IMG/VR virus record: IMGVR_UViG_3300028886_000059
Span: 52,415 to 116,414 of that record
Strand: one strand, 5' to 3'
Length of the DNA: 64,000 nt
DNA from: a virus
Lineage: Duplodnaviria; Caudoviricetes
Part shown: one piece after another, positions 1 to 64,000 of the stretch
How the letters are laid out: each line of letters begins with the position of its first letter
Numbering within the stretch: position 1 is the stretch's first letter
Program-made: the position numbers and the translations under genes
Notes under the pieces: model-generated
Database searches by the model: none
What the model saw: only the letters and a program-made list of their open reading frames with translations
What the model was told of the DNA's origin: nothing

Positions 1-1121
1 TCAAGCAGCACGTCGTATGTTTCTTTCAGGTTGTCGCGCTTCATGTAGCCAAGCGTCAACGCCCTGCGCAAAGCCTCGCCGCTGAGTGTTCCAAGCCCCT
101 TCATCTTCTCAAACGAGAAATCAGGCGTGAAGGAGTCATTCAGGATGGAATCATGCAGGTTGTCATGCTCATCCCTGCGCGATGCGCTGTCTGACGGCGG
201 GTTGACATAGCCGAAACGTGATTTTTCGCCAGTAAGCTGAATCATCCTTCCGACGGTCTCTCCATTCTTGAGGTATTGCAAAACGTCTGCTGTTGCCTCT
301 GCCAGCGGGTCGGCAAAATAGTTGTTGTTGTCGGCATGTTTGGAATCGTTCATTTCCTCACGGGTGATTCTGCGCTCCGTGCCATCCCATGACTTATCCT
401 GATTGAAGTAAATCACTGGAATCTTGCCGAGGATGTTGTCATACACAGTGACCTGCCATCCCACGGCAGAACGCTGGCACTGGAAATAGTAGTCGGAAGT
501 CCAAATGTCATAGTGCTGCACATGGTTTCCATTTTCCTTCAAGGTATATCCCAGCGCAAAGGCCACCATGTTCTCATACTGGTCAATCAGCGGATGCAGC
601 CTGTAGCCCTTTGAATACGCGGCCACGAAATTATGGTATTTCAGCACACCGTTCTCTTGGTACAGCTGATAGACAAGTGCCGATTCCAGTTCCGAGCCTG
701 CCAGTCGCTTGCACTGCCTCCACTTGGCATGAAAGCGCGTGTCATCCAGCATGTCCTTATACAGCTGGAATGCCCTGTCAGTACCCTCCTTCTTCTGCCA
801 CTTCGGGGGTTTGGCCAGCAGGAAGAAGAGTTCCACCTCATTGATGTACCTCTGACGGGTTCGCGGCAGCTTCTCCGTCTGATAAGGCTCTTGCCCTTCC
901 CTCCACTTGTTCGGGCGGTTCATTACATCGTGCGTCTGCCAGTTGTATTCACGAATGGCATTCGTCACAGCTAATTCGTGGTCTTGCATCAGGCTGATAG
1001 CATGAGCCACATCGTTCTCAAGAATGTAGGCGTACAGTTCGCGCAATACGCCTGCACTGTTAAGTGTGACACCCCTAAACTGCGTCAACACCTGTAACTG
1101 ATAATCGTCCAATATTGGCAT
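1..1121 (-). CDS. Phage portal protein (SPP1-like), runs off the left edge
   Basis: Manual translation from ATG 1121: MPILDDYQLQVLTQF...EKLPRTRQRYINEVELFFLL...; directly after TerL; absent from the ORF track because its stop lies outside the window. Confidence 0.8.
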   Translation of the reverse strand, partial: MPILDDYQLQVLTQFRGVTLNSAGVLRELYAYILENDVAHAISLMQDHELAVTNAIREYNWQTHDVMNRPNKWREGQEPYQTEKLPRTRQRYINEVELFFLLAKPPKWQKKEGTDRAFQLYKDMLDDTRFHAKWRQCKRLAGSELESALVYQLYQENGVLKYHNFVAAYSKGYRLHPLIDQYENMVAFALGYTLKENGNHVQHYDIWTSDYYFQCQRSAVGWQVTVYDNILGKIPVIYFNQDKSWDGTERRITREEMNDSKHADNNNYFADPLAEATADVLQYLKNGETVGRMIQLTGEKSRFGYVNPPSDSASRRDEHDNLHDSILNDSFTPDFSFEKMKGLGTLSGEALRRALTLGYMKRDNLKETYDVLL

Positions 1122-1134
1122 AGTTCTTTCCGTT

Positions 1135-2490
1135 TTATTTGATTGCAATCTTACTATTCTTCTTTGTCACCTTTAGATTCTTCACTATCTTACCCAGCAG
1201 CTTGCCGAGCGTGTAGTAGCGGGCAGCGTCGATGGCGTGATTCCACTTGTCAACGGGAACGTTGATATAGTTTCCATCCTTATCCTTATCCCAAACGTAG
1301 TTGCGCAATTCCTCTTGCAGGTCGATGGAATCTTCCGTAACGAAGATGTCATCATAACTCTGCATCTTGTCAATGCCAGCCACTATTGAGCCATTCGGCT
1401 TCTGAACTGGATATATCATTATTCCACCAAGGGCGATTTCGTCGATGAGTCGCGGGTCTGCGCTATCGGCGAACACCATCAATCCACTATACGGCTTCAA
1501 GAACTCGATGATGTCCTTTGACAGCATTCCAGTCCTGTAGCACAGCAGTTTTATATAAAGCCTGTTATCCCATATTCCGCACATCACAATGGCCGTTGGG
1601 TCATGTGTGTAACCGAAGTCTATTCCGAGCGCAACATGCTTGCACTGCGTCGGGAACTCCTTCACGATACCCCATTTCTTGAACACAGCACCTTCCGCAA
1701 CATCAGCCCATTGGCCGATGACGATGTGCGCATACCTTTCAGGGTCATTGCGCTTCATGGTTTCCACGTTCTCAAGGAACTGCGGGGATAGGTTCTCTAT
1801 GTTGTCAAGGTATGTCGTATGGATATGAAGCACGTCGGGATGCGTCGAAATCTGCACTGGCACACCGTCGAAGTATTCAATCCTGTGCGTGTCCTTTATG
1901 TATTTCTGATAGATGAAGTGTCCGCTGTCCGTCGGGTTCATCACGATGATGATGAGGTTCTGAATGCCCAAGGTACGGATGGAAAGCATGATTTTCTCGA
2001 AGTCATCAAACGAAGTCCACTCTTCCGCTTCATCACAGACAAACACCGTCAGGCCGTGGATTGATTTCAGCTTTGCCGTCTGATTGCCCGATGAGGTCTT
2101 GATGCCTCGGAACATGATATGTGAGCCAGTCTGCTTGTTGATGACATCCTTCTTTGTGGCACGGAAATACTTCTGCGTACCCTCCATCTCTATCTTCTCC
2201 AAAAATTCGGGGATGACAGAAATATCGGCTGATACCATCGTATAGCGGGCGCAAAGAATCTGATGTGCAAGCAATTTCGCATCATCGCGGGGGCTCGGCA
2301 CGGCTTCAAAGGTCAGGCGTTCCAAGAAGGTTTCGACATTGAAAGACTTACCGCTTCCACGGCCTCCAGTGACAAGCACAATCATCTTTCTGCCGTTGTT
2401 CAGATAGAGAGGATGGTAAACAGGCTGCACCTTGATACCCTTGCGCACCTGCCCTCGTAAAACCTTCCGTCTATCTGCTACCCTTGTCAT
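1135..2490 (-). CDS. terL: Terminase large subunit (PBSX family)
   Basis: Walker A GGRGSGKS, Walker B FVCDEAEE, nuclease motifs GIDFGY, DSADP, NHAIDAARY. Confidence 0.95.
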   Translation of the reverse strand: MTRVADRRKVLRGQVRKGIKVQPVYHPLYLNNGRKMIVLVTGGRGSGKSFNVETFLERLTFEAVPSPRDDAKLLAHQILCARYTMVSADISVIPEFLEKIEMEGTQKYFRATKKDVINKQTGSHIMFRGIKTSSGNQTAKLKSIHGLTVFVCDEAEEWTSFDDFEKIMLSIRTLGIQNLIIIVMNPTDSGHFIYQKYIKDTHRIEYFDGVPVQISTHPDVLHIHTTYLDNIENLSPQFLENVETMKRNDPERYAHIVIGQWADVAEGAVFKKWGIVKEFPTQCKHVALGIDFGYTHDPTAIVMCGIWDNRLYIKLLCYRTGMLSKDIIEFLKPYSGLMVFADSADPRLIDEIALGGIMIYPVQKPNGSIVAGIDKMQSYDDIFVTEDSIDLQEELRNYVWDKDKDGNYINVPVDKWNHAIDAARYYTLGKLLGKIVKNLKVTKKNSKIAIK

Positions 2491-3218
2491 TCTTCGCTTT
2501 CAGTCGTTATGTCATTTTCTACATTCTTCCAGTCATCCGTCATTTCCGCATCTATCCAGTGAGATACAGGTATGCCCTGCTTGACGTTCTGCGGCAATTC
2601 TTCATCATCCTCGATTCCGCGCTGGATTTTCCTCCAGTTCGGGTCATGGTGAAACAGAAACGTCGATAGTGCCTGAATGTTCGGTGCAAGTTCCGATTCC
2701 GTCTCTTGAACTACGGCCTTATCCGTCAGTACAACGATGCCAGTACCACCACAATCGGGGCATTTAGGGTCGTTTCCGTTACAGATACAACGCGCCTGCA
2801 CATACCTTGTTGTAACCGACTTAATCTTCCTTCCACCGATGGCCGCACGGTAGTATGCAGCCCTTGCAACACCGATGGCCTTTTCCCGCGCACGGGCTAA
2901 GACGTGTGCGATGTGAGCGGAGCGCACGGCGTTTTCTGATGCTGTCCACCTGTTGTAGTTTCCGTTTTTCATGTGGCTGAACACCTCGCGTGAAATGTCG
3001 AGTTGTGCCGCAATCTCGGTGTCGGTCATCCCCTGTCCTGCAAGCTGGTCAATCTTCTTGAAAAAGATACCTTCGGGGTCATCGTAGTCGTATTTGGCTT
3101 TGGAGTCGGGAACCTTGACGAGCGGCGCAGATGTCTTGCGTCGCTTTGTAGCGGCCTTTTTCACCGTTTTCTTTTTCGGCTTGGCTGCTGCTTCGGTCTT
3201 TTTCTTCCTTTCTGCCAT
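2487..3218 (-). CDS. Terminase small subunit-like protein with HTH and Cys cluster
   Basis: Immediately upstream of TerL; HTH GMTDTEIAAQLDISREVF; CICNGNDPKCPDC. Confidence 0.7.
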   Translation of the reverse strand: MAERKKKTEAAAKPKKKTVKKAATKRRKTSAPLVKVPDSKAKYDYDDPEGIFFKKIDQLAGQGMTDTEIAAQLDISREVFSHMKNGNYNRWTASENAVRSAHIAHVLARAREKAIGVARAAYYRAAIGGRKIKSVTTRYVQARCICNGNDPKCPDCGGTGIVVLTDKAVVQETESELAPNIQALSTFLFHHDPNWRKIQRGIEDDEELPQNVKQGIPVSHWIDAEMTDDWKNVENDITTESEE

Positions 3219-3224
3219 GATGCT

Positions 3225-4067
3225 TTACTCCAGTATGTCAATTTTATCCATGAGTTCGCGCCCGTCCACGAATTTGCTATTGGGGTCGAATCCCAGCTGA
3301 ATGAGTGCGCCCTGTGTCTCTTGGGGGTTGGGGAACGATACGATGAAATACGACAACATGCCGCCGTCGTTGTTGGTGTCGGACTTCTTGTTTATGCGGT
3401 CTTTGATTTTCTGCACTTCGTTGTGACGCGCAATCTGATTCTCGGCACTGTCGGCCATGAAATCTACGCTGCGGTCAAGTTTCGTGTTCTCCTCGCTTCC
3501 GTGGGTGTTCGCATCAACCTGTGCAAGATGCTCGCTATCCTGTGTCAGATTACCCTTTCGCCAGTCGTTAGCGGGGTCTGTCTCTTCGGGTATGTCGGTG
3601 ATGTTCCGAAATTCCTCATCGTCAATGGGTGTTATACCCAGCATGTCGAGGTCGAAGTCGTTGAAGCCTGCGGCCTTGTGGTCTATCTTTGCCAGCACGT
3701 CACGTAACAGGTCATCGTCGAAGTCGCCCTGTACGGCCTTGTTGTTCAAGAACATGTTCTGTTCCATCTCCTCCTTTTCTGACAGATGAACCACCTCCAC
3801 GCGGATTTCATAGTCGTTTTCATGCGTTTCAGAATTGTATTTGTTCACCTCGTCGATGATTGACACCTTCTGATGACCGCCAACAAGATTTCCGCTTTCC
3901 TCATTCCACACGATACCGCCCATAAGCCCCAGCCGCTTCAAGTTGGCCTTTAGCTGCTTTCGGGCTTCTTCCGAAATCTTGCGGGGATTGTATGATGCAA
4001 AGTTTATCTGACTTCTCAGGATTACCCTGCATTCAGCTTGTGCGATTTTACTTTTCTTCACTGCCAT
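3225..4067 (-). CDS. ParB/Srx-like N-terminal domain protein
   Basis: YNPRKI, IVWN, LVGGHQK motifs. Confidence 0.85.
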   Translation of the reverse strand: MAVKKSKIAQAECRVILRSQINFASYNPRKISEEARKQLKANLKRLGLMGGIVWNEESGNLVGGHQKVSIIDEVNKYNSETHENDYEIRVEVVHLSEKEEMEQNMFLNNKAVQGDFDDDLLRDVLAKIDHKAAGFNDFDLDMLGITPIDDEEFRNITDIPEETDPANDWRKGNLTQDSEHLAQVDANTHGSEENTKLDRSVDFMADSAENQIARHNEVQKIKDRINKKSDTNNDGGMLSYFIVSFPNPQETQGALIQLGFDPNSKFVDGRELMDKIDILE

Positions 4068-4070
4068 AAC

Positions 4071-4847
4071 TTACTCCTCCTCCAGTTCTATGTCATCCGA
4101 CTGCAAGTTTTCGGGCATTTCCGTCTTGGTGGTTATGCCGTGCTCGTAGTCGAAAATCAGTTTTTCGCAATATGGGAACTCCTGCAAGCACCTTTGATAG
4201 TCACGCGGGTAGTTCTTTCTAAGAAACAGCAGATGGTCGAGGTCTATAGCCAAACCCTGCGACACATTGCCCTTCACGTATTCCAGCGGCCTAATCAGAG
4301 ACTTCGCCTTGATGTACTGCAACACCTCGCCGTTAGTCCACACGGCCAGCGGGTAAACCATGCCCTTCTTGGTCATGTATGTACCGTTCTGCTTCTTGAA
4401 CATCAGCAGACGCATACGCTTCATGTAGCCATCCACGCCCTTCATGCCGCTAAAGGCATAGGGTACGCCAGTTTCCTGCCTTACCTGTTCCTCGATTTCG
4501 CCGATGGAGCGCATACGCAGGTGGTTCGGGTCTTTCTTCGGCAGCAGATAGCGGGGGTCGGGGTCGCAGAAGAATCCTCCTGCCTTGAATGCGTCATGCT
4601 GAAAATGCAGGATTTTCCGTACTTCGACATTCTTGTAATGCTTCTCAGCCCAATCAATGTAAGGCTGCACATGGTCGCAGTTGTTCACAAGGTACATGTA
4701 ATAGCAGATGACCTTCGGGAATGTCGTTGCCAGCATCTCCAGCAGGGCGATGCCGTCTTTGCCACCAGCCGAATAGAATAGTACGGCAGTGTCGGTCTTT
4801 TCGCGGATGCCCTTGATGATGGCCATTGTCTCTGAATACTTGCTCAT
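4071..4847 (-). CDS. PAPS-reductase-like PP-loop protein
   Basis: SAGGKDG PP-loop variant, SGMK..DG..KR, YPLAVWT. Confidence 0.8.
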   Translation of the reverse strand: MSKYSETMAIIKGIREKTDTAVLFYSAGGKDGIALLEMLATTFPKVICYYMYLVNNCDHVQPYIDWAEKHYKNVEVRKILHFQHDAFKAGGFFCDPDPRYLLPKKDPNHLRMRSIGEIEEQVRQETGVPYAFSGMKGVDGYMKRMRLLMFKKQNGTYMTKKGMVYPLAVWTNGEVLQYIKAKSLIRPLEYVKGNVSQGLAIDLDHLLFLRKNYPRDYQRCLQEFPYCEKLIFDYEHGITTKTEMPENLQSDDIELEEE

Positions 4848-4868
4848 AGTTCCGTTTATGTAATTTTT

Positions 4869-5537
4869 TTAGTTTGAGCCGCCCAAAGCTGTACGCAAGG
4901 CAGCTGCTATCGTATTTCCGCTACCTCGGCGCAATACCCTTTCGCGGTCACTCATCATCCTATCCCAATCATCGTATGTCTTAACCCTGTCAAGGTTGAT
5001 TTCCCTGCTTGGGCTATAGCTTCGCATCATTGCCGACAATCCTTTTGGAAGGGTCATGGCAACGACGGGGAGGCGTGTGCGGCCATCCCAATCAGACGGT
5101 GCTAAATCGTCATCCCATTCTACTTTTCCGATGGCTTTAGCACCATATTTCGCATACATATTCTGTAATCCACCACCATAGCAATCCAGCTTTCGGCCAC
5201 CCCTTGCAGAAGCGAATGCCATGATGTTGGGCATCCTTCCGCGTGTCCTGCTGAATACGGCCTCCACATTGCCGTCGCTTGTTATGGCGAGTCCTGTCTT
5301 GTGGTCTTTAGAAAGGTAATAAGCCGTGCCACTGTTACGGTTATTCCTGAACTGTTTCTTTGTATGGGTGTCAACCATCCAGCCGTGCCTGTTTTTCTTC
5401 TTGGCATAGTTGATGGCATTCTTGAAAGCCTTTGGCGTTGCACGTTCAAATTCTACATGAGAATGACGAATACCCTTTCTTGTCAGGGCATTCTCGACGC
5501 GCTTGTTTGCTTTTTCAATATCGCTTATGTACCTGAC
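4869..5537 (-). CDS. GNAT-like protein, proposed GTC start (222 aa; first ATG at 5378 gives 169 aa)
   Basis: Frame is open 53 codons upstream of the ATG, back to GTC at 5537, and fills the gap to the upstream gene; GGRKLDCY..LQNMYAKYG resembles GNAT motifs. Confidence 0.65.
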   Translation of the reverse strand, partial: VRYISDIEKANKRVENALTRKGIRHSHVEFERATPKAFKNAINYAKKKNRHGWMVDTHTKKQFRNNRNSGTAYYLSKDHKTGLAITSDGNVEAVFSRTRGRMPNIMAFASARGGRKLDCYGGGLQNMYAKYGAKAIGKVEWDDDLAPSDWDGRTRLPVVAMTLPKGLSAMMRSYSPSREINLDRVKTYDDWDRMMSDRERVLRRGSGNTIAAALRTALGGSN

Positions 5538-5550
5538 TCAGCCGTTCCGT

Positions 5551-5748
5551 TTACATTGTCAAAATATCAGCCATCAATTCAGGGCTGCTATAATCCATGT
5601 CACTATCCAGCGAATCATCGCTGGGGCTGTCTGCCAGTTTTCTTGCCTCATCCTCTGTCAGGTAAGGCTTTCCATTCTCCTTGATTTTGCAGAGCTCCTC
5701 AAAAAGACGCTGGCGATATTCAGCAATCTGTTCTTTCGTATGCTTCAT
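5551..5748 (-). CDS. Small acidic hypothetical protein
   Basis: 65 aa ORF behind its own promoter. Confidence 0.7.
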   Translation of the reverse strand: MKHTKEQIAEYRQRLFEELCKIKENGKPYLTEDEARKLADSPSDDSLDSDMDYSSPELMADILTM

Positions 5749-5767
5749 TGTTGTTCAATTAATAGTG

Positions 5768-5799
5768 CAAAGATAAAGCAAATAAATTGATTTACCAAA
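5768..5799 (-). promoter_or_regulatory. Bacteroidetes sigma-A promoter
   Basis: TTTG (-33) and TATCTTTG (-7). Confidence 0.7.
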
Positions 5800-5856
5800 T
5801 ATTTTTCGTTATTTTTTGTTGCATATTACTTTATTTAACTCTTCCGCTAAATCAGA

Positions 5857-5894
5857 ATGGCCACCACCATCATTTTGCTGACGGCGATGGCCAT
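5857..5894 (-). terminator. 16-bp RNA hairpin after the small basic ORF
   Basis: ATGGCCATCGCCGTCA-GCAAAA-TGATGGTGGTGGCCAT with three G:U pairs. Confidence 0.55.
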
Positions 5895-5915
5895 GAGGTC
5901 GGCTCAAGGCAACCT

Positions 5916-6170
5916 TTAGCCCTCAGAGCCTGCGGCAGCACGAAGGGCGGCGGAGCGCAAGGCTGCACCACGAACACCACGCGCCCGCATAGCGGCTACG
6001 TTCTGACGTGCTTGTCGGGCGAATGCCACACGAAGGTCTTGACGACGCTGTTCACGGTTTCCCCAACCTGCACGGCCAGCCGCATAACGGCCACCATTTG
6101 CCAGTCGGCGACTACCTGCACCGTTCACGTTTGACGTGATACCAGTGATTCGATTGATTCTGTTTCTGAC
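5916..6170 (-). CDS. Small Arg/Ala/Gly-rich protein, proposed GTC start (84 aa)
   Basis: Frame open from GTC 6170: VRNRINRITGITSNVNGAGSRR...AAAGSEG; the only in-frame ATG lies far downstream. Confidence 0.65.
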   Translation of the reverse strand, partial: VRNRINRITGITSNVNGAGSRRLANGGRYAAGRAGWGNREQRRQDLRVAFARQARQNVAAMRARGVRGAALRSAALRAAAGSEG

Positions 6171-6203
6171 TCAGCATTCAAATTAAAGGGTTCGACATTA
6201 TTG

Positions 6204-6614
6204 TTAGTTGTCTGAATGGGCATCCTGTTCCTCGTCGAAGATTTCACAGTTCTCTTTCTGCATGACTTCGCCGAGTTCATACTGCATTTGCGTAACATAG
6301 TAGGTCTCGCCGTTATCCACGAAGGTAAGCGGCTCGCCAGTCTTTTCGTCATCCATCTGAACGACCTTAATCCCAACGACCTGCACCAGCAGACGGGGGG
6401 CATTCTTCTGACGGCCATTGATAAGCTGCAAGGCATCGTAGCCCACAACCTCGACATCGCTTGTGCCGTCGCCGTTGTCCTTTTCCACCAAATACTGCTT
6501 GGCGTTACGCGGGTAAACAAAGCGGTGCTCGACCTTTTGCTCACCCTTCAAGATTTTCTTGAAACTGTCGCGCTTGATTTGTAGCGTCAGTACATCTAAT
6601 CCTTCTAAATTCAT
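6204..6614 (-). CDS. ASCH/PUA-like domain protein
   Basis: LTLQIKRDSFKKILKGEQKVEHR resembles the ASCH GxKxxExR motif. Confidence 0.7.
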   Translation of the reverse strand: MNLEGLDVLTLQIKRDSFKKILKGEQKVEHRFVYPRNAKQYLVEKDNGDGTSDVEVVGYDALQLINGRQKNAPRLLVQVVGIKVVQMDDEKTGEPLTFVDNGETYYVTQMQYELGEVMQKENCEIFDEEQDAHSDN

Positions 6615-6647
6615 TTCAATTCCGATTTAATTGTTACTATAATTTTG

Positions 6648-6720
6648 TTGCGGGAGCAGGGCTCGAACCTGCGACCTCCAGTAAGTCAAACTGTTAAGCT
6701 ACCAACTGCTCCATCCCGCG
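6648..6720 (-). tRNA. Initiator-type tRNA body with GAC (Val) anticodon
   Basis: CGCGGGA TG GAGC AGTTGGTA GCTT A ACAGT TTGACTT ACTGG AGGTC GCAGG TTCGAGC CCTGC TCCCGCA A; C1:A72 mismatch, A11:U24, A73. Confidence 0.85.
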
Positions 6721-6884
6721 ATTTTCGGCAAAGTTACACATATTACTATTGTCATGTGAATCTATACCTACATTATGTTTCACCAATTTATATTAGTGAA
6801 AGAATCGCGGTGTTTTGCAGCTATTTCACTTCCATCTATTCAATCATTTTGCTTTATATTTCACCCAGCGGGCGCATTTATATT

Positions 6885-6925
6885 CGCCTTTCTTTATCCT
6901 GTCGGCATCAGGTCTAAACGGTTTT
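6885..6925 (-). ncRNA. Conserved pseudoknot leader, copy A
   Basis: AAAACCGTTTAGA CCTG AT GCCGA CAGG ATAAAGAAA GGC. Confidence 0.6.
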
Positions 6926-6932
6926 GTCTTTG

Positions 6933-6964
6933 CAAAGGTACAAAATAATATTGAAACTACCAAA
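6933..6964 (-). promoter_or_regulatory. Promoter for the tRNA/ASCH unit
   Basis: TTTG ... TACCTTTG. Confidence 0.7.
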
Positions 6965-6999
6965 CTTTTTTGCAGAAAAATAAAGCAAATAAATTTATT

Positions 7000-7932
7000 T
7001 TACCATTCCGCAAAGATGTTATGACTGGCATTCACGACTTGCACGGAGTACTGAACACGGCCATCCACCTTGTTTCTGATGCTGTCTTTCCAGTATATCC
7101 TCGACTTCGGGGCTTTCGCTGCCACAATCTCCTGCACGTCATTGACGAACTTCACTATGCCGTCAAGCGTGATTGGCTTCTTGTTGTGCTTCTTGCCGCT
7201 TTCCAGCCCTATCTTATAGACATCGCAGAATCCCAATGTGGCCTTTATCATCTCCAGCGAATCATCCAAGTCTATCACAGGCTCGATGCTGGCAAAGGTA
7301 TGAACGCCGTATTCTTTGACCTTCGCCATCGCTTCCACACGCTGCATGTTCGTTGACGCATTCGGCTCAAGGTCATCCCTGCCTGTCAGCGTGAAACCGA
7401 CGCACAGGTTCTTACCGCCATTGACCAGCAGACGATGCCCACCGATTCCGTACACCCACTCCGAGCGTTTCGTCAGCATGGTAACTGGCACTGGAGGCAA
7501 ATCGTTTCTTCTGCTTCCATCCTCGTTACACCCCAATGCGATATAGGCACACCGCATGAATGTATAGAAGGTATCGACTGGCTGCTGTAGGCACGGGTCG
7601 CTGCTGAACGTAAAGAAGATGCCACGGCCATCTGCCATGATTCTTCCCCTGTACTTATCCAGTTCCTTCTCAAATACCTGCACGGCCTTGTTACATCCTA
7701 CGATGAATGCGAGTTTTCTTGAAGCGTCGCAGTCATTCTTGAACTTGACATCCTTTGCCGTCAGCTGAAACTCCTTTTTCAGTTGCGGGATTTTCTGACC
7801 CATTCCGTGACCTAACACGCCTTTCTTGCAGTAGCAATACTCACAGTCGTTTGAACACCCGACAAAGATATTTGCCGCCCAAGGAGCGTATTCGCGGGCT
7901 TTTCCCGCTGGCTGATACACAATTTTTCCCAT
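7000..7932 (-). CDS. Radical SAM protein
   Basis: CSNDCEYC (CxxxCxxC); SIEP motif. Confidence 0.85.
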   Translation of the reverse strand: MGKIVYQPAGKAREYAPWAANIFVGCSNDCEYCYCKKGVLGHGMGQKIPQLKKEFQLTAKDVKFKNDCDASRKLAFIVGCNKAVQVFEKELDKYRGRIMADGRGIFFTFSSDPCLQQPVDTFYTFMRCAYIALGCNEDGSRRNDLPPVPVTMLTKRSEWVYGIGGHRLLVNGGKNLCVGFTLTGRDDLEPNASTNMQRVEAMAKVKEYGVHTFASIEPVIDLDDSLEMIKATLGFCDVYKIGLESGKKHNKKPITLDGIVKFVNDVQEIVAAKAPKSRIYWKDSIRNKVDGRVQYSVQVVNASHNIFAEW

Positions 7933-7933
7933 A

Positions 7934-8173
7934 TTACCAAAACTTAGATAAATCCTTCTTGAATACTACATACTTCCCATCAGTCCGCGCCCTGCACTTG
8001 CCAATCTGCGCACGCACAGAATCGACATCGCAATGCTTCTGCTTCCTGACTACCCTTCCATGAAAGTAACATCCACGGCAGAACGATTCAGCCTCCTGAA
8101 CTTTCAGATGAACACCGTCGCAGGTGAACACGTCATTAATCGGTCTTTCCATATCACTTCGTTTTTTCGTCAT
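7934..8173 (-). CDS. Small Cys-rich hypothetical, paralog of 25711-25920
   Basis: Shared MER.I..V, C.GC.Y/F, C.A..R.D.K.V.F pattern. Confidence 0.6.
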   Translation of the reverse strand: MTKKRSDMERPINDVFTCDGVHLKVQEAESFCRGCYFHGRVVRKQKHCDVDSVRAQIGKCRARTDGKYVVFKKDLSKFW

Positions 8174-8375
8174 AGGGCTTGCCGCAGAACGGGCAGAACT
8201 TCACCTTGTCATCCAAACCGATATAGCGATGGTGCTTTGAATAGTTCCCGCTTTTAGTCATTGGCTTGAACCATCCAGTAACATATATCCGACCATCAGG
8301 CGATACGTTTTCCACGCCTCCCAAACCGTACTTCTTACAAAGTTCAGCCTTAATCTTCACTACACAGTCACACAT
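8154..8375 (-). CDS. Zn-finger hypothetical
   Basis: MCDC...FCPFCG. Confidence 0.7.
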   Translation of the reverse strand: MCDCVVKIKAELCKKYGLGGVENVSPDGRIYVTGWFKPMTKSGNYSKHHRYIGLDDKVKFCPFCGKPYDEKTK

Positions 8376-8381
8376 AGTCTA

Positions 8382-8723
8382 TTATTTCTTAAATGGATTC
8401 TGAAACACTAACTTTGTCTTTTTTATAAAATCCCTTCCAGCAGTTCCCTTCGGTGCTGTTTCTTCATACCAAACGACTCTCCGCAATAGAAGAGACTTTG
8501 AATTGATATGCAACCAGCACCGATGTTCCTTTGATGGGCTACAACATTCAAAGTCACAACAACATTCATCACGCCAAGGGTTATGTATGGCGATGCCAAA
8601 CACTTGCAAGAAAGACTGAATACGCGCAGAAAAAGCAATGTTTTTCCGAAAAGCAGTCTTCCAGTAATATTTTCTGTAATACCAAAATTTTTTCATACAA
8701 CTATTTCTTACGTCTGTTGGCAT
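8382..8723 (-). CDS. Hypothetical protein
   Basis: Operon packing. Confidence 0.5.
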   Translation of the reverse strand: MPTDVRNSCMKKFWYYRKYYWKTAFRKNIAFSARIQSFLQVFGIAIHNPWRDECCCDFECCSPSKEHRCWLHINSKSLLLRRVVWYEETAPKGTAGRDFIKKTKLVFQNPFKK

Positions 8724-8967
8724 AGATTTTCATGGCCGTCTTTTTGTTCCGTGCCATGATTCTCTCGCCGTGGATTATAAACTCATGCTCCTGCATGTTC
8801 ACACCATACATCTGATGATTCCGTGCCTTTTCCTCTTCGGTAAGTTCACGGCCTCCAGTGCCTCTATATCTTCTACGTGTGCCAGTATCATAGATAGACC
8901 TATCGCCAGCACCCGCAACAGCTGCCATCATCAGCGTAGCGGCCATCAATTTGCTAATCTTACTCAT
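8701..8967 (-). CDS. Hypothetical protein
   Basis: Operon packing. Confidence 0.65.
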   Translation of the reverse strand: MSKISKLMAATLMMAAVAGAGDRSIYDTGTRRRYRGTGGRELTEEEKARNHQMYGVNMQEHEFIIHGERIMARNKKTAMKIYANRRKK

Positions 8968-9097
8968 TTCGGTTCCTCCTCTGCCTTTTCAGGTCGCCAT
9001 TCGTTGAAGAATCCGCATTCACGGGCGGCATTGTCATGGTTGCCAAATCCCGTCTTATGCAAATCCAGTTCCTTGAACTCGGCCATCTTTCTTACAT

Positions 9098-9727
9098 TCA
9101 TAACCATTCGATTTTATTGTTTGTGATATAGTAGTGTGACTTGCAGGGAAATTCAAAGTTCCCTACAGACGGGCGCATCGTTACCGTTCCATCATCGTTC
9201 TTTGTCAGACTCCAGCCGCCAGCCTTGAACGGCATGACTACCAACTCGCCACATCCACAGGCGCACAGGTGGGATGTCGTTTCAAACTTTTCGCTGATAT
9301 ACAGTTTCCCGTATTCCAGCTGATGCGGCAAATGCTCGACAAAGACAGGCTCGATTCTTTCAAGTGGCTTTCCAAGCGTTTTCTCATTGTGAAGTTCAAT
9401 CCTGATGGCCTCCTGTAATGGCGGCAGAATCTTCGCGGCAAATCGCTTGCACGATGCCTCGACTTTTCGGCCTGTTGCTGTGTATGATATTCCGCTATAC
9501 ATCTTGTCACCGAAATAGTCAACACCGATATTAAGGATGAACTCGCGAAAATCATCCCTGCCTGTGCTGCCCCAGCAGAAATTGAAATTGCCCCAATCTG
9601 TGACAGCGAAGAAATAGCCGTCGCCAGTCAGAATTACACGGCCAAGAAAGCCGCCAAACTCATTGTGAAGAATATACATCCACACAACAACACCGTTTCC
9701 GTGATTATTTGTTATTACATTTTTCAT
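9098..9727 (-). CDS. Two-domain protein with C-terminal DUF6527-like domain
   Basis: Start MKNVIT at 9727; HLCACGCG...W...PSVGN...CKSHY. Confidence 0.65.
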   Translation of the reverse strand: MKNVITNNHGNGVVVWMYILHNEFGGFLGRVILTGDGYFFAVTDWGNFNFCWGSTGRDDFREFILNIGVDYFGDKMYSGISYTATGRKVEASCKRFAAKILPPLQEAIRIELHNEKTLGKPLERIEPVFVEHLPHQLEYGKLYISEKFETTSHLCACGCGELVVMPFKAGGWSLTKNDDGTVTMRPSVGNFEFPCKSHYYITNNKIEWL

Positions 9728-9728
9728 T

Positions 9729-9998
9729 TTAATCCAATTTGTGATATACATGAAACCACCTGTTATCCAGTGTGCGCACCGTACCGATAAACTCCAGCTT
9801 GCCGCGCAACATCTGACGTTCCTCGTACATGATGACCTGAACATCCTCAAAGTCATCATTACCCAAGTCTATCTCCGCAAACAGGCAGATAGTCGGCAAA
9901 AGGTTTTCCACCGTCAGAATCCTGTACCCCTTCGGCATCGTCACCTTCTGCACGACGTTACTCTGCGCCTGTAGCGGATATTTCATTATCGTTTTCAT
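9729..9998 (-). CDS. Hypothetical phage protein
   Basis: Operon packing. Confidence 0.7.
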   Translation of the reverse strand: MKTIMKYPLQAQSNVVQKVTMPKGYRILTVENLLPTICLFAEIDLGNDDFEDVQVIMYEERQMLRGKLEFIGTVRTLDNRWFHVYHKLD

Positions 9999-10639
9999 TC
10001 CGCTTTGTATTTCGGTGCTGGTATGCCCTTTGCACGGTTCAGCACATACTCATATACCTTGTTGCAGAAATCATCGCCAAGAAAGGCATTTGACTTTGCG
10101 GCTTCATCCAGCCCGCACTCAAAGAACTGCGTTTTTGTGATTGAAGAAACATGGTAACGCTTCTGAATGGCACTCATTCCGTTCAGGTTGCCGTTCTTTC
10201 GATACAGCATGACAACATCATTCAGATACCATTTGAAGTTTTCCTGCTTGCGTTCCTTGTTGGTCATCGTATGTGTGCCGCCTGTCTGCTGTTTCAGCGT
10301 GTCAACAGCAAACTCCAATGCTGCGATAAGGGTGTCAAGTTCACAATCACCGCCGAATGTCAGTTCAACGAGGCTTGCATCGTCAATTTCCACATCCTTA
10401 TAGCTGGCATCATCCACGGAGTAGCCCTTCACCCTGCATCTCATATCGGTGCTGGCTTCATCCTTAATCTTTAGATAAGTACGGCCACCATGCCCGCTGT
10501 CGCCACCACAATAGCCAGTTGTTCCAACTTCTACCGTGATAATGTTTGCACTGACAATCTCCTGCGACAAAGTTTCAATCTTCGCTCCGTCGATTTCGAT
10601 TTGACCCTTTACGGGTTCACTACTTCCATATTCAACCAT
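9995..10639 (-). CDS. Hypothetical phage protein
   Basis: GTTGYCGGDSGHGGRT motif; operon packing. Confidence 0.75.
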   Translation of the reverse strand: MVEYGSSEPVKGQIEIDGAKIETLSQEIVSANIITVEVGTTGYCGGDSGHGGRTYLKIKDEASTDMRCRVKGYSVDDASYKDVEIDDASLVELTFGGDCELDTLIAALEFAVDTLKQQTGGTHTMTNKERKQENFKWYLNDVVMLYRKNGNLNGMSAIQKRYHVSSITKTQFFECGLDEAAKSNAFLGDDFCNKVYEYVLNRAKGIPAPKYKAE

Positions 10640-10641
10640 AA

Positions 10642-11064
10642 TTATTCTGTTTTTGTTTTACTTTGATGACCTTCACAGCTATCTGTCTTTTCAATGCCGA
10701 TGAATTGGCGCAATGTGCATTTCTTCCCAGCACGATGCAGACAACTTTCACACGACGGCTCAAACAGGATTTCCATTTCCCTGCCACCATCCTGCATACC
10801 TTTCACAAAATAGTATTCGACATGTGCGCCGTTGCTTTTCAGCCAGTTCGCCAGCATATAGATACCGTCGCACTTTCGCAGTTCCTCAAGGTCAACCATC
10901 AAGTAATCGTCAAACTCCTTGCAGTTGGTCTTGTCAAACTTCCACGGATTCACAGGCTCATATCCCTGCTTGGCCAAATACTTTTCAGCACGTTCAAAAA
11001 GCATCTGCGAATACATGGGCGGCAAACCTGCAATCTTACCTGAAATATAGATTCTCTTCATCAC
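10642..11064 (-). CDS. DUF4406 / nucleoside deoxyribosyltransferase-like protein
   Basis: IYISGKI, VNP, CDGIYML.NW..SNGA..E. Confidence 0.85.
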   Translation of the reverse strand: MMKRIYISGKIAGLPPMYSQMLFERAEKYLAKQGYEPVNPWKFDKTNCKEFDDYLMVDLEELRKCDGIYMLANWLKSNGAHVEYYFVKGMQDGGREMEILFEPSCESCLHRAGKKCTLRQFIGIEKTDSCEGHQSKTKTE

Positions 11065-11405
11065 TTGACCCTCCTATAAATCATTCCGTCGCAGCTGCCC
11101 TTGGTGTAGTCAGTACCCACGCCATAGTAGGGATGCTTGCAGTCGTTTTTCTTTCTAAAGCAACAACCCTCACAGCAATGCTTACTATTGCTTTCCGTCT
11201 GCTGGTAGGTCTTGCCGTCATGCGTAAACCTGATGTACTTCTTTCGCCACGGTGCTTTGCCGTTGATTTCGTCGGCTGCTTCATGCACGGCCTTATTCAG
11301 CTTTGCCAGCACACCGTATTTCAATAATCTGTTGGCATAGCTGGTGACTTTGATTGTACCGTCATCATTCGTGATGACCTCGCACTTATAGATATTCCGT
11401 TTCAT
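11061..11405 (-). CDS. Hypothetical protein
   Basis: Stop/start overlap. Confidence 0.65.
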   Translation of the reverse strand: MKRNIYKCEVITNDDGTIKVTSYANRLLKYGVLAKLNKAVHEAADEINGKAPWRKKYIRFTHDGKTYQQTESNSKHCCEGCCFRKKNDCKHPYYGVGTDYTKGSCDGMIYRRVK

Positions 11406-11767
11406 GCTTCAATCTTTGGTATCTGCATCCAGTGAGTAACCATTTCACAGCCATCAACGATAAACTTACCGTCAACGACATTCACCACACGCGCCTCGTT
11501 CTTAGGCATAATCCTTGCCAGCACAACCTTTTCTTCAGGGCGAACCTTCGCAGCAAGATTCCACTCGCTTTCACCTGCACCCTTCCAGCCGTGCCATTCC
11601 ATGTTTTTCTTGCTGGTCTCTGCAAGGCTTTCAAGATGGCGCGTAACAGAATCGGCAATGATATGGTCGGGCATGTTGCACTCGTTATCCCATCCGAATT
11701 GATTCAGCAGGGATGCCAGTTTTTCTTTGAACTCCTTCGTTTCCATACTATTCAGCAGATTCAGCAT
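11402..11767 (-). CDS. Hypothetical protein with DUF551-like C-terminus
   Basis: VTHWMQIP ending. Confidence 0.6.
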   Translation of the reverse strand: MLNLLNSMETKEFKEKLASLLNQFGWDNECNMPDHIIADSVTRHLESLAETSKKNMEWHGWKGAGESEWNLAAKVRPEEKVVLARIMPKNEARVVNVVDGKFIVDGCEMVTHWMQIPKIEA

Positions 11768-12014
11768 TTTCTTCTTTGGTTTCTACTGGCTTCGGCAGCA
11801 GGGCGAGATACTCCTCCTCGCTGATGCGCTGGTAAACGAAGATGACAACGCTTCCACGGGGTTCAAATCCCGCATTGATGGCCGTATGATAGGTATTCTT
11901 CTGAATCTCCTCATAGGTCGGCACTTCGTCATAGAACTGTGTGCTGTTACAGACACCGTTCCCAACCGCCACATTCGATGTGACCATGTAATAAGTCTTT
12001 TTCATTTTACCCAT
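11748..12014 (-). CDS. Hypothetical protein
   Basis: Operon packing. Confidence 0.6.
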   Translation of the reverse strand: MGKMKKTYYMVTSNVAVGNGVCNSTQFYDEVPTYEEIQKNTYHTAINAGFEPRGSVVIFVYQRISEEEYLALLPKPVETKEENAESAE

Positions 12015-12262
12015 AATTCTTTTGTCGTTTTTGTTACAAATTCTATATGATATTTCTTATCCTTCAACGATGGCCGCTTCTGTTCCACATATTCATAGAA
12101 CGCCGTCATCGGTATGTCAAAGACTGGCCTTTCACCTTCATAGCCTGTCAGGTATTCAAACCCAAGAGCCATTGTCAGGGTGCAAATCCAACGCCCGCCT
12201 AACATTACATCGAATTTGACTGAATAGAAGGGGGTATTTTTTGCCTTTTTCAAACATTGCAT
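12002..12262 (-). CDS. Hypothetical protein
   Basis: Operon packing. Confidence 0.6.
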   Translation of the reverse strand: MQCLKKAKNTPFYSVKFDVMLGGRWICTLTMALGFEYLTGYEGERPVFDIPMTAFYEYVEQKRPSLKDKKYHIEFVTKTTKELWVK

Positions 12263-12274
12263 ACTTTGGCAGAT

Positions 12275-12616
12275 TTAGAGGTGAGTGTATAAACCAGTCA
12301 TTTCGGTGAAAGTGGCCTGCACCATGTCGCAATAAACGCCCTTTGTCTCAGCGACTATTTTCTCAGTCGTTTCATAGGTCTTGCGGCTTGTGGTCTTACG
12401 AATCAGCTGCATAACATACGAATCCATTGCAGAATCATAAATCATCTTGAAGAAATTGGCAGATGTCTTGTTTCTACCTATATTCATAGAAAGAATGACG
12501 TTGCCACCCTTGCAGTCATAAACGGCCATCTTAACGCCTACCATGTAGCGAAAACTGCTACCACCTAACTGCTTCATCATTTCGTTGGCTATTGCCTTAA
12601 CTTGCTGCTTATCCAT
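12275..12616 (-). CDS. Hypothetical phage protein
   Basis: First gene after promoter and leader B; QLGG..F...TGLYTHL. Confidence 0.8.
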   Translation of the reverse strand: MDKQQVKAIANEMMKQLGGSSFRYMVGVKMAVYDCKGGNVILSMNIGRNKTSANFFKMIYDSAMDSYVMQLIRKTTSRKTYETTEKIVAETKGVYCDMVQATFTEMTGLYTHL

Positions 12617-12622
12617 GTTGTC

Positions 12623-12667
12623 TGTGCCTGTTTGTCATCAGTCGGCTCTTCTGTTCTAAATGGTTTT
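12623..12667 (-). ncRNA. Conserved pseudoknot leader, copy B
   Basis: 12621-12662 is identical over 42 bp to 19840-19881. Confidence 0.65.
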
Positions 12668-12683
12668 GTTCTTATTTCTGTTG

Positions 12684-12805
12684 CAAAGATAGTGATTATT
12701 TTCAGAACTACCAAATTTTTTCGTGAGTATTTTCAACCTAAATGCTTGTTTTAAGATTATTTAATAAATTAAATTGCTTTATTTATATAATAATGTGTAT
12801 CTTTG
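12684..12805. promoter_or_regulatory. Divergent promoters with operator-like boxes
   Basis: TATCTTTG on - (12684-12691) and + (12798-12805); boxes at 12693, 12724, 12765. Confidence 0.7.
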
Positions 12806-12834
12806 CACTCGAATTACAAAACGGAAATAGAATT

Positions 12835-13140
12835 ATGCTACGACTGAAAGAAATTTTGAAGGAGAAAGGTATGACTGGAGTACAACTTGCTGCACTCATC
12901 AAGAATGAAAAAGGCGAGCCAGTAACACCTCAGTACATCAACGGTATCGCCCGTGGACGTGGCAGCATATCCTTTAAGAAACTCAAGGAGATTGCAGATG
13001 CCCTTGGCGTGACGATGGCCGAATTGTTTGATGACTACAGGGAGCGCGATGCAAGCGTCGTGTTCTGCCCTAACTGCAATGAACGCCTGCGCCTTGTCAA
13101 AGACGATGACGATTCCATCAAGGCAGTATCAGAGAAATAG
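12835..13140 (+). CDS. XRE/Cro-type HTH regulator
   Basis: MLRLKEILKEKGMTGVQLA...IADALGV; C-terminal CPNC. Confidence 0.85.
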   Translation: MLRLKEILKEKGMTGVQLAALIKNEKGEPVTPQYINGIARGRGSISFKKLKEIADALGVTMAELFDDYRERDASVVFCPNCNERLRLVKDDDDSIKAVSEK

Positions 13141-13166
13141 GGAGTAATACTTCCGCACACTCCCTA
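13138..13166. terminator. Hairpin between convergent genes
   Basis: TAGGGAGT...ACTCCCTA. Confidence 0.55.
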
Positions 13167-13787
13167 TTTTACCCTTTGTCCTAATGCTATCTTGAACACA
13201 TCCTTATCAGGAGCACCCCATTCAGGATTACCCCTGCCAGCAGATATATTGAACACTTCAAACAGCATCCTGCGTGACCAGTCATCACGTTTCGGATAGC
13301 CCAGCGAAAACTCGACATGCGTATATGGTATCATAAAGGCCATAGGCGCAAATTCCATACCTCGCGGCAAATACATGTAATTGACCAGCCGCTTATTCCA
13401 AAATGCGTTGATTTCCCTGTATTCCTCCAACTTGATTCCAGCCTCTATCATCCTGTACCATTCTGCTTTCAATGACAGATGCAGGACGCGCTCCTCTTTC
13501 AGGTGCTCAAAAACGCACAGCAGGCCACGATAATAGTTGTGTACCTGTTCGGAGACCTCATCCAGCAGGATTTCTTCTATTGTCTTATCCGTACAGGTTG
13601 TGCTATCGCTATTCAGCCATTCGTGTTGCTCGATTTCCTCTTCCGTTTTCCAAACAGATTCATCAAGCGGTGTCAGCAGCCAGTCATCATGCTTTGGCAG
13701 CATTCTTGTGTTGATGCCTACATATTCCCCTTGGTCAACATAATCCAGCAGAACCATGTCTCTGACCGTTTTATACTTCATTTCCAT
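13164..13787 (-). CDS. Protein with C-terminal ASCH domain
   Basis: LHLSLKAEWYRMIEAGIKLEEYRE. Confidence 0.8.
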   Translation of the reverse strand: MEMKYKTVRDMVLLDYVDQGEYVGINTRMLPKHDDWLLTPLDESVWKTEEEIEQHEWLNSDSTTCTDKTIEEILLDEVSEQVHNYYRGLLCVFEHLKEERVLHLSLKAEWYRMIEAGIKLEEYREINAFWNKRLVNYMYLPRGMEFAPMAFMIPYTHVEFSLGYPKRDDWSRRMLFEVFNISAGRGNPEWGAPDKDVFKIALGQRVK

Positions 13788-14058
13788 AGACAGGCATTAT
13801 AAATAAATGTTCGGGATTCAGGATAACAGGCAGCGCATAGGCATTCTGTTTCATCACTTCAATGCGCTTTTCCGCTTCCTTCGCTACGGCTTCTTTATAT
13901 AACAGTTCACCAACCCGCAAATCAGCAGACTTATAGGCGATGACCCTTTTCATACCTTCATTGTAGTCGAATCTGTCACAGCCGCGTTTCTTCGCTTTAC
14001 GAATCCAGCGGACTAACTTTCCGATAGCCCGCCGCTCTTTCTTCGTTCTACCCTTCAT
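13771..14058 (-). CDS. Hypothetical protein
   Basis: Operon packing. Confidence 0.6.
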   Translation of the reverse strand: MKGRTKKERRAIGKLVRWIRKAKKRGCDRFDYNEGMKRVIAYKSADLRVGELLYKEAVAKEAEKRIEVMKQNAYALPVILNPEHLFIMPVYGNEV

Positions 14059-14905
14059 GTTTCATTATTTCATGTAACAGATAATCGTCGTGCTTCCAGC
14101 CGTCAATCTTGCCGAAAGCATCAATGTGCATAATGATGTAGTCGCCATCGTTCTCACAGCCACAGCACAGGATTTCGGGTACATATCCGCAATACTCCTT
14201 GACACAATGACCGTCATTATCAAGCACCGATATTCCGCATTCATCGCACACCTTATAATGGATGTCGGCAGTAATGCCCAACTCCCAATTCTTGACCTCT
14301 CCAGTCTTGATGTCGATTACGGGCTTCCAAATATAGCCGTCTTTGCCGTCAGGTATGGCACATGGCATTTTCGGATGTTCGTTGTCATCCCTTACACCAT
14401 TCAGCTTTCCATCTTCCCAATATCTTACTCCAGCAGACAGAACCAGTTGAGCCAAATTTGAATATGACTTCTTGCACTTCTGCTCCTTCCACCACTGAGG
14501 CTCCAGCATTTCAGGATTGTCATACTTATTGCCGACAACTTCAAACTCCTTGCCAAAGTCACGCCACCAGTCATCAGCAGGAACACCCCAAGGGTACAGC
14601 CATTCACGTTTCAAATCCTGAATGTTTGCCGTACAGAAAGCGGCACGGTTATCCTTGAATGCTACCAGCTTCGGATATTCCAGCCCGATAGCGATAATGT
14701 CACCGTCAAAGATTCGCTTGCCGTTCTTATCCTTCAATCCGATGTACTGGCCTATGGTATCTTCGGCCACATCAGACTCCAGCCCGCTACTTTCCTTGAT
14801 GGTCACTTTCTCGCACCGTGGGCGGTTGTAGTGAATCAAGTCACCTTCTACCCACTGGCCATCATGTTCGGCCTTTGCCCTAAACAGTATTTCCATAATC
14901 TTCAA
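14048..14905 (-). CDS. YopX-family protein with extra C-terminal domain
   Basis: ILFRAK, GQYIGLKDKNGKRIFDGDI, VVGNKYDNPE. Confidence 0.85.
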   Translation of the reverse strand: MKIMEILFRAKAEHDGQWVEGDLIHYNRPRCEKVTIKESSGLESDVAEDTIGQYIGLKDKNGKRIFDGDIIAIGLEYPKLVAFKDNRAAFCTANIQDLKREWLYPWGVPADDWWRDFGKEFEVVGNKYDNPEMLEPQWWKEQKCKKSYSNLAQLVLSAGVRYWEDGKLNGVRDDNEHPKMPCAIPDGKDGYIWKPVIDIKTGEVKNWELGITADIHYKVCDECGISVLDNDGHCVKEYCGYVPEILCCGCENDGDYIIMHIDAFGKIDGWKHDDYLLHEIMKHEG

Positions 14906-15108
14906 TGTTTTACCATACCTACATAAGTTTTTGTACGGCCATCAGTTTCATCTAAATGATAAACTTTGATGGTTGTTCCCAAAGGAGCACGGCGCACTAT
15001 CTTTTTGGCCAAATCGAGTGCTGCATCGTCATCCTTGCAATGTTTGTTAGCGCAATCGTCAATGCCCTTACCTTTGATGTATAAGAGATAACTTTCCATA
15101 TCAATCAT
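14902..15108 (-). CDS. Hypothetical protein
   Basis: Operon packing. Confidence 0.55.
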   Translation of the reverse strand: MIDMESYLLYIKGKGIDDCANKHCKDDDAALDLAKKIVRRAPLGTTIKVYHLDETDGRTKTYVGMVKH

Positions 15109-15247
15109 CCTTATTATTATTACCTGTATAATAGTTTATCGTCGGCCTTATTGCCTGTGCGATAATCACCAGCCCCAGCCAGCAAAGCAATGCAGTAATG
15201 GGGTGTGATTCAACAGCCACAAAGAACTCATTCATCTTTTCCAATTA

Positions 15248-15952
15248 TTATTTTTGATTTTCATTTACTATTTCATAAATCGGCTGAACCCTGCAATCAC
15301 CAAAGATGCTTAACTCCATATCGCAACATGTTCCATATCTGCGTTTGTATTCTTCATCCAGCTTTGATGATTCATCCCACACGCGGATTTTCTTGTTACG
15401 TCCTTTTCCAACATACTGCGCCACATAGACATGGCCTTTCACAGACATGCAGCCGTTGTCATATAATGCCCGAATGCGAAACTCACCATCCAGTAAACCA
15501 TTCTTGGGCGGCTGCGGTTTCTTCACTTCCAGCAGTTCGGGATTGTCGTAGCGATTACCTACGACTAACAGCCTGTCACGCCATGCCGTTAGTCCGATGT
15601 ACGATGAACTGCCGACTTGTTTCCCACGCATCCCACAATCATGCCAAACGACTACATAGAGAAAACCGTGCTCGCCATTGCGAACAATGTCACCCTCGTA
15701 TATTGATGTTCCATTGGAGTCTTTCAGTCCTGTGTTCTGCCCGATTGTATCAGGGTCGCAGATAGCGACTTCCTCGTAGCCAAAGACAAGAGCCACGTTC
15801 TCAAGTTTATCCACTTCTTCATCAAATGTAAGGTTACGATTGGTGATGATAACAAGTACTTTCTTGCCGTTATAACTGGCATTGTGCAAATCTCCATATT
15901 TCCACATGCCATCGTCATTGCACCTACCTCTGAAATTTATTGTTCTTTCCAT
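15248..15952 (-). CDS. YopX-family protein with extra C-terminal domain
   Basis: MERTINFRG, GQNTGLKD, IYEGDI, VGNRYDNPEL. Confidence 0.85.
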   Translation of the reverse strand: MERTINFRGRCNDDGMWKYGDLHNASYNGKKVLVIITNRNLTFDEEVDKLENVALVFGYEEVAICDPDTIGQNTGLKDSNGTSIYEGDIVRNGEHGFLYVVVWHDCGMRGKQVGSSSYIGLTAWRDRLLVVGNRYDNPELLEVKKPQPPKNGLLDGEFRIRALYDNGCMSVKGHVYVAQYVGKGRNKKIRVWDESSKLDEEYKRRYGTCCDMELSIFGDCRVQPIYEIVNENQK

Positions 15953-16349
15953 TGCAAAATTCGGGATTATCATAGATATTGCCGATTACCCAGCCTTTCA
16001 AAAACTCATAATCCAAGAAGTCGGTAATGCCATTCTTGACATTCCGAACAATCCAGCCATAGGCAGCGAAGCAATCCGTGACTGCTGGCCTGCCATGCCT
16101 TACATTGTGCTCTTTGTAGCCATATTCTACAACAACGACGTTTCCAAGAGGAGATTGGATGACATCGCCCTCATAGATTGGCGTGTCATTCTTGTCATGC
16201 AGACCAGTAAACTGCCCGACAGTCTTTTCATCGACTGTGCAATGCAAGCCGTCATCGTTAATCCAAACGAGGCCGTTGTCATGCAGCAAATCGCCGTGTC
16301 GCCACATTCCATCGTCTGTGCATTTGCCTCTGAACTTGATAATACGCAT
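15924..16349 (-). CDS. YopX-family protein
   Basis: MRIIKFRG, GQFTGLHD, IYEGD, IGNIYDNPE. Confidence 0.85.
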   Translation of the reverse strand: MRIIKFRGKCTDDGMWRHGDLLHDNGLVWINDDGLHCTVDEKTVGQFTGLHDKNDTPIYEGDVIQSPLGNVVVVEYGYKEHNVRHGRPAVTDCFAAYGWIVRNVKNGITDFLDYEFLKGWVIGNIYDNPEFCNGKNNKFQR

Positions 16350-16351
16350 AG

Positions 16352-16657
16352 CTATTTCTTTCTGTTTTTCACGCAGCCCTTGATAGAACCTTCCAGTATA
16401 GTTCTGTATTTCTTGCACTGTGCCGCAACCGTAGAAACGGCCATAGTGGTACTGCGAAGAATCAGCTTGTCAAAGTCCTGCGCGTCTTTCTGCGTCGCAT
16501 CGTAGATACACTGGCCTAACATTCCAGCAAGCGACTCAGAATCAATGCTGCCGACGTTTATAAACCCGTTATCATCACCACACATGATAAGGATGTTTTT
16601 GTTCTCACTTTTGGCCGCATCAGCAGCAGCCCTAATTGCCTGTTCTAACTTTTCCAT
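16352..16657 (-). CDS. Hypothetical protein
   Basis: Operon packing. Confidence 0.65.
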   Translation of the reverse strand: MEKLEQAIRAAADAAKSENKNILIMCGDDNGFINVGSIDSESLAGMLGQCIYDATQKDAQDFDKLILRSTTMAVSTVAAQCKKYRTILEGSIKGCVKNRKK

Positions 16658-16660
16658 ATT

Positions 16661-17164
16661 TCAATAATTTTCGTTTTGTCCTACATACACACACCCGTCA
16701 ACAGTTATTTGAGGGAATCGGCTTTCCGTATTAACCCTAATGTCAATCAGGTTGTTCTTTTCTATTTCATGCAGAATCTCCCTTACGCATGACTTTTTGG
16801 CTCTTTCTACCAATTCATTGATGCCACCAAATGCAGGGATTAAGTCCGCACGACCATTCCGACGCATCATTTCTTCACGTATATGTGCGTCGAATACTTC
16901 GCTTTCACCGATAAGCACATGGCTTTCAATACGAACAGAATTACGCGGCATCATAACGGTGTTCCGTCTTGAATTGGCTTCTTGATAATACATACAGCAA
17001 AAACGGTTGCAGTAGTCGATAGGCTTCAACCTGTCAGCATATTGCTCCAGCTTACCGCCGAGCCACCGTTTCCAAATCGGCTTTACATCATGTCCGTCTG
17101 CTATGCAAGCCAGCAGATACAGGATGCCAAATGATATATAAATAATCGCAATCGTCATAATCAA
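16661..17164 (-). CDS. Hypothetical protein with N-terminal TM helix
   Basis: Hydrophobic N-terminus. Confidence 0.65.
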   Translation of the reverse strand: MIMTIAIIYISFGILYLLACIADGHDVKPIWKRWLGGKLEQYADRLKPIDYCNRFCCMYYQEANSRRNTVMMPRNSVRIESHVLIGESEVFDAHIREEMMRRNGRADLIPAFGGINELVERAKKSCVREILHEIEKNNLIDIRVNTESRFPQITVDGCVYVGQNENY

Positions 17165-17391
17165 CAGTTTTTACAATCAACACAAATTCTATTTCCACAA
17201 CAGGGGCAGGTTATATAATACTGCCATTCATACATGTGGCTCTGCTGGCGTTCACATTCCGATTCTGTGTACTCCAGTTCCGCACCGCATTTATAGCATT
17301 TCGTCTGATTCACGGCCACAGGCTGCATCCTGTAATGCTTTGGCGGTTTCACTACCCTTACCATAATTCCTGCTGCTGTTGACCGAGCCAC
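17161..17391 (-). CDS. Zn-ribbon protein
   Basis: CYKC...CPCC. Confidence 0.65.
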   Translation of the reverse strand: MARSTAAGIMVRVVKPPKHYRMQPVAVNQTKCYKCGAELEYTESECERQQSHMYEWQYYITCPCCGNRICVDCKNC

Positions 17392-17798
17392 ACATCGAAC
17401 TTAATCATGGCATCTTCCATGTCGTACTGATTGCCGACAATTCGGGTCTTAGTGAAATCAAATCCCCTGCGAAGTGCCGTCTTGATGGTGACACGCTTTC
17501 CACGTTCTATCATACCCGATTCGTTCAGAGGTGCAATATACCAACCGCCCCACAGTTGAATGTAGTTTATCAGGTATGGCGTTTTCTGACCTTCTACAGC
17601 CAAAATGTCACGGTCAAAGATGAAATAATCCTCTTTGTCACGAAATCCCGTGTACTGGTCTATTGTGCCACGTTCCACCTGTACGGCCTTCGTGTTGTCA
17701 ACGCAAATCTCCATCGGCGCACGGTGCATCAGCAAGTCACCGTACACAAACTTTCTTGAAATAATCGCCCTTCCGCGAAAAAGAATAGTCCTATCCAT
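17358..17798 (-). CDS. YopX-family protein
   Basis: ILFRGR, QYTGFRD, IVGNQYD. Confidence 0.8.
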   Translation of the reverse strand: MDRTILFRGRAIISRKFVYGDLLMHRAPMEICVDNTKAVQVERGTIDQYTGFRDKEDYFIFDRDILAVEGQKTPYLINYIQLWGGWYIAPLNESGMIERGKRVTIKTALRRGFDFTKTRIVGNQYDMEDAMIKFDVWLGQQQQELW

Positions 17799-17799
17799 A

Positions 17800-18189
17800 T
17801 TACTTTTTGTTTATGATAAATCTTTGCCATGCACCGATATTCTCCATCAGCATATTGCCACCAACAATATTGAAGGTGTAATATGTTGTTCCGCTTTGGC
17901 CGTTGTAGGAGAAATTGTACCTGCCATTTTCGGCTGTCGTAACCACACATCTGCACAGGTACGCTTTATTCGATGTAGAAATAACGATATAAAGCTGGCC
18001 ATTCTTCGGCAATTCGCTTTCCAGCAGTTCATCATCAAATATGATAAACCCGTTCTTGTACTGAAACGTCATGCCAGCACGAAAGGCATCTGCAACCACG
18101 GCGGCAAACTCCTTCTCATGGTTATAGTCGTTTTCCGCTTTCTTGCAGACTGCATCCAGTTCATTCACATATTTTTCTGTATATCCCAT
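17800..18189 (-). CDS. Hypothetical protein
   Basis: Operon packing. Confidence 0.65.
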   Translation of the reverse strand: MGYTEKYVNELDAVCKKAENDYNHEKEFAAVVADAFRAGMTFQYKNGFIIFDDELLESELPKNGQLYIVISTSNKAYLCRCVVTTAENGRYNFSYNGQSGTTYYTFNIVGGNMLMENIGAWQRFIINKK

Positions 18190-18190
18190 A

Positions 18191-18577
18191 TTATTTGCCT
18201 TTTTTCTTGCATTTTATAATCAGGTTGCCAGTCTCTTCGTCATTACATGTCTGCAAGTTGTTCTCGCAGTTCCGACAGAAGTAACCGCCCATCAGAGGCT
18301 TGTCACCTTCAACATTCAGCACAGGGCATTCAACCCTTGCATTCGGTTTGATGACATACTGCTCATATTTGGGCTTTTCTACAGGTTCTTTGCCGACAGA
18401 CACTATTTCGCACTCCGTCGGCTCTTTGTCTATCCACTGCACATCGGGATGCTGCTTGTTATCAAGCGTCACCGACTGGCAGTTATGCTTTGTTTTCCAG
18501 CTTCCATTGTGCTTGAACGGTTTCTCGTCAGTCACCAACAGAATCAGGTCATTGTTTTGTTCACGAACTAAATACAT
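18191..18577 (-). CDS. Hypothetical protein
   Basis: Operon packing. Confidence 0.65.
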   Translation of the reverse strand: MYLVREQNNDLILLVTDEKPFKHNGSWKTKHNCQSVTLDNKQHPDVQWIDKEPTECEIVSVGKEPVEKPKYEQYVIKPNARVECPVLNVEGDKPLMGGYFCRNCENNLQTCNDEETGNLIIKCKKKGK

Positions 18578-18769
18578 AGTCTTTTCTATTTCAATTCGTA
18601 CTTTTCTTGAATATCTTCAGGAGTACAATCGTATTTGTTCCCTTTCTGTTCCGTTTCGGCCTTTGCTGGCTTCTCCAGCGTCACGGCCACCCTTGCATAT
18701 TGTCTGTTCATGTTTCTTTCCAGTTCTTTCCATTTCTTGCAACTCTTGAAAGAATTAGCAAGAATTATC

Positions 18770-19087
18770 TTAATCTTCGACCTTGCACCCGCAGGCTATC
18801 ATCCGCTGGTGCTCTGCCTTTACATTGTTGATGAATGCGTCCAATAACTCCTTGTTTTCTTTCGCCGTATAGAAGGTGTAAATATCAAGAGAGACAACAA
18901 CGAAATCCATGCTTCCATCGTCCTGCTCAACCTTCTTTGTCTGCGAGATAAAATGTGCACTAATGGCAATGCAGCCATCATCGTGATACTTGCGCACCCT
19001 GACTTCCAAATTCACTGTTTCCGCATACTTTCCCTGAATCGACTGCAATTTGCGGAGAAACTGCATCATCTTAGGTTTCTGTGCCAT
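18770..19087 (-). CDS. Hypothetical protein
   Basis: Operon packing. Confidence 0.65.
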   Translation of the reverse strand: MAQKPKMMQFLRKLQSIQGKYAETVNLEVRVRKYHDDGCIAISAHFISQTKKVEQDDGSMDFVVVSLDIYTFYTAKENKELLDAFINNVKAEHQRMIACGCKVED

Positions 19088-19258
19088 AGTCTGTATATAT
19101 TTTGTTGAACATCCGATTAACTAACGCCCGTACCTTTACGCCCTTGAGACGTGTAATCTTACGGCTACGGTGGCCACGCGGCTTTGCAGCGGCCTTTACA
19201 TCGTCAAACTCCCACGAATGGCGAATCTGCATGATTTTTCTGCCTGTTATCTTCATAA

Positions 19259-19531
19259 TCACTTGAATTGTTCTGTACCACATACCAGCACATCACCGAC
19301 AATCGCATTGGCCTTCCGTGCCATGTATGCAATCAGTGAAGCCTGTTTGTTATACGGCAAATTTCTAATCAGCCCCTCTTCGTTGACAATCATAATTTGG
19401 GTACTGCTTAGATGAATCACCTCGACATAACCTCCGACGATTTTCTGTGCCTCTTCAAGGCTGAAATCCGTGCCGTTCTTTGGCGTTATGCCATGATACT
19501 CGCCGTTTGCATGTATTACTGTTGCTGTCAT
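19259..19531 (-). CDS. DUF3846-like protein
   Basis: LEEAQKIVGGYVE, VNEEG, IVGDVLV. Confidence 0.8.
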   Translation of the reverse strand: MTATVIHANGEYHGITPKNGTDFSLEEAQKIVGGYVEVIHLSSTQIMIVNEEGLIRNLPYNKQASLIAYMARKANAIVGDVLVCGTEQFK

Positions 19532-19539
19532 AATCGAAA

Positions 19540-19577
19540 TGCCTGTTTACTGTCGGCTCGTCAGTTCTAAATGGTTG
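19540..19577 (-). ncRNA. Conserved pseudoknot leader, copy C
   Basis: CAACCATTTAGA ACTG ACGA GCCGA CAGT AAACA GGC. Confidence 0.6.
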
Positions 19578-19621
19578 TGATAAGGCCGCAGGGCTAATCC
19601 AGCGGCCTTGTATGCTGTTTA

Positions 19622-19834
19622 TTATAATTCTTCGGGCTTGTGCATTCTGTCGTACTCCTCATCCCAAATGGCATCCAGTTCATCCTCTTCTGCATAGACA
19701 TCGGTATTGTCGTACTTCAAAATCAGTCGCTTTGCGAAATTGATATGTGTCTTTGCCATTGCGCTGTCTGCGTTCATTATTGTCTGAGCGTCTGAAAGGT
19801 GGCTCATGATGGCGATTTGAATGTTGACTTGCAT
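19622..19834 (-). CDS. Hypothetical protein (start MQVNIQ)
   Basis: ATG lies just after leader D. Confidence 0.7.
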   Translation of the reverse strand: MQVNIQIAIMSHLSDAQTIMNADSAMAKTHINFAKRLILKYDNTDVYAEEDELDAIWDEEYDRMHKPEEL

Positions 19835-19841
19835 AATCTTC

Positions 19842-19885
19842 TGTGCCTGTTTGTCATCAGTCGGCTCTTCTGTTCTAAATGTTGT
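19842..19885 (-). ncRNA. Conserved pseudoknot leader, copy D
   Basis: Same core as copy B; promoter TACCTTTG at 19904-19911. Confidence 0.65.
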
Positions 19886-20054
19886 TGTTTCTTTTTGTTG
19901 GTACAAAGGTAAGCAAATAAATTGAAACTACCAAATTTTTCAGCGAAAAAATAAGGTTATTTGCTTTATTTAACAATTTAGCCAGCAAAAACAAAGAAAA
20001 AGGGGTGCAATATCGTTTTTTGCATCCCTATTATATATATGTATGGCTGAATTA

Positions 20055-20516
20055 TCAAATGTCGCTGAAATCCAGTGTGCAGTTAAGAGCCTGTGCAACA
20101 CTGAGGAGAAAATCGCAGTCAGACTTGTATTTGCCGCGTTCCGCGCCGCATATTGCTGACCGCTTCGCGCCTATCATGTCTGCAAGCTGCTGCTCCGTAA
20201 GATGACGCTGCTTTCGCTTGTTGGCTATCTTTCGGCCAAGACGGATGCGCTTAATCATCCTGTCTTTCAAGAGCAAATCCTCATCACCCTTTCGGGCTTC
20301 TGCCACAAAAGCAATCTCTGCCAGCACAGAGCCATCACCATCATAAACACGGTATGCTGGAACCTTCACCGTATTAAAGAAACTGACCTTCGGCGGCTGT
20401 GGGAAATCCTTACAGTTCTCTGCATAGAACGGCTCTATCTGACCGTTACCCTCCGTGGCGAGCATCTGTGCAAGCCTGCGGGCATCATCTTCGTAATATT
20501 CTGAATATCTTTCCAT
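20055..20516 (-). CDS. Protein with C-terminal XRE HTH
   Basis: RKQRHLTEQQLADMIG...ERG. Confidence 0.8.
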   Translation of the reverse strand: MERYSEYYEDDARRLAQMLATEGNGQIEPFYAENCKDFPQPPKVSFFNTVKVPAYRVYDGDGSVLAEIAFVAEARKGDEDLLLKDRMIKRIRLGRKIANKRKQRHLTEQQLADMIGAKRSAICGAERGKYKSDCDFLLSVAQALNCTLDFSDI

Positions 20517-20598
20517 GTGCGGTTGAATTTTTGTGCAAATATAAAGTTATTTGCTTACATTTCCAAATTATATGCTGTTTTTTATATCAAAATAACAT

Positions 20599-21036
20599 TT
20601 ACGGCTTAATCATTCCTTTCTCCTCCAGTTTTTTGATAATCTTATCATAGACCGCATCGACATCCGCATGAAATTCTGAATAGATGTAATAATACATCTT
20701 CACGTTCCTGCAATTATGTGATATGAGCGTTTTCTTGCAGCCAGTGACTTTTGCGATTTTGTCACGTATGCCGCCACGCTTCATCTTCCGTCCGCAGAAT
20801 GTTTCGGGTGAATACAGATACAGGATGATGAAAATGAACTTAGACCGCTGAATCGTGTTATTCAGCTGCTTGATGTTCGGATGAAGTTCACGCATCGCAG
20901 ACAAGAACATGTCATAGATGTTTCCTATCAGCGACACATCTGACAAAGTAGGGCGCAGCAGATTTCTCTCTTCTTCAAGCATCTGTTGCTTCCTTTTCTG
21001 CAAAGATTCGATTTGGATAAAAAAATTTTTCAGCAT
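20599..21036 (-). CDS. Hypothetical phage protein
   Basis: 145 aa ORF. Confidence 0.7.
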   Translation of the reverse strand: MLKNFFIQIESLQKRKQQMLEEERNLLRPTLSDVSLIGNIYDMFLSAMRELHPNIKQLNNTIQRSKFIFIILYLYSPETFCGRKMKRGGIRDKIAKVTGCKKTLISHNCRNVKMYYYIYSEFHADVDAVYDKIIKKLEEKGMIKP

Positions 21037-21121
21037 AAATTTGGATATTTACTACAAAACTTGTAACTTTGCAACGTCGAGTAATTCGGGGGATGGAATA
21101 CGCAAGTATCTGCCCCCTTTT

Positions 21122-21325
21122 TTATTCTTCGCTGTTGTTCAGTTCATCACTATCTCCCTCCCTGTAAGACAGGTTTATTTTCACCTTCTTACCTAACTCC
21201 TTCTTATACTGACGGCACAACTCAGAACGTTTCTGTTCCAAGTTGTCCGTCAGAATATCGCAGAAGCGGGTTTTCAGGACACCGCCGCTGCCATCAGTAA
21301 CCATAATTCTCGTTATCTTGAACAT
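21122..21325 (-). CDS. Hypothetical protein
   Basis: Operon packing. Confidence 0.6.
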   Translation of the reverse strand: MFKITRIMVTDGSGGVLKTRFCDILTDNLEQKRSELCRQYKKELGKKVKINLSYREGDSDELNNSEE

Positions 21326-22068
21326 ATTCCAAGTTTTTTCTTTTCAAGTTCAATCAATGTAAGGATGCAATAGTTGGCCGCATCCATCAGCGAGTCATTG
21401 ATGCTTTCCTGCTTGACCTGCCCTTGCGTCTCGGAAAGAACCTTGATTCGGTTTATCTTCTCCTTGAGGTGCATAAGGGCATAGGTCATTCCGTATTCCG
21501 CAAACAATTCAGCAAACGAATTGCCGTAGTCGTGATTCTTGGCCTTGAATGTGTCGGCCATCCATTCGGTGATACGCTTGAATCGGTCTGCATCGGTCAT
21601 GTTCAGTTCAAAGTCGCGGATGTTCTTTTCTACCAGCTTTGCAATCTGACTACTTTGAAAATAAGGGATAACCTTGTTATCACTTTTCAGTTGAGGATAT
21701 TTCTCCATAAACTCCAGTGCTGCATCCTTGCTGTTAAACAGAAGAACGGAAAGGTCATGCGCACTGCCCATGTGCATTGCTCCATTCTCGTCAATACGCT
21801 GGAATACATAATCGTGCATGTTCTTTCTGTAGCCTATCACCCATGCGTCAGGTCGAAGGTCGCCGATTCTGATGATTTCCTCATCCTTTGCGTAGTGCCG
21901 TGCATCATCGCGGCTTATGAACTTGAAGGCCAGTTCGATGTCATTTGTATAGCTGCCCTGAGACTGCATGAATGCCGTCTTGCAGCGTTGTGTTTCCCCA
22001 TCAAACTGGCAGTCAACAACAACAAATAAATTGTCTAACAGGTATTCTTTCTTTTCCATAACTGTCAT
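21313..22068 (-). CDS. Protein with C-terminal DUF1599 (nucleotide-modification associated) domain
   Basis: KNHDYGNSF...ESINDSLMDAANY. Confidence 0.8.
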   Translation of the reverse strand: MTVMEKKEYLLDNLFVVVDCQFDGETQRCKTAFMQSQGSYTNDIELAFKFISRDDARHYAKDEEIIRIGDLRPDAWVIGYRKNMHDYVFQRIDENGAMHMGSAHDLSVLLFNSKDAALEFMEKYPQLKSDNKVIPYFQSSQIAKLVEKNIRDFELNMTDADRFKRITEWMADTFKAKNHDYGNSFAELFAEYGMTYALMHLKEKINRIKVLSETQGQVKQESINDSLMDAANYCILTLIELEKKKLGICSR

Positions 22069-22697
22069 TTCGTACCTGTACTGCCAAAGCCGCCGTCACC
22101 GCGCTCACTTTCATCCAGCTTATCCACCAACAGAAGTTCTGTTTCAGGAACAGGCAGAATGGCCATCTGCGCAATCTTATATCCATTTGCCAGCGTCACC
22201 ATCGAATTGTCAACAGCACCGCTTTCATCCTTTCTGTAAGGCTTCGGAACACGGTTATCAACGATGCAGCCGACGATGCCACGGTAGCCTGCATCCACGA
22301 TACCAGTCTTGACCTCGGCATTGATTCGCCTTTGATTGATGTTTTCCAGCCCCTTCGACATATTGCCGCTTCTTGAGCGGATGTATGCACAATAGCCTTT
22401 CGGCAGCTGAATCCTGAATCCCAGCGGTATCTGCTGACGGCCATGCCGCAAGACTATTTCCTTCGGAAGATACAGGTCATAGCAGGCATCATCTTCATGC
22501 GATTTGACTGGCATTACACCGCCATCTTCCAACACTATCTTTATGCCTACTGGCATATCATGGCTTCTTCGCCATTCATCAAGCCGCCATATAGAAGGGA
22601 TTACAAACAATGCCACAAGCACAGACATGGCAACTACAATGATAAACACTCCAATACTACTTAGTTCCATTTTCGATAATTGATGTTTTTGTTTCAC
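22065..22697 (-). CDS. dut: dUTPase (trimeric type)
   Basis: DACYDL, RSRSG, GIVDAGYRG, KIAQ, RGDGGFGSTG. Confidence 0.95.
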   Translation of the reverse strand: MKQKHQLSKMELSSIGVFIIVVAMSVLVALFVIPSIWRLDEWRRSHDMPVGIKIVLEDGGVMPVKSHEDDACYDLYLPKEIVLRHGRQQIPLGFRIQLPKGYCAYIRSRSGNMSKGLENINQRRINAEVKTGIVDAGYRGIVGCIVDNRVPKPYRKDESGAVDNSMVTLANGYKIAQMAILPVPETELLLVDKLDESERGDGGFGSTGTK

Positions 22698-23007
22698 TAA
22701 ATCTTTCCTTCAATTTCACGCAGAAGGATTTCGCGTCGTAATACACGGATTCGACATACCAAAGCGACTGCCTGAATCCGTTTCTTAACTGGATGGTATC
22801 AAACGGATAGCACACCCATTCGTTATTGTTATTGAAACACTCCCAGCATTCCTGCCTGTCATGCACCAAACACATATCAGACGGAATCGTTGTCTTTGCG
22901 CTGTAGCATAGACGCTTTATCCAGTGTGCATTGAACGGGATGCGTACAATCCCACCAGCCTTGATGGAATCATACTCACCCTTTGTCATTTGATAATAGA
23001 GCCTCAT
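22657..23007 (-). CDS. Hypothetical protein
   Basis: Operon packing. Confidence 0.6.
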   Translation of the reverse strand: MRLYYQMTKGEYDSIKAGGIVRIPFNAHWIKRLCYSAKTTIPSDMCLVHDRQECWECFNNNNEWVCYPFDTIQLRNGFRQSLWYVESVYYDAKSFCVKLKERFSETKTSIIENGTK

Positions 23008-23282
23008 TGTTCCGAAATCTTTTGTCTCACAACCTTGTCTATTGCCCTATTCATACACACAGTAAACATCCTGTCGGCAATCATAAGAATTGCAGCATAG
23101 GATGACATGAAAGCCGCCAATCCGTACTTCCAGCCATAGAACAACGTCACAGCCACACCGATAACGCCAGCAAGCATCAGCAATATGGCTGCAAGCATGA
23201 ATTTTCTGTGATAGGCGTAGATATAGATTCCCAGCTTATCCTCATCTGTGATTTTGCACTTCAATTCGTACATCAGTTTCAT
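23004..23282 (-). CDS. Membrane protein (2 TM)
   Basis: Hydrophobic segments. Confidence 0.65.
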   Translation of the reverse strand: MKLMYELKCKITDEDKLGIYIYAYHRKFMLAAILLMLAGVIGVAVTLFYGWKYGLAAFMSSYAAILMIADRMFTVCMNRAIDKVVRQKISEQ

Positions 23283-23285
23283 AGA

Positions 23286-23771
23286 CTATTGCTCGTATTC
23301 GGGCTTATCGTCCTTTTCCTTCTTCTGATACTCAAACACATCCATAATGTTCGTTTCCGAGACAGATGCGATAACATAGTCTATCATCGTGCCGCCCATG
23401 ACTTCATCAATGGCCTTAACAGCACTGTTGAAGCTGCCAGCCTGCACAAGATAGCAGCAGTTCGTCCGTTTCTCCTTTTCCGTCTTTTCATCAATCGTGA
23501 TGAATTGCAGCTTGGCCTTATACCAGCGGTCTGCCATTTCGTCATCGTTGAAGAAAATCTCCTTGAACGGACATTTCTTCATGTCATCAACCGTGAACTC
23601 ACCGCTGATATACGCGGACATTTCCTCAATCATGCGGCCTTCGCCCTCAGTGAACGAAAGCGCATCGACAACGTAGTTTTCAGACACTTTCTTCTGCAAA
23701 CCATCTTCCATTGTCTTTTCATACCGAATCTTTACATTAAACCATTCGGCGGTTCTACTTCTGTAAGCCAT
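23286..23771 (-). CDS. DUF4494 protein
   Basis: WF.VKIRYEKTMEDGLQKKVSE.YVVDALSFTE. Confidence 0.85.
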   Translation of the reverse strand: MAYRSRTAEWFNVKIRYEKTMEDGLQKKVSENYVVDALSFTEGEGRMIEEMSAYISGEFTVDDMKKCPFKEIFFNDDEMADRWYKAKLQFITIDEKTEKEKRTNCCYLVQAGSFNSAVKAIDEVMGGTMIDYVIASVSETNIMDVFEYQKKEKDDKPEYEQ

Positions 23772-23776
23772 AATCT

Positions 23777-24310
23777 TTAATCTTCTTGTTTGTTAGACTT
23801 CATGTATTTAATTCTCTCGTTTACATAGTATTCCAAATCCACGTCTTCCGACTTCGCCCAGCTGATAACAAATCCTGTCATCATAATCACGCGCTTTTTG
23901 ATAGGAACTACAGACATTACCAGCTTCGCAAATGAAAAACAGTTGTTGTTGAACGTGAACTCCGTGAAATTGCGCCTAAATTCAGGCTCCAGTGCCTCAA
24001 AGTTCATTTCCTTTGCAGCGGCCAAATCCAAGATACCCAGCATCAGGTCTGCAAACCTTTCTTCTGTTGAGCATCGGATATAGAGCCTGTAGTTCTTTAC
24101 GGAATTTGGCTTCTTGAACAGGCTGCGCTCATTATTGAAATGCTCGTAACTGCCACGGTCTGCAATCCGCTTCAACTTCACCGCGATTCGCAGGGCTGTA
24201 AGATAATCCAGCAGCCTGACCAATCCCTCGCCGATGTCGGCCTTATTCCATTTGTCGGCATTCAGCTTATGTATTTCCTTTGATAATTCTTCCAGTTGTT
24301 GCTTAGTCAT
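23777..24310 (-). CDS. Hypothetical (MazG-like helical) protein
   Basis: EERFADLM; weak resemblance only. Confidence 0.55.
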   Translation of the reverse strand: MTKQQLEELSKEIHKLNADKWNKADIGEGLVRLLDYLTALRIAVKLKRIADRGSYEHFNNERSLFKKPNSVKNYRLYIRCSTEERFADLMLGILDLAAAKEMNFEALEPEFRRNFTEFTFNNNCFSFAKLVMSVVPIKKRVIMMTGFVISWAKSEDVDLEYYVNERIKYMKSNKQED

Positions 24311-24579
24311 TGGTTCATATAGTTTTCGACGTAGGCATCACGCAGATGCTTGATGACCTCTCCGACATCATCAGCCCTTACATTCCACCTCCCATCATTG
24401 TTTGATACCTGAAACAGCGGCATACCACAAACCACTATCTCGTTTATTAACTCGCCTTTTTCACCAGTCCTACAGGTAGGATAGATGTTTTGGTTGGCCT
24501 CTTCCGTAGCACGTTTCCGTTTGTCTGCCAACCTTTTCTCCTTGAAATAGTTGCCTATTGACTTCAATTTAGCCTCCAT
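24307..24579 (-). CDS. Hypothetical protein
   Basis: Operon packing. Confidence 0.65.
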   Translation of the reverse strand: MEAKLKSIGNYFKEKRLADKRKRATEEANQNIYPTCRTGEKGELINEIVVCGMPLFQVSNNDGRWNVRADDVGEVIKHLRDAYVENYMNQ

Positions 24580-24581
24580 GA

Positions 24582-25151
24582 TTATTTGTTTAACTTTTCA
24601 AAATTCTTGCCCCAGCTGTCTGACTTCCGCTTGCTGATGATAGACTTGGCCTTGTTTTTCATCATCTGATACATGTTATCGACCCTAACGCCCCATTCGT
24701 TATCTTCAAGGTACTGTGAGTTTTCACCCCAATACTTCATCTTGGCCTGAATAACTTCCGAAAGTTCCTTTAGGTCATCGTGCATTTCATAGTTCAGTGT
24801 CTTGTCTGTACGATGAAGCACGTCGTTAATGTCTAACAGGCAGGACTCCACGATGTCAATAGCCATGAACAGCGTCACGTTCAGGATGCTGATTTCTTCC
24901 TTATCTTCTTTCGGAATATCCAAATCCTTGAAATCAATCTCCTCACATTCGGCATTGACTTCATCGAGGTAAGCCTGCACGACAGTACCGAAAAGGACTT
25001 CAATCATCTTTCCGATAGACAAGGCAGCATTATACTCCTTCTTCTGCTGGAGAAGATACTGTTGCGTCCGTAACCCCTTGACTTGCGGCTCTTCTTCAAA
25101 CTTCTTGCGAATCATGGCCATCATGTCCGCTGGTATGTCCTTTGCTTCCAT
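24582..25151 (-). CDS. Hypothetical protein
   Basis: Operon packing. Confidence 0.7.
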   Translation of the reverse strand: MEAKDIPADMMAMIRKKFEEEPQVKGLRTQQYLLQQKKEYNAALSIGKMIEVLFGTVVQAYLDEVNAECEEIDFKDLDIPKEDKEEISILNVTLFMAIDIVESCLLDINDVLHRTDKTLNYEMHDDLKELSEVIQAKMKYWGENSQYLEDNEWGVRVDNMYQMMKNKAKSIISKRKSDSWGKNFEKLNK

Positions 25152-25152
25152 A

Positions 25153-25707
25153 TCAGAATTTCAATGTTTGCTGTTCACCGACAATCTGTTTCTTTCGCAT
25201 ATCCCAATACCTGCACGATGCCAGCCTTGCGACCGTCAGCCTTTCTTCAAGGAACAGCTTACGCGCACCACTGCGATTACTTAGCTTTTTCGGCTCGTAG
25301 CTGAGATAGCCACGTTCATCATACCAAATAACAGCAGGGTAGAACTGCGTCACGCGGTTTTCAAATTCGCTTTCGTGGTTGTAGAGCAAGCCTATCTTTT
25401 TCCATTCAGCCTGAAACAACTCCAACGCCTTTTCACGTATCGACTTTGGCAGGCAGTAATAGAATCTATACACCTTTTCGTCATTGTGAAAGATGTCTTT
25501 CTTGAAGTCTGCCCGCAAATCCTCGATTGAACGCTTGATTTCTATTTCCGTCAGATAGCCGCTTTTGTTGACGATGGCGAGGTCTGCCTCATGATTCAGC
25601 AAGCCCCATGACAGGTTAGGGATGATGATGTCATTCCGTACACTGGCCATGCCCGAACCGAATATCAGCGCGTTTTCTATGTCACGCACACTTAGATTCG
25701 TGTCCAT
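25153..25707 (-). CDS. PD-(D/E)XK nuclease-fold (MmcB-like) protein
   Basis: HEADL...EIEIKRS..DL.ADFKK. Confidence 0.75.
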   Translation of the reverse strand: MDTNLSVRDIENALIFGSGMASVRNDIIIPNLSWGLLNHEADLAIVNKSGYLTEIEIKRSIEDLRADFKKDIFHNDEKVYRFYYCLPKSIREKALELFQAEWKKIGLLYNHESEFENRVTQFYPAVIWYDERGYLSYEPKKLSNRSGARKLFLEERLTVARLASCRYWDMRKKQIVGEQQTLKF

Positions 25708-25710
25708 ATC

Positions 25711-25920
25711 CTACTGCTTGACGAATATCACATTCTTTCTGTCCTTTCGCTTGTCAGCCTTGCATTCACCGTGATAGTTCCACACGTTCATGCGGTTGCA
25801 GTGCTGATGACGATAGAAACAGCCATCACAACTCTTAATTTCTGACTCCTTGACCTGCAAAGAAACCGACCTGTTTCTGTCTGTGCGGTCATTGTAAACT
25901 TCACCAATTTGCCTTTCCAT
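25711..25920 (-). CDS. Small Cys-rich hypothetical
   Basis: Paralog of 7934-8173. Confidence 0.65.
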   Translation of the reverse strand: MERQIGEVYNDRTDRNRSVSLQVKESEIKSCDGCFYRHQHCNRMNVWNYHGECKADKRKDRKNVIFVKQ

Positions 25921-25922
25921 AA

Positions 25923-26459
25923 TTATATAGTTTTGAATTTATAACCATGCACAGTGCCGTTTCTTGAAAGCGCACCCGATATTTGATTCTTCGGGATGCC
26001 GAGGTCAACGGCTGCGGCCTTGATAGACGGGTATTCCTTCCCTGTTGTGACACAAAGGACTGGCTTTCTTACTACCACCTTGCCGAACCTGCAATTAGGG
26101 TCATGCACCAGCCTGTAAGCCGTCTGCCTGTACTGCTCTTTTCGCTTTTGCCGACTTTCCTCCGACCATTCCGACATGGGCTTGAATGTTGACGTGCCTT
26201 TCTTCATCGGCTGTGTGTACTTCGTGCGCTTATATGCCAGTTCATGCGTCCTGCCCTCAAGCCATAACTTATGATACTCGTCGTTATACATCCATTTCAG
26301 GCCATAGTACAGATGACCAGTCTTGCAGGCATCGCTAATCTTGCCTGCTGTCAGGTTGTATTTCCGTGCCGCATCGACTATCCTTTCAAAATAGCCGCAC
26401 ATCGAACCGTCAGCATCAACGGCCACGATGTCCTTTGTTCGTTTGTCTTTCTTTTCCAT
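25923..26459 (-). CDS. Protein with two NUMOD1-like DNA-binding repeats
   Basis: F..IVDAAR...ISDAC...YGLKW and YPSIKAAA...IS.AL...HGYKF; start MEKKDK. Confidence 0.7.
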   Translation of the reverse strand: MEKKDKRTKDIVAVDADGSMCGYFERIVDAARKYNLTAGKISDACKTGHLYYGLKWMYNDEYHKLWLEGRTHELAYKRTKYTQPMKKGTSTFKPMSEWSEESRQKRKEQYRQTAYRLVHDPNCRFGKVVVRKPVLCVTTGKEYPSIKAAAVDLGIPKNQISGALSRNGTVHGYKFKTI

Positions 26460-26461
26460 AG

Positions 26462-26602
26462 TCGAGGGAGCAGGGCTCGAACCTGCGACACACACAATCC
26501 ATGTGTAACTTCATGTATGCGAGGCTGCTATTCTTGCGCTCGTATTTACAGCCATCCTCCCGTTCCATATACGGGTGTGCTAACCAACTACACCATCCCT
26601 CT
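26462..26602 (-). ncRNA. tRNA-like RNA with very long variable region
   Basis: GAGGGA/TCCCTC acceptor, GTGT/GCAC D-arm, CCCGT-ATATGGA-ACGGG arm, about 72-nt insert, GCAGG-TTCGAGC-CCTGC T-arm. Confidence 0.7.
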
Positions 26603-26796
26603 GTTTTCAAAAATGGCGGCGGGTTGCGCTACCAACCTCTGCGCCCTGCATGACGGTAGAATCACACACCTTCAAGTTCATAGGTGTTTCTTTCCAAACG
26701 TATTGCAATGCAGGTTTTACCGCTATAGGACATACCTAACCACCGAATAACTTAATTTTTTATCAATCGTATGAACATGTAACCATTTCCCACCCT

Positions 26797-27081
26797 TCAA
26801 CCCTTGCACTCCCATTTAGCTGGCGGTCTGTGTCTGTAACCCGCCATCGTATTTGAATCGGGAGGTGTCATTGTAATGTATTCCGTAACGAATAGCATCA
26901 GCGTCGTTTCAGAATTGATTGGCAGCATTGTGAAACACGCCGTTTCAGCAGCATCGAAATGCAATGACTTTGCTACTACCGCCGTTTTCTTTCCGTCACC
27001 GTATAACGGTCTTGCTTCGGCGGTGAACATCAGACTGGCGAGAAATGCAGTCACCAAAAAGAGATTCATTTTCATGAGCAA
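26797..27081 (-). CDS. Hypothetical protein with signal-peptide-like N-terminus
   Basis: Hydrophobic N-terminus ending AEA. Confidence 0.5.
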   Translation of the reverse strand: MLMKMNLFLVTAFLASLMFTAEARPLYGDGKKTAVVAKSLHFDAAETACFTMLPINSETTLMLFVTEYITMTPPDSNTMAGYRHRPPAKWECKG

Positions 27082-27099
27082 ACGTAGTTTTTTTAGTTA

Positions 27100-27918
27100 T
27101 TAAATTGCCGAACTGAAAAGATTCGGCTGAATATTCTCTTCTATAAACTTGCAGGCTTCCCGATAGAAATTCTTGTCTATTTCAAAGCCGTAAGCCTTAC
27201 GCCCAAGATTCGCGGCTGCAAGCAACGTCGAGCCACTGCCAGCCACGGGGTCAATCACAACATCGTCGGGGTCTGTGAACAGTTCTATCAGACGCTCCAG
27301 CAGCGCAATGGGCTTTTGTGTAGGATGGATTTTCTTCACGCGGGTTTCACGGGGAAATTCCATACAGTTGAAAACCATATTGCCATTGTTGTTGAACTTC
27401 GGCAACCTGTCACGGTACAGGACTAATCCCCATTCCGTATTTCCGACAATCTTCATGTTTGCCTTGAGCACCTGTGCCGAATAGTTCTTTCTGAACACCA
27501 ACGGTATGTATTTTGCAAGGCCATAACGCTTTCCAAGGTCAATGAAATATTGAAGCTGGTCAAACGCACAGAACAGAACCATGCACGGCGACTGGCTTTT
27601 CATCTTACTGCCGACCTTCGGGGCGTTTTCAAGTTCCTCTTCACTGACACCGTTTTTCGGCTCTTTACGCAGCATGTGTGAGCAAAAGTGCATAAACTCA
27701 GCTGGCCTGAAATTATTGTCAGTGTTGAAGAACTGCTTGCCTGCAAGTTCCGATTCGCCGTTTTGGTTGTCACCGTCATTATACCATGCAGGATTGCTGG
27801 CATAGGCGTTATTACCCAAATTATAAGGTACGTCGGCTATTATCAGCTGTGCCTTTTGCAGTTGATAACTGCGAAAATTTTGAAAGCTATCATTAAATAA
27901 TTCTATATTCTTTGCCAT
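27100..27918 (-). CDS. DNA N4-C/N6-A methyltransferase (beta class)
   Basis: IADVPY, HPTQKP, DPVAGSGST. Confidence 0.9.
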   Translation of the reverse strand: MAKNIELFNDSFQNFRSYQLQKAQLIIADVPYNLGNNAYASNPAWYNDGDNQNGESELAGKQFFNTDNNFRPAEFMHFCSHMLRKEPKNGVSEEELENAPKVGSKMKSQSPCMVLFCAFDQLQYFIDLGKRYGLAKYIPLVFRKNYSAQVLKANMKIVGNTEWGLVLYRDRLPKFNNNGNMVFNCMEFPRETRVKKIHPTQKPIALLERLIELFTDPDDVVIDPVAGSGSTLLAAANLGRKAYGFEIDKNFYREACKFIEENIQPNLFSSAI

Positions 27919-27935
27919 TCCATTATTTTCTTGTT

Positions 27936-28619
27936 TTACATATCAAACATATCAAGCTGTTTTGCCACCCTGCCATCTTTCAGTACCACCTCGCCATGAC
28001 AGATTTCATTGAATCGTTTCTCCTGTTCGCCATAATACTCATCATCTATTTCCGTGGCGTAGAAGTCAAATCCAAGCCTGTAGGCTGCAATGCGACTGCT
28101 GCCACTACCCAAGAACGGGTCAAAGATGACATCACCCTTTTGTGCGTAGTTTTTCAGAATCCACGCATATAAGGCTATCGGCTTCTGCGTAGGATGTATG
28201 CGCGTTTCCTCGTTGTTCTGCTTCGTGGCCGCATACCTGAATATCTTTGCCGTCCTGTCCGTGAACGTAGTCAATGCCAGTTCACACATGGCAAAAGACA
28301 ATCCTTCGGGCTGTGCCTTATCCCACACAATCCACGCCTTTGAATCAACGGGTATTTCCGAAATGAAATGGTTTGCACCGAACACTATCAGATTCTTGGA
28401 TATTCGCAGCATTTCGTCGAAATACTCCTTTACTGGCGGTGTCCTATCCCATTCCTTGTATGCACGTCCTTTCTCCTTGCAGATTCTTCCGCTGGAGTTG
28501 ATGTCTATGCCATAAGGCGGGTCGGCAATGGTAAGGCTGAAATGTTTGTCGGGCAAAGTTTTCATGTAAGACAGGCAATCCATCTTGAAAACTTTACTTA
28601 TAGGTTCATTTTCTACCAT
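27936..28619 (-). CDS. DNA N4-C/N6-A methyltransferase (beta class)
   Basis: DPPY, HPTQKP, DPFLGSGS. Confidence 0.9.
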   Translation of the reverse strand: MVENEPISKVFKMDCLSYMKTLPDKHFSLTIADPPYGIDINSSGRICKEKGRAYKEWDRTPPVKEYFDEMLRISKNLIVFGANHFISEIPVDSKAWIVWDKAQPEGLSFAMCELALTTFTDRTAKIFRYAATKQNNEETRIHPTQKPIALYAWILKNYAQKGDVIFDPFLGSGSSRIAAYRLGFDFYATEIDDEYYGEQEKRFNEICHGEVVLKDGRVAKQLDMFDM

Positions 28620-28948
28620 TTTATTCTAAGTGTTCCAATATTGTTGTGTTTATACTTATACTCCACGTCAGGATGCTCATCCTTATATCGTCGCTGACAT
28701 GCCCTGCAATACGGCTGTCTGCCATCCTTTGCCTTTCGGGATAGATTGAACAGGTTGAACGGCAAAACCTTTCCGCAATATGGGCATCGCTTCTTTTTCT
28801 GCGTGAAGTCCATATCTTCAAACGGCAAAACTTGTTCTATGACTTTCTGCCGTTTTAGCGGCATCTGTATGATTTGCTTGCGTTCCGTTCTGCGTCTGAA
28901 TAAGTCGAGCGTCAGCTGTCTGTGTTTGTAGATTCGCCGTCGTTTCAT
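28613..28948 (-). CDS. Zn-finger protein
   Basis: CPYC...KDGRQPYCRAC; start uncertain. Confidence 0.6.
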   Translation of the reverse strand: MKRRRIYKHRQLTLDLFRRRTERKQIIQMPLKRQKVIEQVLPFEDMDFTQKKKRCPYCGKVLPFNLFNLSRKAKDGRQPYCRACQRRYKDEHPDVEYKYKHNNIGTLRIKW

Positions 28949-29194
28949 TTTTCTTACATCTGTTTTTACGATACCATTCTCGGTGATATGCCCTGCGTCT
29001 TTCCACATCATGCTGAAACTTAACCTTCGGTGGCTTTGATAGCATTTCAACACTACGTCTTTCCTTCGCCTTGGCCAGTATGTTATCACGGTTAGCGATG
29101 TAATATTCATGCCATTTGGCCAACCGCTCGTCACGGTTTCGCATATACCGCTCATGGTCGAGCCGTTTTCTTCTTTCCTTCGATGTCTCTGTCA
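28818..29194 (-). CDS. Basic hypothetical protein
   Basis: MTETSKERRK...; overlaps the next ORF. Confidence 0.55.
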
Positions 29195-29196
29195 TC

Positions 29197-30372
29197 CTAT
29201 ATCCTCCTGTCCTTTGTAACCTTCCATACTTCCGCAAGCGGTGAGAGGTCGATTCTGTTTACCATCAGCTTGACCTCTTCGGGTGCTTTCTCGTAATAGA
29301 AGAAATCCCCTCGCTGCTTGTGCAGCCTTAACATTCGCTTGCAAGTGGCTGTGAAGTTCAAAACAGGCTTCCCAGCAACGATGCGGGTCAAAAGCAATGC
29401 TGCCGCCTGTCTTGATGCCGTCAACGTCCTGTCCTTTCCGAATTTCAAGGTATGTGCGCAATAGTATGCCATGTGTGGCAACAACCGCTGTGTTAAGTAC
29501 TCGCAAATCGGCTTGATGTCCTTTGTCTGATGGTAGTCGTAAAGCAAAACGGATTCTTCCGCTGCATTGACAATAATCTCGTCGATGCAAGCCGCTTCAT
29601 CCTTGTGCTGTTCCATTCTCCACCAGTCAGCCTTGTTGTCAGTCGGCCTAATCTTGCCTTGCTTGACGGCTTTCAGCCAGTTCACGCAGTCATCCCTGTC
29701 CTTTGAGCGGTATCTGTAACGCTGGCCGCTGATGGTGATTTCTGCCCTCCAGCAATCCTTAAAAACTCGCTTTCCGTTTTTCAACCCTTTCGATGCGTTG
29801 TCGTAGTAGATAGTACCTGTGCTTTTTCGTCCGAACTTGTTCTCAGAATCATACATATTGATGTTTTTCTCGTCTGCATAATCCTGTAACGAATCCAAAT
29901 GTTCGGGATGCTTATCTGCTTTTTTCGTTTTGGGCTTGGTATATGACTTATTCCTGACTGGCTTTTGTTCAGCTGGAGGTTCTGTTTTGACAGGTTTTGA
30001 CTCCAACGATGCAGCTTTTGACGGCTTGTTTGACTTTTTTTGACGGGTTTTTGATTCAACTTTTGACTTTTTCGGTTTTTTGTCGGTCAAAACTTCCTTA
30101 TCGGGATGCAATAGGTCGCCATGATACAGGTCTGTTGATTCTGCCCACCTGAACATGTGTTCCATACATGAACGGGCTTTCACCTTTCTGTCATGTGGCT
30201 GCTCTGAACACGCGCACCATAAAGACAATGTGAAATCGCTGACCTCTTCAATATCCGTGTTTGCGTACTTCCTTAATATCACTGACTGCATACTTTGCAG
30301 GCTTGACGACGCAAAGCGTTTCCATTCGGGCAGATTGCCCCACATTTGATACAGCTGTTTTATTGTCACCAT
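29197..30372 (-). CDS. Hypothetical protein, possible AP2-like DNA-binding segment
   Basis: WRAEITISGQRYR. Confidence 0.7.
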   Translation of the reverse strand: MVTIKQLYQMWGNLPEWKRFASSSLQSMQSVILRKYANTDIEEVSDFTLSLWCACSEQPHDRKVKARSCMEHMFRWAESTDLYHGDLLHPDKEVLTDKKPKKSKVESKTRQKKSNKPSKAASLESKPVKTEPPAEQKPVRNKSYTKPKTKKADKHPEHLDSLQDYADEKNINMYDSENKFGRKSTGTIYYDNASKGLKNGKRVFKDCWRAEITISGQRYRYRSKDRDDCVNWLKAVKQGKIRPTDNKADWWRMEQHKDEAACIDEIIVNAAEESVLLYDYHQTKDIKPICEYLTQRLLPHMAYYCAHTLKFGKDRTLTASRQAAALLLTRIVAGKPVLNFTATCKRMLRLHKQRGDFFYYEKAPEEVKLMVNRIDLSPLAEVWKVTKDRRI

Positions 30373-31295
30373 AATGTCAGTTGTTGTGGCTGCTTTTTCT
30401 TTTCTTCCGCAACATTCGTTTGTTCGCCGATGGGTTGAACTGCCGCAGCGTCTTTGCGGTCAACCTTGCCATGCTCCTGTTTCGGTTCTGCTTCCTTTTC
30501 GTTCTGCATCCGTCTGATAGCCCACATTCGGGTACTGACGAATCGCATCGGATTAGTGTATTTCCGTATGCTTGGGATGTTTGTCGGAAATGGCCACATG
30601 GCCTCGTTGATGATATATCCCAGCCTAACCTCGTCGGGTTCGCAAAGCGTATCATGGCAGACAGCCTCGCCGAAACAGTTGTGCATCATCATGTTTATTG
30701 CCGACATCTTGACGCAGTTGTAATCCAAATCTTCCGCAACAAGATACGGTCTTCTCTCTGCAATCTTCGCTGCATCCCATTTCGCTTCATCACGCATGGC
30801 ATCCAGCATCAGTTTGTTTCCAGCAAGCAGAAGTCGGCTTGAGCCAGCCGCAGGGTCACTAATCGTAATCCTTCTACCGAATGTCGTTTGCGTAGTTGCC
30901 CACGTCCTGCCGTAGTCATCCCAATTCCCGCTTCTGATGCAGGTCTGTGCGGTAGCTATGCAGACACTTGGCGGTGTGAAAAACTGACCTTTGCCGCCAC
31001 CGTTGGAGTGCAAAGACATATACAAGTCACCGAAAGCATCATACCAGCCCAGCTTTTCCGTCTGCTCCTTCATTATCAGGAAGTACGCCCTTGCCATTTC
31101 ACCGAAAGCCATAGACTCATCTTTCCCGAATTTCCATCCGTCGGGTTTGTTACCATCGGGGTCGAACATCCATAGCAGGTAATCAAGAAAGCCCTTAAAC
31201 ACTGTGTCGTAGTCGTAGCCCTTTCTGTGACATAAAGCCGTCATCAGTCTTTCAAGTGGTCTGATAGCGGCCTCGCCCATGTAATCCTTGCTCAT
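30366..31295 (-). CDS. N-6 DNA methylase-like SAM-binding protein
   Basis: GQFFTP, DPAAGSSRLL; no NPP(Y/F) seen. Confidence 0.75.
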   Translation of the reverse strand: MSKDYMGEAAIRPLERLMTALCHRKGYDYDTVFKGFLDYLLWMFDPDGNKPDGWKFGKDESMAFGEMARAYFLIMKEQTEKLGWYDAFGDLYMSLHSNGGGKGQFFTPPSVCIATAQTCIRSGNWDDYGRTWATTQTTFGRRITISDPAAGSSRLLLAGNKLMLDAMRDEAKWDAAKIAERRPYLVAEDLDYNCVKMSAINMMMHNCFGEAVCHDTLCEPDEVRLGYIINEAMWPFPTNIPSIRKYTNPMRFVSTRMWAIRRMQNEKEAEPKQEHGKVDRKDAAAVQPIGEQTNVAEEKKKQPQQLTLW

Positions 31296-31574
31296 ACCCC
31301 GTGCTTCTTATCGTATTCTTTCATCATGTCACAATCGGCCATACACAGACCATAGTCAATATCGCAGTGCCAGTCGTATATGATATGCGGGCAAGTAGCG
31401 ATGAATGCTTCCCTTTCCTGCATTTCCGTCGAGCCGTCGAAGTAATACCTGCAAACATTCGTATCATCGTTTCTGACAATGCCCCTTTCGTCGCAAAAGC
31501 CCTTACCCATCATGCTCTCCTTGCAGAATTGGGTACTCAGAGGCTTTTTCTTGAAGATGCAGTTTCCACAAGTC

Positions 31575-32418
31575 TTAACCTTTGCCATACTTCTTGATGT
31601 AGTCCTGCGGCAACATCCCGTATCTTTTCTTGAATGCCTCAATCATATTGGCATGACCTTCTTTGTCAAGGCCATAGACGTTATCAACAGTTCCACGCGC
31701 TGATTTCAGGACTTCCTCAACATTATCATCCTTCGGCTTCGCCTTGAAGAATGTCGGCTGCGGCTGTTCACCAGTCGATGACGGCAACACCTTGGATGTA
31801 ATTCTTTTCGTCGGGTCTATGCCGTTCTTTTCGCAGTATTCCTTATAGGTGATGGCCGTTAGTTTGTCCTGCTCTTCCTTGAGTGCTTCCATCTTACGCT
31901 CATACTTGTATTTTGCGACGTTTCTTTCAACCATGAACTCACGCAGGGATTTTGTGATTGCCAGCGGGTCAACTGTACCGTAGAAATCCGCATACTTACC
32001 CAGCTTGAAGTTATAGAAGAAAAGCATCAGTTCCGTTACACGCAGATACGGATATTGCGTCACGATGATTTGCGCCAGCTGCCTCAGTTGGTTCTCGTTC
32101 AGCTTATCCTTTGCACCGACAAACTCTGACAGGTCGAAAAGCTGTGCCACAAGCCACTGTTGCGCCGTGTTGCTAAGATATGCCGCATTCAGGTGTGCCA
32201 GTGTAGGCACATTGCCGAAATAGCAGAAGAAATCATTCTTGACGGCATCAAACTGTGCATCAGGATTGAATGTTTTCAAAAACTGCTTATCAGTACCGAA
32301 CATGCGCTTAATCGTCGCTTTCAGTTCCTTCCGCTCTAAGTTTGCTAATAAGGTTGGCCGCGTCATTAAGGCGTTGCTCTGTTGTTGTGCCACTTCCATT
32401 GTAGGTTTGTTTGCCATG
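31575..32418 (-). CDS. Replication-associated protein (DUF6633-like)
   Basis: Follows the initiator-like gene; ELMLFF..FKLGKY..FYG.VDP. Confidence 0.65.
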
Positions 32419-32994
32419 ATTGAATACCCTTTCATTACCTGCCCATGTCGCAAGCCTTTGACCTATTTCAAACGCGCCTTTGTCGCGCTCCTTTTCAAAG
32501 AGCATCTTCTTACCGCCATCATTCATCTGAGTCCAGTATGAATAGAACTTGTTTAGCATTTCCCTGCCATACTTTTCCAAATACGGTTTCAGCTTCTCCG
32601 CAAACTCTGCCTTTCGTTCATCTAAGGTCTTTTTTGCAGAAGGTACAGGCGTTTTCGGCTGTTCGCCCTTGTCATCGTCTTTATTCCTTGCTTGTTTTTT
32701 GGGCTTTTTTGATGTGATGTATCTTTCAATGTCACAGACGGTTATCTGCAAAACGTTCCTTGTTGTTCCCCGTCTCGTCACCTTGTTAGTATCGGTTAAG
32801 CAGATTTCAGCCTGCTTAAATTTTGCGAGGCAGTTCCGAATGGTCTGCACAGACAATCCAGTATCATTCTCGATTTCGGCATAGGACTTTTGCAGCACAC
32901 CGTCATTCGATTCCAACAGCAGATACAGAAAGAAGTGCTCCATGTTGGCATTACCATTCAGGACGGCCAAAATTTCATCATCCAGCTGTATCAT
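32308..32994 (-). CDS. Replication initiator-like protein
   Basis: N-terminal wHTH; FYSYW...M.FE...RLATW. Confidence 0.7.
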   Translation of the reverse strand: MIQLDDEILAVLNGNANMEHFFLYLLLESNDGVLQKSYAEIENDTGLSVQTIRNCLAKFKQAEICLTDTNKVTRRGTTRNVLQITVCDIERYITSKKPKKQARNKDDDKGEQPKTPVPSAKKTLDERKAEFAEKLKPYLEKYGREMLNKFYSYWTQMNDGGKKMLFEKERDKGAFEIGQRLATWAGNERVFNHGKQTYNGSGTTTEQRLNDAANLISKLRAEGTESDD

Positions 32995-32996
32995 AC

Positions 32997-34175
32997 TTAA
33001 TAGAATTTATTGGTTAGTTGTCTGCCGTTTGATTCGACAATCCATTTGCCTCGGCCTGTGTCACGCAACCACAAGTCCTCGACCTTTCCGAATTGCTGGT
33101 AAGTCTTGCACAGGTCAACAATCCAGCCCTTCTTTTCGATATATGGGCGAATTGCACGGCCTACAATCTGATACCACATAGCCAGTGAACGTGTCGGCCT
33201 TGCCATTACGATAGTGTCTAATTCAGGATAGTCAAAGCCAGTGGTCAAAACGGCTGCATTCGCCACGACCTTGATAGTTCCAGCCTTGAACTCTGCCAAT
33301 ATCCTGTCACGCTCTTTCGTCTTGGTATCTCCAGTTACCAATGCCGCTGTCACACCTTCGGCCATCAGCCTATTCACAAGATAGTCGGCCTCATAGATGA
33401 ACCGCGTGAACACCAGTATTCCGTGACGTGGCACTTTGCTGTTATACACCAGCCTGTGCGTTATCTGATATAGCCACTCCTTGATGTCAACACGCTCATA
33501 TTCCTCTTGCACCGATTTGTCGGTATAGTCTGCACCTGTGCTGTTGACTACCAGCTTCGACGAATCCCATCCCTTCGGCGGGCAGTCGAAATAGTCAAGC
33601 TGTGCAAGAAATCCCTTCCGTAGCAAATCCTGTATCTGAACATAGTATATCACCCTGTCAAACACTCGCGGATTTGACCGCGTGATGAATTTCAGCATTG
33701 AGCCGTAATCCTGATATGATACCAGCCTGTAAGGTGTGGCAGTCAGTCCAAGAATCTTTGTGTCGCCCAAAGCCTGAAAGAAATCCTTATACATTCCTTC
33801 CTTCGGATTCACGCGATGGCACTCGTCAACGATGATATACTTGAACCTCTTGAACATTTCAGGATGGCTTTTCACGCTGCCAATCATGGCAAACGTTACA
33901 CGCGAAATCTCTTTCTTCCTGAATGATGCCGAATAGATGCTACAGTCAGTCATGCCATACGAGCAATACTTCTTATAGTTCTGTTCCAATATCTCTTTGG
34001 TCGGCTGAAACACAAGCATGTTATCATCCAGCCTGTTTGCGATGTCTGCAATGATAAGCGATTTCCCGCATCCTGTAGGCGCAACTATCAGGCCATTGTA
34101 TTTCTGACCGTCATTGAAGAAATTCACGGCTGCATCCGATGCTTCCTGTTGATAATCCCTTAATTTGTACGTCAT
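32997..34175 (-). CDS. SF2 DEAD/DEAH helicase
   Basis: LRDYQ, PTGCGKS, DECH, TAT, TGFD, QIVGR. Confidence 0.95.
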   Translation of the reverse strand: MTYKLRDYQQEASDAAVNFFNDGQKYNGLIVAPTGCGKSLIIADIANRLDDNMLVFQPTKEILEQNYKKYCSYGMTDCSIYSASFRKKEISRVTFAMIGSVKSHPEMFKRFKYIIVDECHRVNPKEGMYKDFFQALGDTKILGLTATPYRLVSYQDYGSMLKFITRSNPRVFDRVIYYVQIQDLLRKGFLAQLDYFDCPPKGWDSSKLVVNSTGADYTDKSVQEEYERVDIKEWLYQITHRLVYNSKVPRHGILVFTRFIYEADYLVNRLMAEGVTAALVTGDTKTKERDRILAEFKAGTIKVVANAAVLTTGFDYPELDTIVMARPTRSLAMWYQIVGRAIRPYIEKKGWIVDLCKTYQQFGKVEDLWLRDTGRGKWIVESNGRQLTNKFY

Positions 34176-34411
34176 CTTTCAAACCAGTATTTTTTCGGCC
34201 TGTCCTCAATCTGAGGCTCGCCGTTTCGTTTCTCTGACTTTCCACATGCCCGCGTACTGGCACACATATTGCCTTCTCCAGCACTGCATTCACTTATCTG
34301 CGGGTCATTGCCGTACCTGACAATATGCCCGAACTTGCAGTTATAGCAGGTGTCGGCTCGTTCCACTTTTACGGTTGTGGCGGTTGTTGTTGATGTCCTA
34401 CCTCTTCCCAT
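34172..34411 (-). CDS. Small Cys-rich hypothetical
   Basis: Operon packing. Confidence 0.55.
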   Translation of the reverse strand: MGRGRTSTTTATTVKVERADTCYNCKFGHIVRYGNDPQISECSAGEGNMCASTRACGKSEKRNGEPQIEDRPKKYWFER

Positions 34412-34413
34412 TC

Positions 34414-34956
34414 TTAAAACCTTTCAGATTCAAATGCCTTTACCAAGCATTCATAGTATTTGATAAGTTCCTGCAATTCGGGTGCTGACCATTTCTTTGT
34501 CATGTTCGCCCTTCGTCCAAGGGCTTCAACCTTGTCTTTGCCTAACTCCCGAACCTTGTAATATCGCTTTTCTACATCAGCGATATTCAGCCCACGGGCG
34601 AGGTATTCCTTATATCCTAACTTGTTGATTAGGTTATCCCGATAATTCAAAAGATTGCCCTGTTCAAAACGGTTGCAGTGGCGGCACTGGCCATTGCAGT
34701 TTTCTTCATCCCATCGTGTATTCATGTTCCGTCGGCTGTGAAAGTGGCCACAATCCATCTGACTGTACGGCTTCGTCTCACCGCAGGATATACACACAAA
34801 CTGATAATATCCGAAGTTCCTGCTATCCCTTAGTCTGATGTACTTGCTGAATACCACATCCAGCTTGTCTCTTAACGACTTGATGCTGGGTGTATGCTTA
34901 CGGGGCTTTTTCTGCTGAATTTCGGTCTTTTTCTTTGGCTTACTGTTGTATAGCAT
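34414..34956 (-). CDS. ninG: NinG/Rap recombination endonuclease
   Basis: FSKYIRLRD, CISCG, DCGHF.SR, QCRHCN. Confidence 0.9.
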   Translation of the reverse strand: MLYNSKPKKKTEIQQKKPRKHTPSIKSLRDKLDVVFSKYIRLRDSRNFGYYQFVCISCGETKPYSQMDCGHFHSRRNMNTRWDEENCNGQCRHCNRFEQGNLLNYRDNLINKLGYKEYLARGLNIADVEKRYYKVRELGKDKVEALGRRANMTKKWSAPELQELIKYYECLVKAFESERF

Positions 34957-34971
34957 GTTATAAGTTGTTAT

Positions 34972-35076
34972 TGGTGGGATGGCAGGGAGTCGAACCCTCT
35001 TTCAGTGTATTAACGTTTTCTTCTTATGGCACACAAAAAAAAGCTGCTTTGCCGCCCGTGCGACGTTTTCCACCCC
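34972..35076 (-). ncRNA. tRNA-like RNA (acceptor stem, T-arm, CCA; no normal D or anticodon arms)
   Basis: GGGGTGG/CCATCCC-A-CCA; AGGG-TTCGACT-CCCT. Confidence 0.5.
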
Positions 35077-35138
35077 GTTTGAAAAACCGCCACGCGCCCA
35101 CGAATGACGCGAGGCAGTCCTGAATAAAATGAAAGAAG

Positions 35139-35591
35139 TTAATACATAAATTCTTTGTTCGCTTCAATCTGCTGCTGGGCATAGATAAGAAACTCATGAT
35201 TCGATGCGTCAGGCAGCGGTATTCCAATCTGTGCCGACCAGTTCATAAACCTTTCGATAGACAGGCGCATTTCGTCAACTGACAAATCGGCTGAACTGCG
35301 AAGGTACTCGACGGTCTGACCTTTCCGATTCACGCGGGTAGATGTGAAAATATCCTTGTTGCACCTTTCCTTATAGAACCGAATCTTTGCTTCGTCAAGC
35401 CCACAACCGTATTCACAGGCGAAGAATGCCAAAAGCACATGCAGGTATGCGTTCTGCGACAAAGTGCGCTGGGGTTTCTTCTCGACCAGTTCCACGGTGA
35501 CGGTCTCTTTGTTCTTTACCCGTTCTATCAGCTTCTGAACCTTTTCAATAAACTTGCTAAACTGCAAGTCATCATTAAGCCTGTATATCAT
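35139..35591 (-). CDS. NinB-like protein
   Basis: RTLSQNAYLH, SSADL...EM. Confidence 0.7.
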   Translation of the reverse strand: MIYRLNDDLQFSKFIEKVQKLIERVKNKETVTVELVEKKPQRTLSQNAYLHVLLAFFACEYGCGLDEAKIRFYKERCNKDIFTSTRVNRKGQTVEYLRSSADLSVDEMRLSIERFMNWSAQIGIPLPDASNHEFLIYAQQQIEANKEFMY

Positions 35592-35608
35592 AGTTTACCT
35601 GTTTTGTC

Positions 35609-36178
35609 TTAGAAGGGTAAATCGTTGTTACCTCCTCCAGTCGCTCCGTCAGCAGGTGGCGGGAAAGGAACATTCCCCTCCTGTGGCTGTGCCGTGTTCT
35701 GCGGCTGCTGTACTGCACCCTGCGGCTGTTGGCCTTGGCCTTGGAAACCTGCCGTCGCTCCAGTCTGAGGGATGTTACCAGCACCGATTGCAGGTCGCCC
35801 GCTGTCGTTGCCGTCACCCTTACCAGTCAGGCAGATGTCAGATGCCACGATGTCAGTCACGTACATCTTTACATCGGAATGTGTCTTGTGGTCATAGGTG
35901 CGATATTGCAGTTCACCAGTTATAAACAGCATGTCACCCTTCTTGACATACTTCTCGACGATTTCTGCCAGCTTGCGCCATGCAACGATGTGATGCCATT
36001 GAGTGACTTTGGGAACTTCCGTACCATCCTGCCGTTTGTAGCCGCCTTTCGTAGTGGCCAGCGAGAATTGCGCCACCTTGACATTCGGCTCATTCGGGTT
36101 GTCGGTCGGTATTGTGGCAATTTCGGGGTCTTTTCCGACATTGCCCATCAACGTTACTTGATTGAATGATTTTGCCAT
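35609..36178 (-). CDS. ssb: Single-stranded DNA-binding protein
   Basis: NQVTLMGNVGKDPE, TQWH, DLPF tail. Confidence 0.95.
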   Translation of the reverse strand: MAKSFNQVTLMGNVGKDPEIATIPTDNPNEPNVKVAQFSLATTKGGYKRQDGTEVPKVTQWHHIVAWRKLAEIVEKYVKKGDMLFITGELQYRTYDHKTHSDVKMYVTDIVASDICLTGKGDGNDSGRPAIGAGNIPQTGATAGFQGQGQQPQGAVQQPQNTAQPQEGNVPFPPPADGATGGGNNDLPF

Positions 36179-36290
36179 TGTATTTTGGTTTTTGAAAGTT
36201 CAAAGGATAGTGGCAGCGGTTTTCCCAAATCACTGCCACCGAGGTCTCATAATTGCTATTTACGATTTATTCTAAACAAGTTGCTAAAGT

Positions 36291-37187
36291 CTATCTTACC
36301 TTCAATGTCAGACTTTCCTTTACGTTGGTTTCCTTGAGATACTTGTTATACAAGTCCTCATTGTCTGCCATCAGCTGTTTGGAGTCGAAACGCTTCTGCG
36401 TAGATGCGGCCTTGAGTGTAATCAGCACCTTTCCAGTGTCGATTGACTTCTTGCCGTCAGCGGCCATGCGCTGCATCAAGTCGGCCTTGATTTTCTCCAG
36501 TTCCTCGTCGATTTCGGCCTTGCGCTGTGACAGGGCGATGATTGACTCCTCCTCGATAGAAACGTAGTCGGGGATTTCGCTTGCCCATGTGAAAGGCATG
36601 TCGTTGATGTCTGCATGAAGCAACTCCTTGACAAGTTCCACTGGCTTGCGCTCAACCGCTATCAGGCGGGCGATGTCACCGCGAAGCCACAGGCCATACA
36701 AGCCCTTGACGGGGATATTGGGATTCATCAGTTCAAAGAAATAGGCATAGATTGACAGCTGCCACGATACCGATTCCTTGTCAAACTTTGATGTGGTCTT
36801 TGCATCGACCAAGAAAACGGCTGGCGTTCCGTCGGTCATCACGATGTCAACAGATGAAGCGTAATTCTCGCCATCGGTGACAAGGTACTCGTTTTCCACC
36901 GTTTTCAGCCCGTGCTCTTCTTTCAGCTTCAGATAGTTCTTAACCTCCTGCACGTCGGGATTGACACCCAGCGAATCAGCCAGTTCTATCTGTTCGTGAA
37001 TGAACGAGCCTCTTTCGGCTGCACGTTCCATCATTTCCTTCGACACAAACTTGTATTTGTCGGGGAAAAGTCGGCGTTCCAGTACACCAGTAACGCCCTG
37101 TAGCTGCTTGCCGTTCAGCCAGTACTCATGCTCTTCCTGCTTGAACTCAACAGCACACTTTGCTAATTTGATTTTCTTTGTTGCCAT
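36291..37187 (-). CDS. PD-(D/E)XK exonuclease-like protein
   Basis: RGSFIH, D...VDAKT, QLSIY. Confidence 0.8.
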   Translation of the reverse strand: MATKKIKLAKCAVEFKQEEHEYWLNGKQLQGVTGVLERRLFPDKYKFVSKEMMERAAERGSFIHEQIELADSLGVNPDVQEVKNYLKLKEEHGLKTVENEYLVTDGENYASSVDIVMTDGTPAVFLVDAKTTSKFDKESVSWQLSIYAYFFELMNPNIPVKGLYGLWLRGDIARLIAVERKPVELVKELLHADINDMPFTWASEIPDYVSIEEESIIALSQRKAEIDEELEKIKADLMQRMAADGKKSIDTGKVLITLKAASTQKRFDSKQLMADNEDLYNKYLKETNVKESLTLKVR

Positions 37188-37197
37188 AATGATTTAA

Positions 37198-38004
37198 TTA
37201 TTTTTTCTTGACTGTCTTTTTCTTTGCTGATAATGCCGCCGAAATGACTGCAAATCCACCTTTGCTCACCTGACCGTTATAACTGTTATAGATGTCGGTA
37301 AGATGCTTGATAGTCGTGGCCTTCTCGATTTCCGAAAGTGCCTTTTGCACAAGTGCCGTCTCTTCATTCTGAGGAGCCTGTGCGGTCGGTGCGGGGATGC
37401 CTACTTGCGGTGTTCCTGTAGGTGCTGGCAAACTGCTTTCCGATGACGGAGCAGGCTGCTCTTGGTTCTGAATGGTTTTGGGCGTATGTGCGTTTGGATA
37501 GCTGTATCTTAACCGTCCGAAAGCATCCACGATGAACAGTTTATTAATCTTGCGGCTGTCATTGTAGCCGATGTCGCTTACAAAGAACCAGTTGTTCCGA
37601 ACCTTGCCGTCTTTGCCGAAATCGTCTTGGCAAAGGTTGATGAACAGGTCTTTTGGTGCTGAATAGAGTTCTCGGCCAATGCCGATGTTCACGCAGGCAC
37701 GTTTGAAAGCGTCACTGGCCTCGCCTTTCTCCTTGGCCGTGAACGTTTCCTTTCCGACATCCTGCTTCGATACCCACTGCTTAGTGGTCTCGTCATAGAT
37801 TTCTACCGTACAGAACAGTTCAGTGTCAATCAACTGATGGCTTCGCTTCCATCCGAAAATCCCGAATGTCTCATCGAGCACGGCTTGGTCGCAGCGGGCA
37901 TCCTTATACAATGCCAGCTGACACCAGCTGTTGTTTTTCGCTGTCTGTAGCACCCTGCACTGGATTTCCTCCGCCAGCAGGGTTCTGATTTCTACATTTC
38001 GCAT
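37198..38004 (-). CDS. Rad52/Sak-like ssDNA annealing protein
   Basis: YKDAR...LDETFG..GW; SDAFKRA...GIGRELY. Confidence 0.85.
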   Translation of the reverse strand: MRNVEIRTLLAEEIQCRVLQTAKNNSWCQLALYKDARCDQAVLDETFGIFGWKRSHQLIDTELFCTVEIYDETTKQWVSKQDVGKETFTAKEKGEASDAFKRACVNIGIGRELYSAPKDLFINLCQDDFGKDGKVRNNWFFVSDIGYNDSRKINKLFIVDAFGRLRYSYPNAHTPKTIQNQEQPAPSSESSLPAPTGTPQVGIPAPTAQAPQNEETALVQKALSEIEKATTIKHLTDIYNSYNGQVSKGGFAVISAALSAKKKTVKKK

Positions 38005-38060
38005 AACTTCTTCATTTTTTATAATTAAAAAAGGGGATTATCTTTTCCAGTAGTACCAAT

Positions 38061-38089
38061 GCTCCCCTGCCCGAATTGACAGGGGAGCG
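38061..38089. terminator. GC-rich hairpin
   Basis: GCTCCCCTG-N10-CAGGGGAGC. Confidence 0.45.
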
Positions 38090-38140
38090 CATCGCTTGGC
38101 TTTTAGCTTATCACCAAGACGGGCATCTCAGGTTCCTACA

Positions 38141-38452
38141 TCAGATATGGAGATTTTCATTCATTACGTTTTTAAGCCTGACAGACATCAGCAGCTTCTT
38201 CGTGTCGGCGAAAGAAAACAGGCATGACGTGTTCTTTCCGTTATCCTGCCTCTGTTTCAGCAGACCGTCGGCAATCCAGCGGTCAATGATACAGGGCTTG
38301 AATCCCATACGGCTGACATACCGCTTTATCTCAGACCTTTTCACATAGTCCTGTTCGGGCTCGATGCTTCTCCTGTATTCCTGTACGCCAGCATCTACGG
38401 CAGACGCACACAACTCCATCAGCGTTTGGAGTTTGATAGTAACTGTTTCCAT
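38141..38452 (-). CDS. Excisionase-like / DNA-binding protein
   Basis: IDRWIADGLL; position in the early operon. Confidence 0.55.
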   Translation of the reverse strand: METVTIKLQTLMELCASAVDAGVQEYRRSIEPEQDYVKRSEIKRYVSRMGFKPCIIDRWIADGLLKQRQDNGKNTSCLFSFADTKKLLMSVRLKNVMNENLHI

Positions 38453-38456
38453 TGCC

Positions 38457-38672
38457 TTAGTCGTTGTTGATTATACACATCAGCCCAAGCGGGGCATTCT
38501 TCGTGATAGAATATCGCTTGTGGCCTATCTTTCCATTGATTTCAGATGCTTTCGCCCTGAATGACTTCACGTTGACTTTCGACAGGTCGAACTCCCGAAT
38601 GTCACCAGCCTGAACACCACGAATGGTTTTCTCAAGAAAGCCGTTGCGATAGGTTTTTCTTCTTTTCTTCAT
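38457..38672 (-). CDS. Small basic hypothetical protein
   Basis: Operon packing. Confidence 0.6.
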   Translation of the reverse strand: MKKRRKTYRNGFLEKTIRGVQAGDIREFDLSKVNVKSFRAKASEINGKIGHKRYSITKNAPLGLMCIINND

Positions 38673-38688
38673 CTTCTTTTCCTTTTAG

Positions 38689-38759
38689 TTGGAGAAACGG
38701 GAGTCGAACCCATACAAACAGACCCAAATTCTGTTGTGCTACCATTACACCATTCTCCA
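38689..38759 (-). tRNA. tRNA-Gln(TTG)
   Basis: TGGAGAA acceptor, ACAGA-ATTTGGG-TCTGT, GGGTTCGACTCCC. Confidence 0.9.
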
Positions 38760-38979
38760 GTATGACGGCCTTTTGAGCCGCCCACCTTGAACACCGCCAT
38801 GTCGTCACCGTCAACAGCCGCAGGATTTAAGCGGCCATCCACCCACATGTTACCCTTTCCGATTTTTTGGGGATTGCGCAGATACTCTCACATGCTTTAG
38901 GCTCGCTTTCGGTATAGGTCGCGCCCCTTAACGCTTCCAAATGTACTCGCTTGTGGTGCGTGTTCTGATACAAGACTTG

Positions 38980-39051
38980 TAGCCACAGGCAGAATCGAAC
39001 TGCCCTTCCAAGGTTGAAAACCTTGTGTCCTAACCGATAGACGATGCGGCC
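38980..39051 (-). tRNA. tRNA-Glu(TTC)
   Basis: GGCCGCA acceptor, CAAGG-TTTTCAA-CCTTG, GGCAG-TTCGATT-CTGCC. Confidence 0.92.
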
Positions 39052-39311
39052 AGCAGCCCGTATTTGAAGGTGCGGGCAACCTTATATTTTATATATAATG
39101 TGATACGTTCATCCGAAAATAGGATGTTCCAGCCATTATACTTACGTTCTTTTCAAATAACAGATGCCATTGCTGGCATCCCATCAGTCGAAGCGGCTTA
39201 TTTTGTTCACCGCTCCCGATGACCTGATTTCAACGCCAAAAGATGCTTCAATGCAGCCATTGCCGCGACACCTCTCCGTTTACTTTCAGGATTAGCCTTT
39301 ATTGTTCCACT

Positions 39312-39324
39312 ATGTCAAAGAACT
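39312..39324 (-). promoter_or_regulatory. boxA-like antitermination element
   Basis: AGTTCTTTGACAT resembles rrn boxA (GCTCTTTAACA); preceded by a TCGCC/GGCGA hairpin. Confidence 0.55.
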
Positions 39325-39365
39325 CCGTTTGCCTGTTCGCCGTTGCTGGCGAGACTGGCTACGCA

Positions 39366-39710
39366 TCAGAACCGATTCCTAAAGAACCAGCCATTTGCCA
39401 GTGACGGGGATTTTTCAAAATCACATCGGGGGTCTTCGGCCTCCTCGTAATCAACCTCCCACCAGTCGGGCAACTGCGATGCTATCTTCTCCTCCAGCAA
39501 TGGCGACTGATGCTCGTTAAGAGTTCCGTCAGCGTCATAGTGGTAGATAATGACTTCTTTTTCTGTCGGTGACATCGAGACTTCAATCTCCGTGTGACCA
39601 AATTCACGCAGGGTAATACGTGCGGTTTTTTCACCAGCGGCCTTGTTGTCTGCCACCGAAACCTTCACGGCCTCCTTCACCTTATTTATAATAATGCTTA
39701 AATTCTTCAT
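39366..39710 (-). CDS. Hypothetical protein, first gene of the leftward early operon
   Basis: Start MKNLSII after promoter at 39783. Confidence 0.65.
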   Translation of the reverse strand: MKNLSIIINKVKEAVKVSVADNKAAGEKTARITLREFGHTEIEVSMSPTEKEVIIYHYDADGTLNEHQSPLLEEKIASQLPDWWEVDYEEAEDPRCDFEKSPSLANGWFFRNRF

Positions 39711-39782
39711 TTTTTCAGCTTCTTTTTTGCCAGTCTGCAAAATATTCACTATATTTGCAGATGTATTAACGATTTCTGTTTG

Positions 39783-39834
39783 CAAAGATAGTGCTTATTT
39801 TCAGAACTACCAAGAAAAAGTCTGATTATTTGCA
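39783..39834 (-). promoter_or_regulatory. Early promoter with tandem operator boxes
   Basis: TATCTTTG; boxes at 39792 and 39823. Confidence 0.7.
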
Positions 39835-40129
39835 GAATGTTTGTATTTCTTAACGAGGTGAAACGGTTTTTAAGAAATTAAATAACTTTATTTGCCAACG
39901 TTTTGAGAAAGTTGCAAAGTTTAATATCTTAAAATGCACAGTATTTCGTTGATGGCGGTCTTTGATATTCTGACCCTGCTCAGACGGCCTTTCTGATTTA
40001 AGGTGATGATTTGCCGCTTTTCGGCGTTTTTTCACGTTCTATACGGTTTTCTGTCTGCTCACGCGCATACTGGAGAGCGCGGGTGCGCTATAATTGAGTG
40101 CTTTCTTTATGGGTGCGGTTTTGAATACA

Positions 40130-40925
40130 TCAGGCATACTGTCTCTCCCTTCGGATTAAGTCACAGGAATATTTGTAGATGTTGGTACGCTGGCACAGGA
40201 TTTTGCCGCCCTTGCGGAAGAAATAGCCTCCAAAGCCGATTTCTTTCATGTATAGCGGTGCAAGAGAGCAGAAGTTCGCTGGATTGATGCCAGTCTCTTC
40301 AAGCTGTTCATCCTTTCGGAGTACGCCGTTTGCCAAAAGTGCGCCCATCAGCTTACGCTCGGAATACCGCTTCGTGTTCGTCAGTTGCATGATGCGGCCA
40401 TTGCTCAGGCCACGTCGGAATGATTGGGATGGGAGCATACTTGATGTTCTACGGTACATCCGTTTCAGACGGCCATACGGGATGCGTCGGCCATCTTCAT
40501 CAAAGCCCGTAGTCAGTGCTTTATAAGTATTCCCGCAATCGTTCTGTTTCTTGACGTGGTTCAGGACAATGGAAGCACGGATGCCTCTGATTACATCGGA
40601 GATACGCATAGGGCATTCGCCATTCGTGGGAACGTCGAAGCTGAATCGGCATGTATAGTCACCAGCGGCCTTTACAGGACATGCGACAATGGATTTGCCA
40701 TCACGCCTTATATAGCCGCCGTCAAGGGCATTCTTCAACACGCGGGCGGTCTTAGCACTGCCCATGTGGAAGATGCGCATAAGGTTTCTGTTTGTGGGGT
40801 TGTTGACGCGAGATGAACGAAAGGCCATCTTCACCATCACGGCAAAGGCCAAGCCCTCCAGCCGTTCTTTGGAACGTACTGCGAAGGATGCCTCGCTGAT
40901 TGATATGTAGATAGACCTCTTCATA
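40130..40925 (-). CDS. Basic hypothetical DNA-binding protein
   Basis: Start MKRSIYI; has its own promoter. Confidence 0.65.
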
Positions 40926-41033
40926 TAAAAGGGAATCCCCGAATCGTGCTTGCACCACGAAACGGGGATTGGAAATATGTTAGTAACATAAATCGTTGCG
41001 CCAGTCATCAATGTGCAAGATTGATTTCGGGTG

Positions 41034-41082
41034 CAAAGATAGTGATTATTTTCAGAACCGCAAAACATTCTGATTATTTTCA
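41034..41082. promoter_or_regulatory. Promoter/operator region divergent from the repressor
   Basis: TATCTTTG (-); TGATTATTTTCA twice. Confidence 0.7.
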
Positions 41083-41102
41083 CCTAAATTAACTCTTGCA
41101 CT

Positions 41103-42047
41103 ATGGATATAGATGACAGGATTGAAGAATTTGTGAATCACCTCCACATCGGCAAGCGTGATTTTGAAATTGCAGTTGGCATTGCCAGCGGAACTCTAAG
41201 CAAAAAGACCAAAAACGGGGTCAGAAGCGACACACTAAGACGAATCAAGGAGAAATACCCGCAGCTTAACCTGAACTGGATAGTGGCGGGCGAAGGAATG
41301 ATGCTGAACGGACATATCGAAGTGCCGCCAGTAGTCACAGACGGTATCAAGGAGCGTTTGTTCGCATTCTTGGAACACGAAGGCATCGGCCAAACCGAAT
41401 TTGAGAAGAAATGCGGGATGGGGCAGGGCTTCGCCAGCAGGATTACGGATAACGTCAGGGAGGATTCACTCAAGAAGATTTCGCGGGCGTTTCCGCATCT
41501 GCGCATGTACTGGCTTCGCACGGGCGACGGTGACATGCTGCTGACAGAGGAGGAGATTGCACGGAACAGCCAGCCAGCAGCCGAGACGGCCACGCCTGAA
41601 AACGTCGTGTACGTGCCTTTGGTAAGCCAGTATGCCTATGGCGGCTATGTCGCTGGGTACTCCAGCATGGAATATCTCAGCCGCCTTGCCGTCAGGCCAT
41701 TTGTCGTTGACAACGAATCCAAGCACAGCAACTACATGGCCTTTGAAGTTCGGAATGACAGCATGGATGACGGGCTGCGCCACGCATACGCGCAGGGCGA
41801 CATCATCCTGTGCAGGGAGGTTGACAGGGCGTATTACATGGAAAGGCTGCTTGACTATGACCGCAGCGACTTCGTGATAGTCCACAATGACGGAATACTC
41901 GTCAAGCGGATAATCGCGCATGACGTGATGAACCATAAAATCACAGTCCACTCGTTCAATCCCATTTTTGATGATTTGGTCATCGACCTTGCAGATGTCA
42001 GGCAGATATTCTCCGTGATTCTGAAACAGCAGCAATGCAGACGATAG
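41103..42047 (+). CDS. CI/LexA-like repressor: two HTH domains plus S24 peptidase
   Basis: Two repeats ending W...G.G.ML; FEVRNDSM (Ser) and LVKR (Lys). Confidence 0.88.
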   Translation: MDIDDRIEEFVNHLHIGKRDFEIAVGIASGTLSKKTKNGVRSDTLRRIKEKYPQLNLNWIVAGEGMMLNGHIEVPPVVTDGIKERLFAFLEHEGIGQTEFEKKCGMGQGFASRITDNVREDSLKKISRAFPHLRMYWLRTGDGDMLLTEEEIARNSQPAAETATPENVVYVPLVSQYAYGGYVAGYSSMEYLSRLAVRPFVVDNESKHSNYMAFEVRNDSMDDGLRHAYAQGDIILCREVDRAYYMERLLDYDRSDFVIVHNDGILVKRIIAHDVMNHKITVHSFNPIFDDLVIDLADVRQIFSVILKQQQCRR

Positions 42048-42370
42048 ACCTGTTCATCCTCGTGGAATGGATGGCCGAGCAGGTGAACAGTGACAGGCTG
42101 GCCGTTCCGAAGTCCTTTCTTGCACAAGGGGCTTGGTCTGCCATCGCTGGAGGTCACACCTTTGATTTCTCGTTCACAGACACCGTAATGACGGCCACAG
42201 CCGACGGCAAGGAAACGGAGCGGTACTTATACCGTCTCGACGGCCAAACGCTGACAGCGGCAACAGGGATGGGCGAAGTGACAATGCAGGTCTATATGGC
42301 CGACATCGACACCCCTAACCTTATCATCGACGGCATCATTTTCCACCAAAATTCGCCCGAATGTCACTAA
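42035..42370 (+). CDS. Hypothetical protein in the lysogeny module
   Basis: Overlaps the repressor stop. Confidence 0.55.
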   Translation: MQTIDLFILVEWMAEQVNSDRLAVPKSFLAQGAWSAIAGGHTFDFSFTDTVMTATADGKETERYLYRLDGQTLTAATGMGEVTMQVYMADIDTPNLIIDGIIFHQNSPECH

Positions 42371-42670
42371 TTCACCGCAAACGATGAAAACAGCAGCATG
42401 TAAAACATCGGTAAACACAGGCGATTCCAGCGGTTTTGCCATTCAGATTGTGGTTCTGAATGTCCTCGGTTCGAGTCCGAGCGGGCACCCAAACGTTGGA
42501 AAGGTCTCAAAAATTGCTAAATACCAGTGTTTATCGGCTTTACGCGATATACCGCCATAGCTGAATCACTGATGAAGAAATGCAATTTTTGAGGCTTTTT
42601 TGTTTGCAAATTCACCGCAAATTCACCGCAAATCAGCCTCAATTCGGAAAATTCACCGCAAATTCACCGC
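42368..42670 (+). repeat. Integrase arm-type direct repeats AAATTCACCGC
   Basis: Copies at 42368 (1 mismatch), 42608, 42619, 42649, 42660, flanking the core. Confidence 0.8.
42440..42490 (+). mobile_element. attP core: 3' part of tRNA-His(GTG)
   Basis: TCAGA-TTGTGGT-TCTGA arm, CTCGG-TTCGAGT-CCGAG, CGGGCACC; no 5' half. Confidence 0.85.
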
Positions 42671-42687
42671 AAAAAATTTATCGAATT

Positions 42688-43974
42688 ATGGCAACATTAA
42701 AAGTAGAACTTGGCAATCAAGCGAAAGACGGTAGCCGCAAACTTTACATCATCCTTTCACACGCCTGCACCCGCAGACGCATCCCGACAACTATATCTGT
42801 CGAAGGAAAGGAAGTGTCTGCCAAAACTGGCAGAATCATATCGTCACAGAAGCAGCACCTCATTGATGACTTGGTGGCAGAATACAAAAACAGGATTTAT
42901 CAGCTTGACTTGGAACTGACTGGCGCACGGGTGGATGCCGATTACATATACCAGCGCATCACGTCATCGAAGCCGAAGAATGATGAATACGATTTCTTCC
43001 AGTTCACGGAAGAATGGCTCAAAGGTAAGGGCAAAGAGAAAAAGAACTATGCCACGATGCTGAACTCTGTGGAAAAGTACCTTGGGCGGCGCAAGCTGTC
43101 ATTCAAGGATATTGACTACATGTTTCTAAAGGGATATTCTGACTACATGAGCCAGTATCAACGGGCGCAGTCGCACTATCTTGGACTAATTAGACACATC
43201 CACAACCTTGCACGGAAAACATACAACACAGACGGACAAACGGTAATACCTTCAACTGCCATCGAGAACTTCGATTTTCCACGTCAGCAGTTGAAGGGCG
43301 GCAGGGCTATGGATATTGACATCCTTCTGCGTGTGTTCCGCTACCAGCCTATAGGCCGACGCGATACGCTTGCCCGTGACTGTGCCATCCTTTCCTTCTG
43401 TTTCATGGGCATGAACTCCGTGGATATGTTCAATGCCACATCGTTCAAGCGGGGTGTGCTGGCCTACAACCGAACCAAGACCGAAGGGCGGCGTTCCGAC
43501 AATGCCTATATCGAGGTCAAGATGTATGACCGTATCAAAGATTTGATGCACAAATATTCTGATGATACCCGCGTTTTCAGCTTTCACAAGCGATTCTCGA
43601 CACCTGCCAGTTTCAACAGAGCACTGAACATTGGACTAAAGACCATCATGGATGCCATCAATGCTGAAATTTCGCTGGAGAACAGGAAGCGGAAGCCAAA
43701 GGACAGGACAAAGATGCTTGATACCTTGCAATTCTACCAGTTTAGGCACACATGGGCTACTGTAGCAAGAAACAATGTCGGAATAGACAAGTACACCGTT
43801 CACGAATGTTTGAACCATATCGACGCTGATACACGAATTGATGATGTCTATATCAAGAAAGATTTCGGAATCGTCAATGCCGCCAATGCAAAGGTACTGG
43901 ATTATGTGTTTGGTCTGCTGGATGAACAAGAGCAACAAGAGAACAACAAGAAAGCAACAAGGTTAAACGTCTGA
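42688..43974 (+). CDS. int: Tyrosine integrase
   Basis: Arm-binding N-terminus, SAM-like domain, YQFRHTWAT, LNH, DVY. Confidence 0.92.
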   Translation: MATLKVELGNQAKDGSRKLYIILSHACTRRRIPTTISVEGKEVSAKTGRIISSQKQHLIDDLVAEYKNRIYQLDLELTGARVDADYIYQRITSSKPKNDEYDFFQFTEEWLKGKGKEKKNYATMLNSVEKYLGRRKLSFKDIDYMFLKGYSDYMSQYQRAQSHYLGLIRHIHNLARKTYNTDGQTVIPSTAIENFDFPRQQLKGGRAMDIDILLRVFRYQPIGRRDTLARDCAILSFCFMGMNSVDMFNATSFKRGVLAYNRTKTEGRRSDNAYIEVKMYDRIKDLMHKYSDDTRVFSFHKRFSTPASFNRALNIGLKTIMDAINAEISLENRKRKPKDRTKMLDTLQFYQFRHTWATVARNNVGIDKYTVHECLNHIDADTRIDDVYIKKDFGIVNAANAKVLDYVFGLLDEQEQQENNKKATRLNV

Positions 43975-44039
43975 TAATTAGAAAGTTCCTATCTTCGCAG
44001 ATTAACAAACAACAAGAGGCTAACAAATGCACAACAAGA

Positions 44040-44065
44040 AAGGGCGGTCAAATGGCCGTCCTTTT
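44040..44065 (+). terminator. Intrinsic terminator after int
   Basis: AAGGGCGGTC-AAAT-GGCCGTCCTT-TT. Confidence 0.7.
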
Positions 44066-44100
44066 CCTTTCTTTCAAAAACTGGCAGAAAGAAGAAAGGC

Positions 44101-44535
44101 TTACTTGATTACCAGTAAGCCTCTTGCTTCACGTTCCGAATATCCTATCTTCATGGCTTCATCACGAATCATGTACGACTTCTTTTGCAGAAACTCCTTC
44201 AATTTGATAAGGTTCTGTTCCATCGCCTCCCGTGGTGTGCCGTAAATCATCAGGTAGTTCCAGTGGTCTGCGCCATAGCTGAATGGCAGTCTGTGACCAG
44301 TGATGTAATAGTGAACGTGGTACTTTCCATCAATGTCCGACTTCGTGACCTCTATCTTCTTAATCTTTCGCGGCGTGACCTTCTCGATTTCATCCAGCCC
44401 CCACAGACACGGGATATAGACGGTATCGCCGACGTTGAAGCGCGGCACTGGCTTGATAGTTGCCAAGTCAATGACATCAGCATTCAGCGCAAGTTCCAGT
44501 TGGTGCGCCCTAATCTTTGCCTCTATTCTTTTCAT
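44101..44535 (-). CDS. Hypothetical protein
   Basis: Operon packing. Confidence 0.7.
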   Translation of the reverse strand: MKRIEAKIRAHQLELALNADVIDLATIKPVPRFNVGDTVYIPCLWGLDEIEKVTPRKIKKIEVTKSDIDGKYHVHYYITGHRLPFSYGADHWNYLMIYGTPREAMEQNLIKLKEFLQKKSYMIRDEAMKIGYSEREARGLLVIK

Positions 44536-44842
44536 ACTCCTCGATTGCCTGTTTGCCTACATTGGTAATGCAATACCCTGTATTCGTTCCGCTGAAAGCA
44601 CGGCTATACCATTTCACCAGCCCCCTCTTTGCCATCTTGCCAAGCAGCGACCCAGCACAGAGCCATGCCTTTTTACCAGCACATGCACCATTGCCGCCGT
44701 TGCTGACAGCTTCAAACAGATACCGCTTTTCTTCATCTTCACCCCACAATGCAAGGGCGAAGCTATTAGCGGGCATCGGGCGTGAAAAGGTGGTTTTCTC
44801 CAGTACCTTCAATGCCTTATAGGTTTTTTCCGTAACCATCAT
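44510..44842 (-). CDS. Winged-helix-like hypothetical
   Basis: KRGLVK...YCITNVGKQAI. Confidence 0.65.
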   Translation of the reverse strand: MMVTEKTYKALKVLEKTTFSRPMPANSFALALWGEDEEKRYLFEAVSNGGNGACAGKKAWLCAGSLLGKMAKRGLVKWYSRAFSGTNTGYCITNVGKQAIEEYEKNRGKD

Positions 44843-45228
44843 CTACTTTTTGTTTTATTCGCTTCATCATAAGTCCGTATAGGTTCTACACTCTTGATTT
44901 CTGTTTGAAACCCGTATGACAGCATCCTAATCCCACACATAACAATTCTGTTTCCAATACCATCACTAAACACATAACGTTTTGTCATTACTATCGAAGC
45001 GACAATATTTATAGGCTGGATTTTAATGCCAAAATACCTTTGATTCCGATATACACATTCAACCAAATCCTGAAATGTTCTGTGGCTCTTATGAAAATAC
45101 ATCCTACGAATTATATCAAGATGAATCCAGTTATTAAAGCCAAACGTTTTATGAAGCTGAAATGTCGCCACAATAAATTTATGGCATTCAGTTTCCGCTA
45201 TGTTATTGTATGGCTTGAATACACTCAT
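44839..45228 (-). CDS. Hypothetical protein
   Basis: Start uncertain. Confidence 0.45.
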   Translation of the reverse strand: MSVFKPYNNIAETECHKFIVATFQLHKTFGFNNWIHLDIIRRMYFHKSHRTFQDLVECVYRNQRYFGIKIQPINIVASIVMTKRYVFSDGIGNRIVMCGIRMLSYGFQTEIKSVEPIRTYDEANKTKSR

Positions 45229-45395
45229 ATCATAACGTCTTGACACAACGCAGGGCGAAATCCAGTGCTTCAATCTGATGCTGGCACTTCGCGGCTTTGT
45301 CATACAACTTCAACTTTTCAGCATCCTGCATTTCCGCATTCAGCTTTTCGACCTTCTCCTCGATGGTCTGAATAATCAACTTTCTATCTTCCATA

Positions 45396-45599
45396 TCAAC
45401 CTAATATTTTATTGTGAATTTTCTCTTGCAGTTCAATATGAATATCCTGCAATCCTGTTTCAAAATACTGCGCTTCCGCTGTTGGAGAAAATATGCCCTT
45501 CAATGACAGACAATGAAGATAATGACATTTCTCCAGCATCTCCAGTTGTTTTGCCGTGAACTTTTTACGCTTCACGTCTTTTAATTTCATCTTTGCCAT
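45396..45599 (-). CDS. Hypothetical protein
   Basis: Operon packing. Confidence 0.6.
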   Translation of the reverse strand: MAKMKLKDVKRKKFTAKQLEMLEKCHYLHCLSLKGIFSPTAEAQYFETGLQDIHIELQEKIHNKILG

Positions 45600-45726
45600 A
45601 TTACTTATAATTTACCATTCGTTTAACCGTGAATAATAATCTTTCTAACACATCTATTTTGTCATCGCTTTCTTGAACATCGTCAATAATAGCAATCAAT
45701 TCTTCGCGTTCTTTCTTCGTCATGGC

Positions 45727-45969
45727 CTATTCCTCCATCGCTTTACGAAAATCATCAAACATATAGTCAATGTCACGTCCTTTTACAAGATAGTCATTTA
45801 TATGGCTTTCCAGCCATTCGCAAGCATCATCTATTACTTTCTTGTTTGACCATTCCACGATTCTTACGGCCACGCCAGTAGTTACCTCATAGTCGGATAA
45901 AAGTTCATGCCCTATTTCGGTCATCAACTCTTCCGCCTTTTTCCGTACTTCTTCTTGTTTAATCATCAT
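45727..45969 (-). CDS. Hypothetical protein
   Basis: Operon packing. Confidence 0.65.
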   Translation of the reverse strand: MMIKQEEVRKKAEELMTEIGHELLSDYEVTTGVAVRIVEWSNKKVIDDACEWLESHINDYLVKGRDIDYMFDDFRKAMEE

Positions 45970-45973
45970 ATTG

Positions 45974-47842
45974 TTACTTGAAATATTTGTTTCTGAATGC
46001 CTGCGAAAACAGTGTGCGCTCTACCAGCGTATAGGTCTCTTTCTCCTTTGCCGTGATAGGCCGCTTCCACTTCAACCTGTTCTTTATCGTATCAATGGCC
46101 ACACGCACAATCGACTCAGCTGTTATGCCGTCTTTCGGCTGTAAGCCCTTTGCCATCATCTGACCCACGAACATCTTTATATATTCGTTTTCAGCCTCCA
46201 GTTCTTTCAGGTACATGGTCTTGAACTCCTTCAACAAACGCACAAATCTGTAATACTTTGACCTGTGCAGGCGCGAATTGAGGTAGTACTCAACATCTTC
46301 AATCTTCATGTCATCGTAATTCAGAATGCCGTCGTTGTCAAGGGCGACCCGAATTGAAACGCGATTCTTCCGCTTGCTATCTTCCCAATAACCGCGTACC
46401 TCATTCGTTGGCATGTATTTAATCAAGAAATCGTAATTATCCCAATAGCCTTTACGCAAACCATCATCCAGTTTCTCCAGTGTGTAGATTCCGCTGGTTG
46501 GCAGTTCAGGAGCAGACCATTTGTTTGTGTAGTATTTCACGAAATCATGCTCATCATTAAAATGGTAGCCGCGTTCCGTGCTATACTTCGCTACTATAAG
46601 CAACACGCGCTTACCTTCGCAAAGCTGGCTGTTCATAGACTTCATCCATTCTTCGATAGACGGCCTACCATCACCAAGTGCTCTGCTGGCATCCAGTTCA
46701 TACCGAAGCTGAATTTGTTCGTCTGTGAATCCTTCCATCTTGATAAGGCTACCTGTAACTGTGTGCGGCGAAAACACATCGGAGCGTTCTACCAATCCCT
46801 GCATCAAGAAAGCCACCTGCGTATATTGCTTGCGAAAACTTTCTGATTCAAGTGTTCCGCTGACATGGGTGTACTGCTTCTCCTTTTCAAGAATCTTTAG
46901 GTATTCTTCTTTGTTCGGGTACATCCTATCAAACAGATAGATATGTTCAGAATCTATCTTATAGAGGTTCTCACCGTTCCGAATCAGAAATACCGTATGA
47001 TGGTTTGGTATATTCATTATCCTGTTTGTCATCGCACCGCCAATGCTGCCATCTTCTGCATACTTCTTATCCGTCCGACGCGGCTTTACTGCCACCATAG
47101 ACTTCTCATCAGGCATGAACTCCTTGAAACGGTCATTCTGCAACAGCCATTCGTCGAACTTGTCAACCTTCTGCCAGTCGAAATCATCATCTATCAATGC
47201 CAGTTCCTCGTCCATAAAGATTACGGCCTGCCTGAATACTATCGGAGTGGTTTCGGGTGCTGGTTCGCCAGCGTGTAACTGTTCCACGCTTTCCTTGATG
47301 CCCGCATAGGTCTCGATGGTCTGAATGACATAATCCAGCCTTTTGACCTCACGCCCCATCTTTTCTATCATATCACGCATAGGCCGAAGCCGTGCCTCCA
47401 GTTCCCGTGTTTTCCGCTGAATCATTATATCAGCATACTTTCGGGTCTTTTCGGCCACGATTGCAGCCCTGTTGATATTCTCACGCAGAATCATCAAAGT
47501 GTCTTTACTGCCAAGCGACATCAAAGCCGTATCGCTGCTTTCCGTAAACTCTTCAAAGGTTTCTCCGTTCAGCAGTCTTTCGGCCATCTGCTTAATCTTT
47601 TCGACATCAACACCCAGCACACTGTAATAATGCAGGTTGTCTTTTCCGATTCTGTAATCCTTCTTGAAGGTGTTATCTATCACCTCCAGCGTTTCAGGGT
47701 TCACAGTGTCAACGACTACGCTCCCATCATCATTGACGGCCTTAATCCTGTAGATGTCATCACGGTCGTACAGGTAGCATCCGACCTTCAACTCTTCATT
47801 GACGGCCAGCTGCAAATCCGCTTTCTTGATGATTCCGTTCAT
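45974..47842 (-). CDS. Large hypothetical coiled-coil protein (622 aa)
   Basis: Long ORF; no motif recognised. Confidence 0.8.
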   Translation of the reverse strand: MNGIIKKADLQLAVNEELKVGCYLYDRDDIYRIKAVNDDGSVVVDTVNPETLEVIDNTFKKDYRIGKDNLHYYSVLGVDVEKIKQMAERLLNGETFEEFTESSDTALMSLGSKDTLMILRENINRAAIVAEKTRKYADIMIQRKTRELEARLRPMRDMIEKMGREVKRLDYVIQTIETYAGIKESVEQLHAGEPAPETTPIVFRQAVIFMDEELALIDDDFDWQKVDKFDEWLLQNDRFKEFMPDEKSMVAVKPRRTDKKYAEDGSIGGAMTNRIMNIPNHHTVFLIRNGENLYKIDSEHIYLFDRMYPNKEEYLKILEKEKQYTHVSGTLESESFRKQYTQVAFLMQGLVERSDVFSPHTVTGSLIKMEGFTDEQIQLRYELDASRALGDGRPSIEEWMKSMNSQLCEGKRVLLIVAKYSTERGYHFNDEHDFVKYYTNKWSAPELPTSGIYTLEKLDDGLRKGYWDNYDFLIKYMPTNEVRGYWEDSKRKNRVSIRVALDNDGILNYDDMKIEDVEYYLNSRLHRSKYYRFVRLLKEFKTMYLKELEAENEYIKMFVGQMMAKGLQPKDGITAESIVRVAIDTIKNRLKWKRPITAKEKETYTLVERTLFSQAFRNKYFK

Positions 47843-48117
47843 ATTCTAAATGGTTTTGAATGATTCTTATTTATACTTTTCTGCATACCAGTCCATCGCC
47901 ATGTCATCAAAATGGCCGACGCTGGCATCTTTGGATTCGTCACCGTATTTCGCGGCGACTTCCGCTCTTGATGAAATGTACTCGACCTTTTCACCGTCTT
48001 TTCTTTCAAACCGCATCTCATACCGCTCATCGTGTTCACAATAGCGTGACATGCTTTTCAAATCGTGCTCTATGGTGAAGAGCAAAAACTTCTTGTCTTC
48101 CATTTTTCCGTTTTTTA

Positions 48118-48360
48118 TTATAAGACCTTTTTTAATTTGTTCAGTGCCTCGTCGCGTGTCTTGCCCCAACAGGCGGGATTCACATTGCCGTCATTGTCGA
48201 TGATTTCAGCAGCAAGATACCAAAAATCATATTCCCATTCGCTGTATTCCTTCTTGGCTTCACGAATCGTTTCAAACTCATCCACAATATCCTGCGTGCC
48301 TTTGTTGCACACTGCAATACTGATACAGATGGTATTACCTTTATACTTAACTTCCTTCAT
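48118..48360 (-). CDS. Hypothetical protein
   Basis: Operon packing. Confidence 0.65.
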   Translation of the reverse strand: MKEVKYKGNTICISIAVCNKGTQDIVDEFETIREAKKEYSEWEYDFWYLAAEIIDNDGNVNPACWGKTRDEALNKLKKVL

Positions 48361-48371
48361 TTTCGTATGCT

Positions 48372-48890
48372 TTAGAATGTTTGACCCCAGCCCTCATTAC
48401 GATGGTATTCAGCCAGCTTGCAGCCGAAACTATTGTAATAATAGACCACTTCATCATGTTCCTTGGTGTAGTCACCCTCTTGGGCTGTCTGCTGTATGTA
48501 AGCCATGAAATCATCCTCGCTGACATGCGCCCTGTTGTACTCGTCGAAATCCAGTATCTTCATATTGAATGCTTTTGGTAGTTTCCTTGTCTGTTTCCTA
48601 AACCCGTTGTGCCACTTGCAGGCATCTATGAAATCCGCTGTCGTGACCTTTTCGCCATCGCCCAGCAGGTGCATCAGCTGTGCAAAAACTTCTATCGGGC
48701 AACTGTGCGCCCGTCCATTTATCTGAGCCGTCACAACAAAGGCATTCTGTCTGTTGTCGTATTCGCAGACGGCATCACATTCAAGGTAGGCTTTGGCAAG
48801 TTCTGTCATCGCCCTGCACTCTTGCATGTACTTACCCAATGCAACCTGTGCGCGTTGTGCGACCTTCCGCAGCTTTGTTTCATCCTTCAT
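48372..48890 (-). CDS. Hypothetical protein
   Basis: Operon packing. Confidence 0.7.
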   Translation of the reverse strand: MKDETKLRKVAQRAQVALGKYMQECRAMTELAKAYLECDAVCEYDNRQNAFVVTAQINGRAHSCPIEVFAQLMHLLGDGEKVTTADFIDACKWHNGFRKQTRKLPKAFNMKILDFDEYNRAHVSEDDFMAYIQQTAQEGDYTKEHDEVVYYYNSFGCKLAEYHRNEGWGQTF

Positions 48891-48903
48891 AAATCATCTG
48901 TAT

Positions 48904-49434
48904 TTAGAAACACTTATATACCTTATTATATATATTATCTCCGTGTAGTACCTTGATGACGGCCAGCATAGCGTTCTGCATATCATATCGCTTGTTGCAT
49001 TCATCAATCGTCATGTGGTCTTTATCCAGTAGGCTGTCGAAATACTTTTTGAAGTCTTTCAGCCCGAAGTATTTGGCAACCTCTGAGCATACCTCAGTGT
49101 GCAAGTTATCGGCGGTCATATCCTGCCACTCCATAACCTTCTGAATGAATGTTTTCTTCTTTCTTGATTCGCTTACCTGCGGCATCTTACCACCCCAAAA
49201 AGAACTTTCTTTGCATGTATAGATAGGATTTCCGCCCGTATGCTGATAGCCATTGGATTCTGTTACCCAACCGTAAAAGCGAACATCCTCATTCACCTCC
49301 GACCATACAGTATTATAATAAGAACTGCTAACAGCTTCGATGGCCTCTGTCAGACTGTTATAGACGTTGTGAACACAATTCGTACCGATTGTTACTGCAA
49401 CCTTATCGAATTTGTTGATGACTAATTGTTTCAT
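48904..49434 (-). CDS. Hypothetical protein
   Basis: First gene after leader E. Confidence 0.75.
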   Translation of the reverse strand: MKQLVINKFDKVAVTIGTNCVHNVYNSLTEAIEAVSSSYYNTVWSEVNEDVRFYGWVTESNGYQHTGGNPIYTCKESSFWGGKMPQVSESRKKKTFIQKVMEWQDMTADNLHTEVCSEVAKYFGLKDFKKYFDSLLDKDHMTIDECNKRYDMQNAMLAVIKVLHGDNIYNKVYKCF

Positions 49435-49440
49435 ATCTCC

Positions 49441-49480
49441 TGTGCCTTTGTTTATGCTGTCGGCGGCAGTCTAAATGTTG
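49441..49480 (-). ncRNA. Conserved pseudoknot leader, copy E
   Basis: CAACATTTAGA CTG CC GCCGA CAG CATAAACAAA GGC. Confidence 0.6.
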
Positions 49481-49499
49481 TTGTTTCTTTTATCTGCTG

Positions 49500-49636
49500 C
49501 AAATTTACGAATAATATTTGAATTGACAATGAAAAATTTTGTTTTTAACACAAAATTAACCTTTGCTAAATAAAGTTATTAAATTAAAGATTTTCAGCAA
49601 AATGTTTTGATAATAAATTTATTTGATTTATCTTTG
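49500..49636. promoter_or_regulatory. Divergent promoters
   Basis: TAAATTTG (-) 49500-49507; TATCTTTG (+) 49629-49636. Confidence 0.7.
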
Positions 49637-49655
49637 CACCCACAAATCGAAAGCA

Positions 49656-49697
49656 AAACCATTTAGAAGCGGATGCGCCAACCGTTCAAACAGGCAC
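49656..49697 (+). ncRNA. Conserved pseudoknot leader, copy F
   Basis: AAAACCATTTAGAA GCGG ATGC GCCAA CCGT TCAAACA GGC. Confidence 0.6.
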
Positions 49698-49707
49698 ATA
49701 ATATAAT

Positions 49708-50058
49708 ATGTATAAGGTAGATGAACATAGGCACTATAAACAGATACTCTTAGAACTTTCAGATGACAAGCTGAAAAACGAAATTATGCGCCTTTACGGT
49801 GATAGATTCAGGTTTCTCCAGTCACAGGGAGCAAACACAGATACCTATATCAAGAAGGTACGCGATAACGAGTACATTATGAAGGTGTGGAACTGTAACT
49901 ACAGATGGGCAGACGGTGAGATATTCGGCGAGGTTGCACCCTGTAAGAACAACACAGACCATACCATCACATTCACGAAGCATGGCGACCAGTGGCGCGT
50001 CATGCACATTCAACGTAGGTATTACGGACAGTCAGACATCAATACTCAATTACAATAA
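49708..50058 (+). CDS. Hypothetical protein
   Basis: First gene after leader F. Confidence 0.75.
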   Translation: MYKVDEHRHYKQILLELSDDKLKNEIMRLYGDRFRFLQSQGANTDTYIKKVRDNEYIMKVWNCNYRWADGEIFGEVAPCKNNTDHTITFTKHGDQWRVMHIQRRYYGQSDINTQLQ

Positions 50059-50229
50059 TTATGGTACAGGCAATAAAGGAATACAAGGATGATAATGTGA
50101 TTGCACATGTCACTATTGATAACCGTCAGCCGTTTGCACTGAAATTCGACAACGAACAGGATATGCAGCGGCTTGGTGAGTGTCTAATCGACCTTGCGCG
50201 TGGGTGCAAGTCATCAAAAATCGGATAGT

Positions 50230-50487
50230 ATGAGTACAGACTGCGATTTACTGAAAGAACTGCGGAAGGAACGCAGGACTAACAAAGAAGGTGGCAGGAT
50301 TGACTATGCCATCAGGCAAATCACAGAACTCGGCTATAAGGTGTCAATGGAAGGTAACACGGCCATCAGCTTCATCTTTAAGGGTGAGCGCGTCATGGTG
50401 TACCCTTATACTGGATGGTTCACTGGCAAGACGGTGAAAGACGGTCGCGGAATACAGAACTTACTTAAACAGATAAAACAGAAATAG
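50230..50487 (+). CDS. Hypothetical phage protein
   Basis: YPYTGWFTGKTVKDGRG; start MSTDC. Confidence 0.7.
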   Translation: MSTDCDLLKELRKERRTNKEGGRIDYAIRQITELGYKVSMEGNTAISFIFKGERVMVYPYTGWFTGKTVKDGRGIQNLLKQIKQK

Positions 50488-50490
50488 GTA

Positions 50491-50970
50491 ATGGCAAAGT
50501 ACGGAGGCGAAGAATATAAGGATATTTACGGCATTCGTGAAATCAGATTCAGAGGTCGTGTGGTGAACATGTGCAAGGAACTGAGCACGGACTTATACAC
50601 CATTGCAGAAGCATGGGTATATGGCGACTTGATTCAGGATGGCGAGAAATACTACATCAAAGACAGGCATAGCATGAATCTTATACCTGTACCGAAGGAA
50701 ACCATCTGTGAATATACTGGAGTCAACGGTTGCCATAGCAAGCTGTACGAAAACGACATCCTGAAAAGGGGCAAAAACCTGTATGTTGTCACATGGAAAG
50801 AAGGTGCTTTCGGCCTTGAGAATATCAAGACAGGGCGTTTCAAACCGTTCTATCAGATTACGACCATAACATATTGGGAAGATAACTATGAACATATCGG
50901 AAATACTATCGACAATCCGAACTTAATAAACAAAGATATATGCGAACAATCCAATTCAGAGCAAAGGTAA
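50491..50970 (+). CDS. YopX-family protein
   Basis: IRFRG, EYTG, LYENDI, IGNTIDNP. Confidence 0.8.
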   Translation: MAKYGGEEYKDIYGIREIRFRGRVVNMCKELSTDLYTIAEAWVYGDLIQDGEKYYIKDRHSMNLIPVPKETICEYTGVNGCHSKLYENDILKRGKNLYVVTWKEGAFGLENIKTGRFKPFYQITTITYWEDNYEHIGNTIDNPNLINKDICEQSNSEQR

Positions 50971-51383
50971 AAAAGACCCGTGCGGAAAACGCATTTGGTA
51001 AGAAGCCCGACGATGGCACTTGGGTTACAGGCGACTTGCATTATTACAATACAGGCCACCCGCACATTCATTATGACCTGAACAACCACCGTATTTCGGT
51101 TGATGTTGATACTATCGGCCAGTACACGGGCATGTATGACTCCAAAGGAAAGCAGATTTGGGAGGGTGACATCATCAAGGCCACCAACATTGAAGCGAAC
51201 CCGAACCTTGGAAAAGAACTCTTGGCGTATGTCTGTTATGATGAAGAGATAGCCGCCTTTATCCTGAAACACACCGACGGCAAGCATGGCGGCACTTTGC
51301 ACAAGAACAATGACTGCGCCATGCTGGAAGTGGTCGGAAACATCTATGATAATCCTGAACTCTTAAATAAGGATAAGCGATGA
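50940..51383 (+). CDS. YopX-family protein
   Basis: IQFRAK, GQYTG.YD, IWEGDI, VGNIYDNPEL. Confidence 0.85.
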   Translation: MRTIQFRAKVKKTRAENAFGKKPDDGTWVTGDLHYYNTGHPHIHYDLNNHRISVDVDTIGQYTGMYDSKGKQIWEGDIIKATNIEANPNLGKELLAYVCYDEEIAAFILKHTDGKHGGTLHKNNDCAMLEVVGNIYDNPELLNKDKR

Positions 51384-51772
51384 ACAACGACGAGCGCAAA
51401 ATAGAGAATCTGAATAAGGTTTTCAAGCCTGAACAGGCTGCACAGATATACGTGGCCAACGTGCCGCTTTTGGAAGGCCATCAAGGATTTACATATTCGC
51501 AGATGCGCCAAACATTCACGGCTGGCGTGACATGGGCAAACGAACTGGAGAAACGAAGTTACAAATCCCGCTTCAATGAGGGATGGTGGAACTGCCTCGA
51601 TTCTTTCTACCAGCAGACATCCAATGAATCAGCAGCATACAAGGTTATGGATGAAGCTGGCATTGAAGAGCGTGAGGTGCTATGGGCTATCAAGATGGGC
51701 ATTGTCGGTGAAACGACAACGAACATGCTAAAGGAATATGCGAAAGACCGTTTTAATACAGATATGGTATGA
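51380..51772 (+). CDS. Hypothetical protein
   Basis: Stop/start overlap. Confidence 0.7.
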   Translation: MNNDERKIENLNKVFKPEQAAQIYVANVPLLEGHQGFTYSQMRQTFTAGVTWANELEKRSYKSRFNEGWWNCLDSFYQQTSNESAAYKVMDEAGIEEREVLWAIKMGIVGETTTNMLKEYAKDRFNTDMV

Positions 51773-52359
51773 CAGACATTGAAATCAGATTGGAACTGGC
51801 AAAGGCCGCGTTAATGGGTAACATACCGCTGACGCTGCAAGAAGCCTACGAATTTGTGTCGAATGGCGTAAATGCAGAAAGAGCCGACATCGAAGAGCCT
51901 GCAAGCGGTGTGCCAAATCATCCTTTGGGCGATACCTACGATGAGCAGGAGGCTGCGGAAGAAAAGATAGTTGATAACATCATCTTATATATTCGCAGGA
52001 TGGATAGCTATGATGCAAGCGAAGTTATACGGAACTTGCTCGACCCCCGACAGGTCAGCTTGAACGCCGCAACGAAGATTGCACGACTATTCATCACAGC
52101 ACATGCCAAAGAAACCATTCTGCAAGAATTGAAGGATGGGAACATCAAAGGAACTGTGCCAGTCATGCGCGAAGTTGAAATTCGTCATGGATATAAGGAG
52201 ATATATGAAATCAAAAAGCGCACACAGCCTGTCGGAAGCTATGAATTTGACGTGGCCTCCTTGGTGTACTGGCTGACACAGCACTATCAATGCAGGGTGA
52301 TAGACAGTAACCTGCAAAAGATTATTCGTGAATGTTGCAAAAAACATACTGAAAGATGA
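51769..52359 (+). CDS. Hypothetical protein
   Basis: Stop/start overlap. Confidence 0.7.
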   Translation: MTDIEIRLELAKAALMGNIPLTLQEAYEFVSNGVNAERADIEEPASGVPNHPLGDTYDEQEAAEEKIVDNIILYIRRMDSYDASEVIRNLLDPRQVSLNAATKIARLFITAHAKETILQELKDGNIKGTVPVMREVEIRHGYKEIYEIKKRTQPVGSYEFDVASLVYWLTQHYQCRVIDSNLQKIIRECCKKHTER

Positions 52360-52757
52360 GACAGATTAAATTCAGAGGTAAATCCATCGGAACAGGTGAA
52401 TGGCTTTTCGGCAACCTGTTTAAGTTCGGCATTCAGCCACCTTCTAACGTACCGTGCATCTGCCCTTGCGTACCAACATGGAAGGATGCCGTTGACATCT
52501 ACAATGTGCATGAGAATACCGTCGGCCAGTTTACAGGTGTCTGTGACATGGACGGCAAAGAAATCTATGAGGGTGATGTGCTGGTCATTGAAGGTATCAG
52601 GACAGACCGCTACAGCAAAGTATGGTGGAACGATGAGCGATTCACGTTCTATATCGGCTATTCACCTATTAGTGCATACCTCTTGAATGATGGCCGCTTG
52701 CAGGAGTTTCGCATTGCTGGCAACATCTACGACAACCCACAATTACAAATCTTATAA
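52356..52757 (+). CDS. YopX-family protein
   Basis: IKFRGK, GQFTG, IYEGD, GNIYDNP. Confidence 0.85.
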   Translation: MRQIKFRGKSIGTGEWLFGNLFKFGIQPPSNVPCICPCVPTWKDAVDIYNVHENTVGQFTGVCDMDGKEIYEGDVLVIEGIRTDRYSKVWWNDERFTFYIGYSPISAYLLNDGRLQEFRIAGNIYDNPQLQIL

Positions 52758-52767
52758 TATTAGAACT

Positions 52768-53253
52768 ATGGCAAAAGGAATCTTGAAATTACTGCTTGGA
52801 ATATTCATGCTTGTGCCGTCTATAAGCATGTATATCGACTTTCAGCAACAGTGTGGCGGCTACCTCAAACAGGCCGCTGATGCAAACACTGTCGAACTGG
52901 CACGGGAAAGGCTTAACCTCGCTGTTAATTACATCGAGGCGAAGGGTTACACGACTGGTTACACGTCTATATTCGTAAAGACGGAAGATGAAAACATCGG
53001 CTACTGGTATCAGAACATCAAGGCATGTCAAAATGAACTTGACAGCGCATTGAACGGTTCACAACTGGAGAAATCCAATGTACTGATGAAGGTACGCGAA
53101 TCATTAACGGATAATGGCGAGAAAGGCACGGAACTGACTATCCCCAGCGGCCTTTACGCATACCCGTACAATTTGCTTTTGGGAATCATTGAGTGGATTG
53201 CCATTATTCTTATTGCTACTGGTGGATTTAGAATTTTTGCCGAATGGGATTGA
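52768..53253 (+). CDS. Membrane protein (N- and C-terminal TM)
   Basis: Start MAKGILK; hydrophobic ends. Confidence 0.7.
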   Translation: MAKGILKLLLGIFMLVPSISMYIDFQQQCGGYLKQAADANTVELARERLNLAVNYIEAKGYTTGYTSIFVKTEDENIGYWYQNIKACQNELDSALNGSQLEKSNVLMKVRESLTDNGEKGTELTIPSGLYAYPYNLLLGIIEWIAIILIATGGFRIFAEWD

Positions 53254-53558
53254 TACAGACAAAGATAGTTGACGGCTTTGAACTGGAAACGGTGGAATAC
53301 AATCAAAGCCTGTCACCCGAAGAAAAACTCCGTCGAAGAAAGGAGGCCAAGGGTGGAACGTGGTACGATGACAACTACACGCCATATTGCATGTGCTGCA
53401 AAGAAATGCCGCGAATGATGAATAGGGATTACGGATTTGAATGTCCTAACTGCGGAAACATGATAGGTCACAACATGGTAAGGCTGGCAGAATCCCCTCT
53501 CAATAACAAATTTTACAGAGAAATGATTGCGAACAAACTTTTACCCGAAAAAAGATGA
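53244..53558 (+). CDS. Zn-ribbon protein
   Basis: CMCC...CPNC. Confidence 0.7.
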   Translation: MGLIQTKIVDGFELETVEYNQSLSPEEKLRRRKEAKGGTWYDDNYTPYCMCCKEMPRMMNRDYGFECPNCGNMIGHNMVRLAESPLNNKFYREMIANKLLPEKR

Positions 53559-53965
53559 GACAAATAAAGTTCAGGGGCAAGGAAACGAGCAAACCGAACA
53601 GATGGGTGACAGGTCATTATTATGAAGAAAATGGCGCATCATTCATTTGGATTAAGGGCGAAATGAAGAATTGGCCTATTGAGGTCGATGCTGAAACCGT
53701 CGGTCAGTTTACTGGCTGGAATCCCCGTAAGTGTGGCGATTTGTACGAAGGCGATATTATCGGCTTTGACGATTGGGCTTTTAGTGAGCGTGAACGTAAG
53801 CGGATGAAACACCATGTCGGCGTTATTGAATGGTCAGATGAATATGGTAAATATCAGATAAAATGCAAAGATGGATTCTATGAAGGAAACGATATTGCAG
53901 ACCCGCAACTGTTAGGCAACAAATACGACAATCCCGAATTACTAAAGGAGATAAACGATGACTGA
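53555..53965 (+). CDS. YopX-family protein
   Basis: IKFRGK, GQFTG, LYEGDI, GNKYDNPEL. Confidence 0.85.
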   Translation: MRQIKFRGKETSKPNRWVTGHYYEENGASFIWIKGEMKNWPIEVDAETVGQFTGWNPRKCGDLYEGDIIGFDDWAFSERERKRMKHHVGVIEWSDEYGKYQIKCKDGFYEGNDIADPQLLGNKYDNPELLKEINDD

Positions 53966-54605
53966 TAACTTTGACAACTACAGAAAGCTGATTCAGCTGA
54001 ACGGTGGCCTTCCCGATGACAACGAGCGAGGTACACTGGATAAATACTACGTCGTGGAACTGATGCGCCGTGGCAAGGATAATCCCGATATGCCAGCGGC
54101 CAACTACCACTTTAAGAACTACTACATCTATTCGTGGCGGGATTTGGACAAGTACCAAGAGGAAATCAAGAATATCTGTGAATTGCTTCGCTTGCGGGCG
54201 TACTGCTCTGTAAATTACAAGCTGATGTCACAGGTGGCACTCGACACGATGGCCGAATCTGCAAGGCGCATTGCAGCCCATGACTTCAAGAAATTCTATG
54301 CAATCTTTGAGTCGTGTTCGGGAAAGTTCGTTGACCACAATAACGGCATGTGGGTTATTGACGTTGACGGCTGGGTATCGGAAGATGACCTCTACGACTT
54401 GCGCACATACATCAACCGCATGGATTCACGCTATGATGAGAAAGTCATCTTTGTGATGCCGACGCGGAACGGCGTACACCTGATTTGCAGGCCGTTCAAT
54501 CTCAAGCAGTATAAGGATGGATTCAGGGCGTTTTTCGGAAATCGCTATGATGAAATCCCTGAAATCAAGAAGAATCACTTAACATTGTTATACGAAAACC
54601 TGTAG
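53958..54605 (+). CDS. AEP/prim-pol-like protein
   Basis: WVIDVD and TRNGVHL motifs. Confidence 0.65.
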   Translation: MTDNFDNYRKLIQLNGGLPDDNERGTLDKYYVVELMRRGKDNPDMPAANYHFKNYYIYSWRDLDKYQEEIKNICELLRLRAYCSVNYKLMSQVALDTMAESARRIAAHDFKKFYAIFESCSGKFVDHNNGMWVIDVDGWVSEDDLYDLRTYINRMDSRYDEKVIFVMPTRNGVHLICRPFNLKQYKDGFRAFFGNRYDEIPEIKKNHLTLLYENL

Positions 54606-54609
54606 GATT

Positions 54610-55029
54610 ATGAAAGCATGTGATTTGATGATTGGGGATTACCTCAAATGGAACGGAAAGCCGTACAGGGTTGCACAGGTTAGTACACCGACTATAGCAG
54701 GTGACTTATACGATGGCTGGATGCTTGAAAACGGCGAGGAAGATGCTGGCGATGCCATACCTATCAATGCTACTATTCTGAAAAAGAACGGATTCAGGGA
54801 AAAACATGTAGCCGACGAAATAGACAGACAATTCATCTATGAAGGTGATAATGAAATCACGATAAAGGTCTTTTTCAACTATATGCGTGGTGACGATGGC
54901 GTTAATATCATTGAGCGGATGGTGCTTATGGAAGGGGCATTGTTTGAGATGAGCCTTTACATCAACTATGTTCACGAACTGCAACATGCTTTGAAACTTT
55001 GTGGAATCAAAAAGGAAATCAAATTATGA
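54610..55029 (+). CDS. Hypothetical paralog family, copy 1
   Basis: LMIGDY...LKKNGF...YVHELQH. Confidence 0.75.
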   Translation: MKACDLMIGDYLKWNGKPYRVAQVSTPTIAGDLYDGWMLENGEEDAGDAIPINATILKKNGFREKHVADEIDRQFIYEGDNEITIKVFFNYMRGDDGVNIIERMVLMEGALFEMSLYINYVHELQHALKLCGIKKEIKL

Positions 55030-55451
55030 CTTACGAAGAATCACAGAAGAAAATCCAAGCCGTAATTGATGGCACTGGAGAAATCGACAAAGAAGCGTTG
55101 GAATTTGCTTGCAAGGTACTGCAAGACGCTATAAACAGGAGCAGAAGGAGTAACTTTGCGCTGGAATGTGCCGAATCGAATTATGTAACAGCCATTGCAG
55201 CTGAACAGAATTTGTTTGGCGAAGATTCTGATGCCTATTTCGGAAAGGTCAAGGCAGATGGATTCGACTTGATGGATGCTTTTCACGAAGGGGCTGATTG
55301 GCAATCAGAAAGGGGAATCTGCACTACTGGAAAGCTATCAACTTTCGGCGGCGCAGCCTGTTTCTTTGTACCGTCTGAGGTGACAAAACAGATTTACCAT
55401 GATGGTGTTGACCATTATAAGGATGTGAAATTACAGATTATAAAGGATTGA
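55026..55451 (+). CDS. Hypothetical protein
   Basis: Start MTYEES. Confidence 0.65.
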   Translation: MTYEESQKKIQAVIDGTGEIDKEALEFACKVLQDAINRSRRSNFALECAESNYVTAIAAEQNLFGEDSDAYFGKVKADGFDLMDAFHEGADWQSERGICTTGKLSTFGGAACFFVPSEVTKQIYHDGVDHYKDVKLQIIKD

Positions 55452-55453
55452 CA

Positions 55454-55753
55454 ATGGATAGGACGATATTCTATAAGACCAGCCGCGACTATAAACGTCT
55501 GAAAGCCTTATTGGAAGCAGGCTATGTGGTCGTTTGCTTTACTACCTATGATTGGGGTAGCGGGTTTGAAGTCACTGATGTCTGTAGGGCGCGATTCGAT
55601 GGTGAAAGATACCAAATATCAGCCCGTGGCATTGAATACTGCTGCTATTGGGCTGGAATGCACCGCTATAAATCCTTTGAGGATGCTTGCGAACAAAGCA
55701 AAATTGAATTTATTGAACCAACAATAACGAAAGAAGAAAATGAAAACAAGTGA
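55454..55753 (+). CDS. Hypothetical protein
   Basis: Operon packing. Confidence 0.65.
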   Translation: MDRTIFYKTSRDYKRLKALLEAGYVVVCFTTYDWGSGFEVTDVCRARFDGERYQISARGIEYCCYWAGMHRYKSFEDACEQSKIEFIEPTITKEENENK

Positions 55754-56171
55754 ATTGATGATTGGCGACTACATCCGCCAAAAGCATAGCAACCTTATAT
55801 TGAAGGTTTCCGCTATTCATCCTCCCTATGTGCAATGTGAAGGTGAAGGTGGGCAGTTCCATGAAGATACCTTAGAACCGATTCTGCTTACTCCTGAAAT
55901 AATGAAGAAAAGCGGATTCAAGGCCAATAAGGAGTGTGATTATGTTTACACAGATTCAGACCCCGATATTGTCATAGACATGTTTGAGCCTAACAATCCA
56001 AGATACAGGACAACCAAAGAGGAATACCTGAAAGAAATTGGTATAAGCCTACTGCAATCCAACTACCTTTTTGGGCCAATGGACGCTGCTATTATCATCA
56101 AGGCATTATATGTTCATGAGTTGCAGCATTTCATCAAGCCATGTGGAATCGAAAGAGAGATAAAGATATGA
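55740..56171 (+). CDS. Hypothetical paralog family, copy 2
   Basis: LMIGDY...YVHELQH. Confidence 0.75.
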   Translation: MKTSELMIGDYIRQKHSNLILKVSAIHPPYVQCEGEGGQFHEDTLEPILLTPEIMKKSGFKANKECDYVYTDSDPDIVIDMFEPNNPRYRTTKEEYLKEIGISLLQSNYLFGPMDAAIIIKALYVHELQHFIKPCGIEREIKI

Positions 56172-56533
56172 TAGAAAGAATAGAACAACATTTGCCGATT
56201 AGCTATGACACCATCAGGAAGCGTTATGGCAGGGCTTATCTTGATGCTTGCGTCAGAATCCTGTTGAAGATGAACGCCAGCACAAGGCAATGGTACAACT
56301 GCGGCCAAAAGCTGTTTGGAGGCAAATATGACCGTTTCTGTCTTTCATATACTGGAGGCAGAACGTCTAACCAATACACCGTCAATGTAGATGGAACTTG
56401 GTACTGCATCAGATTAGGCCAGTTTTTCGGTGATGAAGTAACCACATTGCATGTCGGTGCGGTTGAATCGCTGTCTAAATTCTATAATTTCCTGCTAAAA
56501 CACAAGAATGAAGATTTATCAATAAAGAAATAG
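56168..56533 (+). CDS. Hypothetical protein
   Basis: Start MIERIE. Confidence 0.6.
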   Translation: MIERIEQHLPISYDTIRKRYGRAYLDACVRILLKMNASTRQWYNCGQKLFGGKYDRFCLSYTGGRTSNQYTVNVDGTWYCIRLGQFFGDEVTTLHVGAVESLSKFYNFLLKHKNEDLSIKK

Positions 56534-56535
56534 GT

Positions 56536-57063
56536 ATGGAACAGGTACAGGAAAAATTAATCTGCACGTCGATTGAACAGAGCAGAAAACTGATAGATGC
56601 TGGCATAGACCCGCACACGGCTGATATGCACTATCACCATAGTAACACGCGGATAAAATCATTGGAATGGGAACTAAGAACATATAAGCCGCAATTTTTT
56701 GAAGGTGATGGTATCAAACTCATGGAAAGGTTCGCATCAGCTACCAACACTTTCAATGAAAGGATGAACTTCAAAAACCAGCCCAAAGAAACAGCGAAAT
56801 CGTACTTTGAACGGACGCATGGAAAGGATGTGCCTGCATGGTCATTCATGGGATTGGTAAAGCTACTGCCAAAGCACATAGAAAAGGACGGCGTAAGGTA
56901 TGACCTCTGCATTAAGTGGACGGATGATGACGATATGCTGTACTACGTCAACAAAGACCATAAGACACTGCGCTTCGGAAAGCGTGTAACACCCGATTCA
57001 AAAGACTTGCTGGATTCTGTTGTTATCATACTGATATGGCTAAAACAATTAAAATATATGTAA
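56536..57063 (+). CDS. Hypothetical phage protein
   Basis: CTSIEQSRKL...TADM...PAWS. Confidence 0.75.
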   Translation: MEQVQEKLICTSIEQSRKLIDAGIDPHTADMHYHHSNTRIKSLEWELRTYKPQFFEGDGIKLMERFASATNTFNERMNFKNQPKETAKSYFERTHGKDVPAWSFMGLVKLLPKHIEKDGVRYDLCIKWTDDDDMLYYVNKDHKTLRFGKRVTPDSKDLLDSVVIILIWLKQLKYM

Positions 57064-57067
57064 TGGT

Positions 57068-57298
57068 ATGACAAAGAAAGAGATTGAATTTCACGGCAAC
57101 GGCGAGGCCACTGCTGGGATTGAAAGGGCTGTCGAAAGACTGCTTGAAGATGTGGACGCGATGGGTAAGTGTGACCGTTCACACTGGAACTTGAGTATCG
57201 GTGCTGGCAGCGTCCTGATTTCGGAGGGCGAACAGATTGTGAATGACGCAAAAAGCCTGCTGTCACTGATTAAAGGATATGTCGGAAACAGGAAATAG
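57068..57298 (+). CDS. Hypothetical protein
   Basis: Operon packing. Confidence 0.6.
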   Translation: MTKKEIEFHGNGEATAGIERAVERLLEDVDAMGKCDRSHWNLSIGAGSVLISEGEQIVNDAKSLLSLIKGYVGNRK

Positions 57299-57304
57299 AC
57301 GGTT

Positions 57305-57712
57305 ATGGCAGACTACAGGCAGATTATCAAAACAGAGGTTATACGGCTCTGCGATGAGTACTATGACAGTGAAACGCTTGGATGTGCCGTAAGTTCCCTG
57401 AAAAACGACATTACCGACTTCATCGACTCTTTGCCCGATGCAGACAACGGCATAGTCATTCGCGGAAAGGCATACGGCGGGATTGAACACTGGCTATACA
57501 ACATCCATGCACAGTTACTGAATAAATGGTATAACGAAGCGATGAAGCATAAGGATGGCACTAAGCTGGCAGATATTCCCGAACTTGAACCGCTGGCTCA
57601 GGATGTCGAGAATTTCAGAGCCATGTGTAAGCGATTCCTTGGCTATGAATACAAAGGCACTTTAGGGTTTGAAGATTTTGTCGATATAAACGATGACACC
57701 AAAAAAGAATGA
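57305..57712 (+). CDS. Hypothetical protein
   Basis: Operon packing. Confidence 0.65.
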   Translation: MADYRQIIKTEVIRLCDEYYDSETLGCAVSSLKNDITDFIDSLPDADNGIVIRGKAYGGIEHWLYNIHAQLLNKWYNEAMKHKDGTKLADIPELEPLAQDVENFRAMCKRFLGYEYKGTLGFEDFVDINDDTKKE

Positions 57713-57860
57713 TTATGAAGATAAATTTTTATTCGTACCACAAATGGTATGATTTTGGATTCAATTTCATACCATGTATCTATTTCTTTCGTGCAGAAAA
57801 ACATCCGAAGCCTGACCGTGTGTTTGGTATTGGCTGGCTATGCTGGAGTGTTGAATTGGA

Positions 57861-58277
57861 ATGGTAGAAGGAATGACTATGAAGATTAATGAAATTTGTG
57901 TCGGCGATAAGGTGAAAATCACTGGCCGACGGAGAATCTATACCGTAGTGGAAATCCTGAAAGATGGTAAGGTTGCGCTTGAGGCAAACTGCGGTACAGT
58001 GGATGTTAAGATAGACAGGATAAGACCTATCAAGCTGACACCGTACATCCTTGAAGAAAACGGATTTGAGTCATGGCCATGCGGCGACCTGACTACATGC
58101 TGGAAAGCCGTAGGGAAAAACGGTGACGATGATTTGGAGGTCGATTTTGAAAAAGGCCGTGACATCATGGTAAAGTTTGATATTGTCGGCATGTATATCT
58201 GTACGCAGAAGATTCAGTATGTTCACCAGCTGCAACACCTGATGCGCCAGTGTGGACTGCCTGAATTGGAAATTTGA
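57861..58277 (+). CDS. Hypothetical paralog family, copy 3
   Basis: VGD...LEENGF...YVHQLQH. Confidence 0.75.
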   Translation: MVEGMTMKINEICVGDKVKITGRRRIYTVVEILKDGKVALEANCGTVDVKIDRIRPIKLTPYILEENGFESWPCGDLTTCWKAVGKNGDDDLEVDFEKGRDIMVKFDIVGMYICTQKIQYVHQLQHLMRQCGLPELEI

Positions 58278-58376
58278 GGAAATCATGGGGGAATTTCCCC
58301 TAATAGAAATGCCCCTTGCGACCCTCACGGGCGGCTTGGGGCTGAATTACATAAACATGAAAGTAGTATGAAACGT

Positions 58377-58868
58377 CTAAATGAAAGGTATCTTCTTCCT
58401 GAATCTCAGGTATAGCCACACCAGCAGCCCGATGATGGCAGCAACGGATATTCCGATTGCGATGCCACCGACATCCATTTTGAAAGACTGCCATTTGTTC
58501 AGCGGCTTATCCCTGTACTGTATATCGTGAATGGTGACGGTATCTTTCTCTTCCGACTTCTTGACCAGCGAATCGCACAGGTTCTTATAGTAGGCCGTAG
58601 AATCCTTGACCTCCTTGTATTTCTCCTTATAGTGCCATTCGCTGCGCCCTATCTCGTTTCCTTGGGAATCCACGCGGATAACGACGCTATCGCGCACGTT
58701 CACGCTGTCCTTTATCTGCGTCTTTGTTTCCCACCGCACACTGTCAACGATATGTATCTCCACCGAATCCTTCTTTTCCGTAGAAGTCTCGATAGCCTCG
58801 TATGTTTTATGACTGCATCCAGTCAGCATGACGGCAAAGGCCATCAGCAAAAACAAAATCTTCTTCAT
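58377..58868 (-). CDS. Spanin-like lipoprotein (u-spanin architecture)
   Basis: Lipobox LTGC plus C-terminal TM; follows the endolysin. Confidence 0.75.
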   Translation of the reverse strand: MKKILFLLMAFAVMLTGCSHKTYEAIETSTEKKDSVEIHIVDSVRWETKTQIKDSVNVRDSVVIRVDSQGNEIGRSEWHYKEKYKEVKDSTAYYKNLCDSLVKKSEEKDTVTIHDIQYRDKPLNKWQSFKMDVGGIAIGISVAAIIGLLVWLYLRFRKKIPFI

Positions 58869-58927
58869 ATTCCGTTTGAGTTAAGTTACTACTAAACCAA
58901 GGGCGTGCGGCTACCCTCGGCAAAAGG

Positions 58928-59632
58928 TTACAGCATGAACTTTTGGATATAGTTCAATATACCCTCAACATGCAGGCGTGCAATGGCATGACGGCCTTCG
59001 TCGGAAAGCAGGAATGCCACATCGCGCTTGTTGTCCTGAAACAGATTCTCGGTCAGTACGGCGGGGCAGGCGGTTTTCCTGATGACGTAGAGGTCTGCCT
59101 CCAAGTCACGGTCGCCGTCCGTCTTATCCATCCTGAACGGTGTCTGCTTCTCCGTGTAGTCGCCGCGCCGCTTGCCTTCATCCACAATCTTGACGTATTC
59201 CTTCAAGTTGGAAAAGGCAGCGTCATACATACACTCTGCCAAGCTGTCTGCCATCGTGCGGCCTTTTGACGTGTAGCAGCACCAGCCGCCAGCACCGTGC
59301 CACTTGCCATCTGCTCCAGCGGCATTGACATGGATGCTTACATACAGGCACTTCTCCTTTCCATACTTGGCGCACAGGCTGTTTACAACCTTTACGCGAT
59401 ATTCAAGTTCACGACTTTGCAATGTGCCGCTGCCAGTCATCTTGTCTGACTTGTTAAGCGGCTCGTAGTCCACGAATACCTTATACCCGTAAGACTCCAG
59501 CTTTGCCTTAACGTCAGCCACGATTTGACGGCTATAGACACACTCACGCAGCGATTTGTCGGGTGAGCACTTACCCAAAATCTCATCAAGATGGGCAGTG
59601 CCAAGAATGACGGTAATCTCTTCCTTTCTCAT
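58928..59632 (-). CDS. Endolysin, N-acetylmuramoyl-L-alanine amidase (Amidase_3)
   Basis: GTAH, RE, SIHVNA, PAVLTENLF. Confidence 0.9.
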   Translation of the reverse strand: MRKEEITVILGTAHLDEILGKCSPDKSLRECVYSRQIVADVKAKLESYGYKVFVDYEPLNKSDKMTGSGTLQSRELEYRVKVVNSLCAKYGKEKCLYVSIHVNAAGADGKWHGAGGWCCYTSKGRTMADSLAECMYDAAFSNLKEYVKIVDEGKRRGDYTEKQTPFRMDKTDGDRDLEADLYVIRKTACPAVLTENLFQDNKRDVAFLLSDEGRHAIARLHVEGILNYIQKFML

Positions 59633-60129
59633 TCCATTTCCATTTCAATTTCCTTCGATTTGTCACCAAGAACGGAGCGACGCATGGCTTCTGCCAGTAT
59701 CTCCACCAACTCCTCCCTGCTGAATACCTGCTTTGCAAGTTTCTCAGCACGGGCGATTTCAGAATGCACCTTCTCGTCGGCCTTTTCACGCACTGACAGG
59801 AACTCAACGACACACCAAAAGATTGCCACGGCAATGGTAATCAATGGCAGGCCGAAGACAATATCCCATCCGAACCACTGATACAGCTTTGAAAAGTGAA
59901 TCAGCACGTCGATGAGCGTTGCTATCAGCAGACAGCCGTGATATAGCACGAACTTGAATCCTGTACGCTTCAAGTAGTCCGATTTCCACTTCTCTTTCCT
60001 GTACCAAGCCTTATACATGCCTGATGCAAGGTCGATGATGATTGCAAGGAAAACGACGATGATGGATATTACCGCTATCAGCATCATGGTTTCCGTTCCT
60101 TCTAATAGTTCTTTCATTGTTCTAATCAC
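59629..60129 (-). CDS. Holin
   Basis: Three TM segments, DL.SG..KA, EFLSVREK; upstream of the amidase. Confidence 0.8.
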   Translation of the reverse strand: MIRTMKELLEGTETMMLIAVISIIVVFLAIIIDLASGMYKAWYRKEKWKSDYLKRTGFKFVLYHGCLLIATLIDVLIHFSKLYQWFGWDIVFGLPLITIAVAIFWCVVEFLSVREKADEKVHSEIARAEKLAKQVFSREELVEILAEAMRRSVLGDKSKEIEMEME

Positions 60130-60235
60130 ATTAAGTTGTTACTGAAAAAGTTGACTTGTCGAGTAACTCTTCCATAGGCAGTAAGCCGCCTATCCGCTGT
60201 CTTGATAATCCGTCATAGGCATTCGTTTTTAAGGG

Positions 60236-60511
60236 TTAAACATCAGTGACCATATAAACCGAGTAATCGGGGTTTGCTACCAGCGGCAGAATCTCGCTGT
60301 CATCGAGAAACGCCATAGCGTACCTGTGAATACTTTTCTTTATCTGTTCCAACGTGGGCTTCGTCGGGTACTGCGACATGCCGAAGGTGACGATTTCCTC
60401 GCCAAAGGCATCCTTGCCGCCCGTCGGCCTTATCGCATACCTGATGACCCATTCGCCGTTTTGCAGCTGTTCTATAGGCTTCGCCTTGCTTCGTGGCAGA
60501 TAGTTTCCCAT
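60236..60511 (-). CDS. Hypothetical protein
   Basis: Operon packing. Confidence 0.65.
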   Translation of the reverse strand: MGNYLPRSKAKPIEQLQNGEWVIRYAIRPTGGKDAFGEEIVTFGMSQYPTKPTLEQIKKSIHRYAMAFLDDSEILPLVANPDYSVYMVTDV

Positions 60512-60512
60512 A

Positions 60513-60974
60513 TCAGTAATAGAATATCAGAACGATGTTAAGCAGTACGAACGCCAGTATTTCAGCCCAAAACGTATAGCACTTCCACCAGCACACAAGC
60601 ATTGCCGCAAGATACAGCAGCCACCACAGCAGCCACTCCCAGCAGTTCGCGGCCACTATGTACGTTGCGCATATCCCGCACATCCAGCCGCCGACATAGT
60701 GCAGTGCCTTTGCCTCCGTCTTATAGTAGGATGAAGCGGCCACACAGCACAGGCCGACGATGCAGAGAAAGCCTATCCACTGCCTGTTGTCGGGCAGGCG
60801 CTCCATGATGTCGGGCATCAGAAGAATGCCCACAACGGAAGCCCACGAAGAGAATGCCCAATGCGGGATGATGTATGCCATTTCCGACACCGAATCCAGC
60901 ACGCCGCCTTTCTTGCAGGTGGCATGACCTACGCCGATAATCATCAGCATTATCGCTAACCAAGTCGTAATCAT
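60513..60974 (-). CDS. Multi-TM membrane protein
   Basis: Several hydrophobic helices. Confidence 0.75.
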   Translation of the reverse strand: MITTWLAIMLMIIGVGHATCKKGGVLDSVSEMAYIIPHWAFSSWASVVGILLMPDIMERLPDNRQWIGFLCIVGLCCVAASSYYKTEAKALHYVGGWMCGICATYIVAANCWEWLLWWLLYLAAMLVCWWKCYTFWAEILAFVLLNIVLIFYY

Positions 60975-61717
60975 AGCGTGTACTCAAGCATTGGGGGATA
61001 ACCTGTCGTGTAGTCGTAATCCATCAGTTCCTCTTCGGTCTGCAATGCCCTTGCAGCCATCAGATGCGCCGTAGTAACGGCCATGCACTGCGTCGCATAG
61101 ACTTCCAGCTGCGTAATCATGCCGTCAAGCACGTTGCAGGGGAGTTGCGTCTGAATGCTGCCAAGCACAAAGGGGAAGTTGTCGATACCCGCCTTTTGGA
61201 AACGGTCAAGCGACGTTACCAGCGACTCGCGCATGGGCTTCGTCAGCCAGTATTTATCACCGTTGATGATGAATGCGTTCACGGCATCCGAGATGTCGTA
61301 GTTCTCGATGTCCTGCATCACCAATGCACGGGTGTTTTCCAGCGCGTCGAAACCTTCGCTGTCGCCGAGGCCGTTATCCATTGCGAAACGCATGGCTTCA
61401 CGGGCTATGACCTTTGCAGCACCGCGCCACCGCTGCATCTCCGTAAAGGCATCGGCGGCTTCCATGTCGCTTTGGTTGGCCATGTAGTTGTTTCTTACTG
61501 CATCCATCCTGTCGGCTGGATATTCATTGTTAATCAGCGCACTGACCAAGGCCGAATAGTCATCGACACAGATTCTTTCTTCCGTCAGCAGCGTTACAGA
61601 ACTGGCCTCGAACTCTTCTTCAATCTCTTCGATGCCGTAGTTCACGGTGGTATGGAATCCCGCTGGGGTTCTCGATACCGTTACGAATTGCGGTCTTTCT
61701 GAATACCTCATAACCAT
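60971..61717 (-). CDS. DUF4376-like tail-associated protein
   Basis: YD.SDAVNAF...LEVYA..C..VT..H...YDYTTGYP; start MVMRYS. Confidence 0.75.
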   Translation of the reverse strand: MVMRYSERPQFVTVSRTPAGFHTTVNYGIEEIEEEFEASSVTLLTEERICVDDYSALVSALINNEYPADRMDAVRNNYMANQSDMEAADAFTEMQRWRGAAKVIAREAMRFAMDNGLGDSEGFDALENTRALVMQDIENYDISDAVNAFIINGDKYWLTKPMRESLVTSLDRFQKAGIDNFPFVLGSIQTQLPCNVLDGMITQLEVYATQCMAVTTAHLMAARALQTEEELMDYDYTTGYPPMLEYTL

Positions 61718-61736
61718 CTGTTTTATTTGTTGAACA

Positions 61737-63272
61737 CTAATAATCGTATGGGAGCACCAGCTCCCTGTATTTCCGTAATGCCCTGATGCTTTCGTAGTGG
61801 CCACGGATGTAGAAGTACCTGAACAGCCCTTCGCCCATAGAGTCGAGGATTTCCTTCCGCTTCGCGTAGGTCTGCTTACCCTTGCAGAATCCAAGATATG
61901 AGTTTATGACCTGTTCGATGCGCTTGCAGTCAAGGATGGTCAGTTCGTCCTTTGACTCTATAAGCCGCCTGAAACCTATCGCCCGTTCCTCAAAACGAGC
62001 CAGCGTCCTGTTTGAAAGGTACAACCTGTTAGGCTTGATGTATGTACCGACGAATGAAAGCCCGTGCGCGATTGGCTGCAAGTACCGCTTATCCTTGTGC
62101 ATCTCCAGTTTCAGCTTATCACGAAGGAAATCCTCCATCTTCGGGATGGCACTAAGCAGGAAATCCAAGTCGTCGCACTGGTTATCCCAATCGTCAACGA
62201 AACGCTCGTATGAGAAATTCTTCCGTCTGAACAGGAATAGCACGTACATGTCGAAGAATGACATCAGGAAGTTCGCAAACAGCTGCGTAGTAAGGTTGCC
62301 GATAGGCTCGCCCTTCTCGTCACCGCAACCGAACAGCGACTTATTGGGTGCAAGACCTTCCCAAAGCGTAATCGGCGAGTTCAGCACGCAGTCGTTTTCA
62401 GGATGGTGCATGACGATGACCTCAACCGTGCGGATAAGAATATCCCAATACATTTCGGGCATTTCCGACATTCCAAGGCGTGACAGGATTTCAGTATCAA
62501 TCCTTTGCCAGCCCTCACGCTGCCAGCGTTTGCGCCAGCGGATGATGAAGCGTTCCAGCAGATACCAAAGCAGCTTCTTGTCTATCGACATGAAGAATCC
62601 CGTCAAGTCACCCTTGAACACCCAAGCGGGCTTAGTGAACCCGTCAGACACGCGCTTCATACCTTCTGCACAGTGGCGCACACAGGCATCAGTTCCGAAT
62701 CCCTTCCTACAGTTGAACGAAACATTACCCTGTGACATGAAACGCTCCTCAAACAGCGGCTCCAGTCTGAGACATACCCAGTGATGCACGATGCGGTCAC
62801 GGAAATTAGCCGCGAACACCTCGCGCAACTTCGGGTATCTGACCAAAAAGCAAGTAGAAGTCGTGGGCTTGTATGTTCCAGTCCACAACTCCCAAGCAAG
62901 ACAAGGCAAATCCGCATAGGCTATCTGCATATATTCGACGGCCTGCGGAGATGACATCTTCCCGCGTAAGCAATCCTTATAGGCATATACCACGGATTCA
63001 TAGAAAGCACTGTATAACCCCTCACATGCGGCCACAGGGCGAACAACGTTACTGTTATACTTGTTGTTGTTGTTGACGTTACCAGTATTGAAATTCACGT
63101 TCCAAGCATTGTTGCTGTTGTTCTCAGTAACAGACCAGTAGTTGCTGTCTTTCTGCGATTCTGCATCTTCGTAACTGTGACGAGCCATGAAGTCCATCAC
63201 AGTGAATCGCCCATTTAAGGGATTATGTAACACTCTGCTAATCATTACTTTTTGCGGTTTCCGAATTAGCAC
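61737..63272 (-). CDS. DGR reverse transcriptase (start uncertain; reading frame includes TR)
   Basis: REVFAA.FRDRIVHH, CRKG.GT, DLTGFF.SI, PIGNLTTQ, RFVDD, FVG. Confidence 0.93.
   Translation of the reverse strand: MLIRKPQKVMISRVLHNPLNGRFTVMDFMARHSYEDAESQKDSNYWSVTENNSNNAWNVNFNTGNVNNNNKYNSNVVRPVAACEGLYSAFYESVVYAYKDCLRGKMSSPQAVEYMQIAYADLPCLAWELWTGTYKPTTSTCFLVRYPKLREVFAANFRDRIVHHWVCLRLEPLFEERFMSQGNVSFNCRKGFGTDACVRHCAEGMKRVSDGFTKPAWVFKGDLTGFFMSIDKKLLWYLLERFIIRWRKRWQREGWQRIDTEILSRLGMSEMPEMYWDILIRTVEVIVMHHPENDCVLNSPITLWEGLAPNKSLFGCGDEKGEPIGNLTTQLFANFLMSFFDMYVLFLFRRKNFSYERFVDDWDNQCDDLDFLLSAIPKMEDFLRDKLKLEMHKDKRYLQPIAHGLSFVGTYIKPNRLYLSNRTLARFEERAIGFRRLIESKDELTILDCKRIEQVINSYLGFCKGKQTYAKRKEILDSMGEGLFRYFYIRGHYESIRALRKYRELVLPYDY
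63026..63142 (-). repeat. DGR template repeat (TR), at least this extent
   Basis: AAC-rich copy of VR. Confidence 0.93.
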
Positions 63273-63771
63273 CCTCGTTCATAGTATAATCGCGCCACGC
63301 CACAAGCTGCGCTCTTATACTTTTCACCATCGCTTTCACCTTGTTGTCGAGGTCTCTTCCTACGAGCGGCACATGGTGCGCTTTGTCGGCATCGGATTCG
63401 CCATCCTTTCCCGCCTTTTTCTTCGACGGTATCTCGATTCGGCGAAGCGTCGTGAAGTCATCACTCAAATCCTGCACAAGCACACAGCAGCAATCCAAAT
63501 ACCAAGCCCTTTCTTCGGGATTCCGAGAAATACTGGCCATGCCGATAGATTTCTTGATTTCCGAAGCAGTGCCGAGCATTTGGTCAAAGAACTTCGTAAG
63601 GCTCCTCGGACTTTTCGCCATCAAGTTCGCCACGATGTACTTCAAATTGGCTGATGCCCTGTAAACAGGCAGTTGAGCCAGTGATTTCTTGCCCTTACTC
63701 TTTTTGGTATTGCTCTCTTCCACCGTCAACTGTGGGATTACAACGCCAGTTGGATGAACCGTGTCCTGCAT
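63238..63771 (-). CDS. avd: Avd-like accessory protein
   Basis: Helical protein with LPVYR, between target gene and TR/RT. Confidence 0.7.
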   Translation of the reverse strand: MQDTVHPTGVVIPQLTVEESNTKKSKGKKSLAQLPVYRASANLKYIVANLMAKSPRSLTKFFDQMLGTASEIKKSIGMASISRNPEERAWYLDCCCVLVQDLSDDFTTLRRIEIPSKKKAGKDGESDADKAHHVPLVGRDLDNKVKAMVKSIRAQLVAWRDYTMNEGANSETAKSND

Positions 63772-63823
63772 CTTGCTTTATCTTTCTTTTCTGTTTTCTA
63801 ATTTTCTTTTTTGTTCCGAAGAG

Positions 63824-63850
63824 GGGCAGGGCTGTTGGAACAGCCCGCCC
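63824..63850 (-). promoter_or_regulatory. GC hairpin downstream of VR (DGR homing cis-element or terminator)
   Basis: GGGC-GGGCTGT-TCCA-ACAGCCC-T-GCCC. Confidence 0.7.
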
Positions 63851-63863
63851 TTAATGTAAAATG

Positions 63864-64000
63864 TTAAATGTCATAAATAAATGCGGCCACAGGGCGAACA
63901 ACGTAACTGCCATACTTGGTGCCGTAGCCGTAGACGGAACCAGTATTGAAAGGCACGCCCCAAGCACCGGTGCTGTAGCCCTCAGTAACAGACCAGTAGA
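63864..64000 (-). CDS. C-terminus of DGR target protein (C-type lectin-fold VR, likely receptor-binding)
   Basis: YWSVTEGYSTGAWGVPFNTGSVYGYGTKYGSYVVRPVAAFIYDI*. Confidence 0.85.
   Translation of the reverse strand, partial: YWSVTEGYSTGAWGVPFNTGSVYGYGTKYGSYVVRPVAAFIYDI
63881..64000 (-). repeat. DGR variable repeat (VR), cut by the window edge
   Basis: Substitutions versus TR only at TR adenines. Confidence 0.93.

Follow-up and report, generated by a model that had tools for sequence, protein, structure and literature searches.

In the window (the whole stretch of 64,000 nucleotides of phage DNA that was analyzed), a tRNA gene and the genes for an ASCH-like protein, a basic peptide, a GNAT-like protein, a PP-loop enzyme, and a ParB-like protein are all encoded on the minus strand, in one direction that leads into terS, terL, and portal (Table 1). 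An earlier note had described this run, and the pre-terminase cassette is confirmed as genuine, with its elements near the positions given there. Absent from that note's list of elements was an acidic 65-aa ORF, which matches no family among the Pfam and PHROG profiles, has its sole tblastn homologue in the related locus L007, and has a similar-looking ORF, recognized by eye, in locus L070. One metatranscriptome contig spans positions 4627 to 7078 at a depth of 33 versus ~3 in the flanks, a weak hint of transcription.

Table 1. Features of the pre-terminase cassette and the adjoining packaging genes (positions in the window)
Feature	Position	Strand	Basis
Bacteroidota-type -7 promoter box TAACTTTG, ~9 nt upstream of tRNA 5' end	6729..6736	-	sequence
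Initiator-like tRNA, anticodon GAC	6647..6720	-	ARAGORN Val-GAC; Rfam tRNA 49.2 bits
ASCH/PUA-like protein, 136 aa, ATG start	6204..6614	-	phrog_625 4.8e-12
Basic peptide start context GC-UGA-GUC-AG	6166..6175	-	sequence
Arg-rich basic peptide, 84 aa, read from GUC	5916..6170	-	ORF conserved in nearly all related loci
Acidic 65-aa ORF, ATG start, promoter-like sequence upstream	5551..5748	-	ORF list and sequence
Second GC-UGA-GUC-AG start context, GNAT gene	5533..5542	-	sequence
GNAT-fold protein (phrog_2563), 222 aa, read from GUC	4869..5537	-	frame open from 5537
PP-loop ATP-pyrophosphatase, PAPS-reductase/CysD family	4071..4847	-	PF01507 7.1e-7; phrog_424
ParB/Srx-like protein, GHQ(K/R) motif	3225..4067	-	phrog_9353 4.2e-70; phrog_620 4.3e-18
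Small terminase subunit terS	2487..3218	-	phrog_309 1e-16
Large terminase subunit terL	1135..2490	-	Terminase_3 1.2e-25; phrog_2 1.1e-44
Portal protein, runs off window	3..1148	-	SPP1_portal 2.8e-11; phrog_64 5.2e-23

Well over 100 IMG/VR contigs share the order tRNA, ASCH, basic peptide, PAPS reductase, ParB, terS, terL, as does Bacteroides phage BS-TP2, which has been cultured. This order was found in all 80 loci fetched via the PAPS gene, wherever sequence was present, and also in ~75 loci fetched by the tRNA loop alone, a frequency far above chance. In gut and rumen Bacteroidales phages, the cassette is conserved as a block preceding the genes for DNA packaging.

The ASCH assignment proposed earlier is upheld by the AF2 model of the protein (pLDDT 91), whose best fold matches are ASCH proteins (fold comparison [VIA], Z 7.9 to 3iuw and 5.9 to ZmASCH 5guq), and Pfam ASCH is matched by 7 of 19 homologues. 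The PP-loop protein exceeds the PF01507 cut-off (29.8 versus 22.5 bits), has CysD 1zun as its best PDB match (5e-8), and belongs to an alignment in which the S-x-G-K-D motif is invariant. Pfam ParB_N is matched by 3 of 11 homologues of the ParB-like protein. Fusions of ParB folds to ASCH/DUF3850 domains have been described (bioRxiv 10.1101/2025.10.10.680097), and ParB N-domains fused to DNA methyltransferases occur in the same PHROG neighborhood (phrog_498).

The distribution of these parts is nested. The PAPS-ParB pair is the most widespread, the ASCH-PAPS-ParB trio is narrower, and the tRNA with GUY starts is narrowest. As the earlier note had held, such pairs do occur near packaging genes: the pair lies directly upstream of terS/terL in the unrelated phages Bacteroides BS-TP2, Riemerella RAP44, and Lactobacillus LR1. 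Neither ASCH nor tRNA accompanies it in RAP44, LR1, and three other loci, and in 15 loci with the trio, the 6 kb on each side contain no tRNA. Conversely, ASCH, PAPS, and ParB are present in every locus found via the tRNA, and locus L258 has an initiator-type tRNA and no ASCH gene.

What the pair does can be approached through known systems. Like IbrA/IbrB and DndC/DndB, it joins a PAPS-reductase-family PP-loop enzyme to a ParB/Srx-like partner in a phage or prophage setting; unlike either, it is fixed directly upstream of terS, with an ASCH gene and Arg-rich peptides added. The PAPS-reductase-like and ParB-like IbrA/IbrB of E. coli have been described as co-activators of prophage gene expression, late activators often sit just upstream of terS in phages, and regulation of transcription is possible for ParB-family proteins. 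The cassette pair, with ASCH, could thus be a co-activator of late-gene transcription rather than a DNA-modifying or packaging factor. We consider this rather unlikely: neither the NCBIfam IbrA/IbrB models nor DUF3440 in Pfam gave a match, ParB N-domains have the methyltransferase fusions noted above, and the PP-loop motif is strictly conserved and therefore suggestive of catalysis. The resemblance to Dnd systems is also partial, since the PAPS-like alignment has no conserved Cys cluster and the scanned cassette genes include no sulfur donor, no DndA/D/E-like gene, and no other Dnd part. In the published fusions (bioRxiv 10.1101/2025.10.10.680097), which occur in phages and archaea, the N-domain of a ParB-CTPase fold is joined to a PUA-like reader domain or a DNA methyltransferase, whereas the cassette encodes ASCH and ParB separately, the PP-loop gene lying between them.

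The tRNA at the head of the cassette has a C1xA72 mismatch, A11:U24, the loop UUGACUU with pyrimidines at 37 and 38, and no encoded CCA. Its family comprises 42 distinct sequences, of which 17 aligned variants gave the cloverleaf statistics: 94.7% of cells are paired, and 12 pairs show compensatory changes, a result attained by 0 of 500 shuffles. Position 1:72 is unpaired in 41 of the 42 sequences through six mismatch types, A11:U24 is present in 16 of the 17 variants, and U33, A35, C36, U37, and U38 are invariant across the aligned variants. The promoter box, as TAnnTTTG, is present in 56 of 72 distinct upstream sequences from related loci, 15 to 23 nt before the tRNA. In its unpaired 1:72 (mostly C1xA72), A11:U24, A73 discriminator, and similar D and T arms, the tRNA resembles bacterial tRNA-fMet, and versions with a CAU anticodon fill the same genomic slot in L242 and L258, the peptide of L242 being ATG-started. 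It differs from tRNA-fMet in its anticodon (GAC or AAC, with AGU and G37 in locus L244), in the pyrimidines at 37 and 38, in a predicted charging with valine rather than methionine, and, in the GAC and AAC variants, in lacking the three consecutive anticodon-stem G:C pairs that bacterial initiators require in E. coli. Judged on its sequence, the tRNA is real, odd, and initiator-like.

The earlier note had also proposed that ASCH and/or the PP-loop enzyme bind or modify this tRNA, for example, offsetting its missing initiator determinants, so that the cassette would be one tRNA-centered unit. Binding of tRNA is known for PUA-like folds, and some PP-loop enzymes modify tRNA. Fold matches of the ASCH model include the PUA-domain pseudouridine synthase TruB and the ac4C amidohydrolase YqfB (Z 4.4 to 4.6), and in all tRNA-bearing loci for which sequence is present, ASCH follows the tRNA at a distance of 17 to 150 nt, including a deep second allele class (~30% identity) and the CAU-type L242. 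The proposal did not withstand the neighborhood comparison it had called for, in which tRNA, ASCH, and PP-loop assort apart at greater distance: the trio loci without a tRNA, the pairs of RAP44 and LR1, and the ASCH-less L258 all count against it, as do the ParB-ASCH fusions, which tie ASCH to ParB, and the absence from the PAPS-like protein of a conserved Cys cluster as used by tRNA thiolases. A single tRNA-centered unit now seems distinctly improbable. Because the distribution is nested, dedicated modification of the tRNA is an unlikely role for ASCH and the PP-loop enzyme, and the strict adjacency of tRNA and ASCH wherever the tRNA occurs leaves room for a link.

A connection of another kind emerges from the start codons. 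The basic peptide noted earlier is a real conserved ORF, but its frame opens at GTC 6170, directly after a TGA, and not at GTG 6128; in related loci it likewise opens with GTC or GTT just past a stop, and the orthologues of L095, L097, and L126 contain zero ATG, GTG, or TTG. The GNAT-like call was also correct as to fold (Z 10.2 by structure comparison of the model), but the frame is longer than thought, reaching GTC 5537, from which no canonical start occurs for 53 codons, the first AUG being codon 54. The PHROG match begins at residue 33 and the fold matches near residues 24 to 28, Met-started homologues align to V1, and residues 1 to 49 are well ordered in the AF2 model (pLDDT 85.5 overall; 83 to 97 in blocks 1 to 50). 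Like GNAT acetyltransferases, of which RimI, NatB, and the tabtoxin resistance protein are the closest folds, this protein has a complete GNAT fold, with no Pfam GNAT match. Its domain family also occurs inside 1,700- to 2,260-aa proteins of other phages, which we take, by size only, to resemble phage polyvalent proteins; unlike those, the window GNAT is stand-alone, starts with GUC, and shares a Gly-rich C-terminal tail with the basic peptides. Small Arg-rich ORFs and the GNAT gene lack a usable AUG, GUG, or UUG and open at GA-GUY-AG, complementary to the whole anticodon loop of the tRNA (GAGUCAG at the basic-peptide start is complementary to loop positions 38 to 32). Between PAPS, ParB, and terS, relatives encode additional small V-R-R/K-K proteins. 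In the largest locus groups, an ATG (GTG in this window) lies 8 to 17 codons downstream of the GUY start, so a shorter product is possible there.

Start codon and anticodon co-vary. In the basic-peptide family, GAC occurs with GTC in 68 cases and AAC with GTT in 7, with no crossed combinations and two AAC loci with an ATG start. Where the tRNA is missing, the orthologue starts with ATG at the same position (9/9); the peptide has ATG despite the presence of a tRNA in L020, L184, L242, and L254. The GNAT family has GTC with a GAC tRNA (window, L385) and GTT with an AAC tRNA (L009, L020, and L070 types). All GUY-start ORFs taken together (GAC loci, 266 GTC and 79 GTT; AAC loci, 46 GTT and 2 GTC) fit wobble rules, and in L244 two ORFs start GC-ACU, matching its AGU/G37 loop. 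Related loci share descent, so that these counts represent few independent events, namely, at least three anticodon switches on the tRNA tree plus the AGU and CAU states. In these comparisons it is the start codon of the neighboring genes that tracks the tRNA, unlike the ASCH and PP-loop genes.

The complementarity might be regulatory, with the tRNA or a fragment pairing to GAGUYAG as an antisense or specifier-like sensor and the ORFs starting otherwise; decoding needs fewer than seven contiguous complementary bases, and positions -1 and 37 co-vary in L244. This is very unlikely, however, as several ORFs have no alternative start, the paired triplet is always in frame as the conserved protein's first codon in place of the orthologues' ATG, and the conserved initiator-specific acceptor features would be superfluous for an antisense loop. 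Less probable still is an ordinary elongator tRNA-Val, serving as a host-decoding supplement or as a nuclease-resistant copy of the altered-loop kind by which phage tRNAs evade host anticodon nucleases, with the GUY starts as gene-calling artifacts: it would suit the ARAGORN call, the 567 GUC codons of the genome (16.9 per thousand), and the AUG 8 to 17 codons into many client ORFs, but it is opposed by a 1:72 mismatch that is the opposite of elongator needs, the invariant U37, start contexts that co-vary across three anticodon states, some client ORFs with no canonical start whatever, the ATG at the V position in tRNA-less orthologues, and a GNAT fold that needs residues before the first AUG.

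We therefore favor, as fairly probable, a two-layer model combining a phage-private GUY initiator tRNA with an older ASCH/PP-loop/ParB trio directed at DNA and not dedicated to tRNA modification. The first layer, as comparative evidence suggests, would derive from an initiator tRNA. Its own promoter would set the tRNA at the operon head; charging with valine is probable in view of A35 and C36 in the anticodon, and translation would start at GUC, or at GUU if base 34 is A, in GA-GUY-AG. This motif can pair with the entire seven-base loop, U32 to U38, which may make up for the missing anticodon-stem G:C pairs, although we know of no precedent for such pairing in the ribosomal P site. Translation from GUC, aminoacylation, and formylation of the tRNA thus appear, from comparison, as predictions. 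A literature search for non-AUG private initiator tRNAs found engineered examples and no natural precedent: an E. coli i-tRNA(AAC) initiates at GUU with formyl-valine N-termini seen (bioRxiv 10.1101/2021.05.25.445580), and further non-AUG initiator mutants have been made in E. coli (PMC11744186). The principle is common to the engineered and the phage tRNAs, a changed anticodon (AAC occurs in both) on an initiator body giving a start at the matching non-AUG codon. In those laboratory constructs the native context of the anticodon stem and loop is retained, whereas the phage family is natural and evolving: its anticodon arm is remodeled, the mRNA context is extended, and client genes are dedicated to it.

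The clients in the window would be the 84-aa Arg-rich peptide and the GNAT-fold protein, which may be co-packaged or accessory proteins, the most tentative part of the model. The second layer, which exists without the tRNA and always adjoins the terminase genes, has phage DNA as its most likely target, which it would modify, mark, or recognize at packaging or earlier, as argued from position, domain fusions, and analogy. Modification of packaged DNA, also raised in the earlier note, is now the more likely role for the trio than action on the tRNA.

The cassette genes, from the tRNA down to terS, terL, and portal, all lie on the minus strand, in the co-orientation that the earlier note had described. 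The elements that it listed are likewise present, but it missed an acidic ORF, and the GTG listed at 6128 for the basic ORF proved to be internal. The basic frame is open from a GTC with a TGA immediately before it, and the GNAT-like frame opens in the same way, with no ATG, GTG, or TTG for the next 53 codons; the start sites of both are GCTGAGTCAG. The radical-SAM-like gene recurs only in the closest relative (L007; L numbers denote related loci fetched for comparison) and is thus not part of the conserved cassette.

Genes of the cassette and its flanks (nucleotide positions in the window)
Feature	Position	Strand	Remarks
Radical-SAM-like gene	7000-7932	-	CxxxCxxC; weak spore-photoproduct-lyase match; directly upstream of tRNA
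tRNA	6647-6720	-	Head of cassette
ASCH-like gene	6204-6614	-	
Basic ORF, GC-rich	opens at GTC 6170	-	Between ASCH-like gene and acidic ORF
Acidic 65-aa ORF	5551-5748	-	Absent from the earlier list
GNAT-like gene	opens at GTC 5537	-	Between acidic ORF and PP-loop gene
PAPS-reductase-family PP-loop gene	4071-4847	-	PF01507, 29.8 bits vs cut-off 22.5
ParB-like gene	3225-4067	-	phrog_9353 4e-70, phrog_620 4e-18
terS, terL, portal	after ParB-like gene	-	

The IMG/VR virus record to which the window belongs measures 116,414 bp, is rated 98% complete, and has three tRNA genes; the window is its right-hand 64 kb. The DNA and RNA sequencing runs in which this stretch occurs come from bovine and sheep gut metagenomes, and a near-identity DNA search of isolated phages gave no match to it. 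An exact copy of the first 100 bases of the record, the only ones compared, lies about 224 bases from its end, which implies a direct terminal repeat of ~224 bp (record positions 1-224 and 116191-116414) in what IMG/VR lists as a linear sequence.

The cassette is strongly conserved. Among 80 IMG/VR loci fetched via the PP-loop protein at an identity of at least 58%, all have the same order of tRNA, ASCH, PP-loop, ParB, and terL (two are cut at the edge); in three of them the tRNA was missed by ARAGORN and recovered with a covariance model. Searching with only the tRNA loop gave ~75 true tRNAs; wherever enough DNA follows the tRNA, ASCH lies ~70 nt away, and PP-loop, ParB, terS, and terL come next. 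These loci include a second deep allele class whose ASCH, PP-loop, and ParB proteins are only ~30% identical to those of the window. The same block, tRNA included, occurs in BS-TP2, a cultured temperate phage of Bacteroides salyersiae that occurs in 33.5% of 930 gut viromes and whose description leaves its tRNAs unmentioned (PMC12694917). The tRNA is also present in assemblies of Parabacteroides, Bacteroides, and Paramuribaculum; most matches to the loop pattern in bacterial genomes are chance, with a family tRNA (>85 bits) in only 5 of 80 loci.

The cloverleaf of the tRNA is kept in 17 aligned variants (94.7% of cells paired, 12 pairs with compensatory changes), a level of pairing reached by no shuffle. 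An open 1:72 position is a hallmark of bacterial initiators, and the window tRNA has C1xA72, with no Watson-Crick pair. Among 42 distinct family sequences, 41 have no pair at this position, through six types of mismatch (C:A 29, C:C 4, C:U 3, A:A 2, U:U 2, and U:C 1) while pairs 2-7 hold, a pattern that marks selection to keep 1:72 open. A11:U24 in the D stem, shared with bacterial initiators, is found in 16 of the 17 aligned variants, including that of the window. The anticodon arm, in contrast, departs from the initiator pattern. The three consecutive G:C pairs at 29-31:39-41 are absent (A29-U41, G30-C40, and U31-A39 in the window; mostly A-U, G-C/C-G, and U-G in the family), and the CAU anticodon is replaced, by GAC in the window and in 29 of 42 variants and by AAC in the other 13. 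The loop of the family reads U-U-R-A-C-U-U, with A35 and C36 invariant and invariant pyrimidines at 37 and 38. A35-C36 is shared with elongator tRNA-Val, which differs in its paired 1:72 and its purine at 37; U37 is invariant in the GAC and AAC variants. A Bacteroidota -7 box (TAnnTTTG) lies 15-23 nt upstream of the tRNA in 56 of 72 distinct upstream sequences, which places the tRNA at the head of the operon.

Other tRNA-like genes occur in the window and in relatives. One at 26461-26602 (minus strand) of the window has an A1:G72 mismatch, a ~79-nt insertion after the anticodon arm, and the T arm of the cassette tRNA (24-nt exact match); it scores 39.5 bits against the family model and was missed by ARAGORN. 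Some relatives have a second odd tRNA-like gene just upstream of terS (L008:3942-4012, L010:11948-12018, L020:11662-11732, and similar), with a truncated anticodon loop that ARAGORN reports as "tRNA-???" with a 2-nt anticodon.

The start codons of neighboring ORFs follow the anticodon of this tRNA. Nearly all loci have the basic peptide, with a motif R-R-I-N-R..G-P-R-R-N-[M/V]-N-G-A-G... in one subfamily, and its frame begins with GA-GTY; in three loci (L095, L097, and L126) the ORF lacks any canonical start codon. In this family a GAC tRNA goes with GTC in 68 distinct cases and an AAC tRNA with GTT in 7, and crossed combinations number 0; in two AAC loci the peptide begins with ATG. Where the tRNA is missing, as checked with the covariance model, ATG stands at the Val position in 9 of 9 cases. 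The GNAT family behaves in the same way, starting with GTC in the window and in L385 (both GAC) and with GTT in loci of the L009, L020, and L070 types (AAC), and those of its homologues in databases that begin with Met align to V1 of the window protein. The same kind of start is seen in additional small V-R-R/K-K ORFs that lie between PP-loop, ParB, and terS. Over all GUY-start ORFs, GAC loci have 266 GTC and 79 GTT, while AAC loci have 46 GTT and 2 GTC, the split predicted from G34 and A34 wobble. Related loci share ancestry, so the number of independent events is small; on the tRNA tree the anticodon switched at least three times.

The tRNA of L244 (5092-5164) has the anticodon AGU and G37, and two Arg-rich ORFs of that locus open with GC-ACU-CGA (5606-5608 and 5858-5860), a third co-varying state of anticodon and start codon in which the codon and position -1 are both altered in step with the tRNA. 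A 5'-cut tRNA in L254 has an unclear GGC-like loop, and no GCC-start ORF was found at that locus. Two loci have CAU initiator-type tRNAs, which possibly represent the ancestral state. That of L242 (3912-3984) lies just upstream of ASCH, precedes a basic peptide that starts with ATG, and alone keeps GGG:CCC in the anticodon stem; that of L258 (4178-4250) belongs to an array of tRNAs situated upstream of the PP-loop gene, at a locus with no detected ASCH. The mRNA context GAGUYAG is complementary to all seven loop bases, although pairing over seven bases has, to our knowledge, no precedent in the P site.

Recoding of stop codons, read-through, and frameshifting were rejected as explanations of the ORFs that lack a start, given the in-frame TAA codons just upstream of TGA-GTC in the window and the loci without TGA that keep GAGTY and have no upstream start. 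Many client ORFs, that is, those predicted to start at GUY, do contain AUG or GUG a few codons downstream of that position. The genes of the whole record show no avoidance of GAGTC specific to the sense strand (29 sense versus 28 antisense), and the in-frame form xGA-GTC makes up 3 of the 29 GAGTC cases. GAGTC/GACTC is mildly under-represented on both strands of the record (29 and 28 versus ~42 and ~39 expected under a Markov model), a deficit to which restriction avoidance or codon-pair effects may contribute.

Two further features of the clients deserve mention. In L090, L100, L134, and similar loci, TAGGAGG(A/T)A(A/T)GC precedes several GUY-start ORFs between the PAPS-reductase-family gene, ParB, and terS; its GGAGG is Shine-Dalgarno-like, ~8-9 nt upstream of GUY, and unusual for Bacteroidota. 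A similar Gly-rich tail, approximately (F/L)-G-(L/M/V/G)-(S/T/A)-x-G, ends both the basic peptides and the otherwise unrelated GNAT proteins (5916-5945 and 4869-4900 in the window, respectively, as well as in related loci). Relatives that start with ATG also have the tail, which both families may use as a signal for targeting or processing.

The assignment of the GNAT-like protein rests on structure, the window protein having no Pfam GNAT match. Its AF2 model (pLDDT 85.5) retrieves only GNATs among the top 50 structural matches, with RimI (5isv) at Z 10.2 (rmsd 3.1, 137 aligned) and Foldseek probabilities of 0.95-1.0; an R-T-R-G-R-M stretch after strand 4 resembles a CoA loop by eye only. Because these matches start at about residue 24-28, the fold requires residues that precede Met54, where the database copy of the protein begins. 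The same domain family occurs in other phages (L396-L411) within single ORFs of 1,700-2,260 aa, which may be virion-delivered polyvalent proteins.

The ASCH-like window protein also lacks a Pfam match, and a PDB sequence-profile search with its alignment returned only noise; of 19 homologues, 7 match PF04266 (best 4.3e-5) and 2 match DUF3850. Its AF2 model (pLDDT 91) has ASCH proteins as best structural matches, at middling Z scores (3iuw, Z 7.9, rmsd 3.2, 78 aligned; ZmASCH, 5guq, Z 5.9), followed by YTH and other PUA-like domains, which supports a PUA-like beta-barrel. The PP-loop protein has CysD (1zun, 5e-8) as its best solved relative, followed by PAPS reductase (2oq2, 0.0025). Its motif, SAGGKDG in the window and SL-GKDS in the second allele class, has S26, G29, K30, and D31 invariant in 17 sequences, an alignment with no conserved Cys cluster and one nearly invariant Cys, C48. 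The ParB-like protein matches two families of "ParB-like partition protein" (phrog_620, 4.3e-18; phrog_723, 5.2e-9); ParB_N (PF02195) is found in 3 of 11 homologues (best 1.5e-4), G64-H65 is invariant and followed by Q-(K/R), and PDB ParB structures match weakly (E 0.04-0.1).

The earlier note had proposed that the ASCH and PP-loop proteins bind or modify the tRNA, or else modify packaged DNA. Co-occurrence speaks against the tie to the tRNA. A profile scan for distant PP-loop relatives returned 15 loci that have ASCH, PP-loop, and ParB but not a single tRNA within 6 kb. PP-loop and ParB alone are present in the Riemerella phage RAP44, the Lactobacillus phage LR1, and three further loci. The components thus form nested sets: the pair of PP-loop and ParB is the widest (Bacteroidota and Bacillota phages), the trio with ASCH is narrower, and the tRNA with GUY starts is the narrowest. 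Fusions of ParB folds to ASCH and DUF3850 domains and to DNA methyltransferases are also known (bioRxiv 10.1101/2025.10.10.680097), the last also in phrog_498, and they suggest that ASCH goes with ParB and the PP-loop enzyme. Position and domain associations argue for a DNA-directed task of the trio next to packaging, and the tRNA seems to have been inserted later, at the front of the trio operon. Its likeness to DndB/DndC and IbrB/IbrA is one of domain make-up only. Unlike DndC, the PP-loop enzyme lacks a conserved set of Fe-S cysteines, and no desulfurase or DndD/E-like match was found among the cassette genes scanned; NCBIfam gives weak CysD matches for the PP-loop protein, none for ParB, and no ASCH or IbrA/IbrB name among the cassette matches. 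If the tRNA is indeed a private initiator, the trio becomes a separate, widespread pre-terminase module.

There is a hint that the cassette block is transcribed. A single contig from one rumen metatranscriptome spans 4627-7078 at a depth of 33, against ~3 in the flanks, and a sister run has a contig over the basic peptide at a depth of 63; contigs from RNA libraries cannot show 5' ends, strand, or level, and they are therefore a weak hint of transcription only.

The best reading of these sequences is that the cassette tRNA serves as a phage-private initiator with its clients in the same operon. The phage would have rebuilt the anticodon arm of an initiator tRNA from CAU to GAC, AAC, or AGU, and the private start signal would be read by pairing that involves as many as seven loop bases instead of the anticodon alone, positions -1 and 37 co-varying. 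From its own promoter, the tRNA would gate the synthesis of small Arg-rich proteins and a GNAT enzyme beside the packaging genes, and tRNA and client start codons would have switched together several times. Natural initiator tRNAs have, as far as we know, the anticodon CAU. Full-text searches of the literature found no natural example for a non-AUG start codon, only engineered ones: an E. coli initiator with the anticodon AAC starts at GUU and gives formyl-valine N termini (bioRxiv 10.1101/2021.05.25.445580), and non-AUG initiator mutants are a further case (PMC11744186).

On balance, we think it fairly probable, judging from sequence comparison, that this Bacteroidales phage family has a natural orthogonal initiation system, in which a private start signal controls the synthesis of Arg-rich proteins and a GNAT enzyme. 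If so, gene callers would systematically truncate or miss client genes; the annotation of BS-TP2 gp53 downstream of GTC is consistent with an internal-ATG start call. BS-TP2, being cultured and highly prevalent, makes both the start-codon and the trio readings testable. The system would also offer Bacteroides engineering an orthogonal initiation part that is ready for use and, for the phages themselves, a virus-owned start codon would constitute a new form of control over when, and in which cell, some of their genes are translated.

What the first reader, a model, noticed from the sequence alone, without database searches (positions are those of the whole stretch)
4869..6720. Candidate private translation-initiation system: initiator-type tRNA(GAC) plus two linked genes opening on GTC
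SEEN: the tRNA at 6648-6720 has an fMet-type body (CGCGGGA start, C1:A72 mismatch, A11:U24) but the anticodon loop UUGACUU. Two ORFs downstream on the same strand begin with GTC directly after an in-frame TGA, in the identical context GCTGA-GTC-AG (GTC at 6170 and 5537). These starts add 14 and 53 stop-free codons to the ORF-track calls. They also leave normal gaps of 33 and 13 nt to the upstream genes. The mRNA heptamer GAGUCAG can pair with all 7 loop bases (5 Watson-Crick, 2 G:U). KNOWN: C1:A72 and A11:U24 are formylation/initiator determinants; A35, C36 and A73 are ValRS determinants; engineered E. coli tRNAfMet with a GAC anticodon is valylated and initiates at GUC. INFERENCE: the phage makes these two proteins depend on its own tRNA, acting as an orthogonal start codon or timing switch. 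CAVEATS: only G30:C40 of the three initiator G:C anticodon-stem pairs is present; near-cognate ATA, ATT, CTG and GTG codons exist in frame; CTGAGTCAG is also a DNA palindrome.
Basis: partly seen in the sequence, partly recalled or inferred. Interest (0 to 1): 0.96.

Follow-up and report, generated by a model that had tools for sequence, protein, structure and literature searches.

The report
Phage starter tRNA reading GUC starts
A rumen phage of Bacteroidota carries a start-type (initiator-like) tRNA whose anticodon reads the valine codon GUC, and two nearby genes begin at GTC instead of ATG. This looks like a natural, virus-owned start codon, and I found no published description of one.

Summary
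The tRNA at 6648-6720 (-) has an initiator body (C1:A72, G2:C71, C3:G70, A11:U24) and the loop UUGACUU. Two genes 0.5 and 1.2 kb downstream open TGA-GTC-AG.

Comparative data support the reading.
- At least 108 IMG/VR contigs and 37 Bacteroidota genomes carry such tRNAs, with anticodon GAC or AAC.
- Within the context GA-NNN-RG, GTC is the outstanding start-like codon in GAC loci (36/46). GTT is that codon in AAC loci (17/34).
- The small Arg-rich gene that matches ORF1 starts GTC with GAC (26) and GTT with AAC (13). There is one GAC/GTT wobble case and no AAC/GTC case.
- The second gene (GNAT fold) starts GTC, GTT or ATG in relatives. No such tRNA was found beside the ATG forms.
- The flanks (GA before, AG after) can pair with U37, U38, U33 and U32. 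The second codon is AGA and never CGN, which points to an RNA-level constraint.

New here: an ASCH-domain gene follows the tRNA in 85 of 85 distinct loci.

Main caveats: the three anticodon-stem G:C pairs of true initiators are missing, and nothing has been tested at the bench.

This scan had already flagged the same system on other genomes. I found no published natural case, only engineered E. coli i-tRNA(GAC) and i-tRNA(AAC).

The parts
6729..6736 (-). Bacteroidota-type -7 promoter element TAACTTTG, 8 nt before the 5' end of the tRNA
   Evidence: Read; conserved in L002. That the motif TAnnTTTG is the Bacteroides -7 element is from my own knowledge. The sigma-70 scan found nothing convincing.
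6648..6720 (-). Initiator-like tRNA with anticodon GAC and loop UUGACUU (U37, U38). It has C1:A72, G2:C71, C3:G70 and A11:U24, and lacks the three anticodon-stem G:C pairs.
   Evidence: Family covariation: 94.4% of cells paired, 12 pairs with compensatory changes, 0 of 500 shuffles as good, 1:72 unpaired in 22 of 23 sequences.
6204..6614 (-). ASCH-domain (PUA-like) protein of 136 aa with an ATG start, 33 nt after the tRNA. It is a constant partner of the tRNA.
   Evidence: phrog_625. Pfam ASCH in 15 of 31 homologues. Model pLDDT 90; top Foldseek hits are ASCH proteins with probability 0.98 but E about 0.03. A homologue lies directly after the tRNA in 85 of 85 distinct loci.
6166..6172 (-). Start motif GA-GTC-AG of ORF1, complementary to all 7 bases of the tRNA loop; GTC is at 6170-6168.
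5916..6170 (-). ORF1: Gly/Arg-rich protein of 84 aa predicted to start at GTC (Val-Arg...). It is the third constant member of the module.
   Evidence: 38 distinct homologues all open GA-GTY; an in-frame TGA comes directly before in 36 of them; no conserved canonical start.
5857..5894 (-). 16-bp hairpin followed by a U-rich tail; likely terminator of the tRNA-ASCH-ORF1 transcription unit
   Evidence: conserved in L002 and L004.
5768..5799 (-). Second Bacteroidota-type promoter: TTTG (5799-5796), 20 nt, TATCTTTG (5775-5768)
   Evidence: Read; conserved in L002, L004 and L005. The consensus is from my own knowledge.
5551..5748 (-). 65-aa gene with an ATG start that ends ...ATG-TAA 13 nt before the GTC of ORF2. 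It is in a different frame from ORF2.
   Evidence: homologues precede ORF2 in L002, L004 and L005.
5533..5539 (-). Start motif GA-GTC-AG of ORF2; GTC is at 5537-5535.
4869..5537 (-). ORF2: GNAT-fold protein of 222 aa predicted to start at GTC. The ATG at 5378 would remove the first helix-strand-helix of the fold.
   Evidence: Relatives start GTC, GTT or ATG according to the tRNA present.

Best explanation
The phage encodes a second initiator tRNA. It derives from the Bacteroidota tRNA-fMet and keeps the acceptor and D-arm features that mark a tRNA for formylation and keep it away from EF-Tu. Its anticodon arm has been rebuilt: the anticodon is GAC and positions 37 and 38 are U.

Inferred steps: host ValRS charges it with valine (A35, C36, A73); host formyltransferase probably formylates it; and it is placed in the ribosomal P site on GUC codons that sit in the context (U)GA-GUC-AG(A). 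The flanking bases can extend the codon-anticodon helix to U37 and U38 on one side and U33 and U32 on the other. That would pick these few GUC codons out of the hundreds of internal ones, and may make up for the missing three G:C pairs.

In this phage two genes depend on it. One is a small Gly/Arg-rich protein (5916-6170). The other is a GNAT-fold protein (4869-5537). Both lie just before the DNA-packaging genes. The tRNA has its own promoter and is followed by an ASCH-domain gene that accompanies it in every lineage, which is probably a dedicated helper whose role is unknown.

Shown here: the tRNA structure and its conservation; the GTY starts; the codon/anticodon covariation; the linkage with ASCH.

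Inferred: valylation, formylation, P-site use, the 7-base pairing, and the biological purpose (gating these genes on phage tRNA expression).
For: (1) Initiator marks are conserved. Across 23 distinct tRNAs from several body lineages, 1:72 is unpaired in 22, and G2:C71, C3:G70, A11:U24 and A73 are invariant. The cloverleaf is supported by 12 compensatory pairs. The D arm and acceptor start match the host tRNA-fMet.

(2) The system is widespread. So do 37 species genomes, nearly all Bacteroidota.

(3) Codon specificity. In the context GA-NNN-RG, the share of sites that look like starts is GTC 36/46 and GTT 15/63 in GAC loci, with every other codon at most 12/261. In AAC loci it is GTT 17/34, and GTC is not among the top 14.

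(4) ORF1 family. There are 26 GAC/GTC, 13 AAC/GTT, 1 GAC/GTT and 0 AAC/GTC modules. The anticodon changed at least 4 times on the ASCH tree, and the start codon followed in 3 of 3 independent pairs.

(5) ORF2 family, by locus. It starts GTC beside the GAC tRNA (window, L001, L002). It starts GTT beside the AAC tRNA (L122, L356). It starts ATG with no such tRNA in L117, L118, L120 and L355.

(6) No canonical alternative. TGA directly precedes GTY in 36 of 38 ORF1 homologues. The first ATG/GTG/TTG lies anywhere from codon 11 to 49 or is absent.

(7) Ribosome-binding signal. GGAGG lies exactly 8 nt upstream in 31% of GTY starts, against 5% of ATG starts in the same loci.

(8) RNA-level flanks. 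The second codon is AGA in 81 of 155 sites and never CGN, although CGN makes up 40% of Arg codons elsewhere in the same ORFs. No initiator-like GAC tRNA with a base other than U at 37 was found.

(9) Precedent. E. coli i-tRNA G34C36 (GAC) is valylated, formylated and initiates at GUC (PMC2268962). i-tRNA-AAC initiates only at GUU (bioRxiv 10.64898/2025.12.21.695813). Position 37 of tRNA-fMet pairs with mRNA position -1, shown with A37U and A37G variants (PMC10018350).
Against: The three consecutive G:C pairs of the anticodon stem are absent in all 23 tRNAs. In E. coli an i-tRNA with these pairs mutated is still formylated but does not work in initiation (PMC6393288). The host tRNA-fMet has them. 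So either something compensates, or the tRNA works in some other way.

For ORF1 of this window a conserved GTG exists at codon 15, and the aligned codon is ATG in some relatives.

The independent covariation events are few: 3 pairs, sign test p = 0.25. Many of the GTY-start genes are paralogues, so the counts and the fixed Shine-Dalgarno (GGAGG) spacing are partly inherited.

One ORF2 relative (L121) has neither the motif nor a tRNA in its 18-kb contig.

There is no protein, Ribo-seq or tRNA-charging evidence.
Confidence: 0.8

Rival explanations
1. The host initiator tRNA-fMet starts these genes at canonical or near-cognate codons: GTG at codon 15 of ORF1; ATA, ATT or CTG early in ORF2; or weakly at GTC itself, as in Streptomyces sigR. 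On this view the phage tRNA is unrelated and serves as an elongator supplement for GUC or as a variant that resists host anticodon nucleases.
For: A GTG at ORF1 codon 15 is conserved in the window, L002 and L004, and aligns with ATG in L236 and L242. ATA and ATT occur at ORF2 codons 4 and 7. A natural GTC start read by the normal initiator is known (PMC5472188). Phage tRNAs with altered loops that evade host nucleases are known (PMC10264068). GTC is a common Val codon in this phage, 28% of Val codons.
Against: The near-cognate codons of ORF2 are not conserved: ATA becomes AGA in L002, and L004 has none before codon 15. In 24 of 38 ORF1 homologues the first canonical start lies beyond the first third of the frame or is absent. 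This view does not explain why the start codon follows the anticodon. Nor does it explain the 7-base complementarity, the 1:72 mismatch in 22 of 23 tRNAs, or U37. An elongator would be expected to pair at 1:72 and carry a purine at 37.
Confidence: 0.08
2. GAGTCAG is a regulatory element rather than a start site. It could be a protein-bound DNA operator, an RNase processing site, or a site where the tRNA loop pairs with the mRNA leader as a trans-acting RNA. Translation would then start by some other route.
For: CTGAGTCAG is a near-palindrome in this window. The 60 nt after the ORF1 motif are almost identical between the window and L004, although their proteins are only about 50% identical. In an RNA library, a contig covering 5898-6210 stands at higher depth than its neighbours.
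Against: Across lineages only GAGTCAG is conserved, not the left arm of the palindrome. It is strongly strand-specific: 91 on the tRNA strand against 5 on the other in 1 Mb. The frame opens exactly at GTY, with a stop directly before it, and indels keep that frame. GGAGG lies at a fixed start-like distance. No other start is available in most family members.
Confidence: 0.07
3. Recoding from an upstream frame: a frameshift, ribosome bypass or stop-codon read-through joins an upstream ORF (for example ATG-CTG-AGT-CAG before ORF1, or the 65-aa gene before ORF2) to the GTC frame.
For: An ATG or TTG lies 7 nt before the GTC of ORF1 in the window, L002 and L004, in another frame. The gene upstream of ORF2 always ends ATG-stop close to the motif.
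Against: The upstream ATG/TTG is missing in most other lineages. The frame of ORF2 relative to the upstream gene differs between relatives: +1 in the window, in frame in L005. Further in-frame stops lie just upstream. A recoded TGA gives no sensible upstream protein.
Confidence: 0.03

Closest known systems
Engineered anticodon mutants of E. coli initiator tRNA-fMet: G34C36 (GAC, starts at GUC) and i-tRNA-AAC (starts at GUU)
   Same: The initiator body is kept while the anticodon is changed to GAC or AAC. The tRNA is charged by ValRS, formylated by the host enzyme, and initiates at GUC or GUU (PMC2268962; bioRxiv 10.64898/2025.12.21.695813). Both natural variants found here use exactly these two anticodons.
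   Different: The engineered ones are laboratory constructs that keep the three G:C pairs and A37. The natural tRNAs lack the G:C pairs, have U37 and U38, use an extended start context (GA...AG), come with a constant ASCH partner gene, and serve a defined set of phage genes.
Canonical bacterial initiator tRNA-fMet (here that of Bacteroides)
   Same: C1:A72 mismatch, G2:C71, C3:G70, A11:U24, and the same D arm, variable loop and T loop.
   Different: The anticodon is GAC, not CAU. The loop is UUGACUU, not CUCAUAA. The anticodon stem is A:U, G:C, U:A instead of three G:C pairs. The amino acid is presumably Val, not Met.
Stop-codon recoding by phage-encoded suppressor tRNAs (crAss-like and Lak phages; from my own knowledge)
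   Same: A phage-borne tRNA changes how a codon is read for a subset of phage genes, so those genes depend on phage tRNA expression. Gene finders mis-call the genes.
   Different: That system acts at stop codons during elongation. This one acts at the start of translation, with an initiator-type tRNA.
Extended (quadruplet) pairing between initiator tRNA position 37 and mRNA position -1
   Same: A37U and A37G variants of tRNA-fMet favour mRNAs with the complementary base at -1 (PMC10018350). Here U37 faces an A at -1 that is constant in the motif.
   Different: Here complementarity extends to 7 bases (-2 to +5), and it is inferred from conservation, not measured.
GTC start codon of Streptomyces sigR
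   Same: A natural gene that starts at GTC (PMC5472188).
   Different: It is read inefficiently by the normal initiator and repressed by IF3. No dedicated tRNA is involved.

Membership tests
Bacterial initiator tRNA | Mismatch at 1:72, which keeps the tRNA from EF-Tu and is the main formylation determinant | tested here: met
   C1:A72 in the window. The position is unpaired in 22 of 23 family members, as C:A, C:U, C:C, A:A, U:U or U:C.
Bacterial initiator tRNA | G2:C71, C3:G70 and A11:U24 (formyltransferase determinants in E. coli) | tested here: met
   Invariant in 23 of 23 sequences.
Bacterial initiator tRNA | Three consecutive G:C pairs at 29:41, 30:40 and 31:39 | tested here: not met
   The window has A:U, G:C, U:A. 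In the family, 29:41 is mostly A:U, 30:40 is G:C or C:G, and 31:39 is U.G or U:A. The host tRNA-fMet has all three pairs.
Bacterial initiator tRNA | Anticodon CAU with A37 | tested here: not met
   The anticodon is GAC or AAC, with U37 and U38. No member with GAC and a base other than U at 37 was found.
Bacterial initiator tRNA | Formylated aminoacyl-tRNA that binds the P site with IF2 | not testable with these tools
   This needs biochemistry. The phage itself encodes no formyltransferase or deformylase.
Elongator tRNA-Val | ValRS identity elements A35, C36 and A73 | tested here: met
   Invariant in 23 of 23 sequences. That these are identity elements is from my own knowledge and from PMC2268962.
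Elongator tRNA-Val | Paired 1:72 and a purine at position 37 | tested here: not met
   1:72 is mismatched and position 37 is U.
ASCH domain (PF04266), for the gene at 6204-6614 | Match to the Pfam model, and a PUA-like beta-barrel fold | tested here: inconclusive
   The window protein itself has no Pfam hit. Of 31 homologues, 15 match ASCH, best E 4e-5. Top Foldseek hits are ASCH proteins with probability 0.98 but E 0.03 and TM about 0.4.
GNAT acetyltransferase superfamily, for ORF2 | GNAT fold; acetyl-CoA binding motif | tested here: inconclusive
   All top Foldseek hits are GNAT enzymes (best E 5.5e-4, probability 0.97 or higher, TM about 0.4). There is no Pfam hit. The cofactor motif was not examined.

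The most novel reading that the evidence does not exclude
Bacteroidota phages carry a whole class of private initiator tRNAs. In this class a helix of 5 to 7 bases between the anticodon loop (U32, U33, NNN, U37, U38) and the mRNA replaces the three-G:C / IF3 checkpoint, and an obligatory ASCH protein acts as a dedicated factor. Different phages set different start codons: GUC, GUU, and perhaps AGG, AGU or AGC. That would give them a hidden layer of gene control and a set of genes that annotation pipelines cannot see.
Probability: 0.4. Interest if true: 0.97.

Novelty: categorically new. Interest (0 to 1): 0.93.

Why it matters
As far as I know, every known case of bacterial translation initiation uses one initiator, tRNA-fMet(CAU). 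A natural second initiator, carrying another amino acid and its own start codon, would be a new kind of departure from the standard decoding rules. It would be the start-codon counterpart of phage stop-codon recoding.

It would show how a virus can make chosen genes unreadable without its own tRNA.

It would explain a class of phage genes that gene finders truncate or miss. The small client proteins match no PHROG family.

It would also offer synthetic biology a ready-made orthogonal initiation system that evolution has already tuned: loop context, loss of the G:C pairs, and a helper protein.

It is directly testable, because the module sits in prophages of cultured strains. Examples are Parabacteroides goldsteinii DSM 19448, Bacteroides mediterraneensis Marseille-P2644, Dysgonomonas macrotermitis DSM 27370 and Paramuribaculum intestinale DSM 100749.

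Tried and rejected
Alternative genetic code (TGA read as a residue): rejected. Further in-frame TGA or TAA codons lie just upstream, and no sensible protein results.

Palindromic DNA operator: rejected, because only the strand-specific core is conserved.

Raw counts of 7-mers are confounded by strand composition. I replaced them with the start-like test. An unbiased tally of the first codon after a stop gives the same top codons, but it is noisy.

The search for related loci with the broad ASCH alignment failed. With a narrower alignment it returned only near-identical copies of one abundant lineage: 74 of 74 with the tRNA, but these are not independent.

Sequencing runs: the stretch is held by bovine and sheep gut runs, including RNA libraries. 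These are contigs, so they show neither transcript ends nor expression levels.

PDB sequence search with the ASCH profile found nothing meaningful.

PHROG search of ten client proteins found nothing.

The phage genome has no formyltransferase or deformylase gene.

Literature searches found no natural non-AUG initiator tRNA.

L121, an ORF2 relative without the motif or a tRNA, remains unexplained.
Full report
**1. What is in the window**

The window is part of a 116-kb phage genome, about 98% complete. Its DNA is found in bovine and sheep gut runs. On the minus strand, just before the ParB-like, small-terminase and large-terminase genes, the order is:
- a Bacteroidota-type -7 promoter box;
- a tRNA (6648-6720);
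- a 136-aa gene (6204-6614);
- a short Gly/Arg-rich frame (ORF1, 5916-6170);
- a 16-bp terminator hairpin (5857-5894);
- a second promoter;
- a 65-aa gene;
- ORF2 (4869-5537).

ARAGORN and Rfam both call the tRNA. Its sequence shows C1:A72, G2:C71, C3:G70, A11:U24, A73 and the loop UUGACUU. Only G30:C40 remains of the three initiator G:C pairs. Its body hits phage tRNA-Met genes. Outside the anticodon arm it closely matches the tRNA-fMet of Bacteroides. Both ORFs open GCTGA-GTC-AG directly after an in-frame TGA. The first canonical starts are 14 and 53 codons further on.

**2. Do the proteins really begin at GTC?**

*ORF2.* PHROG 2563 and 15 database homologues align well upstream of the ATG at 5378, to about codon 12.
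- In a relative at 84% identity (L002) the start reads TGA-GTC-AGA-AGG. That is one extra codon, and the frame is kept. The ATA at codon 4 of the window is AGA there.
- In a relative at 50% identity (L004) the start is CGA-GTC-AGT with four fewer codons, again in frame.
- The AlphaFold model (pLDDT 82) places residues 6-48 as helix-strand-helix at pLDDT above 90. All top structural matches are GNAT acetyltransferases. Starting at the ATG would cut off part of the fold.

*ORF1.* I collected 38 distinct homologues.
- All open GA-GTY.
- 36 have TGA directly before the GTY.
- The first ATG/GTG/TTG lies anywhere between codon 11 and 49, or is absent.

For the window's own ORF1 the GTG at codon 15 remains a possible second start.

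**3. The tRNA is a widespread, selected family**

The hits comprise 13 distinct sequences from several body lineages. The same pattern with TAAC in the loop (anticodon AAC) hit 41 stretches, about 30 of them tRNAs. Thirty-seven species genomes, nearly all Bacteroidota, carry one. These include type strains of Parabacteroides, Bacteroides, Dysgonomonas, Paramuribaculum, Hallella and Chryseobacterium.

On an alignment of 23 distinct tRNAs:
- the cloverleaf is 94.4% paired, with 12 pairs showing compensatory changes (0 of 500 shuffles as good; slid controls at most 43%);
- 1:72 is unpaired in 22 of 23;
- G2:C71, C3:G70, A11:U24, A35, C36, U37, U38 and A73 never vary.

A search for the same tRNA with a base other than U at 37 found no tRNA at all.

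**4. The start codon follows the anticodon**

In 1.0 Mb of GAC-tRNA loci, GAGTCAG occurs 91 times on the tRNA strand and 5 times on the other. Nearly every occurrence opens a 50-85-codon Arg-rich frame.

I used the other 63 codons as an internal control. Within GA-NNN-RG, I counted the sites that follow a stop within 6 codons and open at least 45 codons:

| Loci | GTC | GTT | Any other codon |
|---|---|---|---|
| GAC tRNA | 36/46 | 15/63 | at most 12/261 |
| AAC tRNA | not among the top 14 | 17/34 | the highest count is 8/28 |

(All.) This is what G34 (reads C, and U by wobble) and A34 (reads U) predict.

For the constant ORF1 gene the modules are 26 GAC/GTC, 13 AAC/GTT, 1 GAC/GTT and 0 AAC/GTC. 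On a tree of the linked ASCH protein the anticodon changed at least four times. In the three phylogenetically independent pairs the start codon changed with it. That is too few pairs for significance (p = 0.25).

ORF2's family shows all three states:
- GTC with a GAC tRNA: window, L001, L002;
- GTT with an AAC tRNA: L122, L356;
- ATG directly after the upstream stop, with no such tRNA within 10 kb or in the contig: L117, L118, L120, L355.

**5. The context around the codon**

Logos of all start-like GTC sites, chosen without regard to flanks, show G at -2, A at -1, A at +4 and G at +5 in 58-69% of sites. GTC sites in AAC loci show only background. These flanks are complementary to U38, U37, U33 and U32.

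The second codon is AGA in 81 of 155 sites and never CGN, although CGN makes up 40% of Arg codons elsewhere in the same ORFs. The constraint is therefore on the RNA, not on the amino acid.

This fits published evidence that position 37 of tRNA-fMet pairs with mRNA position -1. That evidence includes an A37U variant that favours A at -1 (PMC10018350).

Internal GTC codons are common: 28% of Val codons in this phage. Some extra context is therefore needed for specificity. In the whole genome only the two reported sites combine the motif with a long frame.

GGAGG lies exactly 8 nt upstream of 31% of GTY starts, against 5% of ATG starts in the same loci. Part of this is shared ancestry among paralogues.

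**6. A constant protein partner**

In 85 of 85 distinct loci with enough sequence, the gene that begins 16-60 nt (142 nt in one locus) after the tRNA is a homologue of the window's 136-aa protein, down to 29% identity. It is an ASCH-domain (PUA-like) protein:
- Pfam ASCH matches 15 of 31 homologues;
- the model has pLDDT 90;
- the top Foldseek hits are ASCH structures at weak E-values.

I also searched from the protein side in 401 Bacteroidales genomes. The three closest homologues all lie in genomes with the tRNA, two directly beside it and one on another contig. Distant ASCH paralogues do not. The partner's role is unknown.

**7. Mechanism and caveats**

The simplest reading is a natural version of the engineered systems. 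E. coli i-tRNA G34C36 is valylated, formylated and initiates at GUC (PMC2268962). i-tRNA-AAC initiates only at GUU.

The main difficulty is the missing three G:C pairs. In E. coli they are needed for initiation, though not for formylation (PMC6393288). The extended helix or the ASCH protein may compensate, but that is inference.

The phage encodes no formyltransferase or deformylase, so host enzymes would act.

No expression evidence could be drawn from the public runs.

**8. Novelty**

Five literature searches found engineered systems and the sigR GTC start, but no natural initiator tRNA with a non-CAU anticodon.

Earlier notes of this scan report the same system on other genomes, and an AGC/GCU variant. 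I reached the main results before reading them, and they agree.

I rate the finding as real and of high interest. My confidence in the mechanism is about 0.8.

Noticed in passing
L184:11208 (tRNA near 11075); also L195, L169, L170, L171, L175, L198, L201: IMG/VR also holds initiator-like tRNAs (1:72 mismatch, U37 and U38) with anticodons CCU, ACU and CAU. In L184 a 67-codon basic frame with no canonical start opens TGA-AGG-AAG about 60 nt after the tRNA(CCU). This hints at further private start codons.
   Followed up: partly
window 5898-6210: In one metatranscriptomic run, a 313-nt contig covers exactly the ORF1 leader through to the terminator hairpin, at depth 63. Neighbouring contigs stand at 5-10. 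Contigs cannot show RNA levels or ends, so this is only a hint of an abundant discrete RNA.
   Followed up: no
window 6126-6138 (-): A small hairpin CACGU-CAA-ACGUG holds the GTG of ORF1 codon 15 in its 3' arm. The 60 nt after the GTC are almost identical between the window and L004, although their proteins are about 50% identical.
   Followed up: no
L012, L028, L011, L019, L107, L014, L058, L241, L254 (client genes): The small GTY-start proteins share an N-terminus of Val-Arg followed by basic residues, and a C-terminus of Gly-Leu-Ser-Asn/Gly-Gly. Several paralogues occur per phage. None matches a PHROG family. Their function is unknown.
   Followed up: partly
L086 and L253, about 790 nt after the tRNA: In a Dysgonomonas prophage lineage, the PAPS-reductase-like gene opens TGA-GTC-AGT. 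This is the homologue of window 4071-4847, which starts ATG here. Membership of the GTC-start gene set therefore differs between phages.
   Followed up: no
window 7000-7932 (-): A radical-SAM-like gene (weak Pfam hits to Radical_SAM and SPL) lies just upstream of the tRNA promoter. It is also present in the close relative L002.
   Followed up: no
L356:13692-14245: A contig with the AAC tRNA and a GTT-start GNAT gene ends in a formyltransferase gene (Formyl_trans_N/C). It may be a host gene beside the prophage.
   Followed up: no
window 38688-39051 (-): The window holds two further tRNA genes, Gln(UUG) and Glu(UUC), far from the module.
   Followed up: no
L121:9162-9279: An ORF2 relative has 38 stop-free, homologous codons before its called ATG. 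It has no GA-GTY-RG motif (it reads CAA-GTC-GAG, with an ATA at codon 2) and no tRNA in its 18-kb contig. This case is unexplained.
   Followed up: no

Follow-up and report, generated by a model that had tools for sequence, protein, structure and literature searches.

A phage tRNA with an initiator-type body and a valine anticodon is a candidate private initiator for genes opening on GUC or GUU

What use would a phage of gut Bacteroidales have for a tRNA that carries the body of a bacterial initiator on a valine anticodon, in an anticodon arm unlike that of normal tRNAs? The question is raised by a 73-nt gene in the window, by which we mean the whole 64-kb stretch of DNA analyzed here, the 3' part of a virus record of 116,414 bases that was judged 98% complete. 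tRNA positions 1 to 73 correspond to window positions 6720 to 6648 on the minus strand. ARAGORN called the gene Val(GAC) at 6647-6720, just as the original prediction had expected annotators to do, the Rfam tRNA model (RF00005) gave it 49.2 bits against a gathering score of 29, and covariance model R1 gave it 93.4 bits. The features of the locus are collected in Table 1.

Table 1. Features of the tRNA locus and of the genes that follow it in the window
Feature	Position	Strand	Basis or remark
Bacteroides-type -7 promoter element TAACTTTG	6729..6736	minus	Direct reading; ends 8 nt before tRNA position 1
Initiator-bodied tRNA, anticodon GAC	6648..6720	minus	ARAGORN, Rfam, direct reading, family alignment, covariance model R1
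First gene 3' of the tRNA, 136 aa, phrog_625, weakly ASCH-like	6204..6614	minus	Normal ATG, 33 nt after the tRNA
Putative private start signal 1, GA-GTC (GTC = 6170-6168)	6168..6172	minus	Directly after an in-frame TGA; context GCTGAGTCAG
c0 gene, small arginine-rich protein, 84 codons + stop	5916..6170	minus	Opens on GTC
Putative private start signal 2, GA-GTC (GTC = 5537-5535)	5535..5539	minus	Directly after an in-frame TGA; context GCTGAGTCAG
phrog_2563 gene, 222 codons + stop	4869..5537	minus	Opens on GTC

Direct reading gave an acceptor stem CGCGGGA/UCCCGCA with a mismatched C1xA72, U8 and G9 followed by a D stem GAGC/GCUU with A11:U24, an anticodon stem ACAGU/ACUGG in which A27xG43 is unpaired, a variable loop AGGUC, and a normal T arm (GCAGG-UUCGAGC-CCUGC). 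The anticodon loop, UUGACUU, occupies 6689-6683, with G34 A35 C36 at 6687-6685, U37 at 6684, and U38 at 6683. A73 is followed by C74 at 6647 and then by AAAA, CCA not being encoded. The features that the original prediction had listed (U37, U38, the A27:G43 mismatch, the missing CCA, and intact acceptor, D, and T arms) were all present, and its word "chimeric" fits the anatomy, in which acceptor, D, and T arms of the initiator type are combined with a foreign anticodon arm. The 1:72 mismatch and A11:U24, which it had not listed, are marks of an initiator-type body.

We compared the tRNA with host initiators, represented by five genes from three Bacteroides and Parabacteroides genomes. Host tRNA-fMet and the phage tRNA have in common the CGCGG acceptor, the unpaired C1xA72, G2:C71, C3:G70, A11:U24, A73, the D arm, the variable loop AGGUC, and the T loop. 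CCA is likewise unencoded in four of the five host genes and in all members of the phage family (28 distinct sequences), and its absence here is thus ordinary. The difference lies in the anticodon arm, which in the host reads UUGGG-CUCAUAA-CCCAA, with three G:C pairs, anticodon CAU, and A37 A38, whereas that of the phage family is NNNNU-YYRACUU-RNNNN, closed by U31.G39 (by U:A in the window), with anticodon GAC or AAC and U37 U38. Bacterial initiators are characterized by a run of three G:C pairs at 29-31:39-41, which in E. coli is needed for the P site and for selection by IF3. The window tRNA has A29:U41, G30:C40, and U31:A39 at these positions, and across the family they are mostly A:U, C:G, and U.G. 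Since the run of three G:C pairs is absent family-wide, canonical P-site selection is in doubt unless something compensates for it.

With the large terminase subunit (window 1135-2490, minus strand) as the query for relatives, we retained 80 loci, 49 of which carry a homologous tRNA, called "Val" by ARAGORN, 2.5 to 5 kb upstream of the terminase. A core alignment comprised 28 distinct tRNA sequences in 82 columns, the homologues having been found without reference to the loop. On the cloverleaf, 94.6% of paired cells were standard, against 37 to 47% when the partners were slid; both sides had changed in 12 of the 21 pairs, with covariation in all four stems; and the covariation score of 0.527, compared with 0.177 in shuffles, was reached by none of 500 shuffles. 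Position 1:72 was unpaired in 28 of 28 homologues although the bases themselves vary (CxA, CxC, UxC, AxA). Invariant throughout were G2-G5 with C68-C71 (G2:C71, C3:G70, G4:C69, G5:C68), A11:U24, U31, A35, C36, U37, U38, A73, and C74, while position 34 was G or A. Only the window phage and L001, the relative closest to it, have the A27xG43 mismatch; in the remaining 26 distinct members the pair is standard. The conservation of the loop, which had been named beforehand as the check, holds in these 28 distinct homologues and in the 51 known later; together with the pairing and the 12 two-sided changes, it bears out the earlier view that the intact arms reflect selection rather than decay.

The family is widespread. 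A search with a degenerate pattern found it in the genomes of about 30 Bacteroidales species, in genera that include Bacteroides, Parabacteroides, Phocaeicola, Prevotella, Alloprevotella, Hallella, Dysgonomonas, Barnesiella, and Muribaculaceae, and the same kind of search found it in more than 103 viral contigs among the matches listed. Parabacteroides goldsteinii DSM 19448, Bacteroides sp. KFT8, and Phocaeicola plebeius TF10-3AC are candidate cultured lysogens with the family. The collected set amounts to at least 177 phage or prophage loci, mostly in Bacteroidales, with 51 distinct tRNA sequences, whose anticodons are GAC or AAC. A search of viral contigs with the exact body and the anticodon arm left free gave no match, and GenBank phages yielded only ordinary phage tRNA-Met genes of about 82% identity and no annotated relative.

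The tRNA lies behind an element that matches TAnnTTTG, which we take to be the Bacteroides -7 promoter consensus. Of 50 distinct family loci, 42 have an element of the form TAnnTT[TC]G ahead of the tRNA, mostly at 7 to 15 or 27 nt, and in relatives that have no tRNA the same type of element stands directly 5' of the next gene. Since no terminator-like hairpin is evident after the tRNA in the window, the tRNA appears to head an operon, in which the phrog_625 gene, small genes, the phrog_2563 gene, a gene with a PAPS-reductase domain, a ParB-like gene, and the small and large terminase subunits follow on the same strand. The ASCH label of the first gene rests on a weak Pfam match of a relative (E = 0.0043, below the cut-off). 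We considered this gene as a dedicated co-factor of the tRNA and rejected the idea, for relatives that lack the tRNA have the gene as well, and it therefore does not depend on the tRNA. Upstream of the tRNA, the gene at 7000-7932 (minus strand) matched radical-SAM and spore-photoproduct lyase weakly, in both cases below the cut-off, and the gene at 9098-9859 (minus strand) has a DUF6527 domain. Two RNA data sets touch on relatives of the locus. In one metatranscriptome run, a relative's locus was a single 12.8-kb contig, which speaks neither for nor against expression. RNA-seq reads from a related cultured organism match L045 over about 90 bases of the promoter region (6650-6739) and end their match exactly at tRNA position 1, giving way there to unrelated sequence, a pattern that is neutral on expression; the relative in the strain behind them apparently has a different junction at the start of the tRNA.

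What the tRNA might read was suggested by the genes downstream. The heptamer GAGTCAG occurs three times in the window, twice within 1.2 kb downstream of the tRNA, both times as GCTGAGTCAG; the third occurrence (25842-25848, minus strand), which an ATG gene contains in another frame, is a chance match. When the entire 116-kb genome was scanned, the two sites at 6170 and 5537 were the only credible private starts. In almost every relative, a YTGA-GTC-RG site lies about 400 to 490 nt after the tRNA and opens an open reading frame (ORF) of 47 to 84 codons. These ORFs encode one family of small arginine- and glycine-rich proteins, here called c0, which is conserved from residue 2 onward (V-R/G-x-R-I/T-N-R...) and opens exactly at GTY after NGA in every tRNA-bearing locus. 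In several c0 members, ATG, GTG, and TTG are wholly absent, and in the window the first canonical start of the c0 gene comes 14 codons in, inside conserved sequence.

Codon statistics over 99 distinct c0 ORFs agree with translation from this point. Differences at codon position 3 numbered 10,436, against 3,327 and 1,921 at the other positions, and within codons 2 to 12 alone they numbered 1,254 against 351 and 310. As judged from these substitution patterns, the coding signal of c0 begins at codon 2. The first codon was GTC in 92 ORFs, GTT in 7, and GTA or GTG in none, whereas the internal valine codons of the same ORFs were GTA (107), GTT (83), GTC (36), and GTG (22), indicating that the first codon is constrained to match the tRNA.

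Further families of 53 to 107 residues that begin V-R-R-K/R open likewise on GTC or GTT, as does the phrog_2563 gene. In the window, the latter reaches its first ATG, GTG, or TTG only at codon 54, where a conserved WMVD motif has its invariant Met. When the gene is translated from GTC, the match to the PHROG profile begins at residue 33, and Met-starting database homologues of 226 to 232 aa align over the whole 53-residue extension. In the protein Atlas the protein is present only in truncated form, beginning at residue 54. The small V-start proteins had no match in PHROG or Pfam. The V-R-R-K sites were seen in L010-L078, about 1250 nt and further after the tRNA (e.g., L037 5974 and L030 7112). 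A Shine-Dalgarno-like GAGGA stands 7 nt before GTY in 41 of 53 distinct contexts of these paralogous families, in 97 of 635 control ATG starts, and in 1 of 62 c0 contexts; Bacteroidia ribosomes are reported not to use Shine-Dalgarno-like sequences (PMC9976891).

The start sites of these genes were set by protein homology, giving 113 distinct combinations of context and tRNA. Where the anticodon is GAC, 80 starts are GTC and 22 are GTT; where it is AAC, none is GTC and 10 are GTT. This is the pattern predicted by wobble, G34 reading C and U and A34 reading U. Fisher's exact test gave 1.1e-6 for the association with relatedness ignored, the counts not being phylogenetically independent: in a tree built from the 51 tRNAs, the AAC sequences fall in at least two or three distinct places, and independent anticodon switches are few. 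One such switch can be followed. L120 carries AAC in a GAC-type body that is a few bases off that of L042, including the change of G34 to A, and GTT opens its c0 gene; L106, a near relative, has kept GAC and already has a GTT start. This suggests that the codon changed first and the anticodon followed. The tRNA is absent despite sufficient flanking sequence from L020, L052, and L031, the only three such relatives that carry homologous genes, and there the same gene block starts with ATG-GCA (M-A-K-K-R..., M-A-R-R-K..., and M-A-R-K-K-S...). The earlier suggestion that the RNA reads a special start signal thus gains on two counts, since conserved downstream genes open on GTC or GTT and the codon covaries with the anticodon.

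How far does the signal extend beyond the codon? GA occupies positions -2 and -1 in 112 of 113 distinct private starts, compared with 25 of 681 control ATG starts in the same loci, and is complementary to the invariant U38 (G.U) and U37 (A-U). GA is preceded by T, C, or A, and a stop codon alone would therefore not account for the conservation. At +4 and +5 the bases differ between starts (AG in 78 cases, GC in 13, GG in 13, and others), and where they are AG they form part of a conserved second codon, AGA (Arg). The seven-base pairing to GAGUCAG envisaged originally therefore stands on its 5' side, where GA is nearly constant and U37 and U38 are invariant, and falls on its 3' side, where +4 and +5 vary. 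Nor does the pairing reach into the anticodon stem, since mRNA position -4 does not follow changes at tRNA position 40, being C or T in 11 of the 12 cases in which position 40 is C. An eight-base pairing of mRNA -5 to -3 with tRNA 41-39, possible in most loci, was rejected because -4 stays C or T. We likewise rejected the palindrome CTGA-G-TCAG as a dimer-binding DNA site: its symmetry is not kept, as GTT sites retain G at -2 and CGA sites retain A at +4. G(-5) and C(-4), which in the window lie at 6175-6174 and 5542-5541 (minus strand), are about as conserved as GA (131 and 103 of 161 contexts) and do not covary with the tRNA. Since the tRNA does not explain them, the start signal may involve another reader.

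Taken together, these comparisons of sequences favor a valine-charged and formylated initiator tRNA private to the phage, with a replaced anticodon arm, that would start a few phage genes at GUC or GUU; we put the probability of this reading at roughly 0.8. In E. coli, valyl-tRNA synthetase recognizes A35, C36, and A73, and the unpaired 1:72, G2:C71, C3:G70, and A11:U24 are the determinants of formylation and of exclusion from EF-Tu. A promoter of its own, placed at the start of the operon that continues into the terminase genes, would drive transcription of the tRNA, which would be excised by host RNase P and 3' processing and completed at its 3' end by the host CCA-adding enzyme. Host valyl-tRNA synthetase would then probably charge it with valine through A35, C36, and A73, and the host formyltransferase would presumably formylate it and EF-Tu exclude it on account of the unpaired 1:72, G2:C71, C3:G70, and A11:U24. 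We infer that it would be placed in the ribosomal P site on GA-GUY signals, here those at 6170 and 5537, where it would read GUC directly and GUU by wobble instead of AUG. A(-1) and G(-2) are the probable partners of U37 and U38, which would give a five-base interaction in place of the missing three G:C pairs, and this extra pairing may compensate for their loss. In its strongest form, which we advance only tentatively and consider somewhat doubtful, the proposal is of a new kind of start recognition: the contact of G(-2) A(-1) G U Y with U38 U37 C36 A35 R34 would replace the G:C pairs that license entry to the P site, so that the tRNA would be accepted only on GA-GUY and would be insulated from host AUG starts.

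Other explanations must be weighed against such an initiator. The RNA could instead regulate or guide, its loop pairing with the GAGUC sites of the operon or a phage protein binding it, and so control translation or processing, while the genes start by another non-canonical route. The loop is indeed complementary to conserved GA-GUY sites, the tRNA would be co-transcribed with its targets, and the conservation of G(-5) and C(-4) makes the signal longer than a codon. However, a guide has no need of A73, A35, C36, G2:C71, C3:G70, A11:U24, and an unpaired 1:72, invariants that are determinants of charging and formylation; no longer duplex forms, as the behavior of mRNA -4 relative to tRNA 40 indicates; and ORFs devoid of any canonical start, as well as ATG in the tRNA-less relatives, would be left unexplained. 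We therefore regard this possibility, which the original prediction had raised and which the lack of pairing beyond the loop and the nature of the conserved determinants speak against, as unlikely. Some phage tRNAs are known to evade host anticodon nucleases through an altered anticodon loop, and the confinement of the change to the anticodon arm would suit a decoy or counter-defense. An initiator-like tRNA of this sort would either elude or titrate a host nuclease that targets tRNAs, or some other factor that binds initiators, and the GTY starts would have nothing to do with it. But a tRNA with anticodon GAC cannot replace the initiator at AUG, and a decoy predicts neither that anticodon and start codon should covary nor that the presence of the tRNA should track GTY versus ATG, which makes this explanation very improbable.

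The ARAGORN call of Val(GAC), the frequency with which phages carry tRNAs, and the presence of Gln and Glu tRNAs in this same phage are what an ordinary elongator tRNA-Val supplementing the decoding of GUC and GUU would lead one to expect. The unpaired 1:72 of E. coli initiator tRNA disfavors binding of EF-Tu, and it is found here in all members, on a host-initiator body and with U rather than a purine at position 37; the GTY-start genes, too, would go unexplained, and we give this idea hardly any weight. The chance is practically nil that the gene is a decaying pseudogene or an integration scar of a host initiator tRNA gene. An anticodon arm unlike that of every normal tRNA and the A27xG43 mismatch of the window copy could be taken as signs of decay, but among 51 distinct sequences in at least 177 loci every stem shows compensatory changes and the loop stays invariant, the tRNA keeps its place behind a promoter, and both of its halves are present, unlike in an attachment-site remnant.

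Other tRNA genes of the window phage and its relatives deserve mention. A second odd tRNA-like gene at 26454-26602 (minus strand), missed by ARAGORN, scored 40.1 bits with the Rfam tRNA model over 141 nt; its T arm is that of the tRNA at 6648-6720, positions 1 and 72 are mismatched (A1xG72), the anticodon loop reads AUAUGGA, and the variable region is enlarged by an insert of about 65 nt. An ATG gene begins a few bases after this tRNA-like gene. Apparently ordinary genes for tRNA-Gln(UUG) and tRNA-Glu(UUC) lie at 38688-38759 and 38979-39051, both on the minus strand. Phages of the AAC type carry a second initiator-like tRNA 3 to 4 kb downstream of the first (47.8 to 57.5 bits with model R1), at 9211-9288 in L019 and L023, 9240-9315 in L004, and 3339-3413 in L005; in L019 and L023 its anticodon loop apparently has 6 nt, and ARAGORN reported a two-base anticodon, "tc." An unrelated, GC-richer phage (L172, reverse complement 4907-4980) has an initiator-like tRNA with A1xA72 and a normal CAU anticodon, in which G29:C41 and G30:C40, two of the three G:C pairs, are kept, closure is by U31.G39, and the loop is UUCAUUU, with U37 U38. 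The ATG of the gene that follows it is not preceded by GA. U37 U38 may thus be a wider trait of phage initiators.

Initiators that start proteins with valine have been made in the laboratory. GAC/GUC initiator mutants reportedly came earlier from the Schulman and RajBhandary laboratories. When the E. coli initiator tRNA is given the anticodon AAC, it starts proteins with valine and formyl-valine and at no codon but GUU, in a system limited by charging and formylation (bioRxiv 10.1101/2021.05.25.445580; 10.64898/2025.12.21.695813). The phage tRNA, as far as sequence comparison goes, shares with it the initiator body, the valine anticodon, and target genes with a complementary GUU or GUC start. 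The engineered tRNA is a laboratory construct in which the anticodon alone was changed and the three G:C pairs and A37 were kept, whereas the phage family is natural and widespread and has a remodeled stem and loop, a conserved GA before the start, and targets of its own. Given the conserved determinants of charging and formylation and the precedent of the engineered AAC tRNA, we read the phage tRNA as a natural counterpart of these initiators. With elongator tRNA-Val(GAC) it has in common the anticodon, A35, C36, and A73, and it differs from that tRNA in its unpaired 1:72, its initiator-type body, and the pyrimidines at 37 and 38. Gut phages with stop-codon recoding carry suppressor tRNAs, and these offer a further parallel, in that the meaning of a codon is changed for phage genes only and gene finders mis-call the genes. 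Suppressors act in elongation and on stop codons, whereas the tRNA described here is proposed to act in initiation, making a sense codon the start of a few adjoining genes. The literature that we found describes engineered systems only and no natural private initiator of a phage.

As for purpose, we can only guess that it is tight, tRNA-dependent control of small basic late proteins: a need for both the mRNA and the tRNA might make their synthesis less leaky in lysogens. An N-terminal formyl-valine could, as a further guess, alter the processing of such proteins.

It is a near-universal rule in bacteria that one methionine initiator tRNA reads AUG, GUG, and UUG. If our reading is true, a natural, virus-borne second initiator that reads a valine codon for private genes would be an exception made by evolution, not by engineers, and the identity of the start codon would be reassignable in nature. 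It would also explain why conserved small basic phage genes are missing from databases or truncated in them, and it would supply a rule by which gene finders could call them in such phages. The way in which the ribosome checks initiators becomes directly testable, including the role of the three G:C pairs, of position 37, and of pairing extended upstream of the codon. For Bacteroides, an important gut genus, these phages would offer ready-made parts for orthogonal initiation.
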